Source: Syntrophales bacterium (GTDB lineage: Bacteria > Desulfobacterota > Syntrophia > Syntrophales > UBA5619). Taken from it: a DNA stretch of 64,000 bases. A program made the position numbers and the translations under genes. The stretch spans positions 66,569 through 130,568 of the forward strand of contig JALNYO010000001.1 of assembly GCA_023229765.1 (NCBI GenBank), in the 5' to 3' direction. The notes under the pieces are model-generated. The model saw nothing but the letters and a program-made list of their open reading frames with translations, had not been told where the DNA came from and made no database searches. Numbering within the stretch: position 1 is the stretch's first letter; every line of letters begins with the position of its first letter. Below are positions 1-64,000 of this stretch, piece after piece.

Positions 1-1206
1 GTTCTGCAGAAAAAGGATAAAGGTCGGCGGTTTTACCGAGACCTGGGTTATGTATTTGAAGAGGCGCGGCTGGTCGCCCATCCCCGGGGGGGGGTGCATT
101 TCGATAATCTGACGCATTTTTCTGTTTAACTCGCCCGTTTCAACTCTCTGGGAATACTGGGCGTAAATTTTCTCGACAAGGGGAAAAATTTTTTCAACCC
201 TTTGGCCGGAGGTAGCCGAGACGAAAATAATGGGGGCAAAATCCAGAAACTTGGCCTTGTAACGGATGTCTTCGGTATATTCGGGAACGCTGCTGTTGTC
301 CTTTTTTATCGTGTCCCATTTGTTGACGACGATAATGCAGGCGGTCCCTCGCTCGAGCACAAGGCCGGCTATTTTCAGTTCCTGATCGCTGATTCCATCT
401 ACGGCATCGATCATCAGCAGGGCGATGTCGGCCCGTTCGATTGCCTTGATGGCCTGAACGATCGAATATTTTTCCAGATTCAGGCTGATCCGGCTTTTGC
501 GGCGGATGCCGGCCGTGTCGATCAGCAGAAATTTTCTGCCGTTTCTGGTAAACTCGGTGTCGATGGCGTCCCGGGTCGTTCCAGGCAGCGGATTGACTAT
601 CGTTCGTTCATAGCCGAGTATCCGGTTGACCAGCGACGACTTGCCGGCATTGGGCTTGCCGATTACGGCGATCCGGATGACATCTTCATCACTCGGCGGC
701 GGCTCAGTTCCTTTGGGAATGAACTTGACGACGTCGTCCATCAATTCGTCAATGCCAACGCCATGTTGCGCGGAGACAGCGTAAAGCTGCTCGATTCCGA
801 GACGGTAGAAGTCGGCGATCAGGGTTTCGTACCGGGGGCCGTCGATTTTATTGACAGCGTAAAAGACCAGCTTGTCCGTTGTTCTCAGCAGTTTTGCGAT
901 CTCCTGATCTGCGGGCGCAAGGCCGTCCCGGCTGTCCATCAAAAAGATGATGATGTCGGCTTCCTCAATGGCAAGCATGGTCTGCTCGCGCATCTGGGTC
1001 AGAATCTCCGTAGTCGAGGCGGGTTCAAAACCGCCGGTGTCGATCAGGATGAAAGGGTGGTCCAGCCAGTTGCAATCGGCATAGTTTCTGTCGCGAGTGG
1101 CCCCCGGTTCGTCGATAACGATGGCCTTCCCCCGGCGATGCAGGCGGTTGAACAGGGTTGATTTGCCGACGTTGGGTCGGCCAATGATCGCGATTACTGG
1201 TTTCAT
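1..1206 (-). CDS. der: GTPase Der/EngA; the C-terminus runs off the window start
   Basis: Reverse translation from ATG at 1206 reads MKPVIAIIGRPNVGKSTLFNRLHRRGKAIVIDEPGATRDRNY (P-loop and TRDR motif). The frame stays open to base 1, where it reads FKYITQVSVKPPTFILF (KH-domain motif). It is absent from the ORF track because there is no stop in the window. ORF 202..1161 + is its antisense shadow. Confidence 0.93.
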   Translation of the reverse strand, partial: MKPVIAIIGRPNVGKSTLFNRLHRRGKAIVIDEPGATRDRNYADCNWLDHPFILIDTGGFEPASTTEILTQMREQTMLAIEEADIIIFLMDSRDGLAPADQEIAKLLRTTDKLVFYAVNKIDGPRYETLIADFYRLGIEQLYAVSAQHGVGIDELMDDVVKFIPKGTEPPPSDEDVIRIAVIGKPNAGKSSLVNRILGYERTIVNPLPGTTRDAIDTEFTRNGRKFLLIDTAGIRRKSRISLNLEKYSIVQAIKAIERADIALLMIDAVDGISDQELKIAGLVLERGTACIIVVNKWDTIKKDNSSVPEYTEDIRYKAKFLDFAPIIFVSATSGQRVEKIFPLVEKIYAQYSQRVETGELNRKMRQIIEMHPPPGMGDQPRLFKYITQVSVKPPTFILFLQN

Positions 1207-1208
1207 AG

Positions 1209-1299
1209 TACGGTTCACAGCTCACAGCTCATAGTTTACGGTTGCCGGTTGCCGGTTTACGGTTGCCGGTTGCCGGTTGACGGTTTACGGTTCAGAGTT
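1209..1299. repeat. Tandem heptamer array, 13 units of NNCGGTT type (TACGGTT/GCCGGTT/GACGGTT, degenerate CACAGCT units at the left end)
   Basis: Counted unit by unit in the sequence. It fills the whole spacer between the der start codon (1206) and the stop of the four-helix-bundle gene (1292-1294). It is the reverse-complement family of the array at 1668-1821. Confidence 0.9.
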
Positions 1300-1642
1300 T
1301 TTTCAACGAACCATGCAATGATTGAAGCATTTTCGATATTGATTTCAACTCTTGAATTAATTCTTCAGCATCTGAATCAGAAAATATATGAACCTCACGT
1401 GAAATATAAATCTGTGTTCTCAGTTCCGCAGCCGATCCTTGTGCAATATTTACAAACCTTTGGAAATCCGGGATGCTCTTTCTTTCGCTTCCTTCCGCTA
1501 TATTTGATGGAATAGATATGGATGAGCGCAGCATTTGATCTCTTATTCCATAATCGCGGCAATCTCTTAATAATTTATAAAGACGTACTGATAATCTGCA
1601 AGACATTTTCCAAACTTCTAAATCTTCAAAAGAGGATCCCAC
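1292..1642 (-). CDS. Four-helix-bundle protein of the 23S rRNA intervening-sequence protein / Avd-like family
   Basis: 116 aa: FEDLEVWKMSCRLSVRLYKLL...IPSNIAEGSER...FVNIAQGSAAELRTQIYISRE. The DL.VW start and the NIAEG and GS..EL motifs are typical of this family (PF05635-type). The apparent start is GTG. Confidence 0.8.
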   Translation of the reverse strand: MGSSFEDLEVWKMSCRLSVRLYKLLRDCRDYGIRDQMLRSSISIPSNIAEGSERKSIPDFQRFVNIAQGSAAELRTQIYISREVHIFSDSDAEELIQELKSISKMLQSLHGSLKKL

Positions 1643-1667
1643 AAGCTTCCGCTCCCTCGCGCTTTTT

Positions 1668-1821
1668 CAACCGTCAACCGTCAACCGTCAACCGTTAACC
1701 GTCAACCGTCAACCGTCAACCGTCAACCGTTAACCGTCAACCGTCAACCATCAACCGTCAACCGTCAACCGTTAACCGTTAACCGTCAACCGTCAACCGT
1801 TAACCGTCAACCGTCAACCGT
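1668..1821. repeat. Tandem heptamer array, 22 units of CAACCGT/TAACCGT (one CAACCAT)
   Basis: 154 bp is exactly 22 x 7, counted in the sequence. It lies between the rdgC-like stop (1825) and the four-helix-bundle gene start. It is the reverse complement of the ACGGTTN units at 1209-1299. Confidence 0.95.
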
Positions 1822-1824
1822 TTT

Positions 1825-2940
1825 TCACGGTTGGGAAATCCATTTTTCCAGCCGTTCCTGCTCCTTTGCCCAGTCTGCTGTTTGCCGCAGATTCAAAAAC
1901 GAGTGGAAAAGGTTGTCCATTGTTGCCGCGGCCTTTTCAATCAGATAAATCCTCTCCAGGATTTGTCCCTCCCGGTCTTCCTCATCGTCCTCGGAAAGGG
2001 CGGGGAGCTTCATCGACTGAAAATGAAAACGGTCGGCCTTGAAGGTAAATTCCCACTCATCCTGGTCATGGGAGACCCGGAGCCGGGCCGTGGTGATCTT
2101 CTTTCCCTGCCGAAGCGCCTCTTTTCCCTCTTTAAGGTCGGCGTGCAGTCCCTGACAGATAATCGTTTCGGCGTACTCGCCCTCTCCTGATTCCAGAACC
2201 AGCCGCCGCAGAAAAATTATCTCGTCTTCCCCGCCGGCCGCGTTGCCGATAATGCCGTTTCGCTCCTCGCTTTTAAACCAGAGCCAGGTGAGAAACTCTC
2301 TGCCGATGGTCAGTGGATCGATGCCCGCCGGAAGCGATGGCGACGGCGCATCAAGGGTTTGAGACAGTGCGGGCGTTTCTTTTTGGGTAAGGCTTTTTTC
2401 TTCGCTGTTCCAGGGCGCATGGGGAAACAGCGACAATCCAAATGATTCCCGAAACATTTCCTGTAGTTCGCTGCCGATTTTGTCGGAGAGGGTGCAGAAA
2501 GTCAGCAGCCGGTCGGAGACCGACCAGCAGATTTCATAAAAGGCTGGGACAGGCAGGGTTTTTGCAAGCAATTCAAGTCTGACCGACTCACGGATCGCCT
2601 CGCGCTGTTCCCGGTAAAGCTTTTGCTGCCCACTTTCGGCAAGCGCTTTTCGCTCGGCCTCCATTACCCGGATTCGGAAGAGCGAGGGGGGAACAGACTT
2701 GCGGTCTATCCGGAGTGAAAAGAGCATGTATTTGCCCTGTGCATAAGCTGCGTAGGGGAAATCGGTGTCAAGACAGTTTTCAATCGCAATCCAGCCGGCT
2801 ATCTTTTCGTCCGCCGTGCGCCAACTGTCCTGAAAGGCAAAGCGTTTTATCCGTTCGTCAAAGAAATCATTAAAGCCGTCCGGCAGCGGACCGGTGATAC
2901 GATACCGTGAAAAAGTTACTGTTCCCTTCAAAAAACCCAT
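1825..2940 (-). CDS. rdgC: Recombination-associated protein RdgC-like
   Basis: MGFLKGTVTFSRYRITG...GW...RIDRKSVPPS...LYREQREAIRESVRLELLAKTLP...FRESFG follows the RdgC family layout. ATG at 2940 is preceded by GAGGAG, so the track start at 2961 (TTG) is less likely. Confidence 0.6.
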   Translation of the reverse strand: MGFLKGTVTFSRYRITGPLPDGFNDFFDERIKRFAFQDSWRTADEKIAGWIAIENCLDTDFPYAAYAQGKYMLFSLRIDRKSVPPSLFRIRVMEAERKALAESGQQKLYREQREAIRESVRLELLAKTLPVPAFYEICWSVSDRLLTFCTLSDKIGSELQEMFRESFGLSLFPHAPWNSEEKSLTQKETPALSQTLDAPSPSLPAGIDPLTIGREFLTWLWFKSEERNGIIGNAAGGEDEIIFLRRLVLESGEGEYAETIICQGLHADLKEGKEALRQGKKITTARLRVSHDQDEWEFTFKADRFHFQSMKLPALSEDDEEDREGQILERIYLIEKAAATMDNLFHSFLNLRQTADWAKEQERLEKWISQP

Positions 2941-3083
2941 AAACGTCTCCTCTATTTGCAAGGGACACTAACCTACTTGTCGGGATGATGTCAAGGTCTG
3001 TCTGGCGGAATTTCGATAATGCGGTTGGACAAAAGCGTTGTATTATGGTAGGAAAGCGCCCGAAATTATTTTATGGGAATCCG

Positions 3084-3977
3084 ATGACTATAAATAAGGT
3101 GGGAATAATCGCGAATACTGCCAAGGAAGGGTCAAGCGGTTATACGGTCGATCTGCGGAAATGGCTGCTCAAACGCGGTCTGGAGGTTTATCTCGAAGAG
3201 GGAATTGCCGCGGAAATAGGCCTTCTGGAACCTGAGAAAAGCAGGCTTTGGCTGCAGGCGGATCTGATCGTCGTGTTTGGCGGCGATGGAACGATACTGC
3301 GGACGGCCCGTTTGCTGTCGGAACACGATATCCCCATTGTCGGCGTCAACCTCGGCGTTTTTGGGTACCTCACCGAGGTGAACCTCGACGAGATGTACAG
3401 CGCGCTGGAGGAGATTCTTTCCGGAAGATTTCAGATCGAAACGCGGATGATGCTGCATGCGGAGATTCTGAAAGGCGATGCGCTTTTGCACGGGGGCTCG
3501 GTGCTCAATGACGTTGTCATCAATCGGGGCAATCTTTCCCGACTGGTGGAGCTGGAGACGTCGGTTGACGGCAGTTATCTGACGACCTTCAAGGCGGACG
3601 GCCTGATTGTGGCAACCCCGACCGGCTCCACTGCCTACTCTCTTGCCGCGGGGGGACCAATTGTTTTTCCGGAGCTGGGGTCCATCATCATAAATCCCAT
3701 CTGTCCCCACACGCTGACAAACAGGCCGGTGATCCTGCCGGAAGATGCTGTCGTGGAGGTGATCCTCAATACCCAGGAATCGGGGGCGACGGTCACCATG
3801 GACGGGCAGATATCTTTTCCGATAAATTATAAGGACAGGGTTTTAATTAAAAGATCAGAACAGGTAACGAAACTGGTTTCCTCTCCCCAGCGAGGCTATC
3901 TGGAAATTTTGAGGACTAAATTGGGATGGGGCGGCTCCCAGACAGGACTCTCCCGCAAAGAAACCGATGCTATCTGA
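3084..3977 (+). CDS. nadK: NAD+ kinase
   Basis: GGDGTILRTARLL, NLGVFGYLTE and DGLIVATPTGSTAYSLAAGGPIV motifs. Start chosen at ATG 3084 (MTINKVGIIAN). The ORF is open from 2985. Confidence 0.9.
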   Translation: MTINKVGIIANTAKEGSSGYTVDLRKWLLKRGLEVYLEEGIAAEIGLLEPEKSRLWLQADLIVVFGGDGTILRTARLLSEHDIPIVGVNLGVFGYLTEVNLDEMYSALEEILSGRFQIETRMMLHAEILKGDALLHGGSVLNDVVINRGNLSRLVELETSVDGSYLTTFKADGLIVATPTGSTAYSLAAGGPIVFPELGSIIINPICPHTLTNRPVILPEDAVVEVILNTQESGATVTMDGQISFPINYKDRVLIKRSEQVTKLVSSPQRGYLEILRTKLGWGGSQTGLSRKETDAI

Positions 3978-5646
3978 GTTGAATATCCGCGATTTCGCCA
4001 TTATCGACGAACTGCAGGTGAGATTCACCGAAGGTCTGACCGTTATTTCCGGGGAGACGGGGGCGGGGAAGTCGATTCTTATCGGTGCGGTGGGGCTCCT
4101 TCTGGGGGAGAGGGCGAGCGCCGACATGATCCGTTCCCTGAAGGACGAGGCGGTTGTCGAGGCTCTTTTTGATATTCGCGGGCAAAAGACCCTGCAGGCA
4201 AGGATTAGCGAAATGGGGTTTGGAGAAGCAGACGAGATAATTATTCGTCGGGTGGTTTCCCGTTCCGGAAAGAACCGTGTTTATATCAACGGCCGGATCG
4301 GGGCGCTGTCTTCGCTGGCCGAAATCGGGGAATCGCTGATCAATATCTGCTCTCAGAATGCCCATCAAACGATCCTGCAGACGGATAACCAGATAGATAT
4401 ACTTGATGAATTTGGCAGCCTTTTGCCGCTACGCGAGGAATATCGAAAAATCTACGACTATTATCGCCTGCTGGGAGGCGAATTGCGTCTCCTTGAGGAG
4501 AAACAGGGCAAGCGGGCCGAGCGGGAGGAACTGCTGCGCTATCAAATTGAGGAGATCGGCCGCGCCGAGATCCTGGCCGGCGAAGATGCGGCCCTCTCCG
4601 AGGAAAAGAATATCCTCATCAATATTCAGAAGCTTTCGAATCTGTCGCAGTCAGCTTATGAATCACTTTATTCTAAAGAGGAATCAGTGCTTGCCGGGCT
4701 GCACGAGGTAGTTGCCGCGGTTAAGGAAATAAGAAAGATCGATCCTTCCCTGGGATTGTCAGGGCAGGAAATGGATGAATTTTATTACCGGATTGAGGAG
4801 GCGGCCCTGACGCTTCGCGATTACGCCAATCATCTTGCGTTCGATCCACTCCGGCTGGAGGCGATTGAAGAGCGACTGGAGCTTTTGGGGAACTTGAAAA
4901 GGAAATACGGGGGAACCCTCTTGGCTGTTTTGGAAAAATTTGGTGATGCGAAGAAGGAGATAGAAGCGATTTCGACGGTGGAGGATGAGATAACAGTACT
5001 GGCGGGCCGCATCGCTGAGGAAAAGAAACGGTTATGGGCGGCGGCGGCGGAGCTTTCCGCGCAGAGACGACAGGCCGCGTCGGTATTGATGAGTTCAGTC
5101 GAGGATGAGATCAGATCCTTGAGAATGGACAATGCCAGATTTGCGGTTGTTTTTCATGAACGCGAAAAAAGTAACGGTGAGGACGCTCCCCATGAGAAGG
5201 GGAACGATTTCCCGGAATTTTACCTGGCGGCGAATGTCGGCGAAGAGCTGAAACCACTGCGGAATGTGGCATCCGGCGGAGAGCTTTCCCGGATCATGCT
5301 CGCCTTTAAAAAGGTTTTGGCGACGACCGGTTCAGTAGGAACGATCGTTTTCGATGAGGTGGACAGCGGAATCGGCGGGGCGACAGCGGAGATCGTCGGC
5401 AAAAGACTTCAGGAAGTTGCCCGTAGTCATCAGGTCATCTGTATAACGCATCTCCCCCAGATTGCCTGCCGCGGGGAGCGTCATTATCTGGCAGCCAAAC
5501 ATGTTATTGAAAACCGAACGAGTACCAGTGTCTCCATTCTTTCTGATGATGAACGCGTCGAAGAGATAGCCCGAATGTTGGGCGGGGTGGAGTTGACTAA
5601 AAAAACGAGAGAGCACGCCCGGGAGATGCTTTTTACCGCCCGGTAA
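3967..5646 (+). CDS. recN: DNA repair protein RecN
   Basis: MLSELNIRDFAIIDEL...ISGETGAGKSILIGAVGLLLGERA, a long coiled-coil middle and a C-terminal ASGGELSRIMLA...FDEVDSGIGG. The nadK-recN synteny is conserved. Confidence 0.95.
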   Translation: MLSELNIRDFAIIDELQVRFTEGLTVISGETGAGKSILIGAVGLLLGERASADMIRSLKDEAVVEALFDIRGQKTLQARISEMGFGEADEIIIRRVVSRSGKNRVYINGRIGALSSLAEIGESLINICSQNAHQTILQTDNQIDILDEFGSLLPLREEYRKIYDYYRLLGGELRLLEEKQGKRAEREELLRYQIEEIGRAEILAGEDAALSEEKNILINIQKLSNLSQSAYESLYSKEESVLAGLHEVVAAVKEIRKIDPSLGLSGQEMDEFYYRIEEAALTLRDYANHLAFDPLRLEAIEERLELLGNLKRKYGGTLLAVLEKFGDAKKEIEAISTVEDEITVLAGRIAEEKKRLWAAAAELSAQRRQAASVLMSSVEDEIRSLRMDNARFAVVFHEREKSNGEDAPHEKGNDFPEFYLAANVGEELKPLRNVASGGELSRIMLAFKKVLATTGSVGTIVFDEVDSGIGGATAEIVGKRLQEVARSHQVICITHLPQIACRGERHYLAAKHVIENRTSTSVSILSDDERVEEIARMLGGVELTKKTREHAREMLFTAR

Positions 5647-5675
5647 ATTATTGAAAAGATGACAAGGGATGAAAA

Positions 5676-6134
5676 ATGCTTAGAAAAGCGCGCATAGGCG
5701 ACGTAAAGACCATTCACAGGCTGATCAATATCTCCGCCGGCAAGGGGGAGATGCTGCCCCGTTCGCTAATGGACATATACGGAAGCCTGAGGGATTTTTT
5801 TGTCTATTACAACGAAAGAGACGGTGAGATTGTCGGCACCTGCGCAATGAACATAACCTGGGAAAACCTCGCCGAAATTAGATCCCTTAACGTTGCAGAA
5901 GAGCGGAGACGAGAGGGGATTGGACGCAAACTGGTCGAAGCCTGCATATCCGAGGCGGTTACGCTGGAACTCTATCGGATATTCGCGCTTACATACCAGC
6001 GGGAGTTCTTTCTGAAGCTGGGTTTTCAGTATGTAGATCGCGATACCCTGCCGCAAAAGGTATGGTCGGACTGTTTGCGTTGTCCCAAATATCCCGATTT
6101 CTGCGATGAAATATCAATGATATTGGAGCTTTGA
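5676..6134 (+). CDS. GNAT family N-acetyltransferase (short ArgA-like)
   Basis: 152 aa with RREGIGRKLVEAC (acetyl-CoA binding Q/RxxGxG/A motif) and the typical GNAT length. Confidence 0.75.
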   Translation: MLRKARIGDVKTIHRLINISAGKGEMLPRSLMDIYGSLRDFFVYYNERDGEIVGTCAMNITWENLAEIRSLNVAEERRREGIGRKLVEACISEAVTLELYRIFALTYQREFFLKLGFQYVDRDTLPQKVWSDCLRCPKYPDFCDEISMILEL

Positions 6135-6251
6135 CATGTTTGAACGGCTGTATCGAACTGTGCTGCGGCAGCGTTGGGGAGGTAGAAAGGGTCTCTTCAA
6201 AAGGGGAAATCTATTTTTTCCTTGCCGAAATTTCATCGACCTTGCGGTTTG

Positions 6252-6430
6252 GGGCCTGTCCACAAATAACCTGAACATCTTGCATCTCATCTTTGGGCCA
6301 TCTTTGGCTGTGGCTCAATCACAAAATCCTCAACGTAGCGCTGCTACGTCTGCGGTTTTGTTCACTCGCCGCAACCAAATCCAACCCAAATCTGAGCGCA
6401 ATTTTGCCCAGGTTATTTGTGGACAGGCCC
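6252..6430. mobile_element. 179 bp MITE-like element with perfect 22 bp terminal inverted repeats (copy 1)
   Basis: It starts GGGCCTGTCCACAAATAACCTG and ends CAGGTTATTTGTGGACAGGCCC. Its reverse complement matches 9571-9749 with 4 mismatches by manual alignment. There is an internal 7 bp hairpin, ACGTAGC-gct-GCTACGT. Confidence 0.8.
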
Positions 6431-6756
6431 TTATTGACTAAGTTGCAGGGAGATATTTGGCGCAACCGACGAAATATTTATTAAAAAATTCATTTTTTTC
6501 TTGATTCCTGTATCTCTTTGTGTTAGCAGGCAGGCAAACTATCAGCATTCTTTCGTTCCTTTTTTTATTGAGATAATAAGAGTTTGAAATTTGGGCTTGT
6601 TACAGCACAGCATTTGAAACGTTTCCCTGCTTATTTTAGCAGGCAAGGATGGTTCAGGGCGTTAGTCTTACAAGCGCTTCGCGGCAGTTATTAACCCACC
6701 AGAGGGGTGGTGACATTGTAATCCATCAAACCATTATTGAAAGGGGGAAAACAGGG

Positions 6757-7029
6757 ATGACAAAAGCGGAATTGATTGCGGTAATAGCGGAAGAGGCTGA
6801 AATCACCAAAGCTGCGGCGGCAAAGGCTCTTGAGGCCTACGTGGGAACGGTAGCAAAGGAACTCAAGAAAAACGGCAAGATCGGACTGGTCGGATTTGGC
6901 GCTTTTTCGGTTGTCAAGAGGAAGGCGCGCGAAGGCAGAAACCCGCAGACCGGCAAGAAGATCAAGATCCCGGCCAAGAAGGTGGTTAAGTTCAAGGTTG
7001 GCAAGGATCTGGCCAGCAAAGTAAAGTAG
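6757..7029 (+). CDS. hup: DNA-binding protein HU
   Basis: MTKAELIAVIAEE...GFGAFSVVKRKAREGRNPQTGKKIKIPA. ATG 6757 is preceded by AAGGGGGA. The track ORF start at 6649 is an upstream extension. Confidence 0.93.
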   Translation: MTKAELIAVIAEEAEITKAAAAKALEAYVGTVAKELKKNGKIGLVGFGAFSVVKRKAREGRNPQTGKKIKIPAKKVVKFKVGKDLASKVK

Positions 7030-7056
7030 TTTTCGTAACTAAAAAAAATTAAAAGA

Positions 7057-7090
7057 GGCTCCCATCGCGGCAAGGGGGCCTTTTTTATTT
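7057..7090 (+). terminator. Rho-independent terminator after hup
   Basis: GGCTCCC-10 nt loop-GGGGGCC (7 bp including one G-U) followed by TTTTTTATTT. It is followed at once by a second perfect 10 bp hairpin, GGGGACAGAT-ttgca-ATCTGTCCCC (7091-7115). Confidence 0.6.
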
Positions 7091-7120
7091 GGGGACAGAT
7101 TTGCAATCTGTCCCCATTCA

Positions 7121-7150
7121 TTGACACGACCGGACATTTCTGCTATGAAC
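7121..7150 (+). promoter_or_regulatory. Candidate sigma70 promoter for trpS
   Basis: TTGACA (7121-7126), an 18 nt spacer, then TATGAA (7145-7150). Confidence 0.3.
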
Positions 7151-7241
7151 CCCACGGTTTTTAATCATTTTGATAGTATTTCCCCAGTGTTCATCGGCGA
7201 TTATCAGCGAAAGGGAAACAGCTAACACAAAGGAGGTTTTT

Positions 7242-8243
7242 TTGTCTCGGAAAAGAATATTGAGCGGCATGCGGCCTACAGGGAAACTTCATCTCGGCAA
7301 TCTTCACGGGGCGCTTGCTAACTGGGTAAATTTGCAGAATCATGGCGATTACGAATGTTTTTATTTTGTTGCCGATTGGCACGCGCTTACCAGCGACTAC
7401 GCGACGACCGAAAATATAAGGGCCAATACAATTGATATGGTTATCGATTGGCTGGCCGCCGGCCTTGACCCGCGCCTAAGCACGCTGTTCATCCAGTCCT
7501 CGGTCAAGGAACATGCGGAACTCTTCCTCCTTTTATCCATGATCACCCCGCTGGCCTGGTTAGAGAGGAATCCCACCTACAAGGAGGTCAAGGAAGAGCT
7601 TGCCCAAAAGGATCTTTCGACATTCGGCTTTCTTGGATACCCGGTCCTGCAGGCAGCGGATATCATCATGTACAAGGCTTTCGGCGTTCCGGTCGGCATC
7701 GATCAGCTTCCCCACGTCGAGCTGACCCGCGAGATCGCCCGCCGTTTTAACTTTCTCTATGGCGAGATATTCCCGATTCCGGAGCCGCTCATGGCAGAGG
7801 TGCCGAAGCTTTTGGGTACGGACGGGCGAAAGATGAGCAAGTCTTACGACAACTCGATATTCATGAGTGACAAGGGCGCGGAGCTGAAAAAGAAGGTTGC
7901 GTCCATGTTCACCGATCCGCAGCGGCAGCGCAAAAGCGATCCCGGGCGCCCTGAACTCTGCAATGTTTATACCTTGCACGGGTTATATTCAGCGCCAGCA
8001 GAGGTGCTGGAGATAGCTGCCGCCTGCCGAAGTGCCGCCATTGGCTGCATCGAATGCAAAAGGCGGCTGGCTGAGGCTATCGCCGATGGCATGGGGCCCA
8101 TTCACGAAAGACGGGAACACTATCTTGCCCACCCCCAAGAGGTGCGGGAAATTATTGAGGACGGCAACATTCGGGCAGGTTGCATCGCCGCTTCGACCTT
8201 GGCCGAGGTGCGCGAAGCCATGAAGATAAAACATGAGTTATGA
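7242..8243 (+). CDS. trpS: Tryptophan--tRNA ligase
   Basis: ILSGMRPTGKLHLGNLHGAL (HIGH-type) and KMSKS motifs. TTG at 7242 is in frame and lies 7 nt after AAGGAGG. The track start at 7170 lacks an RBS. Confidence 0.93.
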   Translation: MSRKRILSGMRPTGKLHLGNLHGALANWVNLQNHGDYECFYFVADWHALTSDYATTENIRANTIDMVIDWLAAGLDPRLSTLFIQSSVKEHAELFLLLSMITPLAWLERNPTYKEVKEELAQKDLSTFGFLGYPVLQAADIIMYKAFGVPVGIDQLPHVELTREIARRFNFLYGEIFPIPEPLMAEVPKLLGTDGRKMSKSYDNSIFMSDKGAELKKKVASMFTDPQRQRKSDPGRPELCNVYTLHGLYSAPAEVLEIAAACRSAAIGCIECKRRLAEAIADGMGPIHERREHYLAHPQEVREIIEDGNIRAGCIAASTLAEVREAMKIKHEL

Positions 8244-9000
8244 GATCAAACTCGATGTCTTTGAAGGTCCGCTCGATCTTTTGCTTTATTTGATCCGGAA
8301 GAACGAGATTGACATCTACAATATCCCGGTAGCCCTCATTACCAGTCAGTATCTCGGATATCTTGGCGAAATGCGTTCCCTGAATCTCGATCTGGCCGGA
8401 GAATATCTGGTAATGGCGGCGACGCTTGCCCATATCAAATCACGGATGCTGCTGCCTGTGACAGATGAGGGCGGCGATGAGGAGGAAGGGGGGGAGGACC
8501 CCCGCGCGGAACTGGTCAAACAGCTTCTGGAGTATCAGGTTTACAAGGAAGCTGCCGGGCTTCTTTCCGCCCGGCCTCTTCTCGAAAGGGATGTGTTTAA
8601 ACTGGGCGCTTATCCGGAGATGCTTCCCGCTCCGGAAAAAATGGAGATGGGCGTGCTGGAGGTCGATCTTTTTGAACTTGTGGAGGCTTTCCGCCGGATT
8701 GTTGCCGGTCTCGAAGTCGGGGAAGGGCTCGAGTTCAGCACCGAAAAACTTTCTCTGGCCGAGCGGATCAACGAAATTATGGAGATTCTGGCTAGGGAGG
8801 GGCAGATTTCCTTTTCTGAACTGGTCATAGACAAAACCCATAGAAAAATGGTAGTTTATACATTCCTTGCCATTCTGGAGCTTATAAAATTACGGATGGC
8901 AAAGGTGCGCCAGGCAGCGCCGTTTGGCGAGATAAGGCTTTTTCTGGCTGTCAAAGAGGAACTGGAAGCACCGAAGATGTTGGAAAATGCCGAGGTGTGA
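8233..9000 (+). CDS. scpA: Segregation and condensation protein A
   Basis: YEIKLDVFEGPLDLLLYLIRKNEIDIYNIPVALITSQYL is the canonical ScpA N-terminus. Confidence 0.93.
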   Translation: MSYEIKLDVFEGPLDLLLYLIRKNEIDIYNIPVALITSQYLGYLGEMRSLNLDLAGEYLVMAATLAHIKSRMLLPVTDEGGDEEEGGEDPRAELVKQLLEYQVYKEAAGLLSARPLLERDVFKLGAYPEMLPAPEKMEMGVLEVDLFELVEAFRRIVAGLEVGEGLEFSTEKLSLAERINEIMEILAREGQISFSELVIDKTHRKMVVYTFLAILELIKLRMAKVRQAAPFGEIRLFLAVKEELEAPKMLENAEV

Positions 9001-9539
9001 TGGAAGAGAAAATCGCTATCCTGGAGGCGTTGATTTTTGCCTCGGAAACACCCCTTGCCGTCGAGAGGGTCGTCGAGATTTTCCCCGCTCTCAAGAAGCC
9101 TGAAATACTCAGTCTTTTTCAGGAACTGGCGGGGGAATATGAGAGGCGGGAAGGGGGCATCTCGCTTCAGGAGGTGGCAGGGGGTTTTCGTTTTCAGACA
9201 AGAATAGAAATGGCGCCCTGGGTCGGTAAATTGAAGGTGGTTCGTCCCACTTCCCTTTCTCCTTCCGCTCTGGAGACCCTGGCGATTATCGCCTATCGGC
9301 AGCCGGTTATGAAAGTGGAAATAGACCGGATCAGGGGCGTTGATACGGGCGGTGCACTGAAGGGGCTTTTAGAAAAAAAACTGGCAAGGATAGTAGGGAG
9401 AAAGGACGTTCCCGGAAAACCAATTATTTACGGAACATCGAAGAAATTCCTTGAGGTATTCAATTTGAAGGACCTTGCCGAATTGCCGACGCTTCGGGAA
9501 ATGAAGGATTTTCGCCCTGCCGGGGAAACCGAAGGTTAG
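9000..9539 (+). CDS. scpB: Segregation and condensation protein B
   Basis: ILEALIFASETPL...LAIIAYRQPV...IRGVD motifs. ATG 9000 overlaps the scpA TGA (TGATG). Confidence 0.92.
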   Translation: MEEKIAILEALIFASETPLAVERVVEIFPALKKPEILSLFQELAGEYERREGGISLQEVAGGFRFQTRIEMAPWVGKLKVVRPTSLSPSALETLAIIAYRQPVMKVEIDRIRGVDTGGALKGLLEKKLARIVGRKDVPGKPIIYGTSKKFLEVFNLKDLAELPTLREMKDFRPAGETEG

Positions 9540-9570
9540 GGGTAAAAGCTCAGGCGGAAGACGGAACAAA

Positions 9571-9749
9571 GGGCCTGTCCACAAATAACCTGGGCAAGAT
9601 TGCGCTCAGATTTGGGTTGGATTTGGTTGTGGCGATTGAACAAAACCGCAGACGTAGCAGCGCTACGTTGAGGATTTTGTAATTGAGCCACAGCCAAAGA
9701 TGGCCCAAAGATGAGATGCAAGATGTTCAGGTTATTTGTGGACAGGCCC
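9571..9749. mobile_element. 179 bp MITE-like element (copy 2, inverted relative to copy 1)
   Basis: It has the same 22 bp TIRs and matches the reverse complement of 6252-6430 with 4 mismatches. It is inserted between the scpB stop and the rluB start. Confidence 0.8.
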
Positions 9750-9790
9750 AAAGGTAGCGGTAGCGGGTTTTTGAGGGAAGGGTGTTCATC

Positions 9791-10537
9791 ATGGAAGAAC
9801 GATTGCAGAAGATTCTTGCCGGCGCCGGTGTCTCATCGCGACGCGCGGCGGAAAGAATGATCTCCGATGGCAGAATATCGGTAAACGGCGTAGTTGTACG
9901 CCAACAGGGAACGAAGGCTGATGCCGATCGTGATGAAATACGGGTGGACGGCAAGCTTATCTCCTGCGAAACGGAAAAGGTGTATATCGTTCTGAATAAA
10001 CCGAGCGGGTATGTCACCACCCTGAGCGATCCGGAGGGAAGGCCGATCGTGACGGATCTGCTCAGTGGGGTTGCCGAGCGGGTGTTCCCGGTGGGACGTC
10101 TCGACTATGACTCAGAGGGGCTGCTCCTTTTGACCAATGATGGCGATTTTGCCCAGTGCCTTCAGCATCCCCGCTTCAAGGTTCCCAAAACCTACCGCGT
10201 CAAGATCGAAGGGCGTCTGAACAGGCTTGAACTGCAAAGCCTGGAAAAGGGAATGGAGCTTCCCGATGGGAAGTTTGCCCCGTCATCAGTCATTATGGAA
10301 AAGGTCAATCCGAAAAGCACCTGGCTGCTGCTTACCATCCATGATGGAAGAAATCGTGTAATAAGACGGGCCTTTGATTCGCTTGGCCATTCCGTTACCC
10401 GTCTGATCCGCGTCTCTTTTGGCGATCTTACCCTCGATTCTCTCGGCGAAGGCGAGTGGCGAGCCCTGCGTCATGGAGAAGTAGGACAGTTGATGGCCCA
10501 GTCCCAAGCGCAAAAAAACAGCAAAAAATTAGCTTGA
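9791..10537 (+). CDS. rluB: 23S rRNA pseudouridine synthase RluB family
   Basis: S4 domain (RLQKILAGAGVSSRRAAERMISDGRISVNG) and catalytic VGRLDYDSEGLLLLTNDG. Confidence 0.9.
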   Translation: MEERLQKILAGAGVSSRRAAERMISDGRISVNGVVVRQQGTKADADRDEIRVDGKLISCETEKVYIVLNKPSGYVTTLSDPEGRPIVTDLLSGVAERVFPVGRLDYDSEGLLLLTNDGDFAQCLQHPRFKVPKTYRVKIEGRLNRLELQSLEKGMELPDGKFAPSSVIMEKVNPKSTWLLLTIHDGRNRVIRRAFDSLGHSVTRLIRVSFGDLTLDSLGEGEWRALRHGEVGQLMAQSQAQKNSKKLA

Positions 10538-10665
10538 CATTAACTGTAAAATAAATATAGTCCCCGAAAAACAAAGGTGTTTTACCAATTTTGTTTCAGC
10601 CCGTCGCAAATCGGGTTTATTATCAGGGCGGGTGCCGCCGGCAGCAATAATTTAAGGAGGAATTA

Positions 10666-10947
10666 ATGAACAAATCAGAGCTTATCGAGGCGCTGAGCCA
10701 AAAGGAAGAATTAACTGAGAAACTGGCAATGGACGTGGTTAATCTCGTTTTCGACGGTTTTTCCGAGGAATTGGCGAAGGGCGGAAGAATTGAGATCCGG
10801 GGTTTCGGCAGTTTCGTTGTCCGAGAGTACGACGCTTACACCGGCAGAAATCCCAAGACAGGGAAAAGCATAAAGGTTTCCCCCAAGAAGCTGCCTTTCT
10901 TTAAAGTCGGCAAGGAACTCAAGGAAAGGGTTGACGGCAGACGTTAA
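10666..10947 (+). CDS. ihfB: Integration host factor subunit beta
   Basis: MNKSELIEAL...GGRIEIRGFGSFVVRE...GRNPKTGKSIKV. RIEIRGFGSF is the IHF-beta signature. Confidence 0.8.
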   Translation: MNKSELIEALSQKEELTEKLAMDVVNLVFDGFSEELAKGGRIEIRGFGSFVVREYDAYTGRNPKTGKSIKVSPKKLPFFKVGKELKERVDGRR

Positions 10948-10991
10948 TTCTTTCGCAGGTTATTCATAATTTTTACAGATAGCTTAATGCA

Positions 10992-11034
10992 GGCAAGCCG
11001 TGATTGTTACTGGTCACCGGCTTGCCTTTGTGTT
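10992..11034 (+). terminator. Rho-independent terminator after ihfB
   Basis: GGCAAGCCG-17 nt-CGGCTTGCC (9 bp perfect) followed by TTTGTGTT. Confidence 0.6.
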
Positions 11035-11074
11035 GCAGCTTAGGCGTGTCTTTTGCTTGACGTCTGTAACCGGT

Positions 11075-11770
11075 TCAGGTCAGCATTCCCTCTTCGCGAA
11101 AACTGAAGAAGCGGTCTTCGCCGACTATGATATGGTCGTGAACGTTGATGTCGAGCAGCCGCGCTGTTTCACTGATTGTTTTGGTGATGCGCAGGTCTGC
11201 CTCCGAGGGGCGCACATGTCCTGACGGGTGGTTATGTACCAGGATGATAGCCGAGGCCTTTTTCCGGAGGGCATTTTCCAGCACCTGTCGGGGATATACC
11301 GTTGCCTGATTAACCGTTCCTTTCTGCAGCGTTTCAAATTCTATTATCTGGTTTTGCACATCGAGATAGATAACGCAGAACTCTTCGTCTCTTTTGCCTC
11401 CCAAGATCGTCCGGCAGAAGTTGATAAGCTCGGAGGTGCAGGAAATCTGCGGCTTCTCTTTGGCCTTCTGCTGCAAATACAAGGCGGAACCCTCCTTAAG
11501 CAGTTTAAAAAGGATTGCCGTATGGTCGCTTATGCCGTCAATCTTCTTCAATTCCGCTGGCTCCGCATCAATAATCCCTTTCAGGGAGCCGAACCGCGAC
11601 AAAAGCTCCTTGGCGAGCGGTTTTATGTCACGGCGGGAAATCGCATAGGTGAGAAGCAGCTCCACGACCTCGTAATCGTGGAGTGCCTCTATCCCCGCCT
11701 TTATATATTTCATTTTGAGCCGCTGGCGATGGCCGCTGTTGTAATCTTTTTCATCCACGGTATTTGTCAT
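11075..11770 (-). CDS. radC: RadC-family JAB/MPN domain protein
   Basis: GHRQRLKMKY..., an HhH region (LLSRFGSLKGIIDAEPAELKKIDGI) and the JAMM motif LVHNHPSGHVRPSEADLRITK. Confidence 0.9.
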   Translation of the reverse strand: MTNTVDEKDYNSGHRQRLKMKYIKAGIEALHDYEVVELLLTYAISRRDIKPLAKELLSRFGSLKGIIDAEPAELKKIDGISDHTAILFKLLKEGSALYLQQKAKEKPQISCTSELINFCRTILGGKRDEEFCVIYLDVQNQIIEFETLQKGTVNQATVYPRQVLENALRKKASAIILVHNHPSGHVRPSEADLRITKTISETARLLDINVHDHIIVGEDRFFSFREEGMLT

Positions 11771-11814
11771 TGTCCTGTATCGTCACCTCTTGAAAAATGG
11801 GTCAACCCTGCATA

Positions 11815-13446
11815 CTATTCCGGCGGAAGCATGATCCGGCCTGTAGCAACCATTTCCCGAAGCTCTTTTTTGCTGAATTTTCCGACGCTTGTTTTAGGGA
11901 TAACGTCGAGGAAGGCAAAATGGTCGGGGATCCACCAGGATGCCTTGACCTTATCCCGCAAGAATTCCCTGAGCTCCTCTGCGGTTGCGGATTGCCCCGC
12001 ATTCAGGACAACGCAGCCCAAAGGGCGTTCAACCCATTTGCTGTGGGGGATGCCGATTACGGCGGCCTCGGCTACCGCCGGGTGGGCCATTATGAGATTT
12101 TCCAGGTCAACAGAGGATATCCACTCGCCCCCGCTCTTCACAAGGTCTTTTGTCCGATCAACGAGGTAAACGTAGCCATCTTCGTCTATCGTTCCAATGT
12201 CGCCGGTGTGGAACCAGCCTCCCTCAAAAACTTTCTTCGATATCTCCGGCGCCTTGTAGTATTGGTCAGCTATCCATGGCCCCCGCAGGAGGATTTCTCC
12301 CCACTGCTTTCCATCATTTTTTACCTCCTGACCGGTTTCGTTGACTATTTTCATCTCCAGACCGGTTGCCAGCAGACCGGCGCTTGATTTAACGCTGTAG
12401 AGTTTATCCATAGGAAGGTTGGTCATCGTGCTTTTCGGTGCGGCCACCATTGCCAACGGTGAGGCCTCGGTCATGCCGTAGGCCTGCATGATCGGAAAGC
12501 CGTACTTTTCATTCAGCGTTTCCATGAGAAAGCGGGGACACGCAGAGCCACCGGAAACAATGGTCTTGAGTGACGAGAAATCGTATTTCCCGCCATTTTC
12601 AAGATAGTTGTAAAGCATAAGCCAGATGGTCGGGACCCCAGCCGTGAAGGTTACCTTTTCATCGGCGATGGCTTTGCAGATTGCCTCCATGTTGATCGTT
12701 TCCCGCCCCGGGAGAATCTGCTTGCAGCCGAAACCGACACAGGCAAAGGGGCCTCCCCAGGCGTTGGCGTGGAACATGGGAACTATATGCAGAGCGCAGT
12801 CGCCTTCTGAAACGCGAAGCGTTACCGCTGCGGCGTAGCTGTGCAGCACGAGAGCCCTGTGGGAATAGACAACTCCTTTGGGATCTCCGGTAGTTGCCGA
12901 TGTGTAACAGATCAGCGCCGGGTCATGTTCGCTCAAATTATCGGGGAAATCATAGCTGTCCGGAAAAGGGGCGATGAGATCGTCGTATAGATGGACCGGC
13001 GAGAGGCTGGTTTGAGGCAGCTTGCCTGTCTGTGAAAGGATGACGTAATGTTTGACAGTTGTCAGCTGATCCTTGATGGCGTCAATGATAAATACCAGGT
13101 CCTCGTCGATGAAGAGCACCTTGTCTTCAGCGTGGTTGATAATGTAAACAAGATGCGGAAGGGGAAGGCGAAAGTTTGTTGTATGCAGAACAGCCCCACT
13201 GCAAGGGACGCCGAAATACAATTCGAGGTGACGATGGGTGTTGAGCGCAAGACTTGCCACATGGTCGCCGCGTTTCACCCCGAGCTGCTGAAGGGCGTGC
13301 GCCAGGCGGCAGGTGCGTTTAAAGAAATCCGCATAGGTATAACGGAATATTTTATTGCCGGGATAAATGGACACCACTTCCTTTTTGGGAAAAAATTTTG
13401 CCGCATGTAAAAGAAAGGTCCTCAGTAACAACTGATAATCCATCAT
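11815..13446 (-). CDS. AMP-dependent acyl-CoA synthetase (long/medium-chain fatty-acid--CoA ligase type)
   Basis: YTSATTGDPKGVVYSHRAL (AMP-binding motif I), GMTE, and GWFHTGDIGTIDEDGYVYLVDRTKD. ATG at 13446 is preceded by GGAGGAGGA. The GTG at 13482 is less likely. Confidence 0.88.
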   Translation of the reverse strand: MMDYQLLLRTFLLHAAKFFPKKEVVSIYPGNKIFRYTYADFFKRTCRLAHALQQLGVKRGDHVASLALNTHRHLELYFGVPCSGAVLHTTNFRLPLPHLVYIINHAEDKVLFIDEDLVFIIDAIKDQLTTVKHYVILSQTGKLPQTSLSPVHLYDDLIAPFPDSYDFPDNLSEHDPALICYTSATTGDPKGVVYSHRALVLHSYAAAVTLRVSEGDCALHIVPMFHANAWGGPFACVGFGCKQILPGRETINMEAICKAIADEKVTFTAGVPTIWLMLYNYLENGGKYDFSSLKTIVSGGSACPRFLMETLNEKYGFPIMQAYGMTEASPLAMVAAPKSTMTNLPMDKLYSVKSSAGLLATGLEMKIVNETGQEVKNDGKQWGEILLRGPWIADQYYKAPEISKKVFEGGWFHTGDIGTIDEDGYVYLVDRTKDLVKSGGEWISSVDLENLIMAHPAVAEAAVIGIPHSKWVERPLGCVVLNAGQSATAEELREFLRDKVKASWWIPDHFAFLDVIPKTSVGKFSKKELREMVATGRIMLPPE

Positions 13447-13486
13447 GGCTTTCTCCTCCTCCCTACAGAAAATTTTCGTCACTGTT

Positions 13487-14461
13487 TCATCTGTTCGCCT
13501 TTTTGAAATTAGCCCTTTTCAGCAGATCCAGCCAGATAATATATACTATCATTGACGCAGTGCAGACGGCCGCAGGAATGGCGGCCTCCTTCCCAAACAG
13601 TGTCAGGGCAAGGCCGCCCGCCATGCCCTGATTTTTCAGGGACCCGAGCAAGACGAGGCTCGTGCGCGTTGGAGCGGAAATTTTTAAAAACCCGCCAATC
13701 CTTTCTATCAGAAAGCCGAGGATAAAGTTTGTTGAGAAGGGGATGACTGCTACGGCCAGTAAAACGGGCTGGAGGCTGAGGAAAACGGCGCTGTTTAATC
13801 CCACCAGCGTGTACATGACCAGGAAGAAACTCCAGTTCGTTATTCCGCCTGCCCAGGGGGATATTTTTTTGCTCCAGCCCCTCCAGATCAGAAGGCGCGA
13901 GATGATGAGCGGCAGGATTATCAGTTCAAGTACGACCACCAGCAGTTTGAGCGGCGCAAAAGCCTCCGGACTGAGCAGCGTAAAGGCAATCAGCGGCATG
14001 ACAACCAGCCCCCCAAGGTAGGCGCCGGCTGTCCCTATTAAAGATAAATCGCTGTTTCCCTTGAGAAAACCAGAAAAAGGTATAACCGCCACGGCGGGGG
14101 GGACTGCTGCGAGCAGGACAGTGCCGGCCCAGAGTTTTTCATCCTTCAGCAAAATGGCGCCGAGCCCGATAATAATGCCGCTCAAGAGGATGTAGTTCAT
14201 GAGGATGCCGATAAAGGCGGGTAAAAGGAGCGTGCGGGGCCGGCGGAAGAGGTCATTGCCGATTTCCATGGTCGATAGGATCATTGTCAGGGCGAGCGCC
14301 GGCAGGATCAGTTGACTCGTTGTCTCGGAGGCACCGGGCAAAAACAGCCCCAGAACCAAAGCTGCAATAAAGATGAAATTTCTATTTCGTAACAACCCGT
14401 TCAGGGTGATCATGGGCGCGCCTTTATCGACGATGTCTTTGGCAACTGTGGTTATCTGCAA
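13487..14461 (-). CDS. Polytopic membrane transporter, bile acid:Na+ symporter (BASS/SBF)-like
   Basis: About 9-10 hydrophobic helices, and LLGSLKNQGMAGGLAL resembles the BASS KN..A motif. The start may be the internal ATG at 14413 (MITLNGLL). Confidence 0.45.
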   Translation of the reverse strand: MQITTVAKDIVDKGAPMITLNGLLRNRNFIFIAALVLGLFLPGASETTSQLILPALALTMILSTMEIGNDLFRRPRTLLLPAFIGILMNYILLSGIIIGLGAILLKDEKLWAGTVLLAAVPPAVAVIPFSGFLKGNSDLSLIGTAGAYLGGLVVMPLIAFTLLSPEAFAPLKLLVVVLELIILPLIISRLLIWRGWSKKISPWAGGITNWSFFLVMYTLVGLNSAVFLSLQPVLLAVAVIPFSTNFILGFLIERIGGFLKISAPTRTSLVLLGSLKNQGMAGGLALTLFGKEAAIPAAVCTASMIVYIIWLDLLKRANFKKANR

Positions 14462-14552
14462 AGGGCTGATTATTAATTACAAACAGATATTTGAATTAAA
14501 GTCAAGAAATCCCCGCTTAGCCTCAGTGGGACCGAGGGGGATTCCCGATTTC

Positions 14553-15380
14553 TTATTGAACATAAGCTGATTTGCTTCGTTTCGCTATCCCTTTCACACT
14601 CTTGACGATGGCCAGCAATATCCCGCTGGTGAGGATAATCGAGGCGCCGGAGGGAAACTCAAGGGAGTATGAGATAAAAAGGCCGAGCAGACAGCTTGCG
14701 ATTCCGAAGAAAATGGCAAGGACAATAATTTTGCGGAAGTTCATGGACAGCTCGGAGGCAATCGCAACGGGGATGGTCAAGAGAGCGATGACGAGAAGAA
14801 TGCCGACGACCTGGATCAAGGTCACGATAGTGAGGGCGGCAAGGACGGTAAGGCCGGTTTTCAGTCCTTGAACAGGCAGATGTCTGGCCTGGGCGAATTC
14901 CTCATCGAGGGCGATGGCGACAAAACCTTTGTAGAAGATCGCGACGGTTATAACGACGATAAAAACGATGATGAGCATGATAGCTACATCCGTTCGGGGA
15001 ACGGTCAGGATGTTTCCGAAAAGGAAGCTCAGCAGATCGGGGGCGTAGCCGGGGGTCAGATGGACAAAAACAATGCCGATGGCGACGCCTACGGCCCAAA
15101 ATATCCCGATGAAAAGGTCGTTTTGACTGAGTTTCTTCTCTTCGAGCGAGCTCAGAAAGAGAGCTGCCGCAAGTACGAAGACAGTTGCCCCGTAAATGGG
15201 CCTTATCCCCAGCCAGTAAGCGATGCCGAGTCCGCCGAAGGCGGTGTGACTGAGCCCGCCGCTGATGAAAACCATCCTCCGGGCAACGATAAAAGGGCCG
15301 ATCAGGCCGCAGGCGATGCTGGCCAGGATGGCGGCGAAAAGCGCGTTTTGCATGAACTCGTAGGATAAGATGTCGGTCAC
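14553..15380 (-). CDS. znuB: Metal (Zn/Mn) ABC transporter permease
   Basis: YEFMQNALFAAILASIACGLIGPFIVARRM...GGLSHTAFGG is the ABC-3 family pattern. Confidence 0.88.
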   Translation of the reverse strand: MTDILSYEFMQNALFAAILASIACGLIGPFIVARRMVFISGGLSHTAFGGLGIAYWLGIRPIYGATVFVLAAALFLSSLEEKKLSQNDLFIGIFWAVGVAIGIVFVHLTPGYAPDLLSFLFGNILTVPRTDVAIMLIIVFIVVITVAIFYKGFVAIALDEEFAQARHLPVQGLKTGLTVLAALTIVTLIQVVGILLVIALLTIPVAIASELSMNFRKIIVLAIFFGIASCLLGLFISYSLEFPSGASIILTSGILLAIVKSVKGIAKRSKSAYVQ

Positions 15381-16132
15381 GTTTTTTTCACCTCCTGATG
15401 AGAGGGCAGGAGCGTATGGGGGATTCCGTGTCCCAGCAGTTCCACCGGGCAGCCGTAAACCTTCTCCAGAGTCGTTTCGCTCAACTCCCCCCGTTCATGG
15501 CAGTAGATGTTTGTGTTGAGACAGGCTATGTGTTGATAGATATTTGCATACGGGGTCGGGTCGTGGGTAACGACGACGATGCTCATTTCCTGCTGCAATT
15601 TTCCAAGGATGTCGATCAGGTCTGTCTGCGAGGCTATGTCCAGGGCGGTTGTCGGTTCGTCGAGGAACAGGGCGATCGGGGCGGCGACGAGGGCGCGGGC
15701 GATCAGAACCCGCTGCAACTGGCCGCCGGAAAGGTCGGTGATGTTGTCGTTCAGTTTATCATCAAGAGAAAGTTTCTGCAAAATGCTTCTGCTTTTTTCA
15801 ATGCTTTCCCGGGAGCTTTGCTTCAGATAGTTGTCCCCGTGGATACAGCCGGTGCGGACCATGTCCAGAACGGAAATAGGAAAGCTTCGGTTGAATCCCG
15901 TCGTCTGAGGGACATAGCCGAGGCGATTTTTGGCATCGCCGCGGAAACTTATTTTTCCCGACCAGGGGGTGAGAATGCCGAGGATCAATTTCAGCAGGGT
16001 TGACTTCCCCCCCCCATTCGGGCCGATGATGAGGATAAAATCTCGTTCCCATATCTGTAACGACACATCCTCCAGTACGGCTCTTTTCCCGTAGCCATAG
16101 GCGACGTTCTCAACCTTAATGATGCTTTCCAT
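15377..16132 (-). CDS. znuC: Metal ABC transporter ATP-binding protein
   Basis: Walker A GPNGGGKSTLLK, signature LSGGQLQRVLIARAL and Walker B LFLDEP. Confidence 0.9.
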   Translation of the reverse strand: MESIIKVENVAYGYGKRAVLEDVSLQIWERDFILIIGPNGGGKSTLLKLILGILTPWSGKISFRGDAKNRLGYVPQTTGFNRSFPISVLDMVRTGCIHGDNYLKQSSRESIEKSRSILQKLSLDDKLNDNITDLSGGQLQRVLIARALVAAPIALFLDEPTTALDIASQTDLIDILGKLQQEMSIVVVTHDPTPYANIYQHIACLNTNIYCHERGELSETTLEKVYGCPVELLGHGIPHTLLPSHQEVKKT

Positions 16133-16145
16133 TACAATTGCGCCC

Positions 16146-16988
16146 CTATTTTGTCAGAACGTGCGTCAGCGCGCCGGTGAATGTTCTCAACTCGCTTGGC
16201 CAGTTGCGCCCGAGCGGATTCACCTCGAAAATCCTCCCCCCCAGCTCACGGGCAATAGTTCGGGCGTTCCTGGCGTCAAAACCTTTTTGAACCAGCACGT
16301 CGCGCATGCCCTTTTTTCGCGCGAGATCGATAATGCCGCGGATGCGGGCGGCATTGCCCGGTTTTCCCTCTTCTTCAATCGGAATCTGAACGAGGTTGTA
16401 TTCGTCGGCAAAGTATCCCCAGGCCGGGTGGTAAACCATAAAGCTGTAGCCGCCCTTGCCTTGCAGCGACTTTCTGATCCCTTGATCCAGACGGTCGATC
16501 TCCGCAAGAAACTCCGCCAAATTTCTTTCATACTCATCCTTGTGGGAAGGGTCATAGATTACAAGGGCTTTGGCAATATTAGCGGCGGCGATTCGCACCG
16601 ACGCCGGCGAGGTCCAGGTATGCGGGTCGCCCGTGCGCAATTTCAACCCTGCGGAGGAGTCAATTATGGTCAGGTGGGGATTGCGATCAAGGAAGGTCAA
16701 GAGGAATTTCTTCTCGAAGGGGAAAGTCGGCGCTCCGACCTTTACATACATTCGTGAGTGGGAAAGGTTGATGAGCTGCCGGGGGGTTGGTTCGTAGGTG
16801 TCCGGATTCGCGCCGCCGGGGATCATGATATGAGTAGAGACGTGATTTTTCCCAATCCGTTCCGCGAAATAGGCCTGCGGCGGGACGCTGACGGCGATGT
16901 CGATCTTTTCGGAGGCGGCGAAGGCGGGGAATGTTACAAAAAACATCAAAAATGCCGTAATAATGATGGGAAATTGTTTTTTCATCAT
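16146..16988 (-). CDS. znuA: Metal ABC transporter substrate-binding protein (TroA/ZnuA family)
   Basis: Signal peptide MMKKQFPIIITAFLMFFVTFPAFA, then ...NPDTYEPTPRQ...DPHTW. ATG 16988 was chosen. The track start at 17042 would overlap zur. Confidence 0.85.
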   Translation of the reverse strand: MMKKQFPIIITAFLMFFVTFPAFAASEKIDIAVSVPPQAYFAERIGKNHVSTHIMIPGGANPDTYEPTPRQLINLSHSRMYVKVGAPTFPFEKKFLLTFLDRNPHLTIIDSSAGLKLRTGDPHTWTSPASVRIAAANIAKALVIYDPSHKDEYERNLAEFLAEIDRLDQGIRKSLQGKGGYSFMVYHPAWGYFADEYNLVQIPIEEEGKPGNAARIRGIIDLARKKGMRDVLVQKGFDARNARTIARELGGRIFEVNPLGRNWPSELRTFTGALTHVLTK

Positions 16989-17001
16989 AGCCTTTCCGTT
17001 G

Positions 17002-17487
17002 TTACATTTGACGCTCAGTATGGTCAGCAGGAATGGATGCAAGCGTGTTGCTATTTTCTGCCTGTTGGCAGGGCGCGCAAATCCCCGTCAGTTGCACGTC
17101 GATTTTCTCGATAGAAAAATCGGCGGGCTGGGCCAGCCAATCCCAAGCTTGAGAAAGGGTTAACGAAGGCAGGCAGATGATGCGCCCGCAGCTCCGGCAG
17201 CGGAAATGGGGGTGAACCGGATTATGGGCGCAGGCCATTTCATAAGAGCTGATTCCATGTCCGTTTTCTATTTCCCTGATGATGCCGCTGTCACGAAGGG
17301 ATGAAAGGATGCGGTAAACGGTAACCCGGTTGATCCTGATTTCCCCGGTCGTTTGCTGGAGGATTTCATTTGCGTTGAGCGGGTGGTCAGTGCCGAGCAG
17401 CGATTCCAGAACGGCCATTCTCTGCGCTGTCTTCGCAAGTCCCGAATTTTTTAGGGTTTCAGAAGCGTCGCACTGTTCTGTTCTCAT
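17002..17487 (-). CDS. zur: Fur-family metalloregulator, probable Zur
   Basis: Winged helix (RINRVTVYRILSSLRDSGII), HPHFRCRSCGRI and ...CAPC metal sites. It is the first gene of the znuABC operon. Confidence 0.8.
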   Translation of the reverse strand: MRTEQCDASETLKNSGLAKTAQRMAVLESLLGTDHPLNANEILQQTTGEIRINRVTVYRILSSLRDSGIIREIENGHGISSYEMACAHNPVHPHFRCRSCGRIICLPSLTLSQAWDWLAQPADFSIEKIDVQLTGICAPCQQAENSNTLASIPADHTERQM

Positions 17488-17547
17488 CGCATTTTCCCCT
17501 TCCAGTTTAATCTTTCACAACCATTTATCATGAATGCAACCTATTTG

Positions 17548-17568
17548 CAAACAATAGAATTTTGTTTG
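17548..17568. promoter_or_regulatory. Inverted repeat CAAACAA-N7-TTGTTTG in the zur / activase divergent region (candidate Fur/Zur-type operator)
   Basis: The perfect 7 bp arms were read directly. It abuts TTGACA (17569-17574), a 17 nt spacer and TATATC (17592-17597), which faces the + strand gene at 17655. Confidence 0.3.
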
Positions 17569-17654
17569 TTGACAATGTCGGAAACGGGGATTATATCCAC
17601 TTTCCAATAAGCGGATTGCGAACGGGGTCGGGCGGGTAAAAAAGGCGAAACGGT

Positions 17655-20600
17655 ATGGCGGAAATATACAAAGCAGGAATAGATGCCGGTTCTACAACGG
17701 TAAAGCTGGTCGTCTGCGCTCAAAACGGGAGCATCTTATTCTCCCGTTATCGCCGCCACCATTCGTTGACGCTGGGGACGATAGCGGAAATGCTGATTGA
17801 GGCAAGGCAGGAGCTGGGAAATATCGTCCTCGATGTTGTTCTTACCGGTTCCGCCGGGATGGGGGTTGCCGAGTCTTTTCAGCTTCCCTTTATACAGGAA
17901 GTTGTCGCCTCGACAAAAATTGTCCAGCGCCGCTGGCCGGATGTCCGAACGCTGATAGAGATAGGGGGCGAGGATTCGAAAATCGCCTTTTTTGACAATC
18001 GTTTTCAGCCGGACATCCGCATGAACGGAAACTGCGCGGGCGGAACGGGCGCCTTTATCGAGCAGATGGCTGTGCTGCTGAATGAGCCTCTGAACAAACT
18101 GGACGAACTGGCCCAAAAAAGCGGCGCACTCTATCCGATAGCTTCCCGCTGCGGGGTTTTTGCCAAGACCGATGTTCAGGCCCTCTTGAGCAATCGCGTT
18201 TCCCGGGAGGATATTGCCGCATCGGTGTTTCATGCGATGGCGATTCAGGTGATCTCCTCCCTTTCCCGGGGGCATGACATTGAAAGCAAAGTGCTTTTTG
18301 CCGGAGGACCGCTGACCTTCTTTCCTTCTCTGCGGGCGGCCTTTATCCGCCTGCTTCAGCTTGATCCCGAAAAGGATATCGCCGCGGGTGAACATCCGGA
18401 ACTGATGGCGGCAGTGGGGGCGGCTCTTTGCCATGCGGGAGAGGGTCTTGTGATCGAAATTGAAAAATGCCTTCAGCTTATCCAAAACGGGACAATGAAG
18501 GGGTGCAAGGAGGATCAGAAAAGGCTCCCGCCCCTTTTTTCCGATCAGCGGGAGGTGGAAATCTGGGAGGAGGAGCATCATCAAAAACGCGTTTGCCGGG
18601 TAGATGTTTCGGAGCTGAAAGGGGTTGCCTGTTTTCTGGGGATCGATTCCGGATCAACGACAACGAAGCTTGTCCTGATTGACGATAAAAGGCGGGTCGC
18701 CCTCACCTGGTATCAGTTGAATGGGGGCGATGCCATCGGCGCCGCCCGCCGGGGGCTCTTATTTTTCCGGGATGCCTGTCGCGAGGCGGGCGTTGCCCCT
18801 TTTGTCGCCAGGACCGCCGTTACCGGGTACGGAGAGGATTTGATCAGGGCGGCGTTTGCCATCGATGACGGCGTGGTGGAGACGGTTGCCCACTATCGCG
18901 CGGCCCGCCATTTTCTGCCCGAGGTCTCATTCATCCTTGACATCGGCGGTCAGGACATGAAGGCGATTTATGTGCGCGACGGGGGAATAGCCGATATTCA
19001 GATAAACGAGGCGTGCTCATCGGGCTGCGGTTCTTTCATAGAAACGCTCGCCAATTCCCTGAAGATCAGCGTCTCCGATTTTGCCGGAGTTGCCTGCAGG
19101 GCAGAGGCGCCCTTTGATCTGGGGACGCGCTGCACGGTTTTTATGAACTCGCGGGTAAAACAGGCCCTGCGCGAAGGAGCCACCGTTGGGGATATTTCCG
19201 CGGGACTCGCAAGTTCGGTGATCGGCAATACCCTCTACAAGGTTCTCAAGCTGCACGATCCCTCGGCGCTGGGCGATAAAATAGTCGTACAGGGAGGGAC
19301 ATTCCGCAATCCGGCGGTGCTGCGAGCGTTTGAGCTGGAGATCGGCCGGCAGGTGATCCGCCCGGATATCTCCGAGGCGATGGGGGCCTATGGCGCCGCC
19401 TTGACGGCCTTGCAGGACCGTCTTGCGGAACCGACGCGGGCTTCCACATTTCCGGGGCTGGACGCCGAGACACAGGAAAACATCATCGGGAAAAAGGAGT
19501 TACGGTGCAGCGGCTGCGAAAATAACTGCAAGGTTGCCCGGATAACTTTCAGCGGCGGGCGGAACTATTTTACCGGCAATCGCTGCGAACGCCACTTCAG
19601 CAACAAGGGCGCCGGGGGAAGGCAGGGAGAGAATCTCTTTATCGACCGCCTGAAGCTGATTTTCGACCAGCCCCTCCTGCCGGAACAGAAGCCGCTTCTG
19701 ACCTTTGGCATTCCCCGCGCCTTGAACATGTTTGAAAACTTCCCCTTCTGGGCTAATTTCCTGACCGCCTGCGGCTTTAAGGTTGTCCTTTCCGCCCCGT
19801 CCGATACGAAGCTGTTTGAACGGGGGATACGAACGGTCATGTCCGACAATATCTGTTTTCCGGGGAAGCTTGCCAATGGGCATATCCTCGATCTGATAGA
19901 AAAAAAGGTTGAGCGAATTTTCTACCCGATCGTTGTCTTCGAGGCGAAGGAGGATGCGGACACGCTGAACAGTTTTAATTGTCCCGTTGTTACCGGATAT
20001 CCGGATGTTATCCGCAGCGCGATCGACCCGGAGGGGCGATATGGACTCCCGCTCGACTGTCCTGTGGTCAGTTTCAGGTCGCGGGAGCTTCTCGAAAAGC
20101 AGCTTTACTCGTTTTTCAAGGGTTACGGGATCGCCAGAAAAACAATCTCCGCGGCGGTAACGAAGGGCAGAGAGGCGCAGCAACGGGTGCGGGAGGAAAT
20201 GTCCCGGCGGGCGGTCGCCTTGATCGAGAAGGCCCGCGCGGAAAAGCGTTTTGCCGTGGTCGTTGCCGGCCGACCCTACCATGCCGATCCGCTGGTAAAC
20301 CACGGCCTTCCCGAAATGCTCGCGGGGATGGGGGTGGATGTTATCCCCGAGAGTGCGGTTCCAGTTACTAAAGACGGTCATATACTTAAGGATATTAGCG
20401 TCTTGAGCCAGTGGGAATACACCAATCGTATCCTTGCCGTCTCCCGGTTTGTCGCCGCCAATCCCCATCTCGAACTGCTTCAGATCACCTCGTTCGGCTG
20501 CGGCCTTGATGCTATTTCCACCGACGAGGCGAGGGATATCATTACTGAAAAGGGGAAGGTTTATACGCTTATCAAAATGGACGAGATCTCTAATCTCGGG

Positions 20601-21944
20601 GCGGTAAGGATTCGTCTGCGCTCCATGCTCGATATAGCCAAAGAGAGGTCGCAAAGCTCAACGCCGCATGCATTGCCGCCCCTTTCCGCCGAGCGGGTTG
20701 AAGGAAAGGAAGCGGAAAGGACGATTATTGTCCCCTGGTTTTCTCCCTTTTATTCGCCGGCAATTCCGGCTATCTTTGCCTCGCTGGGCTATAAGGTGGA
20801 GCTTCTCGCCCCCCAGGAGCGTTCCTCGGTGGATGTAGGGCTCCGGTATGTCAACAACGACGTCTGCTACCCGGCGCTGATCGTTATCGGGGATATTGTC
20901 AAGGCCCTGCAATCAGGCAAATGGGACCCCACGAAAACTACCATATTGCTTACCCAGACCTTTGGGCAGTGCCGAGCGTCAAGCTATGTGCCGCTTGCCC
21001 GGAAGGCCCTTATCGCGGCAGGTTTTGGCGAGGTGCCGGTTATTTCCCTTTCCGAGAGCGATGCGCTTATTCATGCGGGCATCCCGATCGATCAGAAAAG
21101 ACTGGTAAAACGACTGGCGCTGGGGCTGATGTTTGCCGATCCCCTGTCGAAAATGGCCCTGGCAACAGCGCCGCGCGAGCTCCATCCCGGCTCGGCCATG
21201 GTCCTTCAAAAGAAGTATCTTGACGAGTTGGGCATCCTTGTAAGCCGGGAAGACTTCGGACTTCTCCTCGCCATGCTGAAGGCGGCCATCCGCGATTTCA
21301 ATATGATTCCGGTTCATGATGATCCGATTCCCGTAATTGGGCTGCTCGGAGAGATATTCGTCAAACACAATGAATTTTCCAATAACAACATCGTGGACTG
21401 GTTCAGAACAAAGGGGGTCGAGGTGGTCGTCCCCCCGCTGCTGAGTTTTTTCGAGCAGCGTTTCGTAAACGAGGAGTTCGATCAGCAGGCTTTTATGAAA
21501 AGCTCTCTTCGGGACCGAGTCGTTCTGGGTCTGCTGGGTAGGTATATAAGCGTTTACCTTCACCGCGTGGAGCGGGCCATGAAAGGATTCCGTTATTACC
21601 GGAGAACTTATGACCTCAAGGAACTGGCGGCTGATGCGGGCAAGGTGACAAGCCTTGCCAACCAGGCCGGCGAGGGGTGGCTGCTGCCGGCTGAGATCAT
21701 CGCGATGGTGCGGCAGGGGATTGATCATATCGTCTGCCTGCAGCCGTTCGGCTGCCTGGCCAATCACATCATCGGCAAGGGAGTGGAAAAAAGGCTGAAG
21801 AAGCTGTATCCGCAGCTCAATCTGCTGTATATCGACATGGACCCGGGGACAACCGAGGTGAATATTCTGAATCGCCTCCACCTGATGGTGATGTCCGTTC
21901 AGGCGGAAATGAAGTGGCCGCGGCTCAAGGCCGAGGGGGAATAA
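17655..21944 (+). CDS. Giant fusion protein: two BcrAD/BadFG-type (2-hydroxyacyl-CoA dehydratase activator-like) ATPase domains plus two DUF2229/dehydratase-like domains
   Basis: GIDAGSTTVKLVV (aa ~9) and GIDSGSTTTKLVLI (aa ~330) are acetate/sugar-kinase fold phosphate-1 motifs. They are followed by the Cys motif CSGCENNCKVARITFSGGRNYFTGNRCERH and about 800 aa of CoA-enzyme-activase-associated region. Confidence 0.8.
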   Translation: MAEIYKAGIDAGSTTVKLVVCAQNGSILFSRYRRHHSLTLGTIAEMLIEARQELGNIVLDVVLTGSAGMGVAESFQLPFIQEVVASTKIVQRRWPDVRTLIEIGGEDSKIAFFDNRFQPDIRMNGNCAGGTGAFIEQMAVLLNEPLNKLDELAQKSGALYPIASRCGVFAKTDVQALLSNRVSREDIAASVFHAMAIQVISSLSRGHDIESKVLFAGGPLTFFPSLRAAFIRLLQLDPEKDIAAGEHPELMAAVGAALCHAGEGLVIEIEKCLQLIQNGTMKGCKEDQKRLPPLFSDQREVEIWEEEHHQKRVCRVDVSELKGVACFLGIDSGSTTTKLVLIDDKRRVALTWYQLNGGDAIGAARRGLLFFRDACREAGVAPFVARTAVTGYGEDLIRAAFAIDDGVVETVAHYRAARHFLPEVSFILDIGGQDMKAIYVRDGGIADIQINEACSSGCGSFIETLANSLKISVSDFAGVACRAEAPFDLGTRCTVFMNSRVKQALREGATVGDISAGLASSVIGNTLYKVLKLHDPSALGDKIVVQGGTFRNPAVLRAFELEIGRQVIRPDISEAMGAYGAALTALQDRLAEPTRASTFPGLDAETQENIIGKKELRCSGCENNCKVARITFSGGRNYFTGNRCERHFSNKGAGGRQGENLFIDRLKLIFDQPLLPEQKPLLTFGIPRALNMFENFPFWANFLTACGFKVVLSAPSDTKLFERGIRTVMSDNICFPGKLANGHILDLIEKKVERIFYPIVVFEAKEDADTLNSFNCPVVTGYPDVIRSAIDPEGRYGLPLDCPVVSFRSRELLEKQLYSFFKGYGIARKTISAAVTKGREAQQRVREEMSRRAVALIEKARAEKRFAVVVAGRPYHADPLVNHGLPEMLAGMGVDVIPESAVPVTKDGHILKDISVLSQWEYTNRILAVSRFVAANPHLELLQITSFGCGLDAISTDEARDIITEKGKVYTLIKMDEISNLGAVRIRLRSMLDIAKERSQSSTPHALPPLSAERVEGKEAERTIIVPWFSPFYSPAIPAIFASLGYKVELLAPQERSSVDVGLRYVNNDVCYPALIVIGDIVKALQSGKWDPTKTTILLTQTFGQCRASSYVPLARKALIAAGFGEVPVISLSESDALIHAGIPIDQKRLVKRLALGLMFADPLSKMALATAPRELHPGSAMVLQKKYLDELGILVSREDFGLLLAMLKAAIRDFNMIPVHDDPIPVIGLLGEIFVKHNEFSNNNIVDWFRTKGVEVVVPPLLSFFEQRFVNEEFDQQAFMKSSLRDRVVLGLLGRYISVYLHRVERAMKGFRYYRRTYDLKELAADAGKVTSLANQAGEGWLLPAEIIAMVRQGIDHIVCLQPFGCLANHIIGKGVEKRLKKLYPQLNLLYIDMDPGTTEVNILNRLHLMVMSVQAEMKWPRLKAEGE

Positions 21945-22016
21945 TTGACGGCAGAAATTATTACTTTCGCTGTTTGCCATGATGTTTATTGATCGCACGA
22001 TTCTTTTCTGGATAAT

Positions 22017-22952
22017 ATGACAAAAAAAATCGGCATAGCCCTGGGAAGCGGTTCCGCCCGGGGGTGGTCGCATATCGGCGTATTGCAGAGCATCGTCGAA
22101 GCGGGAATTGCGGTCGATTTTGTCTGTGGTACGTCGGTCGGCGCCCTTGTTGCCGGTTCGTTTGCCGCCGGCTTTCTCGAACCTCTCGACCGCTGGGCAA
22201 GGCGGCTTTCGTGGTCGCATATTGTTGGTTTCATGGACATGAAGATTCCCCGTTCGGGGCTGATCGAGGGAGAAAAAATATCCGGATATTTACGTGAAAT
22301 GATTACCGATCCCCTGATCGAGAATCTTCCTGTACCCTTTGCCGCAGTGGCGACCGATCTGAAAACCGGCAGGGAGGTGTGGCTCCGGGAAGGATCTTTG
22401 ATAGAGGTTGTCCGGGCCAGCATCTCGCTTCCGGGAATTTTTACCCCCTGCGGGCGCAACGGACAGTGGCTTGTTGACGGCGGATTGGTGAATCCGGTCC
22501 CGACTTCGCTTTGCCGGGCGATGGGGGCCGATATTGTCGTAGCCGTTGATCTTAATTCCGATATCATGGGGAAAAAGAGGATACAGCGGATGGCTGCTCC
22601 CCCGGAAGGAGAAGGAAAGGGTGTTTCTCTTTCCGAACAGGGGCGGTGGGCCGATTTTCTCAAACAGGTGCAACTGAACGGCAAGTTAAAGCTTTTCGGG
22701 CAGATGTTTCAGGAGCAGCCGGACCGGAGCCCGACGCTCTTCGACGTCTTGGCCACATCCGTTAATATCATGCAGGACAAGATAAATCAGCAGCGGCTCC
22801 TTGAGGATCCGCCGGACCTCGTCATCCGTCCCAAACTTTCCGACATCGGCCTGATGGAGTTCAATCGCGCTGCCGAGGCGATTGATGAAGGCAAAAGGGA
22901 GATGGACATGAATATTCCGGCTCTTCGTGAGCTGATGGTAAATGCTGAGTGA
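22017..22952 (+). CDS. Patatin-like phospholipase (RssA/NTE family)
   Basis: GIALGSGSARG (oxyanion), GTSVG (GxSxG nucleophile) and DGGLVNPVP (catalytic Asp). Confidence 0.88.
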   Translation: MTKKIGIALGSGSARGWSHIGVLQSIVEAGIAVDFVCGTSVGALVAGSFAAGFLEPLDRWARRLSWSHIVGFMDMKIPRSGLIEGEKISGYLREMITDPLIENLPVPFAAVATDLKTGREVWLREGSLIEVVRASISLPGIFTPCGRNGQWLVDGGLVNPVPTSLCRAMGADIVVAVDLNSDIMGKKRIQRMAAPPEGEGKGVSLSEQGRWADFLKQVQLNGKLKLFGQMFQEQPDRSPTLFDVLATSVNIMQDKINQQRLLEDPPDLVIRPKLSDIGLMEFNRAAEAIDEGKREMDMNIPALRELMVNAE

Positions 22953-23013
22953 CGGGAAGTTTTAAAAAACTGGACATCAACGGGGAAAAAACGGGGCGAA
23001 AATGCTCCGACGG

Positions 23014-23757
23014 TCAAATCGTTATCTCCAGTCCGTCCGTTGCGGCGATTGTTTGCGGAAATATTGCGGCGGCGGTTCGCCTTGCATCGTCTCGTTCTTC
23101 AAGGGTCTGATACAAAAAAGCGTCGAAGTGGGTGAGGGCGAGGCGTTTCGCCTTGGCCTCGGCGGCGATTCGGGCCGCCGTCTCCGGGTTCAGGTGCGGC
23201 CAGGCCTCATTCGCCTGTCCCCTTTTAAAGGCGCATTCGGTGATCAGCATATCGGCGTCAGTCCCTATCCGGACCGCATTTTCGCAATAACCGGTGTCGG
23301 AGCAATGGCCGATTGTTACCCCCTCAACTTCCAATCGGTAGCCAAGCGTCAGGGATGCGTGCCGGAGCGGCAGCGCCTGGACAAAGAAGGGAAGGGAGGA
23401 TGACTCTTCCGGCATTTCCAATATGTCCGAGGGATAGGGCAGTTGCGCAAGCGGCATGGTGAAAGGGGCATTGAGCAGGGTGTCGAGAATCCGGTTTGTG
23501 TTTTTTGGCCCGCAGATGGTGAGTTTTTCCCGGAAATTAAATTTCCCCAGGATGTGCAGCCCCGCCAGATGATCGAGGTGAAAGTGGCTTATGAAGATAA
23601 AAACAGGTTTTCTGCCGCTGATGTAGCGGTCAACTCGCTGAATGCCGTTCCCGGCGTCGAAGATGATATCAAAGTTTTTGGTCTGGACAAGGGTTGAAAG
23701 TGTGTTCCCCGTCTTTGTATCGTACCAGCCGTTTGTCCCTAAAAAGACGATCTTCAT
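23014..23757 (-). CDS. MBL-fold metallo-hydrolase (RNase Z-like short form)
   Basis: MKIVFLGTNG...ISHFHLDHLAGL...HCSDTG...LTHF. ATG 23757 lies 6 nt after GGAGA. The ORF is open to 23772. Confidence 0.8.
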   Translation of the reverse strand: MKIVFLGTNGWYDTKTGNTLSTLVQTKNFDIIFDAGNGIQRVDRYISGRKPVFIFISHFHLDHLAGLHILGKFNFREKLTICGPKNTNRILDTLLNAPFTMPLAQLPYPSDILEMPEESSSLPFFVQALPLRHASLTLGYRLEVEGVTIGHCSDTGYCENAVRIGTDADMLITECAFKRGQANEAWPHLNPETAARIAAEAKAKRLALTHFDAFLYQTLEERDDARRTAAAIFPQTIAATDGLEITI

Positions 23758-23956
23758 TTTCATTCTCCGCATCTTTGTCTATGAGCGCCGGGGGAAGTCC
23801 GCCATTAAATTGATCTGCCGGCAACGATAATTTATCCTGCCGGCGAATGAACGGACGAAGGAGCGAACTGCTTTCTCTGGCGGCGGGTGGGACATAGCAC
23901 AATTTAGGGAAGGATGTCTATTTCAACGCAAAAATTATAACCGCCAGATCATATAT

Positions 23957-23985
23957 TTTAACAGACGTTAAATAAATATTGACAG
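23957..23985 (+). promoter_or_regulatory. Operator/promoter module A: palindrome TTTAAC-N4-GTTAAA fused to TAAATATTGACAG (-35 TTGACA)
   Basis: The 19 nt GTTAAATAAATATTGACAG is identical to 27868-27886. TTGACA-N15-GATACA follows, with the same spacing as module B. It lies upstream of the DJ-1/MBL operon. Confidence 0.55.
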
Positions 23986-24105
23986 GGGATAGCGGGTAGG
24001 ATACAAAAAATCAAACAGTCGTAAAATAGCCCTCTCCAAGTTATCAGTCTTAGTTACAAGCTTGTTTAGACGGCATTATAAAATGAATGAAGGGAAAGGC
24101 AGCCT

Positions 24106-24939
24106 ATGAAAAAAATATTGGTTATAATCTTGATAGTATTGGTCGTTTTGGGACTGAGCATATGGCTATTTCTGCCCGCAGGGTTGCGCGCCCTGGGACT
24201 GCATCCGGATTACCTCGGTGAAAAATACCAACTTCCCGGCGGCAGGGCCCTGATCATCACAACCAGTCAAGATCAGCTTGGACCAAACGGGGCGAAAACC
24301 GGCGTCTTCGGGTCGGAGATGACTGTTCCTTATTATGAGTTCACTGAAGGCGGGATGAAGGTTGAAATAGCCAGTGTCAAGGGGGGGGAAATCCCCATTG
24401 ATCCCCTGTCTTTTAAATGGCCTATCAAAACAGCCGCTGATGCCCGCTTCCTGAATGATCCAGAGTTTCAGCGGAGGGTCAAACAGTCCCTTCCGCTCGC
24501 CACAGTTGATTTCACCGGTTACGATATCATCTATCTTGCCGGCGGGTGGGGAGCGGCTTATGACCTGGGCGCTTCCGCAGCGCTGGGCCGAAAAATCAGC
24601 CAGGCCTATTCAGCCGGCAAGGTTATAGGAGGGGTTTGTCACGGTCCGCTTGGTCTGCTTTTGGCGACGGATCAAAACAATTTTCCCCTGGTAAAGGGAC
24701 GTCATCTTACCGGAGTGACGGACAAGCAGGTCAGGGAACTGGGGATTACCATGACGCCCCAGCATCCGGAGCGGGAACTGCGGGCGGCCGGAGCGCTCTT
24801 TGAGGGCCGGACGGCCTTCCGGGATATGTTTGCCAATCACTCGGTGGTGGACGGCCAACTGGTAACCGGTCAAAACCAGAATGCCAGCGCGGAAGTGGCC
24901 AATAAAATGATGATGACCGCCAAAGGAAAAATTCGATGA
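24106..24939 (+). CDS. DJ-1/PfpI (type 1 glutamine amidotransferase-like) protein with an N-terminal membrane anchor or signal
   Basis: N-terminal MKKILVIILIVLVVLGLSIWLF and a nucleophile-elbow GGVCHGPLGLL. Confidence 0.75.
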   Translation: MKKILVIILIVLVVLGLSIWLFLPAGLRALGLHPDYLGEKYQLPGGRALIITTSQDQLGPNGAKTGVFGSEMTVPYYEFTEGGMKVEIASVKGGEIPIDPLSFKWPIKTAADARFLNDPEFQRRVKQSLPLATVDFTGYDIIYLAGGWGAAYDLGASAALGRKISQAYSAGKVIGGVCHGPLGLLLATDQNNFPLVKGRHLTGVTDKQVRELGITMTPQHPERELRAAGALFEGRTAFRDMFANHSVVDGQLVTGQNQNASAEVANKMMMTAKGKIR

Positions 24940-26480
24940 ACGAACCACTACCCATCTCTTCAGGAGAAAAAGTTTCTCGCTTTATCATCGGTCTGATCGG
25001 ACTGTTCTTTTTGTTTCTCGGCATCGGGTTTTATACGTTTCCGGAGCTGCTGGCCGCGGCATTTTTTATTCAGCCGCTTTCCCTGCAGGGATTAAACTCG
25101 CTAAGAGGAGATTTCGGCGGTGTTTTTCTGGGAATGAGTTTTTTTTGTTTTTTTGGGGCTGCAACCGGCCGACGCCGCTGGCTTGTTGTTACGATCATTT
25201 TTCTGCTGCTGATAGTTTCCGGACGTCTGCTCAGTTTCGCTCTGGACGGCTTTTCGGCAGCAGGGCTTCAGTCGGTGATAATTGAGATCGTTTTGCTGAT
25301 TGTTTTGACGGCCTCGACCGTCATGATTCCCCCCAAAAATGAATCTGATAAAAGCCATCAGGAAGAGATAAAACTTCGCAACAGCAGATACACCCGACGT
25401 CAGACCCTTAAAATAATTGAAGTTTCCCTGGCAGCTCTCATTGCCGCGATCGTAACCGGCCTGATTTTCTCCCGGAGAAAGATCGGATTGTCCCTGGTAA
25501 ACGAGATTGCCGCCAAATTTATCACCAAAGATCCCCTGCGCGACCTGCCTGACGGTCTTCATGTCATTCTTTGCGGATCCGGATCCCCAATGCCCGATGC
25601 AAGACGGGCATCAGCCGGCACGGCCGTTATCGCCGGGAAAAATCTTTACGTGGTCGATGCCGGCCCGGGCAGTGAGAGAAAACTGGAGCTCATGAGAATA
25701 AATCCCGGGGGAGTCAAGGCCGTTTTACTTACCCATTTTCATTCCGATCACATCGGCGACCTGGGAGAACTGATGCTGAAGAGATGGTCATCCGGTTCAG
25801 CGAAAAATCCTCTTGATGTGTTCGGTCCGACCGGCGTCGAGACAGTGGTTAATGGGTTCAATCTGGCCTACGCGCTGGACTCCGGATACCGGATCGCCCA
25901 TCACGGTGCGGCAATCTGTCCGCCCGCTGGCGCCGGAGGCACGGCCAGAACATTTAATTTCCCGGCGGGGAAAAATGAAACCGTCATTATTGAAGAAAAC
26001 GGCGTCAGGATAACCGCCTTCGCGGTTGATCATCGTCCGGTAACGCCGGCAGTCGGCTATCGTTTTGATTACAAGGGCCGCTCCGTCGTGATCAGCGGCG
26101 ATACGGTTCCGTGTCAATCGCTTCTCAACCAGGCCAGGGGGGTTGACGTGCTGGTGCATGAGGCCCTCCAGCCGGCCATAAACAATATCCTGAGGGACGT
26201 GAACAGAAAATTCGGCAGGTTCAACCTGGCAAAAATAATGAGTGATATAAATGGCTACCACACATCGACAGAGGATGCGGCCAAAATCGCCGGAGAGGCG
26301 GGAGTTAAACATCTGCTTTTGACCCACATCCTGCCGCCTCTTCCTGTTTCCGATCTGGAGGAGGCGTTTCTGGGTGACGCCGAAAAATTTTATAAAGGCC
26401 CGATTACCATCGGTGAGGACGGCATTTCTTTGAGCCTGCCTGCCGGAACCAAGGATATTATCAAACGGGCGCTCTTGTAA
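24936..26480 (+). CDS. Membrane-anchored MBL-fold metallo-hydrolase
   Basis: The N-terminal ~190 aa hold 4-5 TM helices. They are followed by LCGSGSPMPD...DAGPGS...LLTHFHSDHIGDLGEL...HEA...LTH. The start overlaps the upstream stop (ATGA). Confidence 0.78.
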   Translation: MNEPLPISSGEKVSRFIIGLIGLFFLFLGIGFYTFPELLAAAFFIQPLSLQGLNSLRGDFGGVFLGMSFFCFFGAATGRRRWLVVTIIFLLLIVSGRLLSFALDGFSAAGLQSVIIEIVLLIVLTASTVMIPPKNESDKSHQEEIKLRNSRYTRRQTLKIIEVSLAALIAAIVTGLIFSRRKIGLSLVNEIAAKFITKDPLRDLPDGLHVILCGSGSPMPDARRASAGTAVIAGKNLYVVDAGPGSERKLELMRINPGGVKAVLLTHFHSDHIGDLGELMLKRWSSGSAKNPLDVFGPTGVETVVNGFNLAYALDSGYRIAHHGAAICPPAGAGGTARTFNFPAGKNETVIIEENGVRITAFAVDHRPVTPAVGYRFDYKGRSVVISGDTVPCQSLLNQARGVDVLVHEALQPAINNILRDVNRKFGRFNLAKIMSDINGYHTSTEDAAKIAGEAGVKHLLLTHILPPLPVSDLEEAFLGDAEKFYKGPITIGEDGISLSLPAGTKDIIKRALL

Positions 26481-26539
26481 GCATTGTCCATTTTTGCCCT
26501 TCGTTGCGTCCGATACGGGCATGGTGGTTAATTGGCCCA

Positions 26540-26966
26540 GTAGGTATATTCCCCTTTCCCGCTTTTCGGAAGGCCCAGGGGCGCATCGATGTAGATGCGT
26601 CCTTCTATTATAATTTGCGCCGCCATTGTCGCTTGTGAACATCACGATGGTGTTTCCGTTGAGTCCTTGCGCCGTTAATTCCGCAAGCACCCTGCCGATT
26701 CCCCGGTCGAGGGACTTGAGCATCGCGGCATAGACCAGTAAACGATGATCCCTGATGTCCGCAAGCGAGTAGTAATCAGCTTTCAAGGCCTGAAGCGGCG
26801 TGTGCGGAGTGTTATAGGCCGGGTACAGGAAAAACGGCCGCTCCTTGTTGGCCGCAATGACCTTGACTGCTTCGTTCGACAGATAGTCCGTCATATATTC
26901 GGGGGGGGGTGAAGCGCTTCGAGCCGTTGCGAGTAATTGCAAAGGGAAGATTGATGAACTCGTCAA
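26540..26966 (-). pseudogene. Sulfatase gene remnant (internal fragment only)
   Basis: PPEYMTDYLSNEAVKVIAANKERPFFLYPAYNTPHTPLQA...LDRGIGRVLAELTAQGLNGNTIVMFTSDNGG matches the middle of type I sulfatases. The N-terminal CxPxR/metal-site region is absent. After DNGG the frame decays and then runs antisense through the neighbouring MBL gene. Confidence 0.55.
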
Positions 26967-27081
26967 AAGTCAGAATTTTCCGGAAACAGCTTTCTAACAT
27001 ACTTATATTATTAAGTTCCAAATTTAAAAATTGGCAATTTTATGGTTTTTTACGAGGCCATTAAACTTCGTTTTGTGAACA

Positions 27082-27765
27082 TTAAGCTTCGCTTTCATCA
27101 TTTACTTGAGCGCCGCCGCGGATTAATTGTTTCAGGAGTGGCAAAAACAGGGCGGTCAGATTTTCTTTCACCCATTTTTTGTACTCGGGGCTGGAAGGGG
27201 CAACCCCGAGCACGCCGGCATGGAAGCTGCCGGCACCCAGGTAATTTATCGCCAGTACGTTAAAATTGTGGGCGAAGTTTTCGATATTCCGATCTGCGGC
27301 ACGTGCTGAAGATGTTTCTTTAAAGAGTGGAATCCATTGCACAAAGAATTCCTGTAGCACTCGGTAACAGGGAACAATTTGAGATTCCCCGACCTGAACC
27401 TGGTTGAGCAGAAGAATCCTCTGGGCCTCGGGGTGCGCCAGGTTAAATTCTATCAAACGGTCAATGTAAACGGACAGTCCCCGGTCCGCGCCCATTCCGG
27501 CGGTTTCCTTAAGCCACTTCGCATTTTCTTCGTAATATTCTTCAGAGATATCGACAAGAACCGCCTCAAAGAGCGCGGCCTTTGTCGAAAAATAGTACGC
27601 AATGAGCGGGTAATTAAGACCGGCGTCGTTGCCGATCATTCTTATGCTCGCCGTGTGGTAAGGATGCTCCGAGAATATCTTCCTTGCGGAACGAAGTACT
27701 CTCTCGACGGTATCATTTTTTTTCGTTTTGTCCGGCGTCTTATTGCCGGATTTGTCCTTTTTCAA
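27082..27765 (-). CDS. TetR/AcrR family transcriptional regulator
   Basis: N-terminal HTH: RVLRSARKIFSEHPYHTASIRMIGNDAGLNYPLIAYYFSTKAALFEAVL. Confidence 0.88.
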   Translation of the reverse strand: MKKDKSGNKTPDKTKKNDTVERVLRSARKIFSEHPYHTASIRMIGNDAGLNYPLIAYYFSTKAALFEAVLVDISEEYYEENAKWLKETAGMGADRGLSVYIDRLIEFNLAHPEAQRILLLNQVQVGESQIVPCYRVLQEFFVQWIPLFKETSSARAADRNIENFAHNFNVLAINYLGAGSFHAGVLGVAPSSPEYKKWVKENLTALFLPLLKQLIRGGAQVNDESEA

Positions 27766-27857
27766 TGAATTTCTCCTGTTCTGATGGGCATTCGCAATTA
27801 TTTATGGCTTTTCGAAAGGCTATGTTTATCAATTAAAATAAACGCATGTCAAGTAAA

Positions 27858-27886
27858 TTTAACGATTGTTAAATAAATATTGACAG
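27858..27886 (+). promoter_or_regulatory. Operator/promoter module B: TTTAAC-N4-GTTAAA plus TAAATATTGACAG
   Basis: It has the same architecture as 23957-23985. It lies in the divergent tetR / dehalogenase intergenic region and is followed by TTGACA-N15-GATAGG. Confidence 0.55.
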
Positions 27887-27996
27887 CGGACAGGGGATTG
27901 GATAGGAGAAAAAACCAGCAGCCGTCAAATATCCCTGCCCTGCCAGCATCCTTAATGTTGAGCGGCAGGAAAGGCATTTAATCAGGAGGTGTACAG

Positions 27997-28941
27997 ATGA
28001 AAATTCTACGAACGCCCGAGGAACGATTCAAGAATCTCCCCGCTTATCCTTTCGAACCCCAATATGTCGAGGTTCCTGACGGGGAGGGTGCAACCCTGAG
28101 AATACATTATGTAGATGAGGGGCCCCGGGATGCCGGGATTGTTTTGATGATGCATGGGGAGCCCTCCTGGTCTTTTCTCTATCGGAAGATGATTCCCGTC
28201 CTTGTGAGAGCAGGCCAGCGGGTGATTGCCCCCGACCTGGTCGGTTTTGGCAGGTCGGATAAGCCGGCCAGCCGCAATGATTATACGTATGAGCGCCATG
28301 TGAACTGGATGCTTTCGTTGCTTTCGGGCCTCCGACTCAACAGGATAACGCTGGTCTGCCAGGATTGGGGGGGGCTTGTCGGGCTTCGTCTGGTTGCGGC
28401 GAACCCGGATCTCTTCGAGCGGGTTGTCGCCGCCAATACGGGCATGCCCACGGGAGACAATCAAATATCCGCCGCCTTTCTGGAATGGCAGAAATATTCA
28501 CTGAAAGTTCCCCAGTTCGATGTGGGAGGCATCATGAAAATGGCCAATTTGACGGCAGGCCCGGACAACCCTCTGCCTATCCTTTCCGACGAGGTTGTTG
28601 CCGCCTACAATGCGCCTTTCCCCGATGAGTCGTACAAGGAAGGCGCGCGCATCTTCCCGTCGCTGGTCCCGACAAGACCGGACGATCCTTCGTCGTTGGC
28701 CAACCGCAAGGCATGGGAAGTCCTGGCCACTTTCAACAGGCCTTTCCTGACGGCATTCAGCGATGGCGATCCCATCACCCGCGGTGGCGAGCACATTCTG
28801 CAACAGAGGATTTCTGGGGCTCAGGGGCAGCCCCATACGACAATTAAAGGGGCTGGGCACTTTCTTCAGGAAGACAAGGGAGAGGAGTTTGCCGGGGTCA
28901 TTGTGGATTTCATCGCCAAAACCCCGACGCGGGTTCATTAA
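27997..28941 (+). CDS. dhmA: Haloalkane dehalogenase (alpha/beta hydrolase, HLD-I type)
   Basis: MHGEPSWSFLYRKMIP...APDLVGFGRSDKP...LVCQDWGG (nucleophile Asp)...GAGHFLQED (catalytic His). Confidence 0.85.
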   Translation: MKILRTPEERFKNLPAYPFEPQYVEVPDGEGATLRIHYVDEGPRDAGIVLMMHGEPSWSFLYRKMIPVLVRAGQRVIAPDLVGFGRSDKPASRNDYTYERHVNWMLSLLSGLRLNRITLVCQDWGGLVGLRLVAANPDLFERVVAANTGMPTGDNQISAAFLEWQKYSLKVPQFDVGGIMKMANLTAGPDNPLPILSDEVVAAYNAPFPDESYKEGARIFPSLVPTRPDDPSSLANRKAWEVLATFNRPFLTAFSDGDPITRGGEHILQQRISGAQGQPHTTIKGAGHFLQEDKGEEFAGVIVDFIAKTPTRVH

Positions 28942-29043
28942 CCTAAAAAAGAGAAGCTGCTGGAACTGGAACTTGCTCAGGCGGCTAAGGATCTCTGGGG
29001 CGATTATGAATAAAAGGGCAATTAGTTGGTGGATTCTGGATCT

Positions 29044-29093
29044 GCATCCCCCTTGCCTCTCCCGCTAAGGAAAGGCAAGGGATGCGATTTTTA
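29044..29093 (+). terminator. Hairpin terminator between the convergent dehalogenase and GcvH-like genes
   Basis: GCATCCC(cc)TTGCC-16 nt-GGCAAGGGATGC (12 bp with a 2 nt bulge) followed by GATTTTTA. Confidence 0.5.
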
Positions 29094-29909
29094 TGAGGCT
29101 TTATGCCGGGAAACAACTGAATCCAGAATCTGGACAAGCTGTTTTGAATTGATCGAACGGAGCAGGTCTATCAGGTTGGTTACCCGGGCGCCTCCATCCT
29201 GCATGGTGGGGCCGACTTGGGACGAGCTCATTTTCATAAGCGAGCATACCCTGTTGGAGATATCGTTTTCCTCCCGGTGTTTCCAGAAGAGCGCTTTTCT
29301 CCCGAAAAAGAGTTTTTTAAAATCGTTTTCGAGATTGTCCGGTTTGATCGTAACGAGCCAGCCATTTCCCTGCGGATCGGAGGTGAGCAGCCCCGGGTTG
29401 TTTTTAAGACGGTAATTGGTCGCGATAATGATCCCCGAAACGGGAGAAATCACCGGCAATACGTAATCTCCCTGAATAATGTGGGCAAAACATTCTCCAG
29501 CGCCGGTGAAAGAGCCCTCCGCGGGCAGGATTACCAACTGCACGTTGGAGATAAGCATCGTGATAAGTGAATCCAAACCGATCCGCACCTTTTCCTGGGT
29601 TTCCACCTTTACCCAGCAGTGATCAGGATGAAAGAGGAAGGAGCCGTTGTCGAGCTGGTATGACGGATCGTCGAAAAACGACCCCTCCTCTTCTATTTCC
29701 GATGATTCGGAAAAATTGCTGTCCCCCCCGTTTTTCATTGCGCGGTCGAAAGGGCAGGTCTCGCAGTGGTCGTTTCTGTCGCACAGCTTGTAGGATACGA
29801 GCCCTGTTTTCATCCAGACGCATTTGTTTTCTTCTGCTGGAATTAGGGGATAACTTTTGCACTTTGAGCTCATTGAATCCATCTCTGCACCTTTTATTCC
29901 TTCAAGCAT
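29091..29909 (-). CDS. GcvH-like (lipoyl-domain fold) protein with an N-terminal Cys4 motif and no lipoyl lysine
   Basis: C-x12-C-x5-C-x2-C (CVWMKTGLVSYKLCDRNDHCETCPFD), then an H-protein-like core HCWVKVE..VRIGLDSL...LP..G...SPVSGIIIATNYRLKNNPGLLTSDPQGNGWLVTIKP. The position aligned to the GcvH lipoyl-Lys is Asp. The C-terminal region carries VGPTMQDGG. Confidence 0.7.
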   Translation of the reverse strand: MLEGIKGAEMDSMSSKCKSYPLIPAEENKCVWMKTGLVSYKLCDRNDHCETCPFDRAMKNGGDSNFSESSEIEEEGSFFDDPSYQLDNGSFLFHPDHCWVKVETQEKVRIGLDSLITMLISNVQLVILPAEGSFTGAGECFAHIIQGDYVLPVISPVSGIIIATNYRLKNNPGLLTSDPQGNGWLVTIKPDNLENDFKKLFFGRKALFWKHREENDISNRVCSLMKMSSSQVGPTMQDGGARVTNLIDLLRSINSKQLVQILDSVVSRHKAS

Positions 29910-29915
29910 CTCTAT

Positions 29916-30611
29916 TTAAGAAACCAGGAAGAAATCTTTTACCAGCTTATCCCAGTTCTCCGGATCCATGTTTCTGGCAATGCCGTCCACCGGCACACCA
30001 CCATCCTGAGAAAGTGCTCCCAGGTTGTAATTTCCCCGGGCCAGAAGGCTGTCTCTGACGCCATCCATCCATTTTATGGCCAGATCTCCGGTCAGAAGAT
30101 TTTTCAGGTTGGATGAAACCCTCGGGGATTGAACCTTGATCAGCCAGGACTGCCCATAAGGATCGCTGTTTACCCCGGCGGGAGATTTCAGCAGGGCTTC
30201 GTTTACGGCAACTATTTTACCGTCAACGGGGGAGAGCATATCAATCAGTTTTGAGCCTACCTGCACGCTCCACCCCTTTTCTCCCTGGGCGACTTCGGCG
30301 CCAACCTGCGGAAGATTGATTGAATCTATTTTGCCGAGCATTTTCTGTGCGAAGTCATCCATTCCCACCTTCATGATGTTTCCTTCCTCGGGCGTCGCCC
30401 AGCTATGCCCCTGGTGGAAAAACATCCCCTGAGCCGGCATGCTGAACCAGTTGCCGATTGCCGAAACGGCGTTGGCAACTCCTTGGTAAACCGCCTCAAC
30501 GGGTCCTTTCAAAAAATTCCAGAACACAACAAAGGTAGCCAGCACCGCGATTATCACCAGATATTCAATGCCCTTGGTGGCGAATATGTCAACGTAGGTG
30601 AACCCTTCCAT
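29916..30611 (-). CDS. Membrane-anchored GcvH-like protein
   Basis: N-terminal TM helix IEYLVIIAVLATFVVFWNFL. The core is HQGHSWATPEEGNIMKVGMDDFAQKMLGKIDSINLPQVGAEV...SPVDGKIVAVNEALLKSPAGVNSDPYGQSWLIKV. The Lys is displaced by one residue from the lipoyl position (GSKL versus SVKA). The C-terminal region carries LGALSQDGG. Confidence 0.7.
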   Translation of the reverse strand: MEGFTYVDIFATKGIEYLVIIAVLATFVVFWNFLKGPVEAVYQGVANAVSAIGNWFSMPAQGMFFHQGHSWATPEEGNIMKVGMDDFAQKMLGKIDSINLPQVGAEVAQGEKGWSVQVGSKLIDMLSPVDGKIVAVNEALLKSPAGVNSDPYGQSWLIKVQSPRVSSNLKNLLTGDLAIKWMDGVRDSLLARGNYNLGALSQDGGVPVDGIARNMDPENWDKLVKDFFLVS

Positions 30612-30632
30612 TATATAATCCCCCTTTCTTTA

Positions 30633-31976
30633 TCAGGAACGTTTAGTGTTTTTGTCTTGTTCAAGCAGCACACCGCCGTCGGCCATCGTGACACCCAGGC
30701 CCGGGGCAAGCGCGGGAGCATTGGCTTCAGCTTCCATTTCCCTATCCTGTTCCACCGCCCATTGCGGGGAGTGCTTCAATATCGGCAGCCGATTTACGAG
30801 CCATCGGAAAACCCAGACCATCAAAAGGACGATCGACGCGGTAATGGTTACCTCCATCCAGGTCGGGATATACCGTTCACTAAAAGGCAGGTACCATTTG
30901 AAGGCAAGTATCGAATAGTCGATCCGGTTGAAGATCACCCCCGCCATGGTAATGTAGGCGGCAACCCGGATAGGCGTTCGGTTGACCTTTTTTACGCCCC
31001 AGGTGAACAGGGCAATCGGGAGAAGCAGGAAGCCGAACATTTCCGTCAGATACCAGTAGCCCATTCCGGTATTCAGAAGATTCCAGTGCTGGCCGTGAAC
31101 CAGCAGAATCACCTGCAGGAAAAAGTAAACGAACATGCCGACCGCGCAGGCCTTGCCCAGGTCGATCTCGATATTTTTCCATGATTCGCGATACTCCTCG
31201 TCAACCCGATCCTTGCCGAAGACGCGGAAGCTCAAATTGCCGATGAAGATGACTACGGAAAGCCCGGCGTAAATACTCGATACAAAAAACAGCAGTGGGA
31301 TGAATTCATTGTACCACAAAGGATGGACCTTCCATTTGGCCATCAGAAACAGCGCGCCTAAGCCGGACTGATGCAGCGTGGAGAGCGTAACCCCGAAGAT
31401 GACTGCGCCGAGGCTTACCGACATGAAGAACTTGCGCATCTTTCTCAACCCCAGCCATTCAGCGAAAGCCGGAGCCAGCTCAAAGAACTGCGCGATCATG
31501 TAGAGCAGGAAATGCCAGGCGATCAGAAACAGGACGGAATTGACGCCGAACTTGTTGCCAATGATCGGATTATAGATTTGCCACCAGCGTCCGCAATCGA
31601 GCAGAATTGCCCCAGCGTAGAACATATACGCCAGAAACCCATTCAGAACAGCCAGCCTGACTATGGCGTGATACTTTTCGCCTCCCAGCACGTAAACGAC
31701 AAAGGCGCTTACATACGCCCCTCCGGCGAAGGCAACCCCGACCATCACGATGAACCCGATCCAGATTCCCCAAGGGTATTCAGGGACTTCATGCACTACC
31801 GAGCCTAGCCCCATCGCGAGCCGGTAAATAACCAAAATGATGCCGGCAAAAATTATGGCGCCGGAAATGATATTAAACGGGGTGAGAACCTTCCCTTTCG
31901 GTTTGAATTCACCCTTCAAAAAAGTCAGAAGTTCCTTGAAGCTCTTTGTTTCCCGGTTAGTCGCTAAGCTGTTCAT
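30633..31976 (-). CDS. NrfD/PsrC/HybB-family integral membrane quinone-interacting subunit with a C-terminal tail
   Basis: 447 aa with about 10 TM helices, and translationally coupled to the upstream FeS gene (ATGA overlap). The hydrophilic C-terminal tail ends ...APGLGVTMADGGVLLEQDKNTKRS. Confidence 0.75.
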   Translation of the reverse strand: MNSLATNRETKSFKELLTFLKGEFKPKGKVLTPFNIISGAIIFAGIILVIYRLAMGLGSVVHEVPEYPWGIWIGFIVMVGVAFAGGAYVSAFVVYVLGGEKYHAIVRLAVLNGFLAYMFYAGAILLDCGRWWQIYNPIIGNKFGVNSVLFLIAWHFLLYMIAQFFELAPAFAEWLGLRKMRKFFMSVSLGAVIFGVTLSTLHQSGLGALFLMAKWKVHPLWYNEFIPLLFFVSSIYAGLSVVIFIGNLSFRVFGKDRVDEEYRESWKNIEIDLGKACAVGMFVYFFLQVILLVHGQHWNLLNTGMGYWYLTEMFGFLLLPIALFTWGVKKVNRTPIRVAAYITMAGVIFNRIDYSILAFKWYLPFSERYIPTWMEVTITASIVLLMVWVFRWLVNRLPILKHSPQWAVEQDREMEAEANAPALAPGLGVTMADGGVLLEQDKNTKRS

Positions 31977-32860
31977 CTCATCCCTCCCTCTTCAACTTTT
32001 ACTTTTGCCTTGCGTTTAGTTATCGTAGCTATCGCGCTCATAAAGGCGGGCCACAAAAGAAGTATGACAGGCACACTGTACAGGAAGCCTTTTGTATATT
32101 CGGGATAAGCTGTTGTTCCAATGTCGTTTCTGAATCCGATCTGCTCGAAAGGCACCGACGAGATGTACATATAACCGGTGCCGCCGGCCTCGTTTTCGCC
32201 GTAGATGTGGTGGTAGTAATTCTTTTCGTCGCCGTAAATGCGTCGGTTGGCTTCGTCGATCATCTCTCTTCTCGTGCCGAAGGTAAGTGCGTAGGCGGGG
32301 CACGCTTCCACGCAGGCAGGCTCCAGACCTTTCTGCGTCCGGCTGTAGCACATGTCGCATTTGTGCAGTTCCGGGAAGGCCGAATGTTCAAATTTCGGAA
32401 TGTCGAAGGGGCAGGACGTCATGCAGTAACGGCAGCCGATACAGTTGTCATTCCAGGTGACGGCGCCTTCATCATGCTTTTCCATCGCCTTGACGGGACA
32501 TGCCGAAACGCAGGCGGGCTGGTTGCAGTGCATGCACTGCTTCTTGACAAAAACCTCTCCTTTATCTGTTTGAAAATGGTTTACTGCCTCAAGCTGGTGC
32601 GCATTGGTGGTCCTTCTTTTGTCGAAAACGGAAGAATCGTCGATATTGGGAACTTGCAGGCCATGCGCCTCGGCGCACGCCTTTTCACAGCTCCTGCAAC
32701 CTACGCAGCGCGTCGTATCGACGAGCACTCCTACAAATTCTTTATCCGATACCGGGGCGCTTGCCTCCGCCTTTACCGGCAACAATGTGCCGGCCGCGCT
32801 TACGCCGATGCCCGCACCCACGCCTTTTAGAAAAGTCCTCCTGTCGATTCCCATAATCAC
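31973..32860 (-). CDS. Tat-exported 4x[4Fe-4S] ferredoxin-like subunit (NrfC/HybA/DsrO type) with a C-terminal TM anchor
   Basis: Twin-arginine signal IDRRTFLKGVGAG...AEA. Four cluster motifs: CVGCRSCEKAC, CMHCNQPACVSACP, CIGCRYCMTSCP, CDMC...ACVEACP. C-terminal helix LYSVPVILLLWPAFMSAIATI. Confidence 0.85.
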   Translation of the reverse strand: MIMGIDRRTFLKGVGAGIGVSAAGTLLPVKAEASAPVSDKEFVGVLVDTTRCVGCRSCEKACAEAHGLQVPNIDDSSVFDKRRTTNAHQLEAVNHFQTDKGEVFVKKQCMHCNQPACVSACPVKAMEKHDEGAVTWNDNCIGCRYCMTSCPFDIPKFEHSAFPELHKCDMCYSRTQKGLEPACVEACPAYALTFGTRREMIDEANRRIYGDEKNYYHHIYGENEAGGTGYMYISSVPFEQIGFRNDIGTTAYPEYTKGFLYSVPVILLLWPAFMSAIATITKRKAKVKVEEGGMR

Positions 32861-32998
32861 TAGCTCCTTTTCTTCTCAATTTTTTCTGTCGCCCCGTTTA
32901 TGCCGGAACGCTTCAAGATTCTTTCCTCGCCTTTTCCGCCGTCTGCCTCTCCTTTTCTTGTCGAATCCGACAGGCGGCATCCTGTAAATGAACACATT

Positions 32999-33232
32999 TT
33001 ATTTTTTCTCTTTCTCTTTCTCAATTGCAGCGCCGCCGTCGGCCATTGTTACGCCGAGCTGCCCTTTGAAAGCCACGGCATTAACCTCGCCGTTCCTTTC
33101 CCTGGTCCTCGTTAAGATGTCCATCCCCCTGGATATCGCAACATATCCTACAGACGTCATGGCGCCTATAATCCAAAACAGGGGCATGATTAAACCTAAC
33201 GCTAAAAGAATGATGATGACTGCTGTACTCAT
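32999..33232 (-). CDS. Small (77 aa) membrane protein carrying the LGVTMADGG tail motif
   Basis: One or two N-terminal TM helices (AVIIILLALGLIMPLFWIIGAMTSVGYVAI) and a tail ...KGQLGVTMADGGAAIEKEKEKK. The 9-aa motif is identical to the NrfD-like tail but is encoded with 5 synonymous codon differences. An RBS AGGAGGA lies upstream of the ATG. Confidence 0.65.
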   Translation of the reverse strand: MSTAVIIILLALGLIMPLFWIIGAMTSVGYVAISRGMDILTRTRERNGEVNAVAFKGQLGVTMADGGAAIEKEKEKK

Positions 33233-33364
33233 GGTGTCCTCCTTTTCTATGATTTCTCATTTTTGAGTGTCAATGTGCGTCCGCCGCTATTGAATTTTCC
33301 GTTCGACCCTTTTAGGCTTTGCTCAATCTCTATTCACCGTTACTTTTACCCTTTGCTTTCTGTT

Positions 33365-33381
33365 AAACAACATTCATGCCA
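33365..33381 (-). promoter_or_regulatory. Weak sigma54-like -24/-12 candidate for the redox operon
   Basis: The minus strand reads TGGCATGAATGTTGTTT against the consensus TGGCACG-N4-TTGCW, so the -12 GC is GT. It lies about 135 nt upstream of the small-protein ATG. No EBP gene is in the window. Confidence 0.2.
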
Positions 33382-33487
33382 GAAAATATAAACTTCTGAT
33401 AATAATTAAATTATAATGTCTAAACAGCAACTTATATTAATGCATAACTACTGGTAGAAGAACGCCGGGGAAGAGACATGCCAGATA

Positions 33488-33529
33488 CTGTTAATTATAT
33501 TTACATGCCCATGTATAAAATATTAACAG
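33488..33529. promoter_or_regulatory. 42 bp imperfect palindrome CTGTTAAT...TACATG-CC-CATGTA...ATTAACAG
   Basis: The outer 8 bp arms and the inner 6 bp arms are perfect inverted repeats, read directly. It lies in the AT-rich intergenic region upstream of the redox operon. Confidence 0.4.
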
Positions 33530-33706
33530 TATTTGTAAGCATCAGGGATAACAGGGTAATTATAAATATTATTAATTTCCCTTAAATATCAATGTATTAA
33601 ATAAATAATTTATTGTATCAAAATAAAATGTTGTTTTATGTCGTGTGGTTGGTAAGAAGAAGCCGTAGTTTCTGGAGGGGGCCAGCTGCTGCGTTACCGT
33701 AAAAAT

Positions 33707-33725
33707 GTGTTAAATATATTAACAC
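33707..33725. promoter_or_regulatory. Perfect palindrome GTGTTAA-ATATA-TTAACAC
   Basis: Read directly. It shares the TGTTAA/TTAACA half-site with the palindrome at 33488-33529. Confidence 0.4.
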
Positions 33726-33926
33726 TCGCTTCTCAGGCGCACCGGGCAGAGATGTTCAATCTCTCCAAGCTTTCTGGCTGATGGTGCGATCCCAGCGGTA
33801 TAATAAGCTGTTATAATAATTATTAACATCAACATCATACGGCTATTTTTTTCATATTGCCAGCCGGAAGGAACGGGAACTGCCGGTCGTTTAGAGCCAT
33901 CTGCAAATTACAGATGTCATTTACGA

Positions 33927-33954
33927 TTGACATTTCCTGCGCGACTGATAATAT
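33927..33954 (+). promoter_or_regulatory. Candidate sigma70 promoter of the mla operon
   Basis: TTGACA (33927-33932), a 16 nt spacer, then TAATAT (33949-33954). This implies a leader of about 190 nt before mlaE. Confidence 0.45.
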
Positions 33955-34148
33955 ACCGCCAGGCGAAATCGGCGACGGATTTTTGATATTAGCCTCAAAG
34001 CCCAAAGCAGGGCACAAAATAAGGGTGAAATTGCCACCCGGCAAAATGATTGGCAGGGAATATTGGGGTGTTACTTTAGGCAAACCTTTTATTAAATCGG
34101 CTCTGTACATGTATTTAAAAACAGATTGCCAATGATGGATTGCAAGTT

Positions 34149-35003
34149 ATGCTGAATAGAGAAGACATTCTAACGCCTGATAATTACGATGACCGTCCGG
34201 CGATCGTTAAACTGCTGACGTCCCCTTTTACCGCGCTTGGCAGGAAGGCAATTCACCTGGTGAATAGTCTGGGCGCATCGGGAATCTTTCTCTTTTTGGC
34301 TTTTACCGGCATTTTCCGCCCGAAGCAACTGAGCAAAATCCTCCATCAGATTTACTATATAGGCGCAAGATCCTTTGGCATTATCGCCCTTGTCAGCCTT
34401 TTTACCGGGATGGTGCTGGGACTTCAGTCCTACCACGCGCTTGTTCAATTTGGCGCCGAGGGGGCGCTGGGCACCCTGGTTTCGCTGACGCTGATCAGGG
34501 AATTGGGGCCGGTGCTTACGGCGATCATGATAACCGCCCGGGCCGGTTCGGCCATCACCGCGGAAATAGGGATTCAACGTATTTCCGAACAAATTGACGC
34601 CCTTTATACCATGCGGATCGATCCGCTGCGCTTTCTGGTCAGCCCCCGCATCGCCGCCGCCATTATCAGCTTTCCCCTCCTTACCGCGATATTTGATGTA
34701 GTCGGAATCTTTGGCGGCTATATCTCCGGGGTTCTGCTGATGGGAGCAAATTCAGCTTCTTATATTTATCGAATTCAGTCCAATACGGATATTGGCGATG
34801 TTGCCGACGGATTCATAAAGGCGATCGTCTTTGCCATCATCGTCTCCACGGTAAGCTGTTACCAGGGCTATTTCGCCCACATGCGCACTGATGGTCATGG
34901 CGCCAAGGCTGTTGGCCTTTCCACTACGGCGGCGGTCGTTCTGTCCTGCGTCTTGATCCTGGTTTCCGATTATGTAGTTACCTCCATTCTGATGGCTGGT
35001 TAG
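34149..35003 (+). CDS. mlaE: Phospholipid ABC transporter permease MlaE
   Basis: LGPVLTAIMITARAGSAITAEIGIQRISEQIDALYTMRIDPLRFLVSPR is the MlaE signature region. The ATG is at 34149; the ORF is open from TTG 34140. Confidence 0.9.
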   Translation: MLNREDILTPDNYDDRPAIVKLLTSPFTALGRKAIHLVNSLGASGIFLFLAFTGIFRPKQLSKILHQIYYIGARSFGIIALVSLFTGMVLGLQSYHALVQFGAEGALGTLVSLTLIRELGPVLTAIMITARAGSAITAEIGIQRISEQIDALYTMRIDPLRFLVSPRIAAAIISFPLLTAIFDVVGIFGGYISGVLLMGANSASYIYRIQSNTDIGDVADGFIKAIVFAIIVSTVSCYQGYFAHMRTDGHGAKAVGLSTTAAVVLSCVLILVSDYVVTSILMAG

Positions 35004-35007
35004 GATA

Positions 35008-36243
35008 ATGGCTGCCCCTTTCATAGAATTCAGGAATATAACCAAGAGATTCGGTTCGCTGGCCGTTCTGGAAGACGTCAATTTCCAGATTTACGAAGGC
35101 GAGGTAACAACAATCATCGGACTCAGTGGCTCGGGGAAAAGCGTCTTGCTGAAACATATAATTGGGTTGCTCAAGCCCGATAGCGGCATTATCTTGTTTG
35201 AGGGCAAACCCCTCAACGAGATGAGCAAGGGTGAACTGAAGAAGACCCTTTCCCAGGTAAGCTATATGTTTCAGGGGAACGCCCTTTTTGATTCAATGAC
35301 TGTTTACGAAAACATCGCCCTTCCCCTCCGGGAAACAACGAATATGACAAAGGCCGAAATAGACAAAAAGGTCTCGGTCCGAATAGAGCAGACGGAGCTT
35401 ACGGAAGCTGCTCAACGTTATCCTTCCGAGCTTTCCGGGGGGATGCAGAAGCGCGCCGCCTTGGCGAGGGTTCTGGTGACAGATCCGAAGGTCGTTCTTT
35501 TTGATGAACCTACAACCGGCCAGGACCCGGTGCGGAAAAACGCCATTTTGAGCATGATCGCCCAGTATCAGAGAAAATTTGGCTTTACCGCGATCCTTGT
35601 CAGCCACGAGATTCCGGATGTCTATTTTATCTCCAACCGCATTCTTGCCCTTTATCAAAAGAAGATCGTCTTTCAGGGTTCCCCCGAGGAGTTTGAGGAT
35701 TTCGACCATCCCTTCCAGACGGAGGTTATTCGAAGCCTGGAGGGGCTTCAACATGAACTGACGGGCATGTATTCAAAAAGGCAGTTCAAGATGCAGAATC
35801 ATGCGCGGATGAAGCGAACCGGGGAAGGGGACATATACGCCGTTCTTGTGCATACGTTGAGGGAAGATGATTCGACTGGCGGGAAAGAATCTCATGAGGA
35901 GGTTCTGAAGGGGATCGAACACTGTGTAGCTGAATACTTCACCGCCGCGGGAGGTTTTTCCACCCGTCTTAAAACGGACGAATTTGTTACGGTTCTTCCC
36001 TATTCCAATATAGCGGAGGCGGAAGACCTTGCCCGTGATTTTGTTGACTCCCTGAAGGTAAAAACGGGCGGGCGGGGGGGTGTAAGCGGCGCCGGACATG
36101 AACATGACGGCAAGGGCGGGAATTTTGCGCTGCTTACAGGCATAGCGGAGGGATTCCCTGCTGATGAGATAGAAACCGTTATAGCGTCTGCCCGGTCTCA
36201 ACAAAAAGAAACAACGCGTCTTCACTGTGATGCGAGGAGGTAG
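35008..36243 (+). CDS. mlaF: MlaF-type ABC ATPase fused to a C-terminal degenerate GGDEF-like domain
   Basis: The N-terminal ~250 aa carry Walker A GLSGSGKSVLLK, LSGGMQKRAALAR and LFDEPTTGQDP. The C-terminal ~150 aa read HELTGMYSKRQF...AVLVHTLRED...HEEVLKGIEHCVAEYF...STRLKTDEFVTVLPYSNIAEAEDLA...LLTGIAE. That follows the GGDEF-domain layout, with KTDEF in place of GGDEF. Confidence 0.8.
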   Translation: MAAPFIEFRNITKRFGSLAVLEDVNFQIYEGEVTTIIGLSGSGKSVLLKHIIGLLKPDSGIILFEGKPLNEMSKGELKKTLSQVSYMFQGNALFDSMTVYENIALPLRETTNMTKAEIDKKVSVRIEQTELTEAAQRYPSELSGGMQKRAALARVLVTDPKVVLFDEPTTGQDPVRKNAILSMIAQYQRKFGFTAILVSHEIPDVYFISNRILALYQKKIVFQGSPEEFEDFDHPFQTEVIRSLEGLQHELTGMYSKRQFKMQNHARMKRTGEGDIYAVLVHTLREDDSTGGKESHEEVLKGIEHCVAEYFTAAGGFSTRLKTDEFVTVLPYSNIAEAEDLARDFVDSLKVKTGGRGGVSGAGHEHDGKGGNFALLTGIAEGFPADEIETVIASARSQQKETTRLHCDARR

Positions 36244-36247
36244 TTTT

Positions 36248-36703
36248 ATGAAGAAATACACAATGGAAACGACGGTCGGCATTTTTATTGTTCTGGGCTT
36301 GATCATGATCGCCTATATGACAGTAACTCTTGGACATGTATCATTTTTTGCCGATGAGACATATCCCCTTTCGGCCCGTTTTGCATCCGTTACCGGGTTG
36401 AGAAAAGGCAGCCCTGTCTATATGCTGGGGCTCAAGGTCGGCCAGACGGAGGATCTTTCCATCGATCAGAAAAATCAGAAGGCGATTGTAAAGATTCAGA
36501 TTAATAAAGAGATACAGGTATATGACGATGCGATTGCCTCAATCAAAACAGAGGGTCTTATCGGCGACAGTTATTTGAGTATCGATCCGGGAGGTTCAGG
36601 GGAGCTGCTCAAGAGCGGCGGGGTGATCATTGAAACGCATCCGCCATTGGATATCGCCGATTTGATCGGGAAGTACGCCTTTGGCGATGTCAAGAAAAAA
36701 TAG
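36248..36703 (+). CDS. mlaD: MCE-domain protein MlaD
   Basis: N-terminal TM helix TTVGIFIVLGLIMIAYM. MCE core: SARFASVTGLRKGSPVYMLGLKVGQ...IKTEGLIGDSYLSIDPG. ATG 36248 lies 7 nt after GAGGAGG. Confidence 0.88.
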   Translation: MKKYTMETTVGIFIVLGLIMIAYMTVTLGHVSFFADETYPLSARFASVTGLRKGSPVYMLGLKVGQTEDLSIDQKNQKAIVKIQINKEIQVYDDAIASIKTEGLIGDSYLSIDPGGSGELLKSGGVIIETHPPLDIADLIGKYAFGDVKKK

Positions 36704-36733
36704 CGATAATAGGCAGATAAGGGAGAGAAGGCG

Positions 36734-37330
36734 ATGAAAAGATTTGCTTTGATATTGTTTGGCATAATTGTCATCCTGTTTTTTTCATTTGCGGCGTATG
36801 CCGGGGCGCCGTTGGAAAAGCTCCGGAAGGATGTAACCGATGTACTCAATGTTTTAAAGGATCCAGCGAGAAAAGCGGAGTTTGCCAAAGATATAAAGAG
36901 TGACAAAATATTGCCTATTTACGCAACGATGTTCGATGATGTTGAACTTTCCAAAAGGGCGCTGGCAAGAAACTGGAATAATCTCAGCGTCCCCCAGCGT
37001 CAGGAATTTGTAAAGCTTTTCCGGCAGGTGCTGGAGCGGGCCTATGGCGATAAAATTGTCTCCTATAATGACGAAAAGGTTCTTTTCGACCGGGAGACGA
37101 TGCTCTCCGCAAATATTGCCGAGATTCAATCAAGGGTTGTTACCGCCTCCAAAGAAATCCCCGTTAACTATATGATGATCCAGAAAAACGGCGTCTGGAA
37201 GGTTTATGACGTGATTGTCGAGAATGTAAGTCTGGTGCAGAACTATCGAACCCAGTTCAACGAGATTCTCGCCAAAAACACGACCGACCAGCTTCTGGAA
37301 ATTCTCAGAAAAAAGATTAAGGAAAAATAG
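36734..37330 (+). CDS. mlaC: Periplasmic phospholipid-binding protein MlaC (Ttg2D family)
   Basis: Signal peptide, then ...FDDVELSKRALARNWNNLSVPQRQEFVKLFRQVLERAYGDKI, which is typical of Tol/Ttg2. Confidence 0.85.
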   Translation: MKRFALILFGIIVILFFSFAAYAGAPLEKLRKDVTDVLNVLKDPARKAEFAKDIKSDKILPIYATMFDDVELSKRALARNWNNLSVPQRQEFVKLFRQVLERAYGDKIVSYNDEKVLFDRETMLSANIAEIQSRVVTASKEIPVNYMMIQKNGVWKVYDVIVENVSLVQNYRTQFNEILAKNTTDQLLEILRKKIKEK

Positions 37331-37395
37331 CAGAAGAAGAACGTAATTTTTATTTATACTATAAATTCCAATGTCTTCAGAGGATCATTAAGCTT

Positions 37396-38421
37396 ATGAA
37401 AATAACTGCATTTCCTCTATTACTGCTTGTTTTTCTCGCCATCGGCTGTGCCCACAGCCCAGTGCCCACTGCTTATCCAAACCAATCGCCTGCTCAACCA
37501 AAGATAGAGCAATCGCCGACTCCTGCCGCCAATTCAGAGGCCCCCTTTCAGGAATCAACCGGAGCAGCGGTTCTGTCGGCGCAAAAACGAGAGAGCGCTG
37601 AGACCGTTTCTTCAAACAGTGTCGGAGGCGGTTTCCCAAGTAATTCCAGCAGCGCCGATGCGGAGCTTGAGGGGGACTATCAGGAGCCGGAGGAGTTGCG
37701 CAAGCCGGGTGATTATCAGAATACAGATAATTCCGAAAAGAACGGCCAAGGGGAAAACGGCGAAAGATTAACCATTGCCGATCCGCTCGAACCTTTTAAC
37801 CGGGCGATGTTTCAGTTCAACGACAAGCTTTACTTCTGGGTGCTCAAACCGGTAGCCCAGGCTTACAAAAAGGTGGTTCACGAGGATGTCCGGGTGGTTG
37901 TCAAAAACTTTTTCTCGAATGCGGCCTTTCCGGCGCGTTTTGTAAATTGTCTGCTGCAGGCGAACCTTACGGGAGCCGCAAGCGAGGTCGGCCGCTTTGC
38001 CCTGAACACCCTGGTTGGATTTGGGGGCATGTTTGATCCCGCTTCCGACAAGGGGATAAATCTGGCGAAACACGGCGAGGATTTTGGGCAGACGCTGGGG
38101 TTATATGGAATCGGACACGGTTTTTACATCCATTGGCCCATATTCGGACCCTCGAGCCCCCGCGACACGATTGGGATGGCCGGGGACGGATTTCTCAATC
38201 CCTTTTCCTATCTCGATCAGTGGTACGAGTCGGCAGGAGTGGGCGCTTATGACAGGATTAATGACACCTCTTTCAGCATCGGCGATTACGAGACGCTCAA
38301 GCAGGCGGCTATCGATCCTTATGTGGCGGTGCGCGACGCCTATGTCCAGTACCGTTTCAACAAGGTGAAGCGCCGAGATGGATTCTACGCCCCTGCAAGC
38401 GGCGGAGAGCCCGAGCGTTAG
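37396..38421 (+). CDS. mlaA: Outer-membrane lipoprotein MlaA/VacJ with a long disordered linker
   Basis: Lipobox LAIGC, then about 115 aa of low-complexity S/P/E/N-rich linker, then the VacJ core DPLEPFNRAMFQFNDKLYFWVLKPVAQAYKKVV...GFGGMFDPA. Confidence 0.88.
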   Translation: MKITAFPLLLLVFLAIGCAHSPVPTAYPNQSPAQPKIEQSPTPAANSEAPFQESTGAAVLSAQKRESAETVSSNSVGGGFPSNSSSADAELEGDYQEPEELRKPGDYQNTDNSEKNGQGENGERLTIADPLEPFNRAMFQFNDKLYFWVLKPVAQAYKKVVHEDVRVVVKNFFSNAAFPARFVNCLLQANLTGAASEVGRFALNTLVGFGGMFDPASDKGINLAKHGEDFGQTLGLYGIGHGFYIHWPIFGPSSPRDTIGMAGDGFLNPFSYLDQWYESAGVGAYDRINDTSFSIGDYETLKQAAIDPYVAVRDAYVQYRFNKVKRRDGFYAPASGGEPER

Positions 38422-38744
38422 CTGAAATTGACATTATTCAGATAAGTGCCGAGCAATGAATTTCTCCCTGAACGTGATTTTTGCGCAATGACTTTTTCGC
38501 GGCCGCCCGCGCTGAGTATCCAATAAGGGGAGGCTTGTCAATGAATTTCAGTATTGCAAATGCTCAGGGGGCCCGCCTTCCGAAGGGCAGCCTCCGCCCT
38601 TCGGAAGGAATGGTTCGGTTAATGACAAAATAATAATCTGCCGCCTTGAACAGAGGTCGCGAATCTGATAGGGAAGCAAACCATGGAGGAATATTTTTAC
38701 CTGAAAAAAGCTTCTGTAAATCCTGCCTGGCCGGGTGGAAACCA

Positions 38745-39515
38745 ATGAAGGCGATTTTTTTGGCCGACGCGCATCTGAAGAGCGCCGCGGATGAAGGATA
38801 TAAAAAATGCCTGCATTTTTTCGATGGTTTGCATGGGCGGGGAGCGTCGCCTGGGGCGGAACGCGCAAACGGCAATAATGTTGATATAATTGTTATTGCT
38901 GGTGATTTTTTTGACTTCTGGTTCGAGCGCAAGGGCCGCATTTATCAGGAATTCCAGCCGATTGTGACAAGCATTAAACGGTTGAAGGAAGAAGGGGTAA
39001 GAATCTGCATCTGCGAGGGCAACCACGATTTTTTTCTCGCTGATTTTTTTGCCAGAAGACTCGACATTGAGGTTTATCCCGATGCCCTGGAACTTGCAAT
39101 CGACGGTCTGCGGGTCTTTGTTGCTCATGGCGATACCGTCGATCGGGAAAACCGCCGATATCTCGCCTTGCGGGGATTTTTCCGCAGTGCCTTCACCTAT
39201 CGCCTGCAGCAAATAGTCCCGCTGTCGCTGCTCTTTGCCATCGCAAGGTTAAGCTCCGGCCTGAGTCGGGGAATTACAGTCAGCGCCCAGGAACAGATAG
39301 TCGGAAAAATGCGCCTTTTTGCCGAAGAAAGATTCAGGGAGGGATTCGACGCCGTTATTATTGGTCACTCCCATGCCGAGACATTGGGGCAGGAAAAAGA
39401 AAACGGAAAGCAACGAATTTTTGCAACCCTTGGCGACTGGATAACGCTTTCCACATACCTGATCTGCGAGGACGGCCGTTTTTCCCTGGAGCGTTTCGAC
39501 CGGCGGGAAGAATGA
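38745..39515 (+). CDS. lpxH: Calcineurin-like metallophosphoesterase, LpxH-like (UDP-2,3-diacylglucosamine diphosphatase candidate)
   Basis: MKAIFLADAHL, IAGDFFDFWF, CEGNHDFFL, AHGD and GHSH are the metallophosphoesterase motifs in LpxH order. The ORF is open from 38646, but ATG 38745 gives the canonical N-terminus. Confidence 0.7.
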   Translation: MKAIFLADAHLKSAADEGYKKCLHFFDGLHGRGASPGAERANGNNVDIIVIAGDFFDFWFERKGRIYQEFQPIVTSIKRLKEEGVRICICEGNHDFFLADFFARRLDIEVYPDALELAIDGLRVFVAHGDTVDRENRRYLALRGFFRSAFTYRLQQIVPLSLLFAIARLSSGLSRGITVSAQEQIVGKMRLFAEERFREGFDAVIIGHSHAETLGQEKENGKQRIFATLGDWITLSTYLICEDGRFSLERFDRREE

Positions 39516-39579
39516 TGGGTTTACAACAAAGTTTTTTTGATTACGTCGTTATTTGCGTCTGTCGCAAAGGGGAAGAAGA

Positions 39580-40476
39580 ATGGCTTTAGTTTCCAAAGAA
39601 GAGGGCATGCACTACGAGGGGTATTGCATTCGGCCGCCCAGCGAGGCCGACAGCATCCTGCTGCAAGTCACGCTGGGGTGTTCCCACAATCGCTGCACCT
39701 TTTGCGGCTCCTATGGCGACAAATGCTTCGCGATCAAGGACGACAAGATCATCCAAAGCGATATCCGCTATGCTGCCCGGTACATGCAGGGCCAGGAGCG
39801 GCTCTTTCTGATGGACGGCGACGCCCTGATCATCCCCCAGAAAAAGCTGCTGGGAATCCTGGAGAAGATCGCGATGGATCTGCCCTGGGTGAAACGGGTC
39901 GGCGCCTATGCAAACACCAAGGGAATCAAACGGAAATCTGTCGAAGAGCTGAAAGAACTGCGGCAGTTGAAACTCGGCATCCTCTATTACGGCGTTGAAA
40001 CGGGCGACGACGAAATCAGGTCGGCCATCGATAAAGGCTCAACCGCCGCCCAGTGCATAGAGATGGGGCAACGGGTGAAGGAGGCGGGCATCCTGCTTTC
40101 GGTTACCGTTCTGCTCGGGATCGGCGGCGCTCGCCTCTCACTGCGCCATGCGCGGGCCACAGGCGAGCTTTTGAGCGCCATTGATCCAGATTATGTCGGG
40201 GCCCTGACATTGATGCTTACACCCGGAACGCCCCTGTACGAGGATTTTCAGCGCGGAACCTTCACGCTCCCCGATGAGGCCGGAATGTTGCGGGAATTGC
40301 GCGAAATGATTGCCCATACCAACTTGACGAACGGATATTTTTTCTCCAACCATGCCTCGAATTACCTGCCCGTGAAGGCCCGGCTTCCCGAAGGCAAAAA
40401 ACAGGCCCTGGCGCTGATCGATGCGGCTCTGCGCGGCGAGATCGGCCTGAAGCCCGAGTGGATGCGGGCGCTGTAA
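39580..40476 (+). CDS. Radical SAM protein (function unknown)
   Basis: CSHNRCTFCGS (CxxxCxxC), then FLMDGDAL and YYGVETGDDEI. ATG 39580 was chosen. Confidence 0.8.
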   Translation: MALVSKEEGMHYEGYCIRPPSEADSILLQVTLGCSHNRCTFCGSYGDKCFAIKDDKIIQSDIRYAARYMQGQERLFLMDGDALIIPQKKLLGILEKIAMDLPWVKRVGAYANTKGIKRKSVEELKELRQLKLGILYYGVETGDDEIRSAIDKGSTAAQCIEMGQRVKEAGILLSVTVLLGIGGARLSLRHARATGELLSAIDPDYVGALTLMLTPGTPLYEDFQRGTFTLPDEAGMLRELREMIAHTNLTNGYFFSNHASNYLPVKARLPEGKKQALALIDAALRGEIGLKPEWMRAL

Positions 40477-40482
40477 CAACAC

Positions 40483-40983
40483 TCACGTCGCGCAGTCGCG
40501 GGTGTCGCCTTGAATCTTTTCAATCGCATGATTCAGGGCCGGCAGTACGACGTTGAGATTTTCGCGGGCGCCGCGCGGGCTGCCGGGAAGGTTGATGATC
40601 AGCGTCTGGTTGAGGATGCCGGCGATGGCGCGCGAAATCATTGCGTGGGGGGTGACAAGACCGCTTTGCCGGCGCATCTCTTCCGCCATGCCGGGGATCT
40701 CCCGTTCGATAACTTCGCGGGTGGCATCGGGGGTTACGTCCCGGGGACTGACGCCGGTGCCGCCGGTCGTCAGGAGCAGATCGATTTTATTGCCTGCGCA
40801 GAACTCCACAAGCGTCCGGCGGATAATCTCCTTTTCGTCGGGGATTATCCGCCGGACGACTATTTCTATCCCGATTGACTCGAGGATGCGGGCAATCTCC
40901 GGGCCGCTTGCGTCTTCTCTTTCACCGCGGGAGCCCCGGTCGCTGACCGTTACCACCGCGGCGCGGTATCTAATCTCGGGCAT
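40483..40983 (-). CDS. mogA: Molybdenum cofactor biosynthesis protein MogA/MoaB family
   Basis: AAVVTVSDRGSRGEREDASGP...LLLTTGGTGVSPRDVTPDAT...PGSPRGA. Confidence 0.85.
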   Translation of the reverse strand: MPEIRYRAAVVTVSDRGSRGEREDASGPEIARILESIGIEIVVRRIIPDEKEIIRRTLVEFCAGNKIDLLLTTGGTGVSPRDVTPDATREVIEREIPGMAEEMRRQSGLVTPHAMISRAIAGILNQTLIINLPGSPRGARENLNVVLPALNHAIEKIQGDTRDCAT

Positions 40984-43054
40984 CGTTTTTCTTAGCTTCC
41001 GCAATGATCTTTTCGGCTATGAACGAGGGAACCTCCTCGTAGTGTGAATGGGTATAGGTGAAGTTGCCGCGGCCGCTTGTCATTGAGCGGAGATCGGGGG
41101 CGTAGCGGAGAATCTCCGCCAGCGGCGCCTGCCCCTTGATGATCTGGTTATGGCCGAGGGAATCCATCCCGAGCACCTTGCCGCGCCGCGAGTTCAGATC
41201 GCCGATCACGTCGCCCATGTATTCATCGGGAATCTCGATTACAATATTGACGATGGGTTCCAGGAGAATCGGCTGGCAATCGAGCACCCCCTTCTTGAAA
41301 CCGAGCGAGCCCGCAATCTTAAAGGCCATTTCCGAGGAGTCAACCGTGTGATACGACCCGTCCACCAGCGCCACCCGGAGGTCAACTACCGGGTAGCCGG
41401 CGAGGATGCCCTCTTCCATCGCCTCCACGATCCCCTTTTCCACAGCGGGACGGTACTGCTGGGGCACCACGCCGCCGAAGATCTTGTCGGCAAACTCAAA
41501 ACCCGCCCCCCGGGGCAGAGGTTCGATCTCCAACCAGGTGTCGCCGAACTGGCCGCGACCGCCGGACTGCTTTTTGTAACGGCCCTGTATCCTTGTCTTG
41601 CCCTTGATGGTTTCCCGGTAAGGAACTTTGGGCGTCTTCAGGGTGACCTCGAGACCGAATTTGCGCTTCATCTTCTCGACGGCGACCTCGATATGGATCT
41701 GCCCCATGCCGGAGAGGATCATCTCGTTGGTCTGATCGTTTCTGTTGAATGATAAAGTCATATCCTCGTCGATCAGACGGTTTATCGAGGTGCTGAGCTT
41801 GTCTTCGTCGCCGCGTGATTTTGCCTCTACTGCAAAAGAGATAATCGGGACAGGCGGGATCATGCGGGGATAAACAATCGGCGCTTTTTCAGCGCACAGC
41901 GTGTCCCCCGTTGCCGTTTCCTTCAATTTCGCAACTGCGGCGATGTCTCCCGGGACCAGGCTTTCGGCCGGCTTCTGGGTTTTTCCCTCCAGAAAGAAGA
42001 TGTTGCTGATCCTTTCCGTCAGATTGCGGGAAACATTATAGAGCCCCTGATCGGCGCTGAGGGTCCCGGAATAGACGCGAAAGAGGGTAAGGCGGCCGGC
42101 AAAGGGGTCGGCAATCGTCTTGAAAACGAAGGCCGAGAAAGGGGCGCTTTCTTCTGGCGCACGGACTTCCTGCTCTTCGCTTCCCGGTTTTGTGCCGTAA
42201 ATGTTGCCCCGATCGACGGGAGAGGGGAAATAATGGACGATTGCATCGAGGAAGGGGTGGATGCCGATATGCTTCAGCGCCGAACCGCAGTAAACAGGGA
42301 TCAGCGAGCCTTTCAGGATTCCTTTTTTGAGACCCTCTTCCATGTCCTCGGGGCTCAGTTCTCCGCTTTCCAGATATTTGTTCATGAGGCTGTCGTCGGT
42401 CTCGGCGATGTCTTCAGTGAGTATTTCCCGGTACTTCTGCACTGTGTCGGCCATATCGGCAGGGATATCGACTGCCTTTACTCCCTTTTTCTGCTCGTCG
42501 TACTGCAGTGCCTTCATTATCGTCAGGTCAACCACACCGGTAAAGGAGTCTTCTTTGCCGATCGGCAGCGCGCAGATCGTGATCTTGGCGCCGAGACGGT
42601 TTTTGACGCTTTCAACCGCCTTGAAGAAATCAGACCGTTCCCGATCCAGACGGTTGACGAAGACTACTCGGGGAAGGTGAAACTCGTTTGCATATTCCCA
42701 CACCTTTTCCGTCTGAAATTCGACGCCGCCCACGGCATCAATAAGCACCACCGCCCCGTCTGCCACCCGGAGGCAGCTTTTCGTGTCGAAGGCGAAATTG
42801 GAATCACCCGGCGTGTCAATGATGTTTATCCGGCTTTTGTTCCAGTCGATACTGTTGGTTGCGGAGTTGATGGAGACATGCTTTTTCTGTTCTTCCGGTT
42901 CATAATCCATAACGGATGATCCGTCATCAACACGGCCGGGTCGGTCGGTTTTCCCGGACAGGTAAAGGAATGACTCGCATAATGTTGTTTTGCCTGTTCC
43001 GCCATGGCCGACGATGGTCATGTTTCTTATAGATTTTGATTCGTATTTTGACAT
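40970..43054 (-). CDS. fusA: Elongation factor G paralog (EF-G2 type)
   Basis: 694 aa with G1 GHGGTGKTTL, DTPGDSNF and NRLD, and full EF-G domains II-V. It is not in an rpsL-rpsG-tuf context. Confidence 0.85.
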   Translation of the reverse strand: MSKYESKSIRNMTIVGHGGTGKTTLCESFLYLSGKTDRPGRVDDGSSVMDYEPEEQKKHVSINSATNSIDWNKSRINIIDTPGDSNFAFDTKSCLRVADGAVVLIDAVGGVEFQTEKVWEYANEFHLPRVVFVNRLDRERSDFFKAVESVKNRLGAKITICALPIGKEDSFTGVVDLTIMKALQYDEQKKGVKAVDIPADMADTVQKYREILTEDIAETDDSLMNKYLESGELSPEDMEEGLKKGILKGSLIPVYCGSALKHIGIHPFLDAIVHYFPSPVDRGNIYGTKPGSEEQEVRAPEESAPFSAFVFKTIADPFAGRLTLFRVYSGTLSADQGLYNVSRNLTERISNIFFLEGKTQKPAESLVPGDIAAVAKLKETATGDTLCAEKAPIVYPRMIPPVPIISFAVEAKSRGDEDKLSTSINRLIDEDMTLSFNRNDQTNEMILSGMGQIHIEVAVEKMKRKFGLEVTLKTPKVPYRETIKGKTRIQGRYKKQSGGRGQFGDTWLEIEPLPRGAGFEFADKIFGGVVPQQYRPAVEKGIVEAMEEGILAGYPVVDLRVALVDGSYHTVDSSEMAFKIAGSLGFKKGVLDCQPILLEPIVNIVIEIPDEYMGDVIGDLNSRRGKVLGMDSLGHNQIIKGQAPLAEILRYAPDLRSMTSGRGNFTYTHSHYEEVPSFIAEKIIAEAKKNDARD

Positions 43055-43304
43055 GGACGCTCCTTTCAGATTATCTTTGATGCGACTGATATGCGGATGC
43101 GTTTATTAGCGTAACCGTAATTGCAAAGTCAAGATAAATCTGGAATAAAATAGTCGCTTGACTTTGAGGGGCAGTATGGTATCTTCAGCCGGCAGTTAAC
43201 TGATGATATTCTGGCTGATTATCGGGAATATGGAGCTTTATAAAGAAATGAATTTAATAGTCAACTGACCGGGGCTGGGGTCGGTTTTTTTTTGAAAGGA
43301 TGTT

Positions 43305-45830
43305 ATGCTTGGTCTGGTTCTGAAAAAAATTTTCGGCAGCAAGAATGAAAGGGAGATAAAGCGGCTTTCGCTTATCCTGGATGAGGTAAACCGCCTCGAA
43401 CCGTCGATCAAGGCCTTGAGCGATGAGGAGCTGAAAGCCAAGACTCCCTATTTTAAACAAAAGCTGGAAAGCGGGACGGAGCTCGAAGACATTATGGTCG
43501 AGGCTTTTGCCGTCGCGCGCGAGGCTTCCTGGCGGACGCTCGGCATGCGGCCCTTTGATGTCCAGATTATCGGGGGCCTGACGCTGCACGAGGGGAAGAT
43601 TGCCGAGATGAAAACCGGCGAGGGAAAGACGCTGGCGGCGACTCTGCCCATTTACCTGAACGCCTTGACGGGCAAGGGGGTTCACCTGGTTACGGTCAAC
43701 GACTACCTTGCCCAGCGGGATGCGGCCTGGATGGGGCCGATCTACAACTTTCTGGGAATGAACGTGGGCGTAATCGTCCACGGAATGGACGACGCTGAGC
43801 GGCGCGCTGCTTATCATGCCGATATCACGTACGGAACAAACAATGAGTTCGGCTTCGACTATCTGCGCGACAACATGAAGTTCAACATCGAGGAATTTGT
43901 GCAGAGGGATTTTAACTACGCCATTGTTGACGAGGTGGACAGCATCCTGATCGATGAGGCGAGAACGCCGCTGATCATCTCCGGGCCCTCGGAGGAATCT
44001 ACCGATAAATATGCGCGGGTAAACGGGATAATCCCCAGCCTGCGCAAGGAAAAGGATTATGTCGTTGACGAAAAGAGCCGCACGGTCGTGCTCACGGAAG
44101 AGGGGGTGGCCAGCGTCGAGAAGAGTCTCAAGGTGGAGAATCTCTACGAACCCGGGAATATAGACCTGCTGCACCATGTCAACCAGGCGCTCCGCGCCCA
44201 CACCCTTTTCAAACGGGATGTTGATTATCTGGTAAAGGACGGAAAGGTTGTCATAGTCGATGAGTTCACCGGCCGGGTAATGCCGGGCAGGAGATACAGC
44301 GATGGACTCCATCAAGCGCTCGAGGCCAAGGAACATGTAACTATCGAGCAGGAAAACCAGACCATGGCGTCTATTACCTTTCAGAATTATTTCCGCATGT
44401 ATGAAAAATTGGCGGGCATGACCGGAACGGCGGACACCGAGGCGGAAGAGTTCAGCAAGATTTATAATCTGGAGGTTCTTGTCATCCCGACCAATATGCC
44501 GATGATCCGCGAGGATTTCTCCGATGTTATATACAAGACGGAAAAAGAGAAGTTTAATGCTGTTATAGAAGAAATAAAGAATCTGCATGAAGCAAAAAGG
44601 CCCGTTCTGGTCGGGACAATTTCCATTGAAAAATCGGAATTGCTCAGCAAGTACCTCACCCGTACCGGCATCAAGCACCATGTTCTCAACGCGAAGAACC
44701 ATGAGCGGGAGGCGGAAATCGTCGCTCAGGCCGGGCAGCCGGGGCAGGTAACCATCTCGACCAATATGGCGGGCAGAGGCACCGACATCAAGCTGGGCGA
44801 GGGAGTCGCCGACTTGGGCGGCCTTCACATCCTGGGGACGGAAAGACACGAAAGCCGCCGGATAGACAATCAGCTCCGGGGACGTTCCGGACGGCAGGGC
44901 GACATGGGTTCTTCGCGTTTCTATTTGTCTCTGGAGGATGATCTGCTCCGGATTTTCGGCGCCGAGAGGATCTCCGGCGTTATGGAGAGGATAGGGATGG
45001 AAGAGGGGGAGCCTATCGAACACAAGCTCATTTCCAGGGCGATCGAAAACGCCCAGAAACGTGTCGAGGGACAGAATTTTGATATCCGTAAGCATTTGCT
45101 GGAATATGATGACGTGATGAACCGACAGCGCCAGGTGATCTACGAGCAGCGCAAAAGGGTGCTCAAGGGCGGGACGCTCCGGGAAGACATCAAGCAGATG
45201 ATCCGGGAGATCGCCGATGAGATGGCCCCGGTTTACATCGATGAAAAGCGTCATCCGGAAGAGTGGAATCTGGGAGGATTCGACGACGAAATCTTCCACC
45301 GTTTCGGGCTGAAGCTTAATTTGGCGGAAACCGGCAGAGAAGCGGGGCCGGAGGCGCTGCAGGGGATGCTCGTTACGGCTCTCGAAGAACATCTGAAAAA
45401 AAAGGAGAACGATTTCGGTGAGTCCCTGATGGATTATCTGATGCGGGTGATCATGCTGCAGGCGATTGATTCCCAGTGGAAGGATCATCTGCTGGCGATG
45501 GACCACCTGAAAGAGGGGATAGGGCTCAGGGGCTACGGCCAGAAGGATCCGGTGCGGGAGTATCAGAAAGAGGGATACGACATGTTCATGGAGATGATCG
45601 GCCGGATCAAGTATGAAAGTGTCGAGAAGCTCTGCCTGGTGCAGGTCCGTCGCGAGGAAGAGGTAGAGCGGATTGAGGAAAAACAGCGCCGGACCTACAG
45701 GCTTTCCCGGGGCGAGGATGAAGCGCAGGCCGCCACTCCCATCAAAAGAAGCAAGCCGAAAATCGGGCGCAATGACCCGTGTCCATGTGGAAGCGGCAAA
45801 AAATACAAGAATTGCTGTGGCAGGGGCTGA
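43305..45830 (+). CDS. secA: Preprotein translocase ATPase SecA
   Basis: [21 protein letters not shown]..., [28 protein letters not shown] and a C-terminal zinc motif [14 protein letters not shown]. Confidence 0.97.
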
Positions 45831-45882
45831 AGAGGCTCTGGCGCCGGCAGCGTTACGGCAGATGGTTGGTGACGAGGTTGTT

Positions 45883-47079
45883 ATGAAAAAGGTGCAAGAA
45901 TGCAAGGTTCCGGGATTTCTTGCCAATGGAATCCCGGTTGGCATCAAGGAAAACGGCGAGCGGGATTTGTCGCTGATTTTTTCGCGGCAACCGGCAACGA
46001 CGTCCGCGGTTTTTACGACGAACTGTTTCAAGGCTGCCCCGGTGCAAGTCGATATGGAGAGAATCCGCTCCGGGAAGATTCAGGCGATCGTCATCAACAG
46101 CGGTGTCGCCAATGCCGCAACGGGCAAAGAGGGCATAGACGATGCGCTGGCCGTTTCCCGGGCTCTCGCCGCAGAACTTGCCATTGATGAAGAAAAGATT
46201 TTTGTTGCCTCCACCGGCGTCATTGGACGCCGCTTGCCCGTAGGGAAGATCGTGGGCGGAATTAAGGACTTGGTGGCCGGTCTTAATGAAAATGGCATTG
46301 CGGACGCGGAGGCGGGAATCATGACGACAGACCGGTTTCCCAAAATTGCCTTTCGCCGCGGCACGATAGGAGGGTGTGAGATTTCCCTCTGCGGGATAGC
46401 CAAAGGGGCCGGGATGATCCAGCCCAATATGGCGACGATGCTGGCCTTTGTCATGACCGATGCGGCAATAGAAAAGGACGCACTTGATGCCCTGTTTCAC
46501 CGCGCAGCAGCAGGCACTTTTAACGCTGTGACGGTTGACGGCTGTATGAGCACCAATGACACCGCCGTCATTATGGCCAATGGAGTGGCGGGCAACAGGC
46601 CCTTCAAAAAGGGGTTGCACTCGGCCGCGCTCTTCGGGGAGATGCTTGCGGATTTGATGCTGGAGCTTGCCAAAGGTTTGGTACGGGATGGCGAGGGCGC
46701 CACAAAGATGATTGAGATAAAAGTAACCGAGGCGCTTACGCAGAAAGATGCCGAGAAGGTCGCCTACGCCATTGCCAATTCCAATCTGGTGAAGACGGCA
46801 TTTTTTGGAGAGGACCCAAACTGGGGGCGGATTATCTCCGCGGCGGGAGCGGTTGGCGTAGATTTGCCCGTTGAGCAGGTGAAGTTGTTCCTGGAGGATG
46901 TCCCACTTTTTGCAGAAGGCACAGGAGTGTCAGGAAGGGAAGATGAAATAGCGGAAATCATGAAAAGGCCGGAAATAAAAATCGGTATCTCGCTGGGGAT
47001 GGGCAAAAAATCGTGGCGGGTTTGCACATCCGATCTTTCCTTCGACTACGTAAAAATCAACGCGCATTACCATACTTAA
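45883..47079 (+). CDS. argJ: Bifunctional ornithine acetyltransferase / N-acetylglutamate synthase ArgJ
   Basis: PGFLANGIPVGIK...KGAGMIQPNMATMLAFVMTDA (autocleavage ATML site). ATG 45883. The track ORF start at 45673 overlaps secA. Confidence 0.92.
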   Translation: MKKVQECKVPGFLANGIPVGIKENGERDLSLIFSRQPATTSAVFTTNCFKAAPVQVDMERIRSGKIQAIVINSGVANAATGKEGIDDALAVSRALAAELAIDEEKIFVASTGVIGRRLPVGKIVGGIKDLVAGLNENGIADAEAGIMTTDRFPKIAFRRGTIGGCEISLCGIAKGAGMIQPNMATMLAFVMTDAAIEKDALDALFHRAAAGTFNAVTVDGCMSTNDTAVIMANGVAGNRPFKKGLHSAALFGEMLADLMLELAKGLVRDGEGATKMIEIKVTEALTQKDAEKVAYAIANSNLVKTAFFGEDPNWGRIISAAGAVGVDLPVEQVKLFLEDVPLFAEGTGVSGREDEIAEIMKRPEIKIGISLGMGKKSWRVCTSDLSFDYVKINAHYHT

Positions 47080-47265
47080 CTGCAAGCGGTCATCTGTCAG
47101 ACGAAAGCCGACAGCTTATTTCACCTTGCTTATTTTTAATCTTTATGTTATCAGCCGCGCAAATTCGCACACCCCCGGATTGTCGGGCGTTGCCTTTATT
47201 AAAGTAAAGGTTCCCGCCAAGATGATGGTGGTGGAGGGAAAAAACAAATTGAGGAGGATTTTACA

Positions 47266-48108
47266 GTGGCGAGTATTTCAATGAAGTTGTTGCTTGAGGC
47301 GGGGGTTCATTTCGGTCATCAGACCAACAAATGGAATCCCAAAATGAAAACGTACATTTTCGGCGCGAGAAACGGGATCTACATCATTGATCTGCAGCAG
47401 ACGGTCGGGCTTTTTCAGACGGCGTACAAGTTTGTTGTGGAGACTGTTGCCGAAGGTGGGGAGCTGCTCTTTGTCGGCACCAAAAAGCAGGCGCAGGAAT
47501 CGATCCAGGATGAAGCCGCGAGGTGCGAGATGCCATGCGTCAATCAGCGCTGGCTGGGCGGCATGCTGACCAATTTTGTAACGATCAAAAAGAGCATTGA
47601 TCGTTTGAACGAACTTGATCAGATGTTCGAGGATGACAGCATCAAGGCTTTTCCAAAAAAGGAAATCCTCGGCATGCAAAAGGACAGGGATAAGCTGATC
47701 AAGGTTTTAGGCGGGATCAGGAAGCTGAAAAAATTGCCCAAATGCCTGTTTATTGTTGATCCCAAGCGGGAGGATATCGCCGTGACCGAGGCGAGAAAAC
47801 TGAAGATACCGATTGTGGCGATGGTCGATACCAACTGCGATCCTGATCTGATCGATTACATAATCCCCGGGAACGACGATGCGATAAGGGCGATTAAACT
47901 GTTTTCCGCCAAGATGGCCGATGCCGTCATAGAAGGCAAAAAACGTTTTGAGGAGCGGCTGCAGGCCCAAAGCGACAAGGAAAGGGTCGCGGCGGATGGA
48001 CCTATAGTCACTTACATAAAAGATGAGAACGATGTTCCTGAAACAGTGGAAAGCAAGGGTTTGGAGGCGCAGGAAAAGGGCGCCGGGGACCTGGAAGCCG
48101 CCCGGTAA
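47266..48108 (+). CDS. rpsB: 30S ribosomal protein S2
   Basis: [38 protein letters not shown]. Confidence 0.96.
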
Positions 48109-48227
48109 ATAGTTAACGGTTGACGGTTAACAGTTGACGGTTAACCGCCGGCAAATATTGAGGTCTTCAATTCAATGCAAACCGGAACCCGGAAACCGTC
48201 AACCGGAAACCGTAAACCGTCAACCGT
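48108..48227. repeat. Inverted heptamer arrays (NACGGTT x5, ~35 nt spacer, NAACCGN x~7) in the rpsB-tsf spacer
   Basis: The left arm 48108-48142 reads AATAGTT AACGGTT GACGGTT AACAGTT GACGGTT. The right arm 48178-48227 reads ...GAAACCG TCAACCG GAAACCG TAAACCG TCAACCGT. This is the same family as 1209-1299 and 1668-1821. Confidence 0.85.
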
Positions 48228-48243
48228 AAGCAAGGAGGATAAA

Positions 48244-48843
48244 GTGGAAATAACATCAGCGATGGTGAAGGAACTCCGGGTAAAGACAGGCGCCGGGATG
48301 ATGGATTGCAAACAGGCGTTGACTGCGGAGAATGGAGATTTTGAAAAGGCCATTGATTTTCTTCGTAAAAAAGGGATGTCTGCCGCAACGAAGCGTTCTT
48401 CCAAGGCGGCGAAGGATGGAATGGTAGCCTCGTACATCCACATGGGGGGCAAGATAGGGGTTATGGTGGAACTTAACTGCGAGACAGACTTTGTCGCGAA
48501 GACCGATGACTTCCAAACCTTGGCGAGGGACATTGCAATGCACATCGCGGCTTCCAATCCCCGCTACATACGCTCGGAGGAGATACCCGCGGAGGCATTG
48601 GAACGGGAAAAGGATATTTACCGCAGCCAGCTTGCCGCAGAGAAAAAGCCCGAGAAAATGTGGGAAAAAATCATGGAGGGCAAACTGAAAAAGTACTATG
48701 AAGAGGTTTGCCTGCTCAATCAGAAGTTCATAAAGAATACCGATGTTTCGGTTGAAACCCTGGTCAACAACATGATTGCCAAGACCGGAGAAAATATTGT
48801 GATCCGAAGATTTTCAAGGTTCCAGTTAGGTGAAGAACTGTAA
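48244..48843 (+). CDS. tsf: Elongation factor Ts
   Basis: GTG 48244 lies 4 nt after AAGGAGGA and gives [26 protein letters not shown]. The track start at 48175 would translate the heptamer array. Confidence 0.93.
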
Positions 48844-48853
48844 TAGGAAGACT

Positions 48854-49570
48854 ATGGAACAGGCTGTTTACAAAAGGGTTTTGCTTAAACTGAGCGGCGA
48901 GACCTTCATGGGTAAGCTTTCCGCCGGCATAGACCCTGGTGTTGTTGACGCCCTGGCCGCTGAAATACGAGATGTTGTGGCCCTTGGCGTGCAGTTGGGC
49001 ATTGTCATTGGGGGCGGCAACATTTTTCGCGGCATGTCGGAAAGCGCCAAGGGGCTGGACAGAACCACGGCGGACTATATGGGGATGCTTGCCACCGTTA
49101 TCAACGGCCTCGCCCTGCAAAGCGCCCTCGAACATGCGGACGTCATTACCCGCGTGCAGACGGCCATTGAGATGAGGGCCGTCGCCGAACCGTTCATCCA
49201 GAGACGCGCCATGCGTCATCTCGAAAAGGGGCGGGTGGTCATTTTTGCCGCCGGGACCGGAAACCCCTATTTCACGACCGACACGGCGGCGGTGCTGCGG
49301 GCGGTGGAAATAAAGGCTGATATCATCATGAAGGCCACGAAGGTAGATGGCATTTATGACTGCGATCCGGTAAAAAACCCGGACGCGGTCATGTATAAGA
49401 AAATAAGCTATACCGATGTGTTGACAAAAGATCTTAAAGTAATGGATGCAACCGCCATCTCCCTTTGCCGGGCCAACAAATTGCCGCTGAATGTTTTCAA
49501 CCTGCAGAAACCAGGCAACATCAAAAAAGTGATCTGTGGTCAGACGGTGGGCACAATTGTCGGAGGTTAG
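48854..49570 (+). CDS. pyrH: UMP kinase
   Basis: [15 protein letters not shown]...GGGNIFRG...TTDTAA. Confidence 0.95.
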
Positions 49571-49574
49571 GGCT

Positions 49575-50132
49575 ATGAAAGAAGAAATTTTTGGGGAACT
49601 TCACGAAAATATGGGCAAGATGATCCAGTCTTTGGAGAAGTCCTTCAGCAAGGTAAGGACGGGCAGGGCGTCATTGTCGCTGCTGGATGGAATTCGCGTT
49701 GAATACTACGGCACGGTGACGCCTCTTAATCAGTTGGCTTCTCTTTCCACGCCGGAAAGCCGGATGATCCTTATTTCTCCCTGGGACAGTTCCGTTCTGG
49801 GAGCCATAGAAAAGGCGATTCAAAAATCGGATTTGGGGCTGATGCCGAGCAATGACGGCAAGCTTATCCGTCTGGCGATTCCTGTCCTGACCGAGGAGAG
49901 ACGCAAGGAGCTGGTCAAGGTTGTCCGCAAGGCGGCAGAGGAGTGCAAGATCAAGCAGCGCAACTTGCGGCGGGATGCCAATGAGGAGATTAAAAAGCTG
50001 AAAAAAGACAGCGCCATCTCAGAAGACGAGCAATTTGCCATCCAGGAGGAAGTGCAGAAGATTACCGATGGCTACATAGCGCAAACAGACAAGCTCCTGG
50101 CCGTAAAAGAAAAAGAGATCATGGAGATATAG
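49575..50132 (+). CDS. frr: Ribosome recycling factor
   Basis: FSKVRTGRASLSLLDGIRVEYYG...IPVLTEERRKELVK. Confidence 0.95.
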   Translation: MKEEIFGELHENMGKMIQSLEKSFSKVRTGRASLSLLDGIRVEYYGTVTPLNQLASLSTPESRMILISPWDSSVLGAIEKAIQKSDLGLMPSNDGKLIRLAIPVLTEERRKELVKVVRKAAEECKIKQRNLRRDANEEIKKLKKDSAISEDEQFAIQEEVQKITDGYIAQTDKLLAVKEKEIMEI

Positions 50133-50158
50133 GCTGATTCTTCAGTAAAACCTTTACT

Positions 50159-50187
50159 GGGGAGCCTGCCGGCTCCCCGTTTTATTT
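50159..50187 (+). terminator. Rho-independent terminator after frr
   Basis: GGGGAGCC-tgcc-GGCTCCCC (8 bp perfect) followed by GTTTTATTT. Confidence 0.8.
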
Positions 50188-50258
50188 GGCGACATATAGA
50201 CAAACAGGGTTGAATTAAAAAGTTCAATTCTGTTTTGACAATTAGCATCAGGTGGATA

Positions 50259-50996
50259 ATGAGCAGTATTGATTCGGGGAAGCTGCCGCAGCATATCGCG
50301 ATTATCATGGACGGAAATGGTCGCTGGGCGAAAAGCCACGCGCTGGGAAGGGTTCTGGGGCACCGAAAAGGGGCCGAGTCCGTCCGTGTCGCGGTGAAGA
50401 CCTGCCGCCGGATTGGGATCAAATTCCTGACGCTGTACGCATTTTCCATGGAAAACTGGTTTCGTCCGCAAGAGGAGGTTAGTGCCCTGATGAAGCTCCT
50501 TGAGGAGTATCTGGAGGGCGAAGCCGAGGAGATGATGGAGCAGGATATTCGTCTCATGGCGATTGGCCGCATCGATTCCCTCGATAAAGGGGTTCTCGAA
50601 AAACTCCGGGAGACAATGGAGAAAACCGCCGGAAACGGCGGGATGGTCCTTAATCTGGCGTTGAGTTACGGCGGCCGTGAAGAAATTGCAATGGCGGCAA
50701 GAAGAATGCTTAATGAAGGTCTGGCGGGGAAGTTCAGGCCGGAGGAGGTAACCGAGCAGCTCTTCCAACGTTATCTCTATACAAGTGAGCTTCCTGATCC
50801 TGACCTGCTGATTCGCACCGGGGGAGAGCATCGCATCAGCAACTTTCTGCTGTTTCAGGCGGCATACACGGAGTTCTATTTTTCCAATGTTCTGTGGCCC
50901 GATTTTCGCGAGCCGGAACTGCTGGAGGCCATTGCCGAATTCCAGAAAAGGGAACGGCGTTTTGGCCGTATAAGCGAGCAGTTAGAGAAACGGTGA
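50259..50996 (+). CDS. uppS: Isoprenyl transferase / undecaprenyl-diphosphate synthase
   Basis: LPQHIAIIMDGNGRWA...LTLYAFSMENW...IRTGGEHRISNFLL. Confidence 0.94.
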   Translation: MSSIDSGKLPQHIAIIMDGNGRWAKSHALGRVLGHRKGAESVRVAVKTCRRIGIKFLTLYAFSMENWFRPQEEVSALMKLLEEYLEGEAEEMMEQDIRLMAIGRIDSLDKGVLEKLRETMEKTAGNGGMVLNLALSYGGREEIAMAARRMLNEGLAGKFRPEEVTEQLFQRYLYTSELPDPDLLIRTGGEHRISNFLLFQAAYTEFYFSNVLWPDFREPELLEAIAEFQKRERRFGRISEQLEKR

Positions 50997-51844
50997 TGGC
51001 GGAAAAACTGCCGCTGATAACCGATAAAAAGGGAAATATGTTGTCACACGCCAAAAGATGGATAACCGCCCTGATTGCCGTTCCGGTTCTGTTCTGGACG
51101 ATTGCCTGGGGCGGGATGACTGCCTTTGCCGTTTTAATTATAGCCGCCGCGCTTGCGGGGATGTTTGAATACAACCGGATGGCTTTCAGTCGCGGGTTTT
51201 CTGTCGAAAAGATCGTTACAACCGCCTGTGCCCTGTTATTTCCGCTGGCAGCCTGGGGGGGGGACAGGGAACTGCTTTTGGCTCTTGCCGCCCTTTCGGT
51301 CATAGCTGTGTTTGTTTTAAACCTGCTTCAGACTAAAAAGGGCAGGCTGGAGATGAATTGCCCCGCCCGCGCCGTTCTGGGAATAATGTACATTCCCCTG
51401 TTGCTTTCGCACTTGCTTTTGATCCGCGCGCTGCCTGCCGGCGAATTATGGGTTTTTTATGTCCTCGTTGTTGCCTTTGCCGGTGACGTTGCCGCCTATT
51501 ATGTCGGGCGATCGCTCGGAAAACGAAAGCTCCTTATCGAGGTTAGCCCCGGCAAGACCGTTGCCGGTACCGTTGGCCTGATTGTCGGCAGCACTATCGG
51601 CAGCATTGTTTTTATGAAATATTTTTTCCCCTCTCTGTCGCTCTGGCATGCGGTCTTTCTTGGTTTGACCGGTGGAGTGATCGGCCAACTGGGGGATCTT
51701 ACCGAATCAGCCTTGAAACGCGAGGCCGGGATCAAGGATTCGAGCGCCCTGCTTCCCGGGCACGGAGGGATTCTCGATCGTCTGGATTGCCTGCTGTTCA
51801 TTGCCCCGTTCGTATTTTATTACAAGGAGTTCATTATAAAGTGA
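50996..51844 (+). CDS. cdsA: Phosphatidate cytidylyltransferase
   Basis: ATG overlaps the uppS TGA. It is a multi-TM protein with C-terminal GDLTESALKREAGIKDSSALLPGHGGILDRLD. Confidence 0.92.
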   Translation: MAEKLPLITDKKGNMLSHAKRWITALIAVPVLFWTIAWGGMTAFAVLIIAAALAGMFEYNRMAFSRGFSVEKIVTTACALLFPLAAWGGDRELLLALAALSVIAVFVLNLLQTKKGRLEMNCPARAVLGIMYIPLLLSHLLLIRALPAGELWVFYVLVVAFAGDVAAYYVGRSLGKRKLLIEVSPGKTVAGTVGLIVGSTIGSIVFMKYFFPSLSLWHAVFLGLTGGVIGQLGDLTESALKREAGIKDSSALLPGHGGILDRLDCLLFIAPFVFYYKEFIIK

Positions 51845-53001
51845 AGAATATTTCGCTTCTCGGCGCTACGGGCTCGATCGGGGTGAGCACGCTGGATGTG
51901 GTCGCTTCCCATCCGGCGGAGTTTGCAGTTTCGGCCTTGGCGGGGGGGCGCAATATCAATTTGCTGAAGGAGCAGATCGAACGCTTCCGGCCGCGGTTGG
52001 CGGTAGTTATTGACGAAGAACATGCGGTGGAATTAAAAAACATTTTAAATAATTCCCGCACTGCCATTTTATCAGGGGTGGAAGGCTACCGTGAGGCAGC
52101 GTCTTTTTCGGAGGCAGATATCGTTGTCTCCGCGATTGTCGGCGCTGCCGGTCTAATCCCCACGCTGGACGCAATTGACGCCGGTAAGGATGTCGCTTTG
52201 GCCAACAAGGAAACGCTGGTTATGGCGGGGGGGCTTGTACTGGGCAAGGCTGCTGTCAAGGGGGTCAGAATTATCCCGGTTGACAGCGAACACAGCGCCA
52301 TTTTTCAGTGTCTGCAGGGAAACGATCCCCGCTCGGTGCGGCGGATAATCCTGACGGCGTCGGGGGGGCCATTCCTCCACGCAACCCGGAAAGAGCTGGA
52401 AGCCGTCACCCCATGGCAGGCGCTGAAGCATCCCAACTGGAAGATGGGGAGGAAGATCTCCATCGATTCGGCGACGATGATGAACAAGGGGCTCGAGGTC
52501 ATCGAGGCAAGCTGGCTCTTCGGGCTTGCGGCAACGAAAATCGACGTGCTGGTTCACCCGCAAAGCATCGTCCATTCGCTGGTTGAATATTGCGATGGAA
52601 GCGTGATTGCCCAGTTGGGGATTCCGGATATGAGGATCCCGATTGCGTACGCCCTGTCCTATCCGCAGCGTCTGAACCGGTACGGAGGCCGTCTTGACCT
52701 TGCCGCGGCCGGCGGGCTCACCTTTTTAAAGCCCGATTTCGAGCGATTCCCGGCGCTTGGGCTTTCTTTCCGGGCGGCAGAAGCCGGAGGGACGCTGCCG
52801 GCCGTTCTCAACGCGGCCAATGAGATTGCGGTAACGGCTTTTCTGGAAGAGCAGGTCGGCTTTTATGGTATAAGTCGTGTTGTGGAAATGGTTCTTGCCA
52901 GGCATGAGCGGAAGGAGGAACCGTCCTTGGCGGAGATTCTGGAAGCTGACCGGTGGGCCAGAGTTGAGGCCTTAAATATTATTAAAGGAATGACAAAGTG
53001 A
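51841..53001 (+). CDS. dxr: 1-deoxy-D-xylulose 5-phosphate reductoisomerase
   Basis: GTG 51841 gives VKNISLLGATGSIGVSTLDVV. ...LANKETLV and ...DSEHSAIFQCL also match. Confidence 0.94.
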   Translation: MKNISLLGATGSIGVSTLDVVASHPAEFAVSALAGGRNINLLKEQIERFRPRLAVVIDEEHAVELKNILNNSRTAILSGVEGYREAASFSEADIVVSAIVGAAGLIPTLDAIDAGKDVALANKETLVMAGGLVLGKAAVKGVRIIPVDSEHSAIFQCLQGNDPRSVRRIILTASGGPFLHATRKELEAVTPWQALKHPNWKMGRKISIDSATMMNKGLEVIEASWLFGLAATKIDVLVHPQSIVHSLVEYCDGSVIAQLGIPDMRIPIAYALSYPQRLNRYGGRLDLAAAGGLTFLKPDFERFPALGLSFRAAEAGGTLPAVLNAANEIAVTAFLEEQVGFYGISRVVEMVLARHERKEEPSLAEILEADRWARVEALNIIKGMTK

Positions 53002-54098
53002 TTGGAACAAGTATTGTATCGGTAGTAGTTCTGTTGGGTGCGCTGATCTTCATCCACGAATTTGGCCACTTTTTAGTTGCAAAATGGTCGGGGGTTGGGG
53101 TGTTGAAATTTTCCCTGGGCTTTGGCCCTCGCCTGATCGGCAGGAAAGTTGGGGAGACCGAATATATGCTCTCCCTTATTCCGCTCGGCGGCTATGTAAA
53201 ACTTCTCGGGGAGGAGCAGGGCGAGGAATTGTCGCCCGAGGAAGAAAAAAGATCCTTTGCAGTGCAGAAAGTCTGGAAGCGAATTGCTATTGTGGCGGCG
53301 GGGCCGATTTTCAACCTGCTTCTGGCCGTTTTGATCTTCACCGTCGTCAACATATATGGCATGCCGGCGCTGACGTCGGAAGTGGGGACCATCCAGCCTG
53401 ATTCCGCCGCATTTGAAGCAGGGATGCAGGTAGGCGATAAGATAACCGCAATTGATCAGAGGGCTGTGAAAAAATGGGATGATATTGCTGTCATTGTTAC
53501 CAAAAGCAACGGGAAGACCCTGCTTGTGGCCGTCCAGAGAGGCTCAGCCCTGCTGAAGATTCCCATTACTCCGAAACGGATGAAGGCCAGCAATATCTTT
53601 GGGGAAGCAGTTGAATCCTACAAAATAGGGATATCGCCGGCAGCGAGCACCCAAATTGAGAGACTGAACCCAGCCCTGGCCTTTGTCGAAGGCCTGAAGC
53701 AGACTGGACGAATCAGCAAGCTGACTGTTTTGAGCATTGTCAAGATGTTTGAAGGGGTAGTTTCTCCCAAGACCATGGGCGGGCCGATCTTCATTGCGCA
53801 GATTGCCGGAGCTCAGGCAAAACAGGGGGTTGCCGCATTTCTGCTTTTTATGGCCCTGCTGAGCATCAATCTGGGGATATTGAATCTGCTGCCGATTCCG
53901 GTGCTGGATGGAGGTCATCTCTTTTTTATGACAATCGAACTTATAACCGGCAAAGAGGTAAAGCAGCGCTGGCGGGAAATGGCCCAGCAGGTCGGTTTTA
54001 CGCTGCTTATTCTGCTGATGATTTTTGTCTTTCTGATGGATATAGAGAGGCTTGACATCAGATTCATAAGCGATTTCATCAGAAAAATTACCGGTTAA
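52998..54098 (+). CDS. rseP: RIP zinc metalloprotease RseP
   Basis: HEFGHFLVAKW (HExxH), a PDZ region and NLLPIPVLDGGH. Confidence 0.93.
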   Translation: MIGTSIVSVVVLLGALIFIHEFGHFLVAKWSGVGVLKFSLGFGPRLIGRKVGETEYMLSLIPLGGYVKLLGEEQGEELSPEEEKRSFAVQKVWKRIAIVAAGPIFNLLLAVLIFTVVNIYGMPALTSEVGTIQPDSAAFEAGMQVGDKITAIDQRAVKKWDDIAVIVTKSNGKTLLVAVQRGSALLKIPITPKRMKASNIFGEAVESYKIGISPAASTQIERLNPALAFVEGLKQTGRISKLTVLSIVKMFEGVVSPKTMGGPIFIAQIAGAQAKQGVAAFLLFMALLSINLGILNLLPIPVLDGGHLFFMTIELITGKEVKQRWREMAQQVGFTLLILLMIFVFLMDIERLDIRFISDFIRKITG

Positions 54099-54099
54099 G

Positions 54100-54792
54100 A
54101 TGATTACTCTGGCAATCGAGTGCGCGACAAAAGCGGCAAGCGCGGCCCTCTTGGCGGATGAAGAGGTGACAGGCGAGGTATATCTGGATGCAAGGAGTCA
54201 TCATTCCGAGGTTGTGCTTCCGGCCTTAGAGAGCCTTTTGGCGCTAGCAGGGTTGACAATCAAAAATGTCGATCTTTTCGCCTGCACCACAGGGCCGGGT
54301 TCCTTTACCGGCGTGCGCATCGGGATCGCCACTGTCAAGGGGCTGGCTCTTGCCACCGGACGACCGATAGTTGGCGTTTCCACCCTCGAAGCGCTGGCCA
54401 TGAACATCAACTTTTCTAAACGACTGATATGCCCCTTGCTGGATGCCCGGAAAAACCAGGTTTATGCCGGTCTTTACCGCATCGGCGAGGACGGGTTGCT
54501 CCAATCCGTAGTTGCCGATTACCTCGGCGATCTGGAAACAGTTCTGAAGAATCTGCCCCGGGAAGATATAGATTTTATTGGCGAGGGGGCCCTCCGGTAT
54601 CGGGACAATATCCGCGCAGAGTTCCCCGCGGCAAACATCAGCAAGTTTGCGAAGATTAACAACCCCAATGCCGCGTCATTGGGGATTGCCGCAATTGGCC
54701 GCTATAAGCGCGATGGCGTGGTGGAGGATGCGCTGTCGCTGCTGCCGACTTATCTGCGCTTATCCGAAGCTGAACAAAAAAAAGGCCTCTGA
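54100..54792 (+). CDS. tsaB: tRNA t6A37 biosynthesis protein TsaB
   Basis: LAIECATKAASAALL...TGPGSFTGVRIGIATVKGLALA. Confidence 0.9.
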   Translation: MITLAIECATKAASAALLADEEVTGEVYLDARSHHSEVVLPALESLLALAGLTIKNVDLFACTTGPGSFTGVRIGIATVKGLALATGRPIVGVSTLEALAMNINFSKRLICPLLDARKNQVYAGLYRIGEDGLLQSVVADYLGDLETVLKNLPREDIDFIGEGALRYRDNIRAEFPAANISKFAKINNPNAASLGIAAIGRYKRDGVVEDALSLLPTYLRLSEAEQKKGL

Positions 54793-55058
54793 AAAATTTT
54801 GCATGGAAAACTGCGCGCCTTCCCTTAAATCCGGGATTGACATAGCTTCAAAACTGATATAGTTTAACGCCTCGATGGGTTATTCTTCCTGCGGGGCTGT
54901 TTTTGGTGGGGGGAGGCTTTTCAAAGGCCTTTATTCCGTTATCTTTTATTTAAAAATGTCCTGCCGCTGTCCCTTCCTCTCAGCGGGAGAGGATAGGGAG
55001 GAGTTACATCCTTCCATATTCCCGTTGCGGGTATGGGGTTTATAAAGGGAGGCAGTAA

Positions 55059-55712
55059 TTGTCTAAAGAGGATCAGCACAGCAGTTACATAATCGGGGAA
55101 GGGCTCCCCTTTGTCTTTGCTTCATTTCTTGCTGCCATTCTGATCTATTGGGCCGGTTTCCGGTTTGTTTCCCTGTTTTTCTTCTGTCTTGCCTTTTTCA
55201 TAACCTGGTTTTTTCGTAATCCGGAGAGGGAAACCCCTGAAAAAGAGGGGTTGATCATTTCTCCGGCCGATGGCCTGGTAATAAAGATTGAGGAGGTCCA
55301 AAGCGGGGAGATCCCGGGGCAAATCATGCGTAAAGTAAGCATCTTCATGAACGTTTTCAATGTCCATGTCAACAGGTTCCCCTGTTCGGGAGAAATCCGG
55401 ACGATAAGTTACAGGCCGGGGAAGTTCCTTTCCGCCAACCTGGATAAGGCATCGGAAGCAAATGAAAGAAATACAGTTGTCATCAGAATGGCCGACGGCC
55501 GCGAGATCGTAACGATCCAGATTGCCGGTCTTATTGCCAGACGAATCGTCTGGTGGATCAGGGAACATGATACTGCTCAAAAGGGGAAACGGTTCGGAAT
55601 GATCCGTTTCGGTTCACGGCTCGAGGTTTTCATGCCTTTGAGTTCTGCCGTTCTCGTCAATATTGGCGACAAGGTCAGGGCCGGGGAAACGCCCATAGGA
55701 GAATTGACATGA
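55059..55712 (+). CDS. psd: Phosphatidylserine decarboxylase proenzyme (short, membrane-anchored type)
   Basis: ISPADGLV...VSIFMNVFNVHVNR...FGSRLEVF (the GS cleavage site is at the GSR). The TTG start lies 6 nt after AAGGGAGG. Confidence 0.88.
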   Translation: MSKEDQHSSYIIGEGLPFVFASFLAAILIYWAGFRFVSLFFFCLAFFITWFFRNPERETPEKEGLIISPADGLVIKIEEVQSGEIPGQIMRKVSIFMNVFNVHVNRFPCSGEIRTISYRPGKFLSANLDKASEANERNTVVIRMADGREIVTIQIAGLIARRIVWWIREHDTAQKGKRFGMIRFGSRLEVFMPLSSAVLVNIGDKVRAGETPIGELT

Positions 55713-56494
55713 AAAATAACAGACAACACGAGGAGAATAGAAGGAATCTGGTCGTTTATGTGCTTCCCAACCTCTTCACGACGGCCAACCTGTTTTGCGG
55801 TTTTTATTCAGTAATTGCTGCCATGAAGGGTATGTATGAAGTTGCGGCTATTGCTATTCTGGTTGCCGTAGTTCTGGACAGCCTGGATGGCCGGATCGCG
55901 CGCATGACCCATACGACCAGCCGGTTCGGCGGCGAATATGACTCTTTATGCGACCTTGTGAGTTTCGGCGTGGCGCCGGCGCTCATGATTTACAACTGGT
56001 CCTTGTTTTCTTTCGGAAAATGGGGCTGGCTGGTGGCTTTTCTGTTCGTTGTCTGCGGCGCTCTGCGGCTGGCCAGGTTCAATGTGCAGGTGGGGATTAT
56101 CAACAGTCGGGTCTTCAATGGCTTGCCGATTCCCGGCGGCGCGGCGGTGTTGGCTACGTTCATACTGCTTTTTTATTATCTGGGAGGAGAAGGGCGCTAC
56201 CCGAGTTTACCGATCATGATTGGTGTGGCCGCGACATCGATTTTTATGGTAAGCAGCATAAAATATTACAGTTTCAAGGACCTTAATTATTTTTCCCGCA
56301 AGCCTTTTATGTGTTTTGTGTTGATTGTCTTAATCCTCGTTATCATTGCCGCGGAGCCGCAGATTATGCTCTTTACGTTCGCCTTTGGTTACAGTCTAAC
56401 CGGCCCGGTATGGGCTTTGCTGAAACTTCTCAGGCGAAAGCAGGAGAATGTTGAGGTGGAGAAGCAGGCTCAATCTCACGACCTCCCCGTTTAA
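55709..56494 (+). CDS. pssA: CDP-diacylglycerol--serine O-phosphatidyltransferase
   Basis: CDP-alcohol phosphotransferase motif DSLDGRIAR...GGEYDSLCDLVSFGVAPA. Confidence 0.9.
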   Translation: MKNNRQHEENRRNLVVYVLPNLFTTANLFCGFYSVIAAMKGMYEVAAIAILVAVVLDSLDGRIARMTHTTSRFGGEYDSLCDLVSFGVAPALMIYNWSLFSFGKWGWLVAFLFVVCGALRLARFNVQVGIINSRVFNGLPIPGGAAVLATFILLFYYLGGEGRYPSLPIMIGVAATSIFMVSSIKYYSFKDLNYFSRKPFMCFVLIVLILVIIAAEPQIMLFTFAFGYSLTGPVWALLKLLRRKQENVEVEKQAQSHDLPV

Positions 56495-56610
56495 TATGAA
56501 AAAGATGGATAAAGATATAAGTTTTCGGGTTTGAGTTCTTGTATGTCGTTTAGCGGTGCTGCGGGGCGTGCTTAAAAAAATTACAAAATTACAAATCAAG
56601 GAGCGTTTAA

Positions 56611-57627
56611 ATGAGAAGCTACAATGTGGCGGTTGTCGGGGCAACGGGAGCAGTCGGCAACGAGATGATCAAGGTTTTGGAACAGCGCAACTTTCCTGTT
56701 AAGGAATTGACGCTTCTTGCCTCGGACCGATCGCTGGGCAAGGAACTCACCTTTCATGGCAAATCCATACCGGTTGAGGTGCTGACGGAAAACTCCTTCA
56801 GGGGAATTGAGATAGGGCTTTTTTCCGCCGGGGGGAGTATCAGCGAAAAGTTTGCCCCGCTTGCCGCTGCCGCCGGTTGTGTGGTTATCGACAATACAAG
56901 CGCCTTCCGAATGGTCCCGGAGATTCCGCTGGTCGTCCCAGAGGTTAATCCCGAGGCGATCGCCCTGTACAAGAACCGCGGAATTATCGCCAACCCCAAC
57001 TGTTCCACGATACAGATGGTTGTAGCACTGAAACCGATTCACGACGCGGCGCGGATAAAAAGGATCGTGGTTTCGACCTACCAGGCTGTTTCGGGAACGG
57101 GCAAGAGGGCAATCGAGGAACTTTCTCTGCAGACGCAGGCGCTCTTGAGCTTCAATGACCCAGTTGTCAAGGTATATCCGCACCGGATAGCCTTCAACTG
57201 TCTGCCGCATATCGACGTCTTTCTGGAAAACGGCTACACGAAAGAAGAGATGAAAATGGTCAATGAGACCAAGAAGATATTTAACGATCAATCGATCAGG
57301 GTAACCGCCACAGCCGTGCGGGTTCCCGTTTTTTACAGCCATTCTGAGGCGGTAAATATTGAAACAGAAAAAAAGCTCACGGCCGAACAGGTCCGCGAAC
57401 TGCTTTCCGGGGCGCCGGGCGTTGTGGTTGTCGATAACCCGGGCTTCAACGAGTATCCGCTGGCAATTGACGCCGCCGGCAGGGATGAAACGTTTGTCGG
57501 CAGAATACGGGAAGACGAGTCCATTCCCAATGGAATAAATCTCTGGGTTGTGTCGGATAATATAAGAAAAGGCGCCGCCCTGAACGCCGTCCAGATCGCC
57601 GAGATTTTGAGCAGCAAGTATCTATGA
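56611..57627 (+). CDS. asd: Aspartate-semialdehyde dehydrogenase
   Basis: VAVVGATGAVGNEM...IANPNCSTIQMV...SGAPGV. Confidence 0.94.
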   Translation: MRSYNVAVVGATGAVGNEMIKVLEQRNFPVKELTLLASDRSLGKELTFHGKSIPVEVLTENSFRGIEIGLFSAGGSISEKFAPLAAAAGCVVIDNTSAFRMVPEIPLVVPEVNPEAIALYKNRGIIANPNCSTIQMVVALKPIHDAARIKRIVVSTYQAVSGTGKRAIEELSLQTQALLSFNDPVVKVYPHRIAFNCLPHIDVFLENGYTKEEMKMVNETKKIFNDQSIRVTATAVRVPVFYSHSEAVNIETEKKLTAEQVRELLSGAPGVVVVDNPGFNEYPLAIDAAGRDETFVGRIREDESIPNGINLWVVSDNIRKGAALNAVQIAEILSSKYL

Positions 57628-58217
57628 GAATAAGCGGAGGGGAGGCGAAGGGAAGGCTGATCCGCATTCCGGCGGGGGGGCATGTCCGGCCTACAACCGA
57701 TCGCGTCAGGGAATCGCTTTTTAATATACTCTCTACAGTAGCGGAAACATCATTCCTGGATTTATTTGCAGGCAGCGGGATTGTCGGCATAGAGGCGCTG
57801 AGCCGCGGCGCTGCTCATGCCGTCTTTGTGGAAAAGGATTTAAAGGTTGCCGACGCTCTGAAGGAAAGGATCAGCGGGTTCGGATTTACAGGCCGGGCCA
57901 ATGTGATTTCCGCCCCTGTGCATAAGGCGCTGGATATTCTCCGTCGCAGTGGGAAAAGATTTGACATAATTTTTGCAGATCCTCCCTATAACGAAGGTCA
58001 GGCTGTTGAAACCATGCATTTTCTGGAGAATGGGGAGTTGATGGCTCCCGCTGGCGTTTTGGTCCTGCAGCATTCCGCAAGAGAAAAAACCGGGGAGCTG
58101 AAGGCCGTCTCGCTGTTTTTGACCGACAAGAGACAATATGGGGAGACAGTTTTATCTTTTTTCCGAAAAGAAGATTCCGGCGGGGAGGGCGGACAAGGAG
58201 CGCAAGCAGGGGACTGA
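57624..58217 (+). CDS. rsmD: 16S rRNA (guanine966-N2)-methyltransferase RsmD
   Basis: RISGGEAKGR...RPTTDRVRESLFNIL...DLFAGSG...ADPPY. Confidence 0.88.
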   Translation: MRISGGEAKGRLIRIPAGGHVRPTTDRVRESLFNILSTVAETSFLDLFAGSGIVGIEALSRGAAHAVFVEKDLKVADALKERISGFGFTGRANVISAPVHKALDILRRSGKRFDIIFADPPYNEGQAVETMHFLENGELMAPAGVLVLQHSAREKTGELKAVSLFLTDKRQYGETVLSFFRKEDSGGEGGQGAQAGD

Positions 58218-58272
58218 TGGCGGCGCGGTTGGTTAATCCTTAATGGCATAAAAAACGCGAGGGGGAGTAGCT

Positions 58273-58764
58273 GTGAAAAAAATGGCTGTATATCCAGGCT
58301 CTTTTGATCCTATTACCAATGGCCATGTCGATATTATCAGGCGCAGCCTGCATATGTTTGATGAATTGACTGTTTTGATAGCGCATAATCCGACAAAGAA
58401 AACGCACTTTTCCCTGGAGGAGCGCCTGGAGATGATCCGGGAGGTCACCCAGGACTGCAAAAATATCCGTGTGGACAGTTTTGACGGACTGCTGGTCGAT
58501 TATCTAAAGGAAATGGGCGCGGACGTTATTATTCGTGGGCTCCGGGCTCTTTCCGATTTTGAATACGAGTTTCAGCTTGCCCTGATGAACCGTCGGCTGA
58601 ACCGCGATATCGAGACGTTATTTCTTATGACCGGGTACCAGTGGTTCTACACCAGCTCAACAATTATTAATGAGGCGGCCAGTATGGGCGGTTCCGTCGA
58701 GGGGCTGGTCCCGGATATAGTGAACAGGAAGCTGATAGAGAAATATTCAAACAAAGGAGTATAG
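58273..58764 (+). CDS. coaD: Phosphopantetheine adenylyltransferase
   Basis: AVYPGSFDPITNGHVDII. GTG 58273 lies 5 nt after GGGGGAG; an alternative ATG is at 58282. Confidence 0.94.
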   Translation: MKKMAVYPGSFDPITNGHVDIIRRSLHMFDELTVLIAHNPTKKTHFSLEERLEMIREVTQDCKNIRVDSFDGLLVDYLKEMGADVIIRGLRALSDFEYEFQLALMNRRLNRDIETLFLMTGYQWFYTSSTIINEAASMGGSVEGLVPDIVNRKLIEKYSNKGV

Positions 58765-58766
58765 GT

Positions 58767-59978
58767 ATGGAAAAGAACGTAGCTTTGCATAAACTGGCAA
58801 AAAGGATTGGGCTGATCAAGCCCTCGCCGACGTTGGAGATTCAGGCAAAGGCCAACGCCCTGAAAGCGGCAGGACGCGATATCATCAGTTTCGGGGCGGG
58901 GGAGCCCGATTTTGACACGCCGGATAACATCAAGGAAGCGGCCATTGCCTCGATAAAGGCGGGGTTTACCAAATACACGCCCGTCGGGGGAATCGATGAT
59001 CTCAAGGATGCGGTCATCGCCAAGCTGGAGCGGGACAGCCAGTTGCGATACGGGCGTTCCCAGATTGTCGTCTCCTGCGGCGCCAAGCACTCCCTTTTCA
59101 ACATTGCCCATGTGCTCTTCGAGGAGGGCGACGAGGTGCTTATTCCCTCGCCCTATTGGGTCTCCTACACCGACATCGTCTATCTGACCGGGGCCAAACC
59201 GGTGGTGATAAAAACCAGCATTGAAGATGGCTTCAAGCTTCAGCCGGCGCAACTGGAAGCGGCGATAACGCCGCGCACCCGGGCCATGATCATCAACTGC
59301 CCGTCAAACCCCGCCGGGGTCTGTTACAGCCGGCAGGAATTGGAGAAACTTGCCGAGATACTTCTTGCCAGGGGCGTCATGATCATATCGGATGACATCT
59401 ACGAAAAGATAATCTACGACGATAACAGATTTTATTCGCTGGCATCGTTCAGCGAAGAGCTTAAGAACAATACGCTTGTCGTCAATGGCGTATCCAAGAG
59501 CTATGCGATGACCGGCTGGCGCATTGGCTACACGGCCGGCCCCGAAGAGATAATTGCGGCGATTACGAAATACCAGAGTCAGAACACCTCCAATCCGACC
59601 TCGATAGCTCAGAAGGCGGCGGTGGCAGCGCTCAATGGTCCGCAGGAGGGGGTGCTGGCGATGAGTCGGGCATTCCAGCAGCGCCGGGACGTTATTGTCC
59701 GCAGGCTCAACGAGATACCGGGGATCGACTGCCTGAACCCGCAGGGCGCCTTTTATGTGTTTCCCCGTGTCTCGTCTTTCTACGGCAAATCTTTCGGGGG
59801 AAGGGTCATCGGCAATTCATCGGAAATGGCGGCTTATCTGCTGGAAGAGGCGAACGTGGCCCTGGTCCCAGGGGTGGATTTTGGCCATGACGACCATCTG
59901 CGCCTCTCCTATGCCACATCGCTTGCGAAGATTGAAATGGGGGTTGAGAGAATGCGGGCGGCCCTGCTGAAGAGTTAG
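58767..59978 (+). CDS. Pyridoxal-phosphate-dependent aminotransferase (aspartate aminotransferase class I)
   Basis: SPYWVSY...NPAG...VNGVSKSYAMTGWRIGY (PLP Lys). Confidence 0.9.
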   Translation: MEKNVALHKLAKRIGLIKPSPTLEIQAKANALKAAGRDIISFGAGEPDFDTPDNIKEAAIASIKAGFTKYTPVGGIDDLKDAVIAKLERDSQLRYGRSQIVVSCGAKHSLFNIAHVLFEEGDEVLIPSPYWVSYTDIVYLTGAKPVVIKTSIEDGFKLQPAQLEAAITPRTRAMIINCPSNPAGVCYSRQELEKLAEILLARGVMIISDDIYEKIIYDDNRFYSLASFSEELKNNTLVVNGVSKSYAMTGWRIGYTAGPEEIIAAITKYQSQNTSNPTSIAQKAAVAALNGPQEGVLAMSRAFQQRRDVIVRRLNEIPGIDCLNPQGAFYVFPRVSSFYGKSFGGRVIGNSSEMAAYLLEEANVALVPGVDFGHDDHLRLSYATSLAKIEMGVERMRAALLKS

Positions 59979-60022
59979 CTTAACCTTCAGCAACCTCGCT
60001 GATTTTAACTGTTCATAATCAG

Positions 60023-61156
60023 ATGCTGGCAAAGAAGGTGAAGGCGCTCAGTCTGCCGCCGTCAGAAAATAGAGGTCTGAATTTGAGTTTGCCGAGAAAA
60101 AAAACAAAGGTTCTCGATGTGGGGGGGGTAAAGATCGGCGGGGACTTTCAGGTAGTTGTCCAGTCCATGACTTCCTGCGATACCCGCGATGTCGCCTCCA
60201 CGCTGAAACAGATCAAGATTCTGGCAGATGCCGGTTGTGAAATCGTCCGGGTGGCGGTACCGGATGAAACAGCCGCCGCAGCGATCAGAGAAATACGTTC
60301 GCAAATAACCATTCCGCTGATTGCCGACATCCATTTCCGCGCCGACCTTGCGGTTATGGCGCTGAATAATGGCGCCGACGCGATCCGTATCAACCCGGGC
60401 AATATTCCGGTTGAGGACATTCGCCGGATTGTCAAGGAGGCGAAAAAGAACAAAAAGGTCATCCGGATCGGAGTGAATTCAGGTTCTCTGGAGAAGGACA
60501 TAGCCTTCCGTCATCGCGGAGCGACGGCCCCCGCCCTCGTGGAAAGCGCCCTGCGGAATATCCGCCTCTTGGAAGAGATGGACTTTACCGACATGAAGCT
60601 TTCGCTTAAGTCGTCGGATGTGGCAACCACCATTGAGGCCTATCGTTCGATCTCCGCCTTGACCGACTACCCACTGCATCTCGGCGTTACGGAGGCGGGT
60701 ACCCTTCTGCAGTCGGCTATAAAATCGGCGCTGGGCATCGGCGCCCTGCTTTATGATGGGATTGGCGATACGATAAGGGTTTCCATCACCGGCGACCCGT
60801 TGCAGGAAATCGGGGTTGCCTTCGGCATTCTGCGGGCGCTGAAGTTGCGCAATGTCGGCCCGGAAATCATCTCCTGCCCTACCTGCGGTCGTTGCGAAAT
60901 AGACCTCGTATCGCTGACTTCGCAGGTGGAAGAGAAACTCAAAGGGATGAAGGCCCCGCTCAAGATAGCGTTGATGGGTTGTGTCGTGAACGGGCCGGGC
61001 GAGGCCGGCGAGGCCGATATCGGGATTGCCGGGGGAAAGGGCGCTGGCATGCTGTTTAAAAAGGGAGAGGTGGTTCGAAAACTGCGTGAAGATGAATTCG
61101 TCTCGGTGCTGCTGGAAGAGATTCGCCTGATGACCGGGGATTGCGCCGGAAGTTAA
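60023..61156 (+). CDS. ispG: 4-hydroxy-3-methylbut-2-en-1-yl diphosphate synthase
   Basis: VGGVKIGGDFQVVVQSMT...RINPGN...SCPTCGRC...GCVVNGPGE. The start is uncertain; an in-frame TTG at 60089 is an alternative. Confidence 0.92.
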   Translation: MLAKKVKALSLPPSENRGLNLSLPRKKTKVLDVGGVKIGGDFQVVVQSMTSCDTRDVASTLKQIKILADAGCEIVRVAVPDETAAAAIREIRSQITIPLIADIHFRADLAVMALNNGADAIRINPGNIPVEDIRRIVKEAKKNKKVIRIGVNSGSLEKDIAFRHRGATAPALVESALRNIRLLEEMDFTDMKLSLKSSDVATTIEAYRSISALTDYPLHLGVTEAGTLLQSAIKSALGIGALLYDGIGDTIRVSITGDPLQEIGVAFGILRALKLRNVGPEIISCPTCGRCEIDLVSLTSQVEEKLKGMKAPLKIALMGCVVNGPGEAGEADIGIAGGKGAGMLFKKGEVVRKLREDEFVSVLLEEIRLMTGDCAGS

Positions 61157-61171
61157 AAGTGAGGAGATTTA

Positions 61172-62887
61172 ATGCGTTATTCTGAAATGTTTCTGCCTAC
61201 GGCGCGGGAGATTCCGTCCGATGCGGAGTTGATCAGCCATCAGTTGATGGTGCGGGCCGGGATGATAAGAAAACTGACCAGCGGGGTCTATTCCTGGCTG
61301 CCGCTCGGTTACCGGGTTCTTCGCAAGTTTGAAGAGATAGTTAGAGAGGAGATGAACCGGGCGGGCGCCCAGGAGGTGTTTTTGCCGATGGTGCAGCCGG
61401 CGGAGTTATGGCAGGAGTCGGGCCGTTGGGTTCATTATGGCAAGGAGCTCCTGCGTTTTCGGGACCGGCATGACCGTGAGTGTTGCCTCGGCCCGACCCA
61501 TGAAGAGGTCATCACCGACCTGGTCAGGAACGAAATAAAGACCTACCGGCAGCTTCCGAAAAATCTCTACCAGATCCAGACAAAATTCCGTGACGAAATC
61601 AGGCCGCGGTTTGGGGTTATGCGCTCCCGGGAATTTGGGATGAAGGACGCGTACAGCTTTGACGCGGATGAAGCGGGAAGCGAGATCAGCTACAGAAAAA
61701 TGTTTGAGGCGTATAAACGGATATTTTCCCGCTGCGGATTGAATTTCCGGCCGGTCGAGGCGGATTCTGGCAGTATCGGAGGACATTATTCCCATGAATT
61801 CATGGTGATGGCTGATTCAGGGGAGGATGCCGTCTGCTATTGCAGCACCTGCGACTATGCGGCCAATCTGGAAAAGGCGGAGGTTGCGCGTCCTGAAGTT
61901 AATGCCCCGGCGACAGAGGTTGCCCCGATTGCCGAGGTTCATACCCCCTCAGTGAGAACTATCGAAGATGTTTGTGTTTTTCTTGAAGTCAAGCCGTCTG
62001 ATGTTGTAAAAACGCTGATTTTTTCCGCCGATGATATCCCGGTGGCGGTGCTGGTTAGAGGAGACCATGAGGTAAACGAGATCAAGGTTAAGAATTACCT
62101 CCACTGCAATTCAATAGCTTTGGCCGATGAGGCGACGATCAGGATGGTTACTGGAGCGGCAAGAGGGTTTGCCGGCGCCGTCGGAATCAAATGCCGGATA
62201 ATCGCCGATTATTCGCTTTTGGGAAGGAACGACCTGGTTATGGGCGCCAATCGTGATGATTTTCACCTGCGTCACGTCAAGCCCGGCAGGGATTTTCCAC
62301 TGGAGGAATTTGCCGATCTGCGCCTGATCAGGGAAAATGATTCTTGTCCCCGCTGCGGCGGCGCCATCAACATCGCCCGGGGAATCGAGGTCGGTCATGT
62401 CTTCAAATTGGGATTAAAGTACAGCCAGGCGATGAAAGCGGTTTTTCTCGATCGGAACGGCAAGGAACAGTTTATGTTCATGGGGTGCTACGGCATCGGC
62501 ATCGGCAGGACCGTTGCTGCCGCAATCGAGCAGAATAATGACAAGGATGGGATTGTCTGGCCGCCGGCCCTTGCCCCCTATCAAGTCATTATTACCCCGG
62601 TCAACGTCAACGAAAGCGCCCTTGCTGAAGCCGCGGAAAAGCTCTATCAAGCGCTGCTCGCAAGGGGGGTTGAGACCATTCTCGACGATCGCGACGAGCG
62701 GGTCGGCGTCAAGTTTAAAGACGCTGATTTGATAGGCATTCCCTGGCGGGTGACAATCGGCCCGAAAAAGCTGGCGGAGGGGAATGTCGAAATCAAAGAC
62801 AGACGCACCGGTGAGATCAAAATCCTCCCCCTTGCCGAGGCGACGGCTTTTCTGGCTGAAAAAGTTCAGATTAATGTTAATAAATAG
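61172..62887 (+). CDS. proS: Proline--tRNA ligase (bacterial type with INS editing domain)
   Basis: [35 protein letters not shown]...[17 protein letters not shown]...GCYGIG. Confidence 0.96.
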
Positions 62888-63028
62888 TCAATAACAGTGA
62901 GGAATAAATTATAATCTTGCACTCCCGGAATCCCTTTTCAATCTTTACCCGGCTGCCATTCCCGCATGTTTCCTGCGGGAAGCAGGCCGGAAGGCCGATA
63001 AATTGTTGTGGATAAGGGATCAGTCCCC

Positions 63029-64000
63029 ATGCTTCGCATAAACGACATTCTGGATAAAGTCCAAACCTATCTTTCCGCTGAGCAGATGGGGATGATCGAA
63101 AAGGCATATATCTTTTCGGCCTCCGTTCATCAGGGGCAGATCCGTCTCTCCGGCGAGCCCTACCTGACTCACCCGATGGAAGTATGCGGTATTCTTGCCG
63201 ATATGAAACTCGATACGGCAACGCTTGTCACCGGACTTCTGCACGACACCGTCGAAGACACCCTCACCACGATCGAACAGATTGAAGAATACTTCGGCAA
63301 AGAGGTGGCGTTTCTGGTTGCCGGCATGACAAAGATCGGGAAGATCACCTTTGGCAGCAAAGAAAAACGCCAGGCGGAAAATTACCGGAAGATGATCTTG
63401 GCGATGTCAACCGATATTCGCATCCTGCTTGTCAAGCTGGCCGACCGGGTCCATAATATGCGGACAATGCAGTTTCAATCCCCCGAGAAGCAGTTGCAGA
63501 TCTCGCAGGAGACCCTCGATCTGTACGCGCCCCTGGCAAATCGCCTCGGGATAAACTGGATGAAGACGGAACTGGAAGACCTGTCATTCCGCTATATCGA
63601 TTTTGCCGCTTATAACGAGCTGGCGACAAGGATTGAAAAAAAGCAGGATAAAAGAAGCGAATACACCAATGAGATCAAGCAGGTAATTTCCCGGGAGATG
63701 GAGCGGTTCAACATCAAGGGCGAGCTTGAGGGGAGGGCCAAACACCTCTACAGCATCTATAAAAAAATGAAGGAACAGAAGATCGACTTCGACGAGGTGT
63801 ACGATCTGATCGCCTTCCGCATCATCCTCGATTCCGACGCCGTCAAGGACTGCTACGAGGCGCTCAGCATGGTTCACGCACTCTGGAAGCCGGTTCAGGG
63901 AAGGTTCAAGGATTATATCGCGATGCCGAAGGCCAATCATTATCAGTCGCTGCATACGACGGTGATCGGTCCTTACGGGGAGAGGGTGGAAATCCAGATC
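63029..64000 (+). CDS. spoT: Bifunctional (p)ppGpp synthetase/hydrolase RelA/SpoT; the 3' end runs off the window
   Basis: Translation from ATG 63029: MLRINDILDKVQTYLSAEQMGMIEKAYIFSASVHQGQIRLSGEPYLTHPMEVCGILADMKLD (HD domain), then ...KLADRVHNMRT and the start of the synthetase domain. The frame is open to base 64000 and is not in the ORF track. Confidence 0.92.
   Translation, partial: MLRINDILDKVQTYLSAEQMGMIEKAYIFSASVHQGQIRLSGEPYLTHPMEVCGILADMKLDTATLVTGLLHDTVEDTLTTIEQIEEYFGKEVAFLVAGMTKIGKITFGSKEKRQAENYRKMILAMSTDIRILLVKLADRVHNMRTMQFQSPEKQLQISQETLDLYAPLANRLGINWMKTELEDLSFRYIDFAAYNELATRIEKKQDKRSEYTNEIKQVISREMERFNIKGELEGRAKHLYSIYKKMKEQKIDFDEVYDLIAFRIILDSDAVKDCYEALSMVHALWKPVQGRFKDYIAMPKANHYQSLHTTVIGPYGERVEIQI

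Follow-up and report, generated by a model that had tools for sequence, protein, structure and literature searches.

A PF05635 gene between inverted heptamer arrays in the rdgC-der spacer of a Syntrophales bacterium: a candidate hitchhiking cassette resembling rRNA intervening sequences

In the window, by which we mean the whole 64,000-nucleotide stretch of Syntrophales DNA that was analyzed, the spacer between an rdgC-like gene and der is filled on the minus strand by a 5′ heptamer arm, a 116-aa PF05635/TIGR02436 open reading frame (ORF), and a 3′ heptamer arm. The host flanks are der/engA (1-1206, minus strand, cut by the window edge), which encodes a ribosome-biogenesis GTPase (TIGR03594, E = 4.9e-155), and the rdgC-like gene (1825-2961, minus strand), which matches PF04381 (E = 3.2e-08) above the Pfam cut-off yet falls far under the NCBIfam cut-offs. 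The ORF lies on the same strand as both neighbors, and the genes around the cassette encode RecN-like, NAD kinase, RdgC-like, Der, phosphoribosyltransferase, and OTCase proteins. The stop codon of the rdgC-like gene occupies 1825-1827 and the start codon of der 1204-1206; since the 5′ array starts 4 nt past the stop and the 3′ array reaches to 3 nt from the der ATG, no ordinary spacer remains. These coordinates agree with an earlier note on this DNA, which had placed the unit exactly between the two codons.

The 5′ arm (1667-1821, minus strand), located by Tandem Repeats Finder (TRF) and a pattern search, consists of 22 tandem heptamers that read ACGGTT(G/A) on the gene strand; TRF gives a period of 7, 22.1 copies, and 93% matches across 1667-1821, with TCAACCG as the plus-strand consensus. 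The 3′ arm (1210-1293, minus strand), delimited by direct reading, TRF rows at 1234-1292, and the fold described below, contains 12 in-register heptamers of the NAACCGN type on the gene strand. Read on the plus strand, 9 of these 12 units are ACGGTTN or CCGGTTN, and the three degenerate units, which lie nearest der, are ACAGCTC (twice) and ATAGTTT, or GAGCTGT (twice) and AAACTAT on the gene strand. The earlier note had counted 22 units, a 116-aa ORF, and 13 units; the first two figures are borne out by TRF and the ORF call, whereas the 13 must be corrected to 12. With at most one mismatch allowed, the window contains 34 matches to the pattern ACGGTTNACGGTT, where shuffles predict 0.2. At 1827-1833 (minus strand), the sequence shows one further heptamer in inverted form, which reads CAACCGT on the gene strand. 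This unit overlaps the stop of the rdgC-like gene together with its final two codons, and in the predicted fold it pairs with the first ACGGTT unit to give a small 5′ mini-hairpin.

From the 5′ arm to the start codon runs the A-rich leader GAAAAAGCGCGAGGGAGCGGAAGCTT (1643-1666, minus strand), which carries the Shine-Dalgarno-like motif GAGGGAG; an A-rich leader with a purine-rich Shine-Dalgarno motif keeps its position throughout the close clade. The ORF itself (1292-1642, minus strand) has a GTG start downstream of GAGGGAG, and its TGA stop falls in the opening unit of the 3′ arm. Its product matches PF05635 (E = 4.8e-34; 117.2 bits, cut-off 33.8), TIGR02436 (112.8 bits, cut-off 24), and NF008912 (148.4 bits, cut-off 124). 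An AF2 model (pLDDT 92.5) has four helices, and Foldseek places it closest to 2GSC (TM 0.85) and 2RLD (about 0.86) and then to Avd (about 0.78; 8UB7/4DWL); a sequence search against PDB chains returns 2GSC (E = 8.8e-18). The profiles and the structural matches thus confirm what the earlier note had proposed, namely, a PF05635 four-helix bundle with an Avd-like fold. Both 2GSC and 2RLD contain five chains, and 2GSC is a homopentamer (PMC4990558). Searches with PADLOC and PHROGs, which cover defence and phage families, gave no match for the protein. The GC content of the ORF is 36%, compared with 52-54% in the host. The median dN/dS of the cassette gene is about 0.09, and, judged by these substitutions, the gene is under purifying selection and functional.

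Comparison with related genomes gives empty versions of the site. In lineages whose RdgC proteins are 95% (L090), 91% (L083-85), and 78% (L086) identical, the rdgC-der spacer is plain, 40-75 nt long, and free of both the gene and the heptamers. Because these close lineages lack the gene and have a plain spacer, the cassette is an insertion; the alignment of filled and empty sites shows that, in the source lineage, a sense-oriented cassette replaced a 40-nt rdgC-der spacer. The view of the earlier note that the cassette had been inserted into an mRNA-coding context is accordingly upheld: the rdgC-der junctions of relatives are empty, and an arrangement with the gene but without the repeats was not found there. 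The rdgC end reads cagccaTAA in the empty-site relatives versus caaccgTGA at the filled site, and both encode WISQP*. No target-site duplication or precise scar is recognizable between the filled and empty rdgC-der junctions, the whole spacer being different, and the comparison offers possible microhomology only (on the left, CAGCCAT versus CAACCGT; on the right, GTGAA).

A sister strain (L001, 98.5% identical, separate assembly) has the same arrangement with a filled site, and this independent copy of the layout means that it is not an assembly artefact. The 5′ arm of the sister strain also has 22 units, yet their composition differs from that in the window, which implies fast local turnover; the unit counts in these two long assemblies are 22/12 (window) and 22/11 (sister strain). 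A short-read contig (L002) has just 7 units, which may reflect assembly collapse.

Between 1000 and 3200, we detected no terminator-like site, and promoter-like matches were at chance level. No transposase, integrase, or nuclease was found in the cassette, its flanks, or the 30 larger ORFs scanned in the 64-kb window, no reverse transcriptase was found among the immediate neighbors or the same 30 ORFs, and no repeat resembling the TR/VR pair of a diversity-generating retroelement (DGR) is present. An Rfam search over 1000-2000 returned nothing above noise and no rRNA.

Folding of the minus-strand RNA of 1200-1830 gives a minimum free energy (MFE) of -221.5 kcal/mol versus -167.5 ± 4.9 kcal/mol for shuffles (z = -11.1), and the partner of the 3′ array in the MFE fold is the part of the 5′ array nearest the ORF. 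This stable long-range pairing is in good agreement with the earlier suggestion of mutually complementary arrays that form a long stem with the ORF in the loop. Mismatches between the arms are periodic, at 4-9% in the GTT core versus 35% and 23% at the following two positions. In the MFE fold, bases are paired until about 10 nt from the fragment end, and any ribosome-binding site of der is probably hidden in the modeled stem. Sense and antisense duplexes are alike in energy (44 vs 37 loci; p = 0.95, Wilcoxon), and transition mismatches that are G·U-compatible in the sense strand are about as frequent overall as the A·C-type, antisense-compatible ones (102 vs 89, p = 0.39). In the ACGGTTN clade only, the G·U-compatible class shows a modest excess (62 vs 36) among loci that are not independent. 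Given the lack of a sense/antisense difference in arm pairing, a role of the arms at the DNA level fits equally well.

The association between gene and arms extends well beyond this locus. We sampled relatives at 81 loci in other genomes and scored arms as at least three in-register units. Upstream NNNGTTN units are present at 51 of the 81 loci and downstream NAACNNN units at 54; both arms occur with the same polarity at 44 loci and with opposite polarity at 2 (random controls, 6/243 and 14/243). Arms in relatives usually comprise 4-6 units, most commonly 5, and the flanks are complementary with z < -3 at 48 of the 81 loci. The ORF has a lower GC content than its flanks at 78 of the 81. Neighboring genes are co-oriented with the ORF on both sides at 55 loci and opposed on both sides at 1, with median gaps of 82 and 67 nt. 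Relatives with 75-93% identity are spread over Desulfobacterota, Nitrospinota, Nitrospirota, Chlorobium, Cloacimonadota, and Gammaproteobacteria, in unrelated genomic contexts and with a constant order of arm, A-rich leader with Shine-Dalgarno motif, ORF, and arm; by this sequence comparison, gene and arms appear to move as one unit. A cultured carrier, Desulfosarcina alkanivorans PL12, has two copies (NZ_AP021874.1, near 2.60 Mb and 5.45 Mb). One Methylococcales relative has a 3′ arm of 13 TAACTGA units, and the exceptions include a locus with direct rather than inverted arrays (L219) and one without arrays (L215). We considered the GTT-upstream/AAC-downstream polarity as a marker of ORF orientation and rejected it on logic, since an inverted repeat is identical on both strands and its polarity therefore tells apart only F-R and R-F pairs, the latter being found among cyanobacterial copies.

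Of 16 plasmid homologues that are only distantly related (29-39% identity), 10 have flanks complementary at z ≥ 4, and a period of 7 is the best short period for 13 of the upstream and 12 of the downstream flanks. From one homologue to another, the units of these plasmid arms are unrelated in sequence, so the two arms have co-varied. Several of the plasmid copies lie within cas operons. In the 23S rRNA gene of Azospirillum (L229), a PF05635 ORF is flanked by heptamer-periodic arms; the Rfam LSU model spans this insertion fully, and its intervening-sequence (IVS) stem folds with z = -8. Heptamer-flanked PF05635 genes are thus found at 44/81 genome loci, in 10/16 plasmid homologues, and in one true 23S IVS. 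No rRNA was seen at 17 relatives with large gaps. IMG/VR viral contigs and GenBank phages yielded no relatives of the cassette gene, and plasmids yielded the distant homologues only. The recurrence of the same gene-plus-heptamer-arms design in many bacterial phyla suggests an overlooked class of hitchhiking element.

Heptamer arrays also occur without the gene. Repeat and pattern searches located gene-less inverted arrays that fill the rpsB-tsf spacer of the window (48112-48229, plus strand), with about 4-5 ACGGTTN units, a 33-nt core, and about 7 NAACCGN units; the segment folds at -52.7 kcal/mol (z = -4.4). An exact-protein look-up for relatives of this spacer returned only a 999-nt contig, which came from the same sample and was uninformative. 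With a third array site in the der-hpt spacer of the sister strain, array sites recur at 1210-1293 plus 1667-1821, at 48112-48229, and at der-hpt. Among 80 metagenome loci picked for at least five ACGGTTN units, a PF05635 gene lies nearby in only 2-3, and we rejected on this ground the idea that the arrays are exclusive to the gene. Extra arrays in the fetched loci mostly carry the unit of the local cassette (8/12 within one mismatch).

The closest known systems are the IVSs of 23S rRNA genes (Leptospira, Coxiella burnetii S23p, Xanthomonas, and Brucella; PMC4990558), which share with the cassette a PF05635 ORF in sense to the transcript that contains it, a long stem made by inverted repeats at the ends, a GC content below that of the host, a sporadic and horizontal distribution, and the lack of a transposase; the true IVS of Azospirillum also shares the heptamer-periodic arms. 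The cassette differs in that it lies between two protein-coding genes rather than in rRNA helix 9, 25, or 45, in that its arms have 22 and 12 tandem units versus an IVS stem of about 28 bp, and in that its ORF is under purifying selection, whereas Coxiella S23p is reportedly unlikely to be produced in vivo. In vitro, RNase III cleaves the terminal stem (28 bp) of the IVS from Coxiella, and excision by this enzyme has been demonstrated for classical IVSs only (PMC4990558). Avd (4DWL, 8UB7) has the four-helix-bundle fold in common with the cassette protein, although the sequence identity is only about 13-14%. In the DGR complex, five Avd protomers all touch an 11-bp RNA stem-loop, with flipped-out bases held in the crevices between protomers (bioRxiv 10.1101/2023.10.23.563531). 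Unlike a DGR, the cassette sits in a housekeeping operon, and a reverse transcriptase, template repeat, and variable repeat were not found nearby.

The arms themselves resemble the cyanobacterial STRR arrays, the TAACTGA repeats of Beggiatoaceae (PMC4679880), and the inverted hepta/octamer sites of Geobacter metallireducens (PMC2700814), all of which are tandem 7-nt units in operon spacers and often form inverted pairs on opposite strands with variable spacing. The passages of PMC4679880 and PMC2700814 that concern them treat the arrays as regulatory or IHF/HU sites, and those retrieved with gene-family and 23S terms do not tie the repeats to a PF05635 gene. In contrast, the arrays described here are the arms of a gene-bearing element. 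MITEs and REP/BIME elements are likewise short, intergenic, and devoid of a transposase, with terminal inverted repeats that can form mRNA hairpins and with gene-less copies; the cassette differs from them in its tandem heptamer arms, whose unit varies by clade, in the conserved protein gene aboard, and in that no target-site duplication or cognate transposase (e.g., RAYT) was identified.

We consider it probable that the rdgC-der cassette is a horizontally acquired hitchhiker of the IVS type, that is, a PF05635 gene within inverted heptamer arms that have grown by slippage. It would be the same kind of element as the ORF-bearing 23S rRNA IVSs, with its own ribosome-binding site and without a transposase or detectable promoter, and would probably be expressed by read-through from the host operon. 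The arms, normally of 4-6 units, would have grown to 22 and 12, most likely by replication slippage. In the transcript they are predicted to form a long paired stem, mismatched at each seventh base, which RNase III would be expected to cut, by analogy with the rRNA IVSs. This putative cut would free the loop with the ORF, and the messages of rdgC and der would become separate RNAs that still function; this outcome would explain why the cassette is tolerated beside the essential der. The protein probably forms a pentameric barrel like its solved relatives and, more speculatively, would most likely bind the periodic stem of its own arms in the way that pentameric Avd grips its RNA stem-loop; the periodic arm mismatches and the modal arm length of five units speak for such binding. 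A much broader proposal, about which we are doubtful, is that PF05635 pentamers are the cognate partners of heptamer-repeat stems in general, with one protomer per heptamer; gene-bearing cassettes would then be autonomous and gene-less pairs (STRR-like, TAACTGA, and the Geobacter "global regulator sites") non-autonomous, the complex would control RNA-level excision and/or spread, and 23S IVSs would be a special case.

A tentative alternative, to which we give appreciable though clearly lower weight than to the IVS-type hitchhiker, is that the arms act in DNA, as terminal inverted repeats or recombination handles for a trans-acting enzyme or for homologous recombination with gene-less hairpins, and that the RNA stem is incidental. 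Arm complementarity carries no significant sense-strand G·U signature, the gene-less inverted pairs of this heptamer elsewhere in the genome, also in operon spacers, are possible landing pads, extra arrays mostly match the unit of the local cassette, and the final rdgC codons have been turned into a heptamer unit, all of which would suit such a role. However, there is no transposase, integrase, or nuclease in or beside the cassette and no target-site duplication at the filled versus empty junctions, and the 55:1 sense bias in operons is not expected from a strand-symmetric inverted repeat and points instead to selection on expression. A DNA-level role is, moreover, compatible with the IVS-type explanation. 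The fold shared with Avd, and the fact that the element is always sense within a transcript (both neighbors co-oriented at 55/81 loci, both opposed at 1/81), might recall a DGR accessory protein or a cassette mobilized by a reverse transcriptase through an RNA intermediate; we regard this as extremely unlikely, with neither a reverse transcriptase nor a TR/VR-like repeat among the sequences scanned, a protein much nearer to the IVS-type 2GSC and 2RLD than to Avd, and no PADLOC or PHROGs match.

If the arrays regulated the essential der, as a copy-number-variable (phase-variable) stem or a translation attenuator with the small gene a passenger, one could account for a 3′ arm that ends 3 nt before the der ATG in a stem that probably occludes any ribosome-binding site, for 7-nt units that are not a multiple of three and are slippage-prone, and for a unit composition that varies between strains, with 7 units in the short-read contig. 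We find this unlikely: the unit number is near-equal in the long assemblies (22/12 vs 22/11) and the 7-unit contig is possibly collapsed, relatives have der behind a plain spacer, and the same design stands beside unrelated downstream genes at other loci. We give even less credence to an ordinary resident gene, small and by chance flanked by two STRR-like arrays of independent origin, with no cassette and no functional tie. Heptamer arrays are indeed abundant without the gene, are described in passages on cyanobacteria, Beggiatoaceae, and Geobacter (PMC4679880, PMC2700814) as intergenic, and turn over quickly between the window and the sister strain. Against this, neither the gene nor the repeats occur at rdgC-der in close relatives, same-polarity arms recur in dozens of unrelated contexts and phyla, and the units of distant homologues differ and are still complementary; the empty sites and the family-wide association largely refute chance neighborhood.

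ORF-bearing 23S rRNA IVSs became known in the early 1990s and STRR heptamer arrays in 1990, and, to our knowledge, no function or origin is accepted for either. In a great many genomes, PF05635 proteins carry no annotation beyond "four helix bundle protein". We found no literature that links PF05635/S23p genes to heptamer arrays. The present results connect the PF05635 gene, the IVSs, and the heptamer arrays, in that inverted heptamer arms accompany the gene, which is inserted in sense inside transcription units (rRNA genes, cas operons, and housekeeping operons) across phyla and persists under purifying selection without a recognizable mobility enzyme. If the IVS-type explanation is true, it would provide a testable model of a class of selfish elements tolerated in essential operons, and the periodic stem would be a candidate ligand for PF05635, a family otherwise without an assigned function. 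It would also account for assembly breaks at such loci and for protein calls that run into repeats, and the association of PF05635 with CRISPR may then be apparent only, arising from genes that sit inside cas operons.

On re-reading, the region matches the earlier note's description of heptamer arrays around an ORF in the spacer between an rdgC-like gene and der. The 5′ array (1667-1821) has a plus-strand period of 7 with 22.1 copies at 93% match, and on the minus (gene) strand it reads as 22 × ACGGTT(G/A). The 3′ array (1210-1293) consists of 12 in-register heptamers, nine of them ACGGTTN or CCGGTTN on the plus strand, and the three units closest to der are degenerate; of the 22 and 13 units counted earlier, the 22 stand and the 13 become 12. 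A two-unit heptamer pattern matches 34 times in the window versus 0.2 expected from shuffles. The arrays enclose a 116-aa ORF (1292-1642, minus strand) with a GTG start and GAGGGAG upstream. The ORF passes the cut-offs of PF05635 (E = 4.8e-34), TIGR02436, and NF008912, in agreement with its earlier assignment to the Avd/23S-IVS-type family, and by these sequence matches the protein is a PF05635/TIGR02436 member. Only 4 nt separate the rdgC-like stop from the arrays and 3 nt the arrays from the ATG of der, whose product matches the Der GTPase model TIGR03594 (E = 4.9e-155). Because the rdgC-like gene (1825-2961, minus strand) gives only a weak RdgC-family match (PF04381, E = 3.2e-08), RdgC function should not be assumed for it. 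We note that this gene scores 33.7 bits with Pfam and 23-31 bits with NCBIfam, where the cut-offs are 227-330. The predicted RNA fold of 1200-1830 (minus strand) has an energy of −221.5 kcal/mol versus −167.5 ± 4.9 for shuffles (z = −11.1), and the ORF-proximal part of the 5′ array is the predicted partner of the 3′ array, consistent with the long imperfect stem, with the ORF in its loop, that had been proposed. A sister strain (L001; GCA_054635285.1, 98.5% identical and assembled independently) has the same arrangement, with arms of 22 and 11 units and a mix of unit variants unlike that in the window.

Homologues of the RdgC-like protein were searched and their contigs fetched for junction comparison. 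The order recN / NAD kinase / rdgC / der / hpt / OTCase is kept in lineages whose RdgC is 95% (L090), 91% (L083-L085), and 78% (L086) identical to that of the window, and all have a plain 40- or 75-nt rdgC-der spacer. Junctions lacking the insert, with gene and heptamers both absent, are thus present in relatives, and the cassette is an insertion at rdgC-der. Its ORF has 36% GC in a context of 52-54%. No target-site duplication was found in the comparison of filled and empty sites, which differ over their entire spacer. Where the site is filled, the final rdgC codons are caaccgTGA, containing a CAACCGT unit; the same codons are cagccaTAA or cagccaTGA in the 95%, 91%, and 79% lineages and caatccaTAA in the 78% lineage, and every compared version, filled or empty, encodes a WISQP* end. 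The spacer downstream of rdgC seems to be a recurrent site for heptamer-type repeats, because in two further lineages (83% and 82% identical RdgC) the contigs break there in heptamer-like sequence.

Relatives of the 116-aa protein number in the thousands; the best 120 are 77-90% identical and carry the names Desulfosarcina, Nitrospina, Nitrospirae, and others. We fetched 80 loci, one genome per species, and the counts below are over 81 loci. In the close clade (about 69-93% identity), whose hosts include Desulfobacterota, Nitrospinota, a Nitrospirota-like bacterium, Chlorobium, Cloacimonadota, Methylococcales, and others, the cassette stands in unrelated gene contexts and keeps a single layout: a 5′ arm of about five heptamers (e.g., ACCGTTC ACGGTTT ACAGTTA TCGGTTC ACGGTTG), an A-rich leader with a Shine-Dalgarno sequence, the ORF with its stop inside the first 3′ unit, and 4-5 complementary heptamers. 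At least three in-register NNNGTTN units lie upstream in 51/81 loci and at least three NAACNNN units downstream in 54/81; 44/81 have both, so heptamer arms do occur with other PF05635 copies, and the opposite polarity on both sides is seen in 2/81. Random segments from the same loci gave GTT-type arrays in 6/243 and AAC-type arrays in 14/243. In 48/81 loci the flanks are more complementary than shuffles (z < −3). Units differ in more distant members (TAAGTTT, ATCGGTT, GCCAGTT, TAACTGA). Arms typically span 4-6 units; at 22 units, the 5′ arms of the window and the sister strain are the longest among the 81 loci, and expanded 3′ arms occur in a few other loci (13 units in L021, 14 in L035). The window's long arrays are an unusual expansion. 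Mismatches between arms are periodic, affecting the GTT core at 4-9%, the two positions after it at 35% and 23%, and the purine before it at 28%; read from sequence, the stem is therefore made of 4-5 bp blocks with a break at every seventh base. A sense-RNA signature in the arms (G·U tolerated, A·C not) did not reach significance overall.

Several loci depart from this layout. In a Methylococcales MAG (L021:2845-3087) the 3′ side carries 13-15 TAACTGA units and the 5′ arm is still of the ACGGTTN type; this 3′ unit is the repeat reported as abundant and unexplained in genomes of Beggiatoaceae (PMC4679880). A gene-less inverted heptamer pair sits directly upstream of the ORF at L012:2400-2500, and at L011:2846-2990 a second copy of the 5′ arm plus leader follows the ORF, then AACAGTG repeats; these extra structures suggest tandem or nested insertions. 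On a soil metagenome contig (Ga0134125_10000091, L135:8130-8845), a distant PF05635 gene is followed by ∼4 AACCG-type and 28 TCACGGT-type units as a back-to-back hairpin; the 28-unit array is the longest seen, and the arrangement (AAC-type array, ORF, AAC-type, GTT-type) is unlike that of the window. Database gene calls for the family often extend into the arrays, with tails or heads such as TVNR, TVDG, TVNRQPV, and LLTVDGLQFTV (P0010, P0107, P0114, P0120). Many carrier contigs are shorter than 2 kb, pointing to assembly breaks at the arms.

In 55/81 loci both neighbours lie on the same strand as the ORF, and in 1/81 both run opposite to it; the gaps to them (medians 82 and 67 nt) are mostly arm. 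This bias concerns the ORF, because an inverted repeat is strand-symmetric, and is an argument that the ORF relies on, or is selected for, read-through transcription from the host. Nothing terminator-like was found, and promoter-like sequences occurred only at the level of chance. Pairwise dN/dS in the close clade has a median of 0.09, with dS of only 0.2-0.3 between the window copy and Desulfaltia-type copies; the four-helix-bundle gene is shown to be under purifying selection. The GC content of the ORF is below that of its flanks in 78/81 loci, yet the two are correlated (r = 0.65). A scan of the neighbours and of the 30 larger ORFs in the window found neither a transposase nor a reverse transcriptase (RT). 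PADLOC, PHROGs, and Rfam gave no match, and no copy was found in viral collections.

Among 16 plasmid homologues (29-39% identical; mostly from heterocystous cyanobacteria, plus Riemerella and Azospirillum), 10 show significant flank complementarity, and 7 is the best short period in 13 upstream and 12 downstream flanks. Their units are unrelated (GGGAACA, GGGAAAA, AGGGTGT, GGTGACA, GGTTTAA) while the period and complementarity persist; on this sequence comparison the two arms have therefore co-varied, with both properties kept. An exception to the inverted-arm rule is a Pseudanabaena galeata plasmid (L219:270-870), with direct arrays of ∼15 × AAAGCTA upstream and ∼10 × AAAAGCC downstream. Copies on cyanobacterial plasmids lie in sense inside cas operons, between cas6 and cas4 (L219, L226) or cas10/cmr2 and cmr3 (L223). 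A large clustering study lists "23S rRNA IVP" among CRISPR-associated families (PMC10910872), and that listing may stem from such hitchhiking, perhaps with a contribution from the flanking repeats. In the rrn operon of Azospirillum lipoferum 4B plasmid AZO_p2 (L229), a PF05635 homologue lies inside the 23S rRNA gene: L229:1684-4882 (NC_016586.1, about 13.2-16.4 kb) matches the Rfam LSU model end to end (3199 nt), and the intervening sequence (IVS) has flanks similar to E. coli helix 45. The stem that closes it (z = −8) is formed by arms with heptamer periodicity (GAGGACG GATGACA GAGGACG GAGGACA). Its ORF has no annotation; PLSDB, whose gene table leaves out RNA genes and pseudogenes, shows no gene there. 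Because this 23S rRNA IVS has both a PF05635 ORF and heptamer-periodic arms, the window cassette is linked to the classical IVS by homology of protein and architecture.

Heptamer pairs also occur without the gene. One at 48112-48229 (plus strand), made up of about 4-5 ACGGTTN, a 33-nt core, and about 7 NAACCGN, fills the spacer between rpsB (47266-48108) and tsf (start about 48245) and stops just before the tsf ribosome-binding site (fold −52.7 kcal/mol, z = −4.4). Another lies in the sister strain's der-hpt spacer (L001:4745-4965), upstream of the window's first base, with four ACGGTTT beginning inside the der stop codon, a ∼165-nt core with its own hairpin, and ∼3 AAACCGT; within a single operon, der thus has the cassette on one side and a gene-less pair on the other. 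Of 80 metagenome loci chosen solely for at least five ACGGTTN units, just 2-3 have a PF05635 gene nearby, and some are clearly cyanobacterial STRR-type heptamer repeats around ordinary genes. Exclusivity of the arrays to the PF05635 gene is ruled out by the gene-less pairs and these loci. Extra arrays in cassette loci fall within one mismatch of the local arm unit in 8/12 cases, a small sample. Similar paired tandem hepta/octamer sites, without a gene and guessed to be IHF/HU sites, are on record from the operon spacers of Geobacter metallireducens (PMC2700814), as are TAACTGA arrays from Beggiatoaceae (PMC4679880), and the searched passages of both papers make no mention of the four-helix-bundle gene.

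The cassette is shown to be an acquired unit, inserted in sense in an operon spacer, with complementary, heptamer-periodic arms, which supports the earlier reading of an IVS-like cassette in an mRNA-coding context. We suggest that it is co-transcribed with rdgC and der, that the arms pair in the RNA, and that RNase III would cut the stem by analogy with the IVSs of Coxiella and Leptospira; a 28-bp terminal IVS stem is cleaved by RNase III (PMC4990558). Such a cut would release the ORF-bearing loop and separate the flanking messages, leaving the element nearly harmless even before an essential gene. The 22- and 12-unit arms would be slippage expansions from a 5-unit arm. Acting at the DNA level instead, the arms could be recombination handles and the gene-less hairpins landing pads; this accounts for the data roughly equally well and is compatible with the RNA stem. 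Under the RNA-stem explanation, it is a speculative but grounded suggestion that the protein may bind its own periodic stem. The AF2 model is a confident four-helix bundle (pLDDT 92.5), closest to 2GSC and 2RLD (TM about 0.85; each has five chains) and then to Avd (8UB7, 4DWL; TM about 0.78). In the DGR complex, an 11-bp RNA stem-loop is touched by all five Avd protomers, with flipped-out bases in inter-protomer crevices (bioRxiv 10.1101/2023.10.23.563531); the modal arm here has 5 units and is mismatched once per 7 nt.

The cassette probably works like an ORF-bearing 23S rRNA IVS, but it is not an IVS by definition because it sits outside rRNA. It is not a DGR component as far as the neighbours and the scanned window ORFs show, since neither an RT nor TR/VR is present there. 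The arms belong to the same phenomenon as intergenic heptamer arrays. Full-text searches of mostly non-subscription literature found no paper that connects the PF05635 family with heptamer arrays or operon-internal insertion. The family-wide pattern of gene plus arms is more interesting than the single cassette, and experiments would be worthwhile on the design of the cassette, its sense placement within operons, and its tie to heptamer repeats.

Follow-up and report, generated by a model that had tools for sequence, protein, structure and literature searches.

The locus considered here raises the question of why two nearly identical repeats should bracket four housekeeping genes in a Syntrophales bacterium. 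The whole stretch of DNA that was analysed, hereafter the window, is 64,000 nucleotides long. Very probably, each repeat arose by its own insertion of a 179-bp non-autonomous miniature inverted-repeat transposable element (MITE), whose ends come from the terminal inverted repeats (TIRs) of an ISAzo13-family clade of insertion sequences (ISs). MITEs are non-autonomous DNA transposons without a gene of their own. A repeat search of the window recovered an inverted pair at 6249-6432 and 9569-9752 (184 nt, 97% complementary, spacing 3136 nt), which agrees with the alignment of the copies and with an earlier note on this DNA that had described two inverted 179-bp units, 3.1 kb apart and different at 4 positions. 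The features of the locus are the following:

6249..6251, unstranded: flank on the left of copy 1, TTG (TTT in L006), which matches the right flank imperfectly
6252..6430, + strand: MITE copy 1, 179 bp, inside the 623-nt GNAT-hup spacer
6252..6273, + strand: left TIR of copy 1, GGGCCTGTCCACAAATAACCTG, exact 22-nt match
6409..6430, - strand: right TIR of copy 1, exact 22-nt match
6431..6433, unstranded: right flank of copy 1, TTA
6431..9570, + strand: bracketed 3.1-kb segment with hup, trpS, scpA and scpB, not part of the element
6757-7029: hup (HU)
7242-8243: trpS
8233-9000: scpA
9000-9539: scpB
9568..9570, unstranded: left target-site duplication of copy 2, AAA, by comparison with the empty site in L004, L007 and L009
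9571..9749, - strand: MITE copy 2, 179 bp, inverted with respect to copy 1, in the scpB-rluB spacer
9571..9592, + strand: TIR of copy 2, exact 22-nt match
9728..9749, - strand: TIR of copy 2, exact 22-nt match
9750..9752, unstranded: right target-site duplication of copy 2, AAA, by comparison with the same empty site
9782/9791-10537: rluB, downstream of copy 2

The sequence GGGCCTGTCCACAAATAACCTG has exactly four exact occurrences, with none expected by chance, so that each copy carries the two perfect 22-nt TIRs attributed to it from the first reading. Two open reading frames cross the repeat, 6136-6441 on the + strand and 9536-9751 on the - strand, but neither matches Pfam, their flanking parts differ from each other, and no gene was called over the repeat in the near-identical metagenome-assembled contig L003; the suspicion that the repeat has no coding capacity was thus well founded, and both frames should be regarded as spurious in annotation. 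The element falls within the size accepted for MITEs (less than ~600 bp, with terminal inverted repeats) and, being too short at 179 bp for a transposase, holds neither this nor any other gene. It is a real and ordinary kind of bacterial repeat.

Evidence for insertion comes from the second copy, which lies 31 nt past the scpB stop and 33-42 nt ahead of the rluB start. Three relatives of ~90% identity (L004, L007 and L009) have an empty site at this position, GGAACAAAGGTAGC, and an scpB-rluB spacer of just 76 nt, which is why this copy can be said to split a normally short scpB-rluB junction, as had been proposed. The site reads GGAACAAAGGTAGCGG in these relatives and GGAACAAA-179 bp-AAAGGTAGCGG in the window, therefore implying the insertion of 179 bp with duplication of the three nucleotides AAA; the AAA flanks, previously noticed as a possible target-site duplication, are confirmed as one by this clean empty site. 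The first copy is present in L003, L006 and L026 and missing from L004. Its flanks, TTG and TTA, are indeed not clearly duplicated, and a reconstruction of its empty site from L004 was unsuccessful, the spacer being too diverged there. A third locus offers another empty site in a relative: ...GC TAT[MITE]TAT GCAAGG in L033/L031, as opposed to ...GC CAC GCAAGG in L035. The duplications seen on MITE copies are AAA, TTA, ATA/TAT and TAA, and most of the further copies described below have 3-bp ones of A and T only, whereas the MITE of L019 and the ISs of L028 and L029 show unequal flanking trinucleotides. These three contigs are short metagenome assemblies that may be chimeric across copies or recombined; the L019 copy, compared with its relative L036, agrees in the left flank and disagrees in the 9 nt to the right of the MITE, where the contig ends and could be chimeric. 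The element is polymorphic for insertion and generates a 3-bp duplication.

The geometry of the locus, two inverted elements around a 3.1-kb segment, is also that of a composite transposon, or of a single event that imported the four genes. Such an origin is extremely improbable: all four genes are present in the MITE-free L004 with their order and location unchanged, they are core housekeeping genes, and the outer flanks of the pair (TTG and AAA) share no duplication, while copy 2 has its own AAA/AAA. Rather than a composite unit, two separate MITE insertions explain the pair, and both of them are younger than the separation from the ~90%-identical lineage and older than the split among the ~99%-identical strains. 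As inverted repeats, the copies are a potential substrate for homologous inversion of the segment 6431-9570 with its four housekeeping genes. Gene order across this segment in all four independent assemblies that cover it (the window, L003, L006 and L026) is collinear with the MITE-free L004. Both copies are intergenic, and the flanking genes need not be affected by them.

The element is not restricted to this pair. Copies of 95-99% identity occupy at least six further loci (L017, L018, L019, L024, L031/L033, L032 and L025), which bears on the matter of copy number raised in the earlier note and, together with the empty sites, the target-site duplications and the IS-matched ends, bears out its view of the repeat as MITE-like. 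The opposite scenario, of just two copies that keep their positions even in distant relatives, does not hold, given the occupied loci elsewhere and the empty sites in ~90% relatives. The products of genes flanking the other copies fall into ≥90% identity clusters with proteins from the Syntrophales metagenome-assembled genomes to which the window belongs, and the DUF362 protein adjoining the L033 copy is identical to MCK9364664.1. Several contigs (L005, L008, L026 and L034) end within the element, because it is a dispersed repeat. Amplification of the MITE family has been recent and confined to one uncultured Syntrophales (Thermodesulfobacteriota) population, for which the insertions constitute strain markers. 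By blastn, the element had no match among PLSDB plasmids or INPHARED phages, nor did scanning IMG/VR viral sequences for the TIR reveal one. The match in L002 (Lachnospiraceae) was discarded as a chance 20-mer within a coding region. Single TIR-like matches were also observed in L010, L012/L030, L013/L014 and L022/L027.

A different reading would regard the repeats as a resident structured regulatory RNA, or a protein-binding site, conserved at both positions and not mobile. The strong predicted fold of the element and its intergenic location beside operon genes are features in its favour, but ~90% relatives lack the element and show clean empty sites, against which 3-bp duplications are evident, copies occur at unrelated loci, and the element ends are identical to those of ISs. 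Moreover, the check for a known structured RNA gave no Rfam match, either over the whole window at the gathering score or over 6200-6480 at E≤1. A resident RNA is accordingly a most unlikely explanation, and mobile MITE copies are preferred.

With respect to the source of the ends, the search for a parent IS proposed at the outset led to a lineage with matching ends, the ISAzo13 family. The 22-nt ends of the element correspond to the outermost portion of the TIRs, ~30 nt long, that bound 1,325-bp ISAzo13-family ISs, with 21-22 of 22 positions identical, and these ends are thus common to transposase-bearing elements. An internally deleted IS of 1,028 bp (L001:4978-6005) has a left end identical at 22/22 positions and is flanked by a TTA duplication; its ISAzo13 transposase (Pfam PF07592, 8e-83; NCBIfam NF033519, 5e-114) is decayed. 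Elements of 1,323-1,326 bp in L016, L020, L028 and L029 have ends identical to those of the MITE at 21/22 positions; the transposase is intact in L028 (408 aa) and in L029 (406 aa), the latter being HSU68324.1, recorded as an ISAzo13 family transposase. ISAzo13 and its eukaryotic relative Zator are reported to make 3-bp duplications (PMC10045372), a property with which the 3-bp duplication of the MITE agrees. Beyond the 22-nt ends, the interior of the MITE has no similarity to the IS. This observation bears on the possibility that each copy is a remnant left by deletion of a full-length IS in situ, and not the product of transposition as a 179-bp unit. One IS that has such ends and has lost internal sequence is indeed present elsewhere, in L001, but a 135-nt interior unlike the IS is common to all copies at different loci, which indicates that the 179-bp unit itself has multiplied and makes deletion in situ highly implausible.

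The most likely pathway for the multiplication of the MITE would start with a DDE transposase of the ISAzo13 type, provided in trans, that would bind both ends of the element and excise or copy it. Integration would follow through a 3-nt staggered cut at a trinucleotide of A and T only, mostly TWA and here AAA, whose repair would yield the 3-bp duplication. This mobilization in trans is inferred, and the family may still be active. However, tblastn of the 64-kb window for an ISAzo13 transposase gave only noise, neither a full-length IS partner nor a transposase was found among the matches in metagenome Ga0265292, home of the other copies, and the named full-length IS relatives belong to other phyla (Phycisphaerae and Acidobacteriota), so that the MITE family may by now have lost its mobility. 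Among the 120 matches listed of more than 8,000 homologues of the L029 transposase, none carries a Syntrophales label. For this abundant and little-studied ISAzo13 clade, the 22 outermost nucleotides of the TIR are the likely recognition sequence, and the clean empty sites support 3-bp target duplication at A/T trinucleotides as a property of the ISAzo13 family.

Other bacterial MITEs are known that originate from ISs of the DDE type, among them RUP of Streptococcus pneumoniae, related to IS630, and Correia/NEMIS of Neisseria. The Syntrophales MITE is similar to them in being a non-coding element of 100-200 bp with TIRs that match an autonomous IS, a short A/T-rich target duplication, dispersed intergenic copies that are often inside operons, a whole-element fold into a long hairpin, and a presence that varies between close strains. 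It differs from IS630-type elements in its ISAzo13 ends and in a 3-bp duplication instead of TA, and from both RUP and Correia/NEMIS in its host, an uncultured Syntrophales bacterium, and in that a promoter, an IHF site and RNase III processing are not part of its description. REP/BIME elements, mobilised by RAYT transposases, are also short, palindromic, intergenic and multi-copy. REPs are imperfect palindromes of 20-40 nt without long TIRs or target duplications, whereas in the Syntrophales MITE the TIRs measure 22 nt, the target duplication is 3 bp and the partner is a DDE-type IS. With the ISAzo13-family ISs (PF07592, NF033519; Zator-related), it shares the outer 22-nt TIR, GGGCCTGTCCA[A/C]AAATAACCTG, and the 3-bp target duplication at A/T trinucleotides (PMC10045372), but it is 179 bp long instead of ~1,325 bp, has no transposase and an unrelated interior, and is without the 8 innermost nucleotides of the IS repeat, TTCAACTT. 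The pair around hup-scpB leaves the understanding of MITEs in general unchanged, and no paper describing an ISAzo13-derived MITE was found in the searchable literature.

A last question is related to the RNA that such an element could form. The whole element is an imperfect palindrome with predicted RNA folds of -91.1 and -110.5 kcal/mol on the two strands (z of about -14), the more stable strand containing 8 G-U pairs in the hairpin and the other only 1. The + strand carries the less stable form (-91 kcal/mol) in copy 1 and the G-U-rich, more stable form (-110.5 kcal/mol) in copy 2, where it is the mRNA sense. Were scpB and rluB transcribed together, their transcript would contain copy 2 as a near-perfect hairpin of 179 nt. 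Besides being mobile, the MITE may affect expression and, according to a rather improbable proposal, would have been recruited as an RNA hairpin that works in one orientation, with a role in mRNA processing, stability or attenuation, in the manner of Correia/ERIC elements, with selection keeping the sense orientation. The difference in stability of this near-perfect 179-nt hairpin between strands is consistent with the proposal, as is the stable strand being sense to co-directional neighbour genes in 7 of 8 scorable copies, copy 2 included; copies are often just upstream of gene starts, and in L025 the element lies directly against TAAGGAG, where ribosomes would bind ahead of gltX. Numbers are small, however, with a one-sided p of ~0.04 for each asymmetry, copy 1 has the opposite orientation, and a consensus scan found no enrichment of promoter-like or terminator-like sites in the element. 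The copies show no compensatory changes because they are too similar, and a covariation test on 9 of them, with no double changes, was uninformative. More speculative still is the combined idea that no MITE family of the ISAzo13/Zator lineage had been described before this one, that it was perhaps kept in one favoured orientation because its RNA folds into a very stable, G-U-rich hairpin with a part in processing or stabilising neighbour mRNAs, and that its transposase source is an IS clade so far found only in other phyla. If so, the hairpin could, for example, uncouple rluB from scpAB.

A repeat search of the whole window returned a single outstanding inverted pair, 6249-6432 and 9569-9752 (184 nt, 97% complementary, spacing 3136 nt), which holds the two 179-bp units at 6252-6430 (copy 1) and 9571-9749 (copy 2). 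Exactly four instances of the 22-mer GGGCCTGTCCACAAATAACCTG are present in the window, at both ends of each copy, where chance would predict none, and same-orientation alignment of the units gives four differing positions; the inverted pair, its perfect ends and its divergence are thus as described in the earlier note. The gene order is NAD kinase, recN, GNAT acetyltransferase, copy 1, HU (hup), trpS, scpA, scpB, copy 2, rluB and a second HU/IHF-like gene, in agreement with the proposed bracketing of hup-trpS-scpA-scpB. Both copies are in intergenic DNA: copy 1 precedes a hup-leader block conserved with L004, a relative of about 90% identity, and copy 2 lies 31 nt past scpB and 33-42 nt ahead of rluB, its more stable RNA strand being the sense one. 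The two open reading frames previously regarded as translations of the repeat are indeed read-through of it:

6136-6441, plus strand, open reading frame through the repeat; no Pfam match, uncalled in the near-identical MAG contig L003
9536-9751, minus strand, open reading frame through the repeat; no Pfam match, uncalled in L003

The proteins of the window are identical to MCK9362035-MCK9362042 of a Syntrophales bacterium MAG, encoded on a contig of 387,806 bp, and three further contigs are close to it: L003, from a second Syntrophales MAG (GCA_054635285.1; 99.0% identity across 20 kb), the ENA contig L006 (99.7%) and the JGI contig L026 (99.6%). Both copies occupy the same positions in L003 and L006, while L026 starts within copy 1 and stops short of copy 2. 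Megablast alignment of the collinear relatives L004, L007 and L009 (~89-91% identical) revealed that they lack exactly window 9573-9748, and in a multiple alignment their empty site reads GGAACAAAGGTAGCGG where the window has GGAACAAA-179 bp-AAAGGTAGCGG. Copy 2 was therefore inserted as 179 bp into the 76-nt scpB-rluB spacer and duplicated 3 bp (AAA) there, which substantiates both the interrupted junction and the suspected target-site duplication. Copy 1 is also missing from L004, where the GNAT-hup spacer is too diverged for the site to be reconstructed; its flanks, earlier reported to be without clear duplication, are TTG/TTA in the window and TTT/TTA in L006. The element is also polymorphic at a third locus, flanked by DUF362 and BenE genes: contigs L031 and L033 are occupied (…GCTAT-element-TATGCAAGG…), and L035, a ~93% relative, is empty (…GCCACGCAAGG…). 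The DUF362 protein adjoining the L033 element is identical to MCK9364664.1 from the MAG of the window itself. As a separate observation, copy 2 of L003 (L003:8906-9084) differs from that of the window at 5 of 179 positions (2.8%), some of them next to the right end, within 20 kb of 99.0% identity; the element there may be evolving faster than its flanks, or may have been converted.

With a slightly degenerate version of the end pattern, a single scan of JGI metagenome contigs detected extra copies at unrelated loci, in L017, L018, L019, L024, L031 and L032 (all from Ga0265292, the metagenome of L026) and in L025 (another metagenome). Together with the empty sites in relatives, these loci contradict the alternative in which only two copies would exist at fixed sites, as for a regulatory RNA. 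Proteins flanking three of the extra loci fall into clusters (at least 90% identity) with those of the same Syntrophales MAGs, and four contigs (L005, L008, L026 and L034) start or stop within the element, as is usual for assemblies at dispersed repeats. Complete copies are flanked by TTA/TTA, ATA/ATA, TAA/TAA or AAA/AAA; the exceptions are window copy 1 and L019, which has TTA/AAA and lies at a contig end. Identity among the copies is 95-99%, and each window copy departs from the family consensus by two changes of its own, a pattern that fits a recent burst. At L025:1-60 the element adjoins the gltX ribosome-binding site (…GGCCC|TAAGGAGACAAAAATG), 14 nt ahead of the start codon, with its TAA flank overlapping the Shine-Dalgarno sequence. 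In L032 a peptidase M48/TPR gene (489-2093) runs into the element (1985-2163), which encodes its last ~36 codons; the contig stops 15 nt beyond, which leaves the native C-terminus outside the comparison.

A 20-mer from the element end, scanned against GTDB representative genomes, gave two matches, one of which (L002) was discarded as a chance match within a gene. The other, an element of 1,028 bp in L001 (from a Phycisphaerales MAG), is bounded by the identical 22-mer on one side and by a version with 2 mismatches on the other. It has a TTA duplication, and its transposase, internally deleted and with stops, belongs to ISAzo13 (Pfam PF07592, 8e-83; NCBIfam NF033519, 5e-114). The metagenome scan added four elements that have these ends and measure 1,323-1,326 bp, L016, L020, L028 and L029, with intact transposases of 408 aa in L028 and 406 aa in L029; the L029 protein is HSU68324.1, named ISAzo13 family transposase, from a Tepidisphaeraceae bacterium, and thousands of metagenomic proteins fall in its clade. 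The parent lineage with shared ends, which the earlier note proposed to look for, is thus the ISAzo13 family. Aligned ends of these elements define a ~30-nt repeat, GGGCCTGTCC[A/G/C]AAAATAACCTGTTCAACTT, of which the 179-bp unit has the outer 22 nt and nothing else of the insertion sequence. The 3-bp duplications agree with a published property of ISAzo13 and its eukaryotic relative Zator (PMC10045372), a relationship also stated elsewhere (PMC5718144).

Insertion polymorphism, 3-bp duplication, multiple copies and ends common to transposase-bearing elements all speak for the MITE-like nature (miniature inverted-repeat transposable element) first proposed. The best-supported reading is that the unit is a non-autonomous transposon, dependent on an ISAzo13-type DDE transposase acting in trans, which would recognise the 22-nt ends and integrate the unit at A/T-only trinucleotides with a 3-nt stagger; the identity of the enzyme in this host is inferred. 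No ISAzo13 gene was found in the window or returned by the metagenome scan from Ga0265292, and the full-length relatives with names belong to other phyla, so the family may be a fossil, or its partner transposase may lie elsewhere. Unequal flanks in L028:205-1535 (TTA/TAA) and L029:54-1384 (TAA/TTA), as opposed to the mostly identical ones of the MITE copies, may reflect recombination between insertion sequences or chimeric short contigs. Lone sequences resembling the terminal repeats, GAGCCTGTCCAAAAATAACCTG after TTA (L013:1411-1432, L014:360-381) and ATGCCTGTCCACAAATAACCTG followed by its own short complement (L022:4242-4263, L027:1676-1697), have no second end within reach and could be chance matches or the termini of related elements. 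Bacterial MITEs are a well-known class, and the finding is a solid, ordinary one; in the literature searched, no paper linked MITEs to ISAzo13 or described such an element in syntrophic Deltaproteobacteria-like lineages, and plasmid, phage and viral collections gave no match.

The entire unit, beyond its ends, is an imperfect palindrome, with 50% G+C against 52% for the window. At copy 2 the predicted RNA fold reaches -110.5 kcal/mol on the plus strand and -91.1 on the opposite one, both with z-scores near -14, the gap being due to 8 versus 1 G-U pairs. This asymmetry, joined with an orientation bias across loci (for 7 of the 8 scorable copies the more stable strand has the sense of co-directional neighbours), hints at selection on a hairpin in the transcript; the counts are small and the copies too alike for a covariation signal, and this secondary reading is improbable. 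A consensus scan found no excess of promoter-like or terminator-like sites over the element, and the suggested Rfam check for a structured RNA gave no match in the window at gathering thresholds and none on the element at E<=1. At gathering thresholds Rfam detects zero RNA genes in the 64-kb window, tRNA included.

As for the inverted pair, identical runs between the copies extend up to 68 bases (hand count from the four differences), which suffices for RecA-dependent recombination, and the pair is a possible substrate for inversion of the bracketed segment. All assemblies spanning this segment have it in the orientation of the MITE-free relative, and the flanking trinucleotides are at odds with a past inversion. 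Synteny with L004 and the AAA duplication that belongs to copy 2 alone exclude a composite transposon, in which the pair would carry cargo genes.

Other inverted repeats occur in the window. Heptamer arrays at 1234-1292 (CGGTTGN x8) and 1667-1821 (TCAACCG x22) bracket a minus-strand gene (1292-1642; 116 aa; PF05635, 23S rRNA IVP/Avd-like four-helix-bundle) between der and rdgC. In L004 der and rdgC are almost adjacent, without gene or arrays, so that this ~640-bp unit is polymorphic in its presence and may be a mobile cassette. The rpsB-tsf spacer contains another inverted pair of these heptamers (48103-48145 and 48179-48229), whose arrays are only ~35 nt apart.

Follow-up and report, generated by a model that had tools for sequence, protein, structure and literature searches.

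Two modules of about 78 bp each, 3.9 kb apart in a 64-kb stretch of DNA from a Syntrophales bacterium (the window, taken at its full length), resemble each other and precede two different transcription units beside a gene for a TetR/AcrR-family regulator. The locus raises the question of what the duplicated module is and which protein, if any, reads it. A first-pass annotation had proposed that the adjacent TetR binds a palindrome found in both copies and co-regulates a haloalkane dehalogenase gene with an operon for a DJ-1-like protein and a metallo-beta-lactamase (MBL)-fold hydrolase; this proposal is supported by phylogenetic footprinting. The modules are quite probably paralogous copies of one sigma-70-type promoter together with the operator(s) of this TetR (27082–27765), in the model of a small co-regulated regulon.

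Genes at the locus

The gene calls of the first-pass annotation hold, with matches in Pfam, NCBIfam and the PDB. The first gene of the DJ-1/MBL operon (24106–24939, plus strand) encodes a 277-aa DJ-1/PfpI-family protein with a hydrophobic N-terminus (Pfam PF01965, E 5.5e-14). Its stop codon is overlapped by the second gene (24936–26480, plus strand), which encodes a 514-aa protein with a DUF4345 domain and an MBL-fold hydrolase domain (Pfam PF12706/PF00753) and lies invariably 3' of the DJ-1 gene in relatives. Divergent from this operon is a gene for a small MBL-fold protein of 252 aa (23014–23772, minus strand; Pfam PF12706). On the minus strand, TTAAAA-N16-TATAAT (23961 to 23934) extends into the left arm of the nearby palindrome, and the gene might, speculatively, be an extra target of the regulon; it is not kept beside the DJ-1 gene in three related loci (L128, L135 and L137). 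A sulfatase gene fragment sits between the two modules, so the region has been rearranged.

The tetR gene (27082–27765, minus strand) has a TTG start and an AGGAGA ribosome-binding site. Its 227-aa product matches a protein from a Syntrophales MAG at 100% and carries a TetR_N helix-turn-helix at residues 24–69 (Pfam PF00440, E 1.1e-10). The AlphaFold2 model (pLDDT 85.9) has 10 helices in an all-helical, two-domain TetR fold, and Foldseek matched it with probability 1.0 to RutR, TM1030, Rv0078 and EthR (TM 0.58–0.63). Searches of the PDB and NCBIfam returned similarity to any protein at the level of the helix-turn-helix only, and the Foldseek structure search gave no clue to a ligand.

The gene on the other side of the tetR promoter region (27997–28941, plus strand) is monocistronic in the window and encodes a 314-aa protein of the HLD-I type. 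This protein scored 465 bits against NCBIfam NF002043 (cut-off 265) and matched PDB 6f9o at E 6e-129, with the nucleophile and base motifs (QDWGG and GHFLQED) aligned and conserved. By family threshold and motifs the product is a haloalkane dehalogenase (HLD-I) with predicted activity.

The duplicated cassette

Repeat and motif searches of the window and a shuffle test delimit both copies. Module 1 (23957–24033, plus strand) is the entire operator-promoter cassette 5' of the DJ-1/MBL operon and is identical in a 99%-related strain (L131/L132). Module 2 (27858–27936, plus strand) is the entire cassette of the tetR–dehalogenase intergenic region and has orthologous cassettes at four loci (L002, L068, L125 and L139). 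The repeat search reported a 54-nt family of 78% identity. Downstream of the -35 box the local similarity score was 19, against 8.0 +/- 1.2 for shuffled sequences, none of 2000 of which reached 19; to the left of the palindrome the similarity was at chance level, with 943 of 2000 shuffles equalling the observed score. The limits of the modules are therefore about right, and the boundaries drawn in the first-pass annotation held: the similarity runs for about 78 nt and then ends.

The other sequence features that it had described were also recovered. An identical 19-mer, GTTAAATAAATATTGACAG, occurs at 23967–23985 and 27868–27886, both on the plus strand. A search for further copies, which had been suggested as a check on the genome, found no third one in the 64-kb window even with 3 mismatches allowed (chance expectation 0.01). 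Similarly, the palindrome TTTAAC-N4-GTTAAA is confined in the window to 23957–23972 and 27858–27873, even at 1 mismatch (expectation 0.11), and the promoter strings read as stated, TTGACA-N15-GATACA and TTGACA-N15-GATAGG in the two modules.

The palindrome of module 2 (27858–27873; TTTAAC-GATT-GTTAAA), here called O1, is perfect and is flanked by two divergent -35 boxes. It scores 26.8 bits, the highest value in the window, with an operator weight matrix trained on relatives' sites only (shuffle maximum <=11.2 bits). The two back-to-back TTGACA hexamers lie 5 and 6 bp from O1 without overlap, which places its centre at about -48 to -50 relative to both the tetR and the dehalogenase promoters. 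On the dehalogenase side, the putative promoter consists of a consensus -35 TTGACA (27880–27885, plus strand), kept in all dehalogenase-type cassettes, and a weak candidate -10, TAGGAG (27903–27908, plus strand), after a 17-nt spacer; TAGGAG or TAGGAA stands at the equivalent place in the four orthologous cassettes. The putative tetR promoter (27824–27852, minus strand) has a -35 TTGACA (27852 to 27847) and a -10 GATAAA or ATAAAC (27830 to 27824). In all tetR orthologue loci, this TTGACA lies 5 bp from O1 and is accompanied by a (C)ATAAT-like -10.

The arrangement of O1 and -35 box is repeated in module 1, 5' of the DJ-1/MBL operon. The perfect palindrome (23957–23972; TTTAAC-AGAC-GTTAAA) scores 24.3 bits and is followed by a consensus TTGACA (23979–23984, plus strand) that would serve as -35; this hexamer is kept 6–7 bp 3' of O1 at the DJ-1 orthologue loci L128, L135 and L137. 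A weak candidate -10, TACAAA (24002–24007, plus strand), stands after a 17-nt spacer, and GAATGT or GAGCAT replaces it at orthologous loci with spacing unchanged. Both candidate -10 boxes are poor, and this was counted against the model.

The region 3' of the -10 boxes had been described as a similar leader. The strings and their similarity were borne out, and this stretch makes better sense as a degenerate second operator, O2, than as an RNA element. Module 1 has an imperfect O2-like site (24011–24026; TCAAAC-AGTC-GTAAAA) at the position of relatives' O2, 54 bp from O1; it agrees at 9 of 12 specified positions and scores 7.9 bits, which is fifth in the window and inside the shuffle range. In module 2, only the right half-site (C)CGTCAAA remains (27914–27929, with GTCAAA at 27924–27929), 56 bp from O1. 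The half-site CCGT(T/C)AA is kept in L002, L125 and L139, and complete second palindromes stand at the corresponding position in L003, in L004 and in distant relatives.

Comparative footprint and competing explanations

The palindrome is taken to be where the adjacent TetR binds, on the strength of a comparison with about 20 related genomes, which gave the operator family consensus TTTTAACGATCGTTAAAA. The palindrome lies 5' of tetR orthologues (41–89% identity) at 17 Desulfobacterota loci, L001, L002 and L004 among them, with the variant TTTTAC-N4-GTAAAA in L003. At most of these loci it is present twice, O1 between back-to-back TTGACA boxes and O2 right after the divergent -10. Thirteen loci were found from the DNA pattern alone, and a TetR homologue (41–88% identity) adjoins each of them; none of the pattern matches outside the Desulfobacterota has an adjacent TetR homologue. 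Every locus with the both-strand pattern (TGTCAA, palindrome, TTGACA) belongs to a deltaproteobacterial-type MAG (Desulfobacterales, Syntrophobacteria, Geobacter). The O1–O2 spacing is 51–55 bp at most loci, and the sites keep a constant position relative to the -35 and -10 boxes. Distant relatives have a full-palindrome O2 at 51–52 bp, and in the close clade the spacing varies (47, 54 and 56 bp). The sequence around the palindrome diverges between loci; the arms remain perfect. In addition, the TetR orthologue of L003 alone has P53Q with further substitutions nearby in the recognition helix (NYPLIAYYF to NYQLVMYYF); likewise, L003 alone carries TTTTAC/GTAAAA operators, both as O1 and as O2. 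In this one lineage, operator and recognition helix thus appear to co-vary.

The same site recurs in front of the other genes. DJ-1 orthologues of 82–84% identity have O1 upstream, and O1 with TTGACA precedes the DJ-1/MBL operon in four other lineages (L128-130, L135/136, L137 and the motif-only match L111). O1 and the -35 box are kept there even where tetR lies about 15 kb away. The DJ-1/MBL genes of L133 lie within the tetR-divergent operon, and one genome from which tetR has moved elsewhere still has the palindrome 5' of its dehalogenase operon. L128 and L001 are pieces of one 44.9-kb contig, with which the contig behind L129/L139 is syntenic, the DJ-1 protein and the gene order being identical. 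Together, these contigs have O1 before the DJ-1 operon, before an operon of HLD, s117, FeADH and AOR genes, and before tetR. Sequence anatomy, site conservation and position across genomes, and recurring gene content are matters of observation, and on them the system reads as a multi-operon TetR regulon, with the same motif before at least two units, two in the window and three in one relative.

Four other explanations of the repeat were weighed. The TetR might be an activator or dual regulator that switches both operons on from O1, centred at about -49.5 in a class-I-like position. O1 lies 5–6 bp upstream of the -35 box without overlap, the -10 hexamers are poor and O2 has decayed in this clade; also, TetR-family activators such as FasR exist, and FasR turned up as one of this protein's weak hits in NCBIfam and Foldseek. 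Yet the -35 box is a perfect TTGACA and so would need no help in recruitment, most relatives have a full O2 directly over the start, just 3' of the -10, which is a repressor position, and the divergent, self-regulated layout is that typical of TetR repressors. Activation is thus considered unlikely. A lower probability still attaches to the possibility that what the modules share is no more than a strong promoter, or a site for a different, global factor, and that the adjacent TetR makes no use of the palindrome. The A/T-rich stretch from O1 to the -35 box (TAAATAAATA) could indeed serve as an UP element, and the pattern arises by chance in many AT-rich genomes; against this, the palindrome tracks tetR orthologues over the whole identity range, usually in two copies, changes along with the recognition helix, and keeps perfect arms in diverging surroundings.

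Two similar copies in a rearranged region, with a gene fragment between them, could also be a small mobile or repetitive element of the MITE or REP kind, or a neutral relic of segmental duplication, without any regulatory role. This is very improbable: the 64 kb contain just two copies, their left flanks are unrelated, terminal repeats and target duplications are absent, a specific 28-nt pattern turned up in no more than 3 metagenome contigs, and both copies occupy orthologous, gene-specific positions in other genomes. Hardly any credence is given to a cis-regulatory RNA (riboswitch or attenuator) common to both transcripts, for which the likeness of the roughly 28 nt 3' of the -10 boxes would speak. 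No Rfam family reached its gathering score (best 23.5 bits versus 98), folding an alignment of five dehalogenase leaders gave -1.7 kcal/mol with zero compensatory pairs, and single-sequence fold z-scores were +1.09 and -0.28. The conserved core of the leader, CGT(N)AAA, is moreover an operator half-site where relatives have full palindromes.

In the preferred model, a pair of TetR operators and promoters, regulation would probably follow the classical TetR repressor scheme. A dimer of the TetR is expected to occupy the 16–18-bp palindrome O1 and would hinder RNA polymerase at the -35/UP region and, via O2, at the transcription start, until released by a presumed small ligand; the dehalogenase gene, the DJ-1/MBL operon and tetR itself would thereby be turned on jointly. 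O2 would have decayed in this lineage to the half-site CGT(N)AAA. Binding by this TetR, promoter activity, transcription starts and ligand are all predicted parts of the scheme. Repression rather than activation is an assumption, since O1 sits beside the -35 hexamers without covering them. "Detoxification" is a plausible label for the regulon, no stronger than that.

The DJ-1 cassette of the window is closer to the dehalogenase type than its own orthologues are. Module 1 matches module 2 at 63 of 77 positions, against just 52/72, 51/68 and 54/69 for its own orthologues, and it has in common with dehalogenase-type cassettes the TAAATA linker, the stretch GGTAGGATA and the leader. This suggests a copy or conversion event, and we somewhat favour the reading, tentative as to direction, that a dehalogenase-type copy overwrote the DJ-1 cassette of this lineage.

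Known systems and meaning for the Desulfobacterota

In Tn10, TetR controls a divergent tetR-tetA region whose palindromic operators overlap the -35/-10 core elements of both promoters. The present locus is similar in that a TetR-family gene is divergent from its target with palindromic operators in the common intergenic region, two operators are ancestral and the regulator is presumably self-regulated. It departs from the Tn10 type of control region in that O1 lies between the -35 boxes, off both, only relatives' O2 abuts a -10, and O2 is a half-site in this lineage; steric repression is for these reasons less obvious than in Tn10 tet. The target is also a hydrolytic dehalogenase instead of an efflux pump, and a second, unlinked operon has the same cassette. 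QacR and other TetR repressors have an operator just 3' of the -10, which in QacR is the 28-bp IR1 bound by two dimers. Relatives' O2 likewise lies directly 3' of the -10, across the start region, which fits a block on the way from the closed complex to productive transcription; unlike IR1, the operator here is short (16–18 bp, one dimer) and O2 is degenerate in the window.

DhaR is a TetR-type protein. In Rhodococcus, the regulator gene dhaR controls the haloalkane dehalogenase gene dhaA, in the account cited in PMC5605520. The two loci have in common a dedicated regulator gene beside a haloalkane dehalogenase gene and inducible, not constitutive, expression (predicted here). They differ in that the present enzyme is HLD-I, DhaA-type structures matching it weakly (E about 1e-26), and in that the host is an anaerobic Syntrophales bacterium. 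The mycobacterial TetR-type repressor KstR (Rv3574) governs a large lipid and cholesterol regulon through a conserved palindromic motif (PMC1995591). As with KstR, one TetR-family regulator and the same palindrome (AAC..GTT core) before several operons emerged from comparative genomics; the regulon observed here is far smaller (2–3 promoters) and belongs to another phylum with other gene content. The system is read as a real yet ordinary small regulon, conceptually nothing new for TetR biology.

More tentatively, and with considerable doubt, this TetR family and its operator may define an undescribed Desulfobacterota-wide regulon for an anaerobic haloalkane route and aldehyde clean-up, rewired by cassette copying. 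If so, its recurrent members would be haloalkane dehalogenase, a 117-aa protein, Fe-alcohol dehydrogenase, aldehyde:ferredoxin oxidoreductase, DUF169, DJ-1 and MBL hydrolase. These would constitute an anaerobic, hydrolytic pathway leading from haloalkane via alcohol and aldehyde to acid, plus a clean-up of reactive aldehydes, and lineages would rewire the regulon by copying whole promoter-operator cassettes between member operons, as seemingly happened at the DJ-1 operon of the window, a small and clean case of such rewiring. Apart from this reading, the analysis supplies a concrete operator and a testable regulon for an uncharacterised TetR family common in sulfate-reducing and syntrophic Desulfobacterota. 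It also ties the hydrolytic haloalkane dehalogenases of strict anaerobes to DJ-1/MBL proteins and to enzymes that oxidise alcohols and aldehydes, a hint of a non-reductive pathway for handling organohalides or aldehydes.

The paired cassette and its genes

The 19-mer GTTAAATAAATATTGACAG occurs as two exact copies, at 23967-23985 and 27868-27886, and no further copy was found in the window with up to three mismatches allowed (chance expectation 0.01). The palindrome TTTAAC-N4-GTTAAA (O1) is likewise present only at 23957 and 27858 when one mismatch is allowed. The first-pass annotation of the palindromes, the 19-mer, the -35 and their spacing thus reads as stated, with exact matches at both sites. 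Pairwise alignment and a repeat finder both recovered the pair. Because similarity is strong 3' of the -35 (score 19 versus 8.0 +/- 1.2 in shuffles; 0 of 2000 shuffles) and at chance level left of the palindrome in the shuffle test, the module is delimited to about 78 nt, at 23957-24033 (module 1) and 27858-27936 (module 2). A larger copied unit including the tetR-side promoter was rejected, as homology left of O1 is not significant. The pair does not qualify as a mobile repeat.

Module 1 lies upstream of genes for a DJ-1/PfpI protein (24106-24939, plus strand) and a protein with DUF4345 and metallo-beta-lactamase-fold (MBL) hydrolase domains (24936-26480, plus strand), which overlaps the DJ-1 stop codon. 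Module 2 separates the gene of a TetR_N protein (27082-27765, minus strand) from that of an alpha/beta hydrolase (27997-28941, plus strand; all domains from Pfam). The latter is, by its sequence matches, a haloalkane dehalogenase (HLD) of the HLD-I type, scoring 465 bits with NCBIfam NF002043 (cut-off 265) and matching PDB 6f9o at E 6e-129, with the QDWGG and GHFLQED motifs aligned. A protein with 100% identity to the TetR is encoded by a Syntrophales MAG, on a contig of 387,806 bp. AlphaFold2 modelled the TetR with confidence (pLDDT 85.9) as a generic TetR fold, for which the best Foldseek matches are RutR, TM1030 and Rv0078 at no more than 20% identity. PDB sequence search, NCBIfam and Foldseek gave generic TetR similarity only, with no close curated family or solved structure beyond the HTH, no equivalog and no ligand clue.

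Several other features were observed in the window. A sulfatase gene fragment (26588-26903, minus strand) lies between the stop codons of the MBL gene and tetR, so the region between these genes has been rearranged. Of the 301 positions in the Pfam profile, the fragment spans 142-253 only; it shares 31% identity with the central part of a 466-aa sulfatase from a relative and looks like a rearrangement scar. In relatives, intact sulfatase and anaerobic-sulfatase-maturase genes adjoin tetR. A minus-strand promoter-like sequence, TTAAAA-N16-TATAAT (23934-23961), is a good match that overlaps the left arm of O1 in module 1 and is directed at a 252-aa MBL-fold gene (23014-23772), which might be a third target and is not conserved beside DJ-1 in other lineages. 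Two adjacent minus-strand genes (29091-29909 and 29916-30611) encode unusually long proteins (272 and 231 aa), each with a glycine-cleavage H-protein domain, and adjoin an NrfD-like membrane protein gene. Heptamer arrays were noted at 1639-1855, 1241-1299 and 48112-48240: a long tandem array of TCAACCG with TTAACCG variants and, inverted relative to it, related GTTGCCG/GTTGACG arrays, both close by and some 46 kb further on.

The proposed operator and its regulator in related genomes

Upstream of tetR, the palindrome is present in three of four orthologue contexts (63-89% identity), with two copies in one of them, L004, and the fourth, L003, carries two copies of TTTTAC-N4-GTAAAA. When 185,579 species genomes were scanned for TTTAAC-N4-GTTAAA-N5-8-TTGACA, the matches listed were mostly chance ones in AT-rich genomes; the listed loci with the pattern on both strands were all in deltaproteobacterial-type MAGs. 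By tblastn, a homologue of the TetR (41-88% identity) adjoins the motif in at least 13 pattern-found loci, and none was found beside it in the remaining pattern-found loci among the matches listed. At the tetR-homologue loci TTTTAACGATCGTTAAAA nearly always appears twice in the intergenic region, at a distance of 51-52 bp. O1 is flanked there by back-to-back TGTCAAG and CTTGACA boxes, with a CATAAT -10 following 17 nt further on the tetR side, and the second operator position (O2) lies directly 3' of a TAGAAT- or TAGTGT-like -10 of the divergent promoter.

A weight matrix built from the relatives' sites only scored the two sites of the window at 26.8 and 24.3 bits, compared with a maximum of 11.2 over 20 shuffled windows. 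Among 14 aligned orthologues, P53Q and neighbouring recognition-helix substitutions occur only in the L003 protein, and only L003 has the altered half-site, at both of its operators; this apparent co-variation of helix and operator is a single but pointed case. The palindrome tracks the TetR orthologues and changes where the helix changes, which supports the first-pass proposal that the adjacent TetR probably binds it.

The third-best match in the window, TTTTTACCGCCCGGTAAATT (5630-5649, 16.3 bits), exceeds all shuffle maxima. Its position at the stop codon of ORF 3967-5646, 30 nt before ORF 5676-6134, and the absence of an adjoining -35 make it doubtful; it may be a chance match or a weak extra site. 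At L003 (1-8000), the variant-operator tetR adjoins genes for two dehalogenase-like hydrolases, four DUF169 genes, a VcrB-like gene and a reductive dehalogenase gene (PF13486); the TetR family therefore recurs near organohalide genes. A specific 28-nt pattern was found in three metagenome contigs only, one an orthologue fragment and two of unrelated context. Two lake metagenome contigs (L126, 2049-2076; L127, 1674-1701) carry a perfect TTTAACAATTGTTAAATAAATATTGACA, then N17-TATAGT, upstream of a 509-aa radical-SAM-like ORF; ACAATTGT is repeated within their -35 region, and no homologue of the TetR was found within 11.9 kb.

The similar sequence that follows the -10 in both modules had been described as a leader. 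The similarity stands, and we read the sequence itself as a decaying O2, because its half-sites match the operator, relatives keep a full palindrome there and the RNA alternatives fail. The right operator half reads CGTAAAA in module 1, 54 bp from O1, and CGTCAAA in module 2, 56 bp from O1. Relatives have retained CCGT(T/C)AA here in their dehalogenase-type cassettes, and at L003, L004 and the distant loci the second palindrome is complete at the corresponding position. An RNA leader was rejected: the alignment fold gave no consensus structure or covariation, single-sequence folding energies were unremarkable, and an Rfam scan of 23500-28500 at a permissive E-value returned two chance-level matches, none near threshold.

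Predicted regulon membership and possible origin of the cassettes

DJ-1 orthologues (82-84% identity) at L128-130, L135/136 and L137 each stand behind O1, a 6-7-bp linker, TTGACA, 17 nt and GAATGT or GAGCAT, in sequence that is otherwise diverged around O1 and the -35. One of these loci, L128, shares a 44.9-kb contig with an 86% TetR orthologue (L001), whose gene lies about 15 kb off with its own O1. A syntenic second contig (L129) encodes an identical DJ-1 protein in the same gene order and also carries a dehalogenase operon (L139; HLD, 117-aa protein, Fe-alcohol dehydrogenase and aldehyde:ferredoxin oxidoreductase) that keeps the cassette, with tetR no longer adjoining. This organism thus has three sites, as O1 precedes the DJ-1 operon, tetR and the dehalogenase operon. 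In a Desulfobacteraceae MAG (TetR 47% identical), the tetR-divergent operon includes the DJ-1 and MBL genes, with those for the 117-aa protein, the alcohol dehydrogenase and the aldehyde oxidoreductase after them. Across all loci, tblastn found, around the motif, a recurring gene set of DUF169, the 117-aa protein, these two oxidoreductases, DJ-1, MBL and HLD, and the motif-only match L111 has a DJ-1/MBL operon with content from this set. Searches of the window for the two oxidoreductase genes, the 117-aa protein gene and DUF169 genes found none. With O1 and TTGACA before both kinds of operon in other lineages, both window operons are predicted to belong to the TetR regulon, in agreement with the shared control proposed earlier.

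Further double-sided motif sites were seen at L089 (3020), L120 (1230-1296) and L111 (2257), in MAGs with a tetR locus elsewhere; L089 belongs to the same MAG as L058, L120 to that of L007/L133, and the L111 site precedes the DJ-1/MBL operon. These sites suggest multi-locus regulons in distant relatives.

All close-clade cassettes share the spacer motif G(C/G)GG(A/T)CAGGG, so both cassette types are of common origin, and the resemblance of the two modules could be a retained ancestral state. The DJ-1 cassette of the window nonetheless resembles the dehalogenase type more than it resembles its counterparts before DJ-1 in other lineages, matching module 2 at 63/77 positions and its own orthologues at 52/72, 51/68 and 54/69. 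It also has the identical TAAATA linker, GGTAGGATA and leader of the dehalogenase type, and the linkers of three orthologous DJ-1 cassettes differ among themselves. Because of the greater match and these shared elements, we lean towards the view that, in the lineage comprising the window, L131 and L132, the DJ-1 operon received its cassette by copying or conversion from the dehalogenase type.

Promoter geometry and proposed regulation

In module 2, the minus-strand -35 at 27852 to 27847 is separated from O1 (27858-27873) by 5 bp and the plus-strand -35 at 27880-27885 by 6 bp. With 17-nt spacers, the two modules offer weak -10 candidates (TAGGAG, 27903-27908, in module 2; TACAAA, 24002-24007, in module 1), and from these distances the centre of O1 falls near -49.5. 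Transcription is predicted to start near 24014, near 27915 and, on the minus strand, at about 27818. In the preferred scheme, repression, a TetR dimer on O1 would crowd sigma region 4 and the alpha-CTD at both promoters, an intact O2 would block the start region, and a ligand would release the TetR. Since O1 stays clear of the -35 and the window has only a degenerate O2, TetR at O1 could also act as an activator from a class-I-like position, which we consider improbable. By analogy with the aerobic 1,2-dichloroethane pathway, the enzymes of the relatives' HLD, alcohol dehydrogenase and aldehyde oxidoreductase operon would turn a haloalkane first into an alcohol, then into an aldehyde and finally into an acid. 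The DJ-1 and MBL proteins may plausibly deal with reactive aldehydes.

Like classical TetR systems, the tetR/HLD arrangement has a divergent target. In Tn10-type systems the operators overlap core promoter elements, whereas those of the window do not. Control of multiple operons by one TetR, as proposed here, is known from the KstR regulon (PMC1995591). A regulator gene adjoining a haloalkane dehalogenase gene has a precedent in dhaR-dhaA (cited in PMC5605520). Literature searches found no description of this TetR regulator, motif or regulon; one apparent match read 'tetrameric' rather than TetR. The evidence for the predicted regulon is solid and computational throughout. To a specialist the regulon would come as no surprise; its use lies in annotation.
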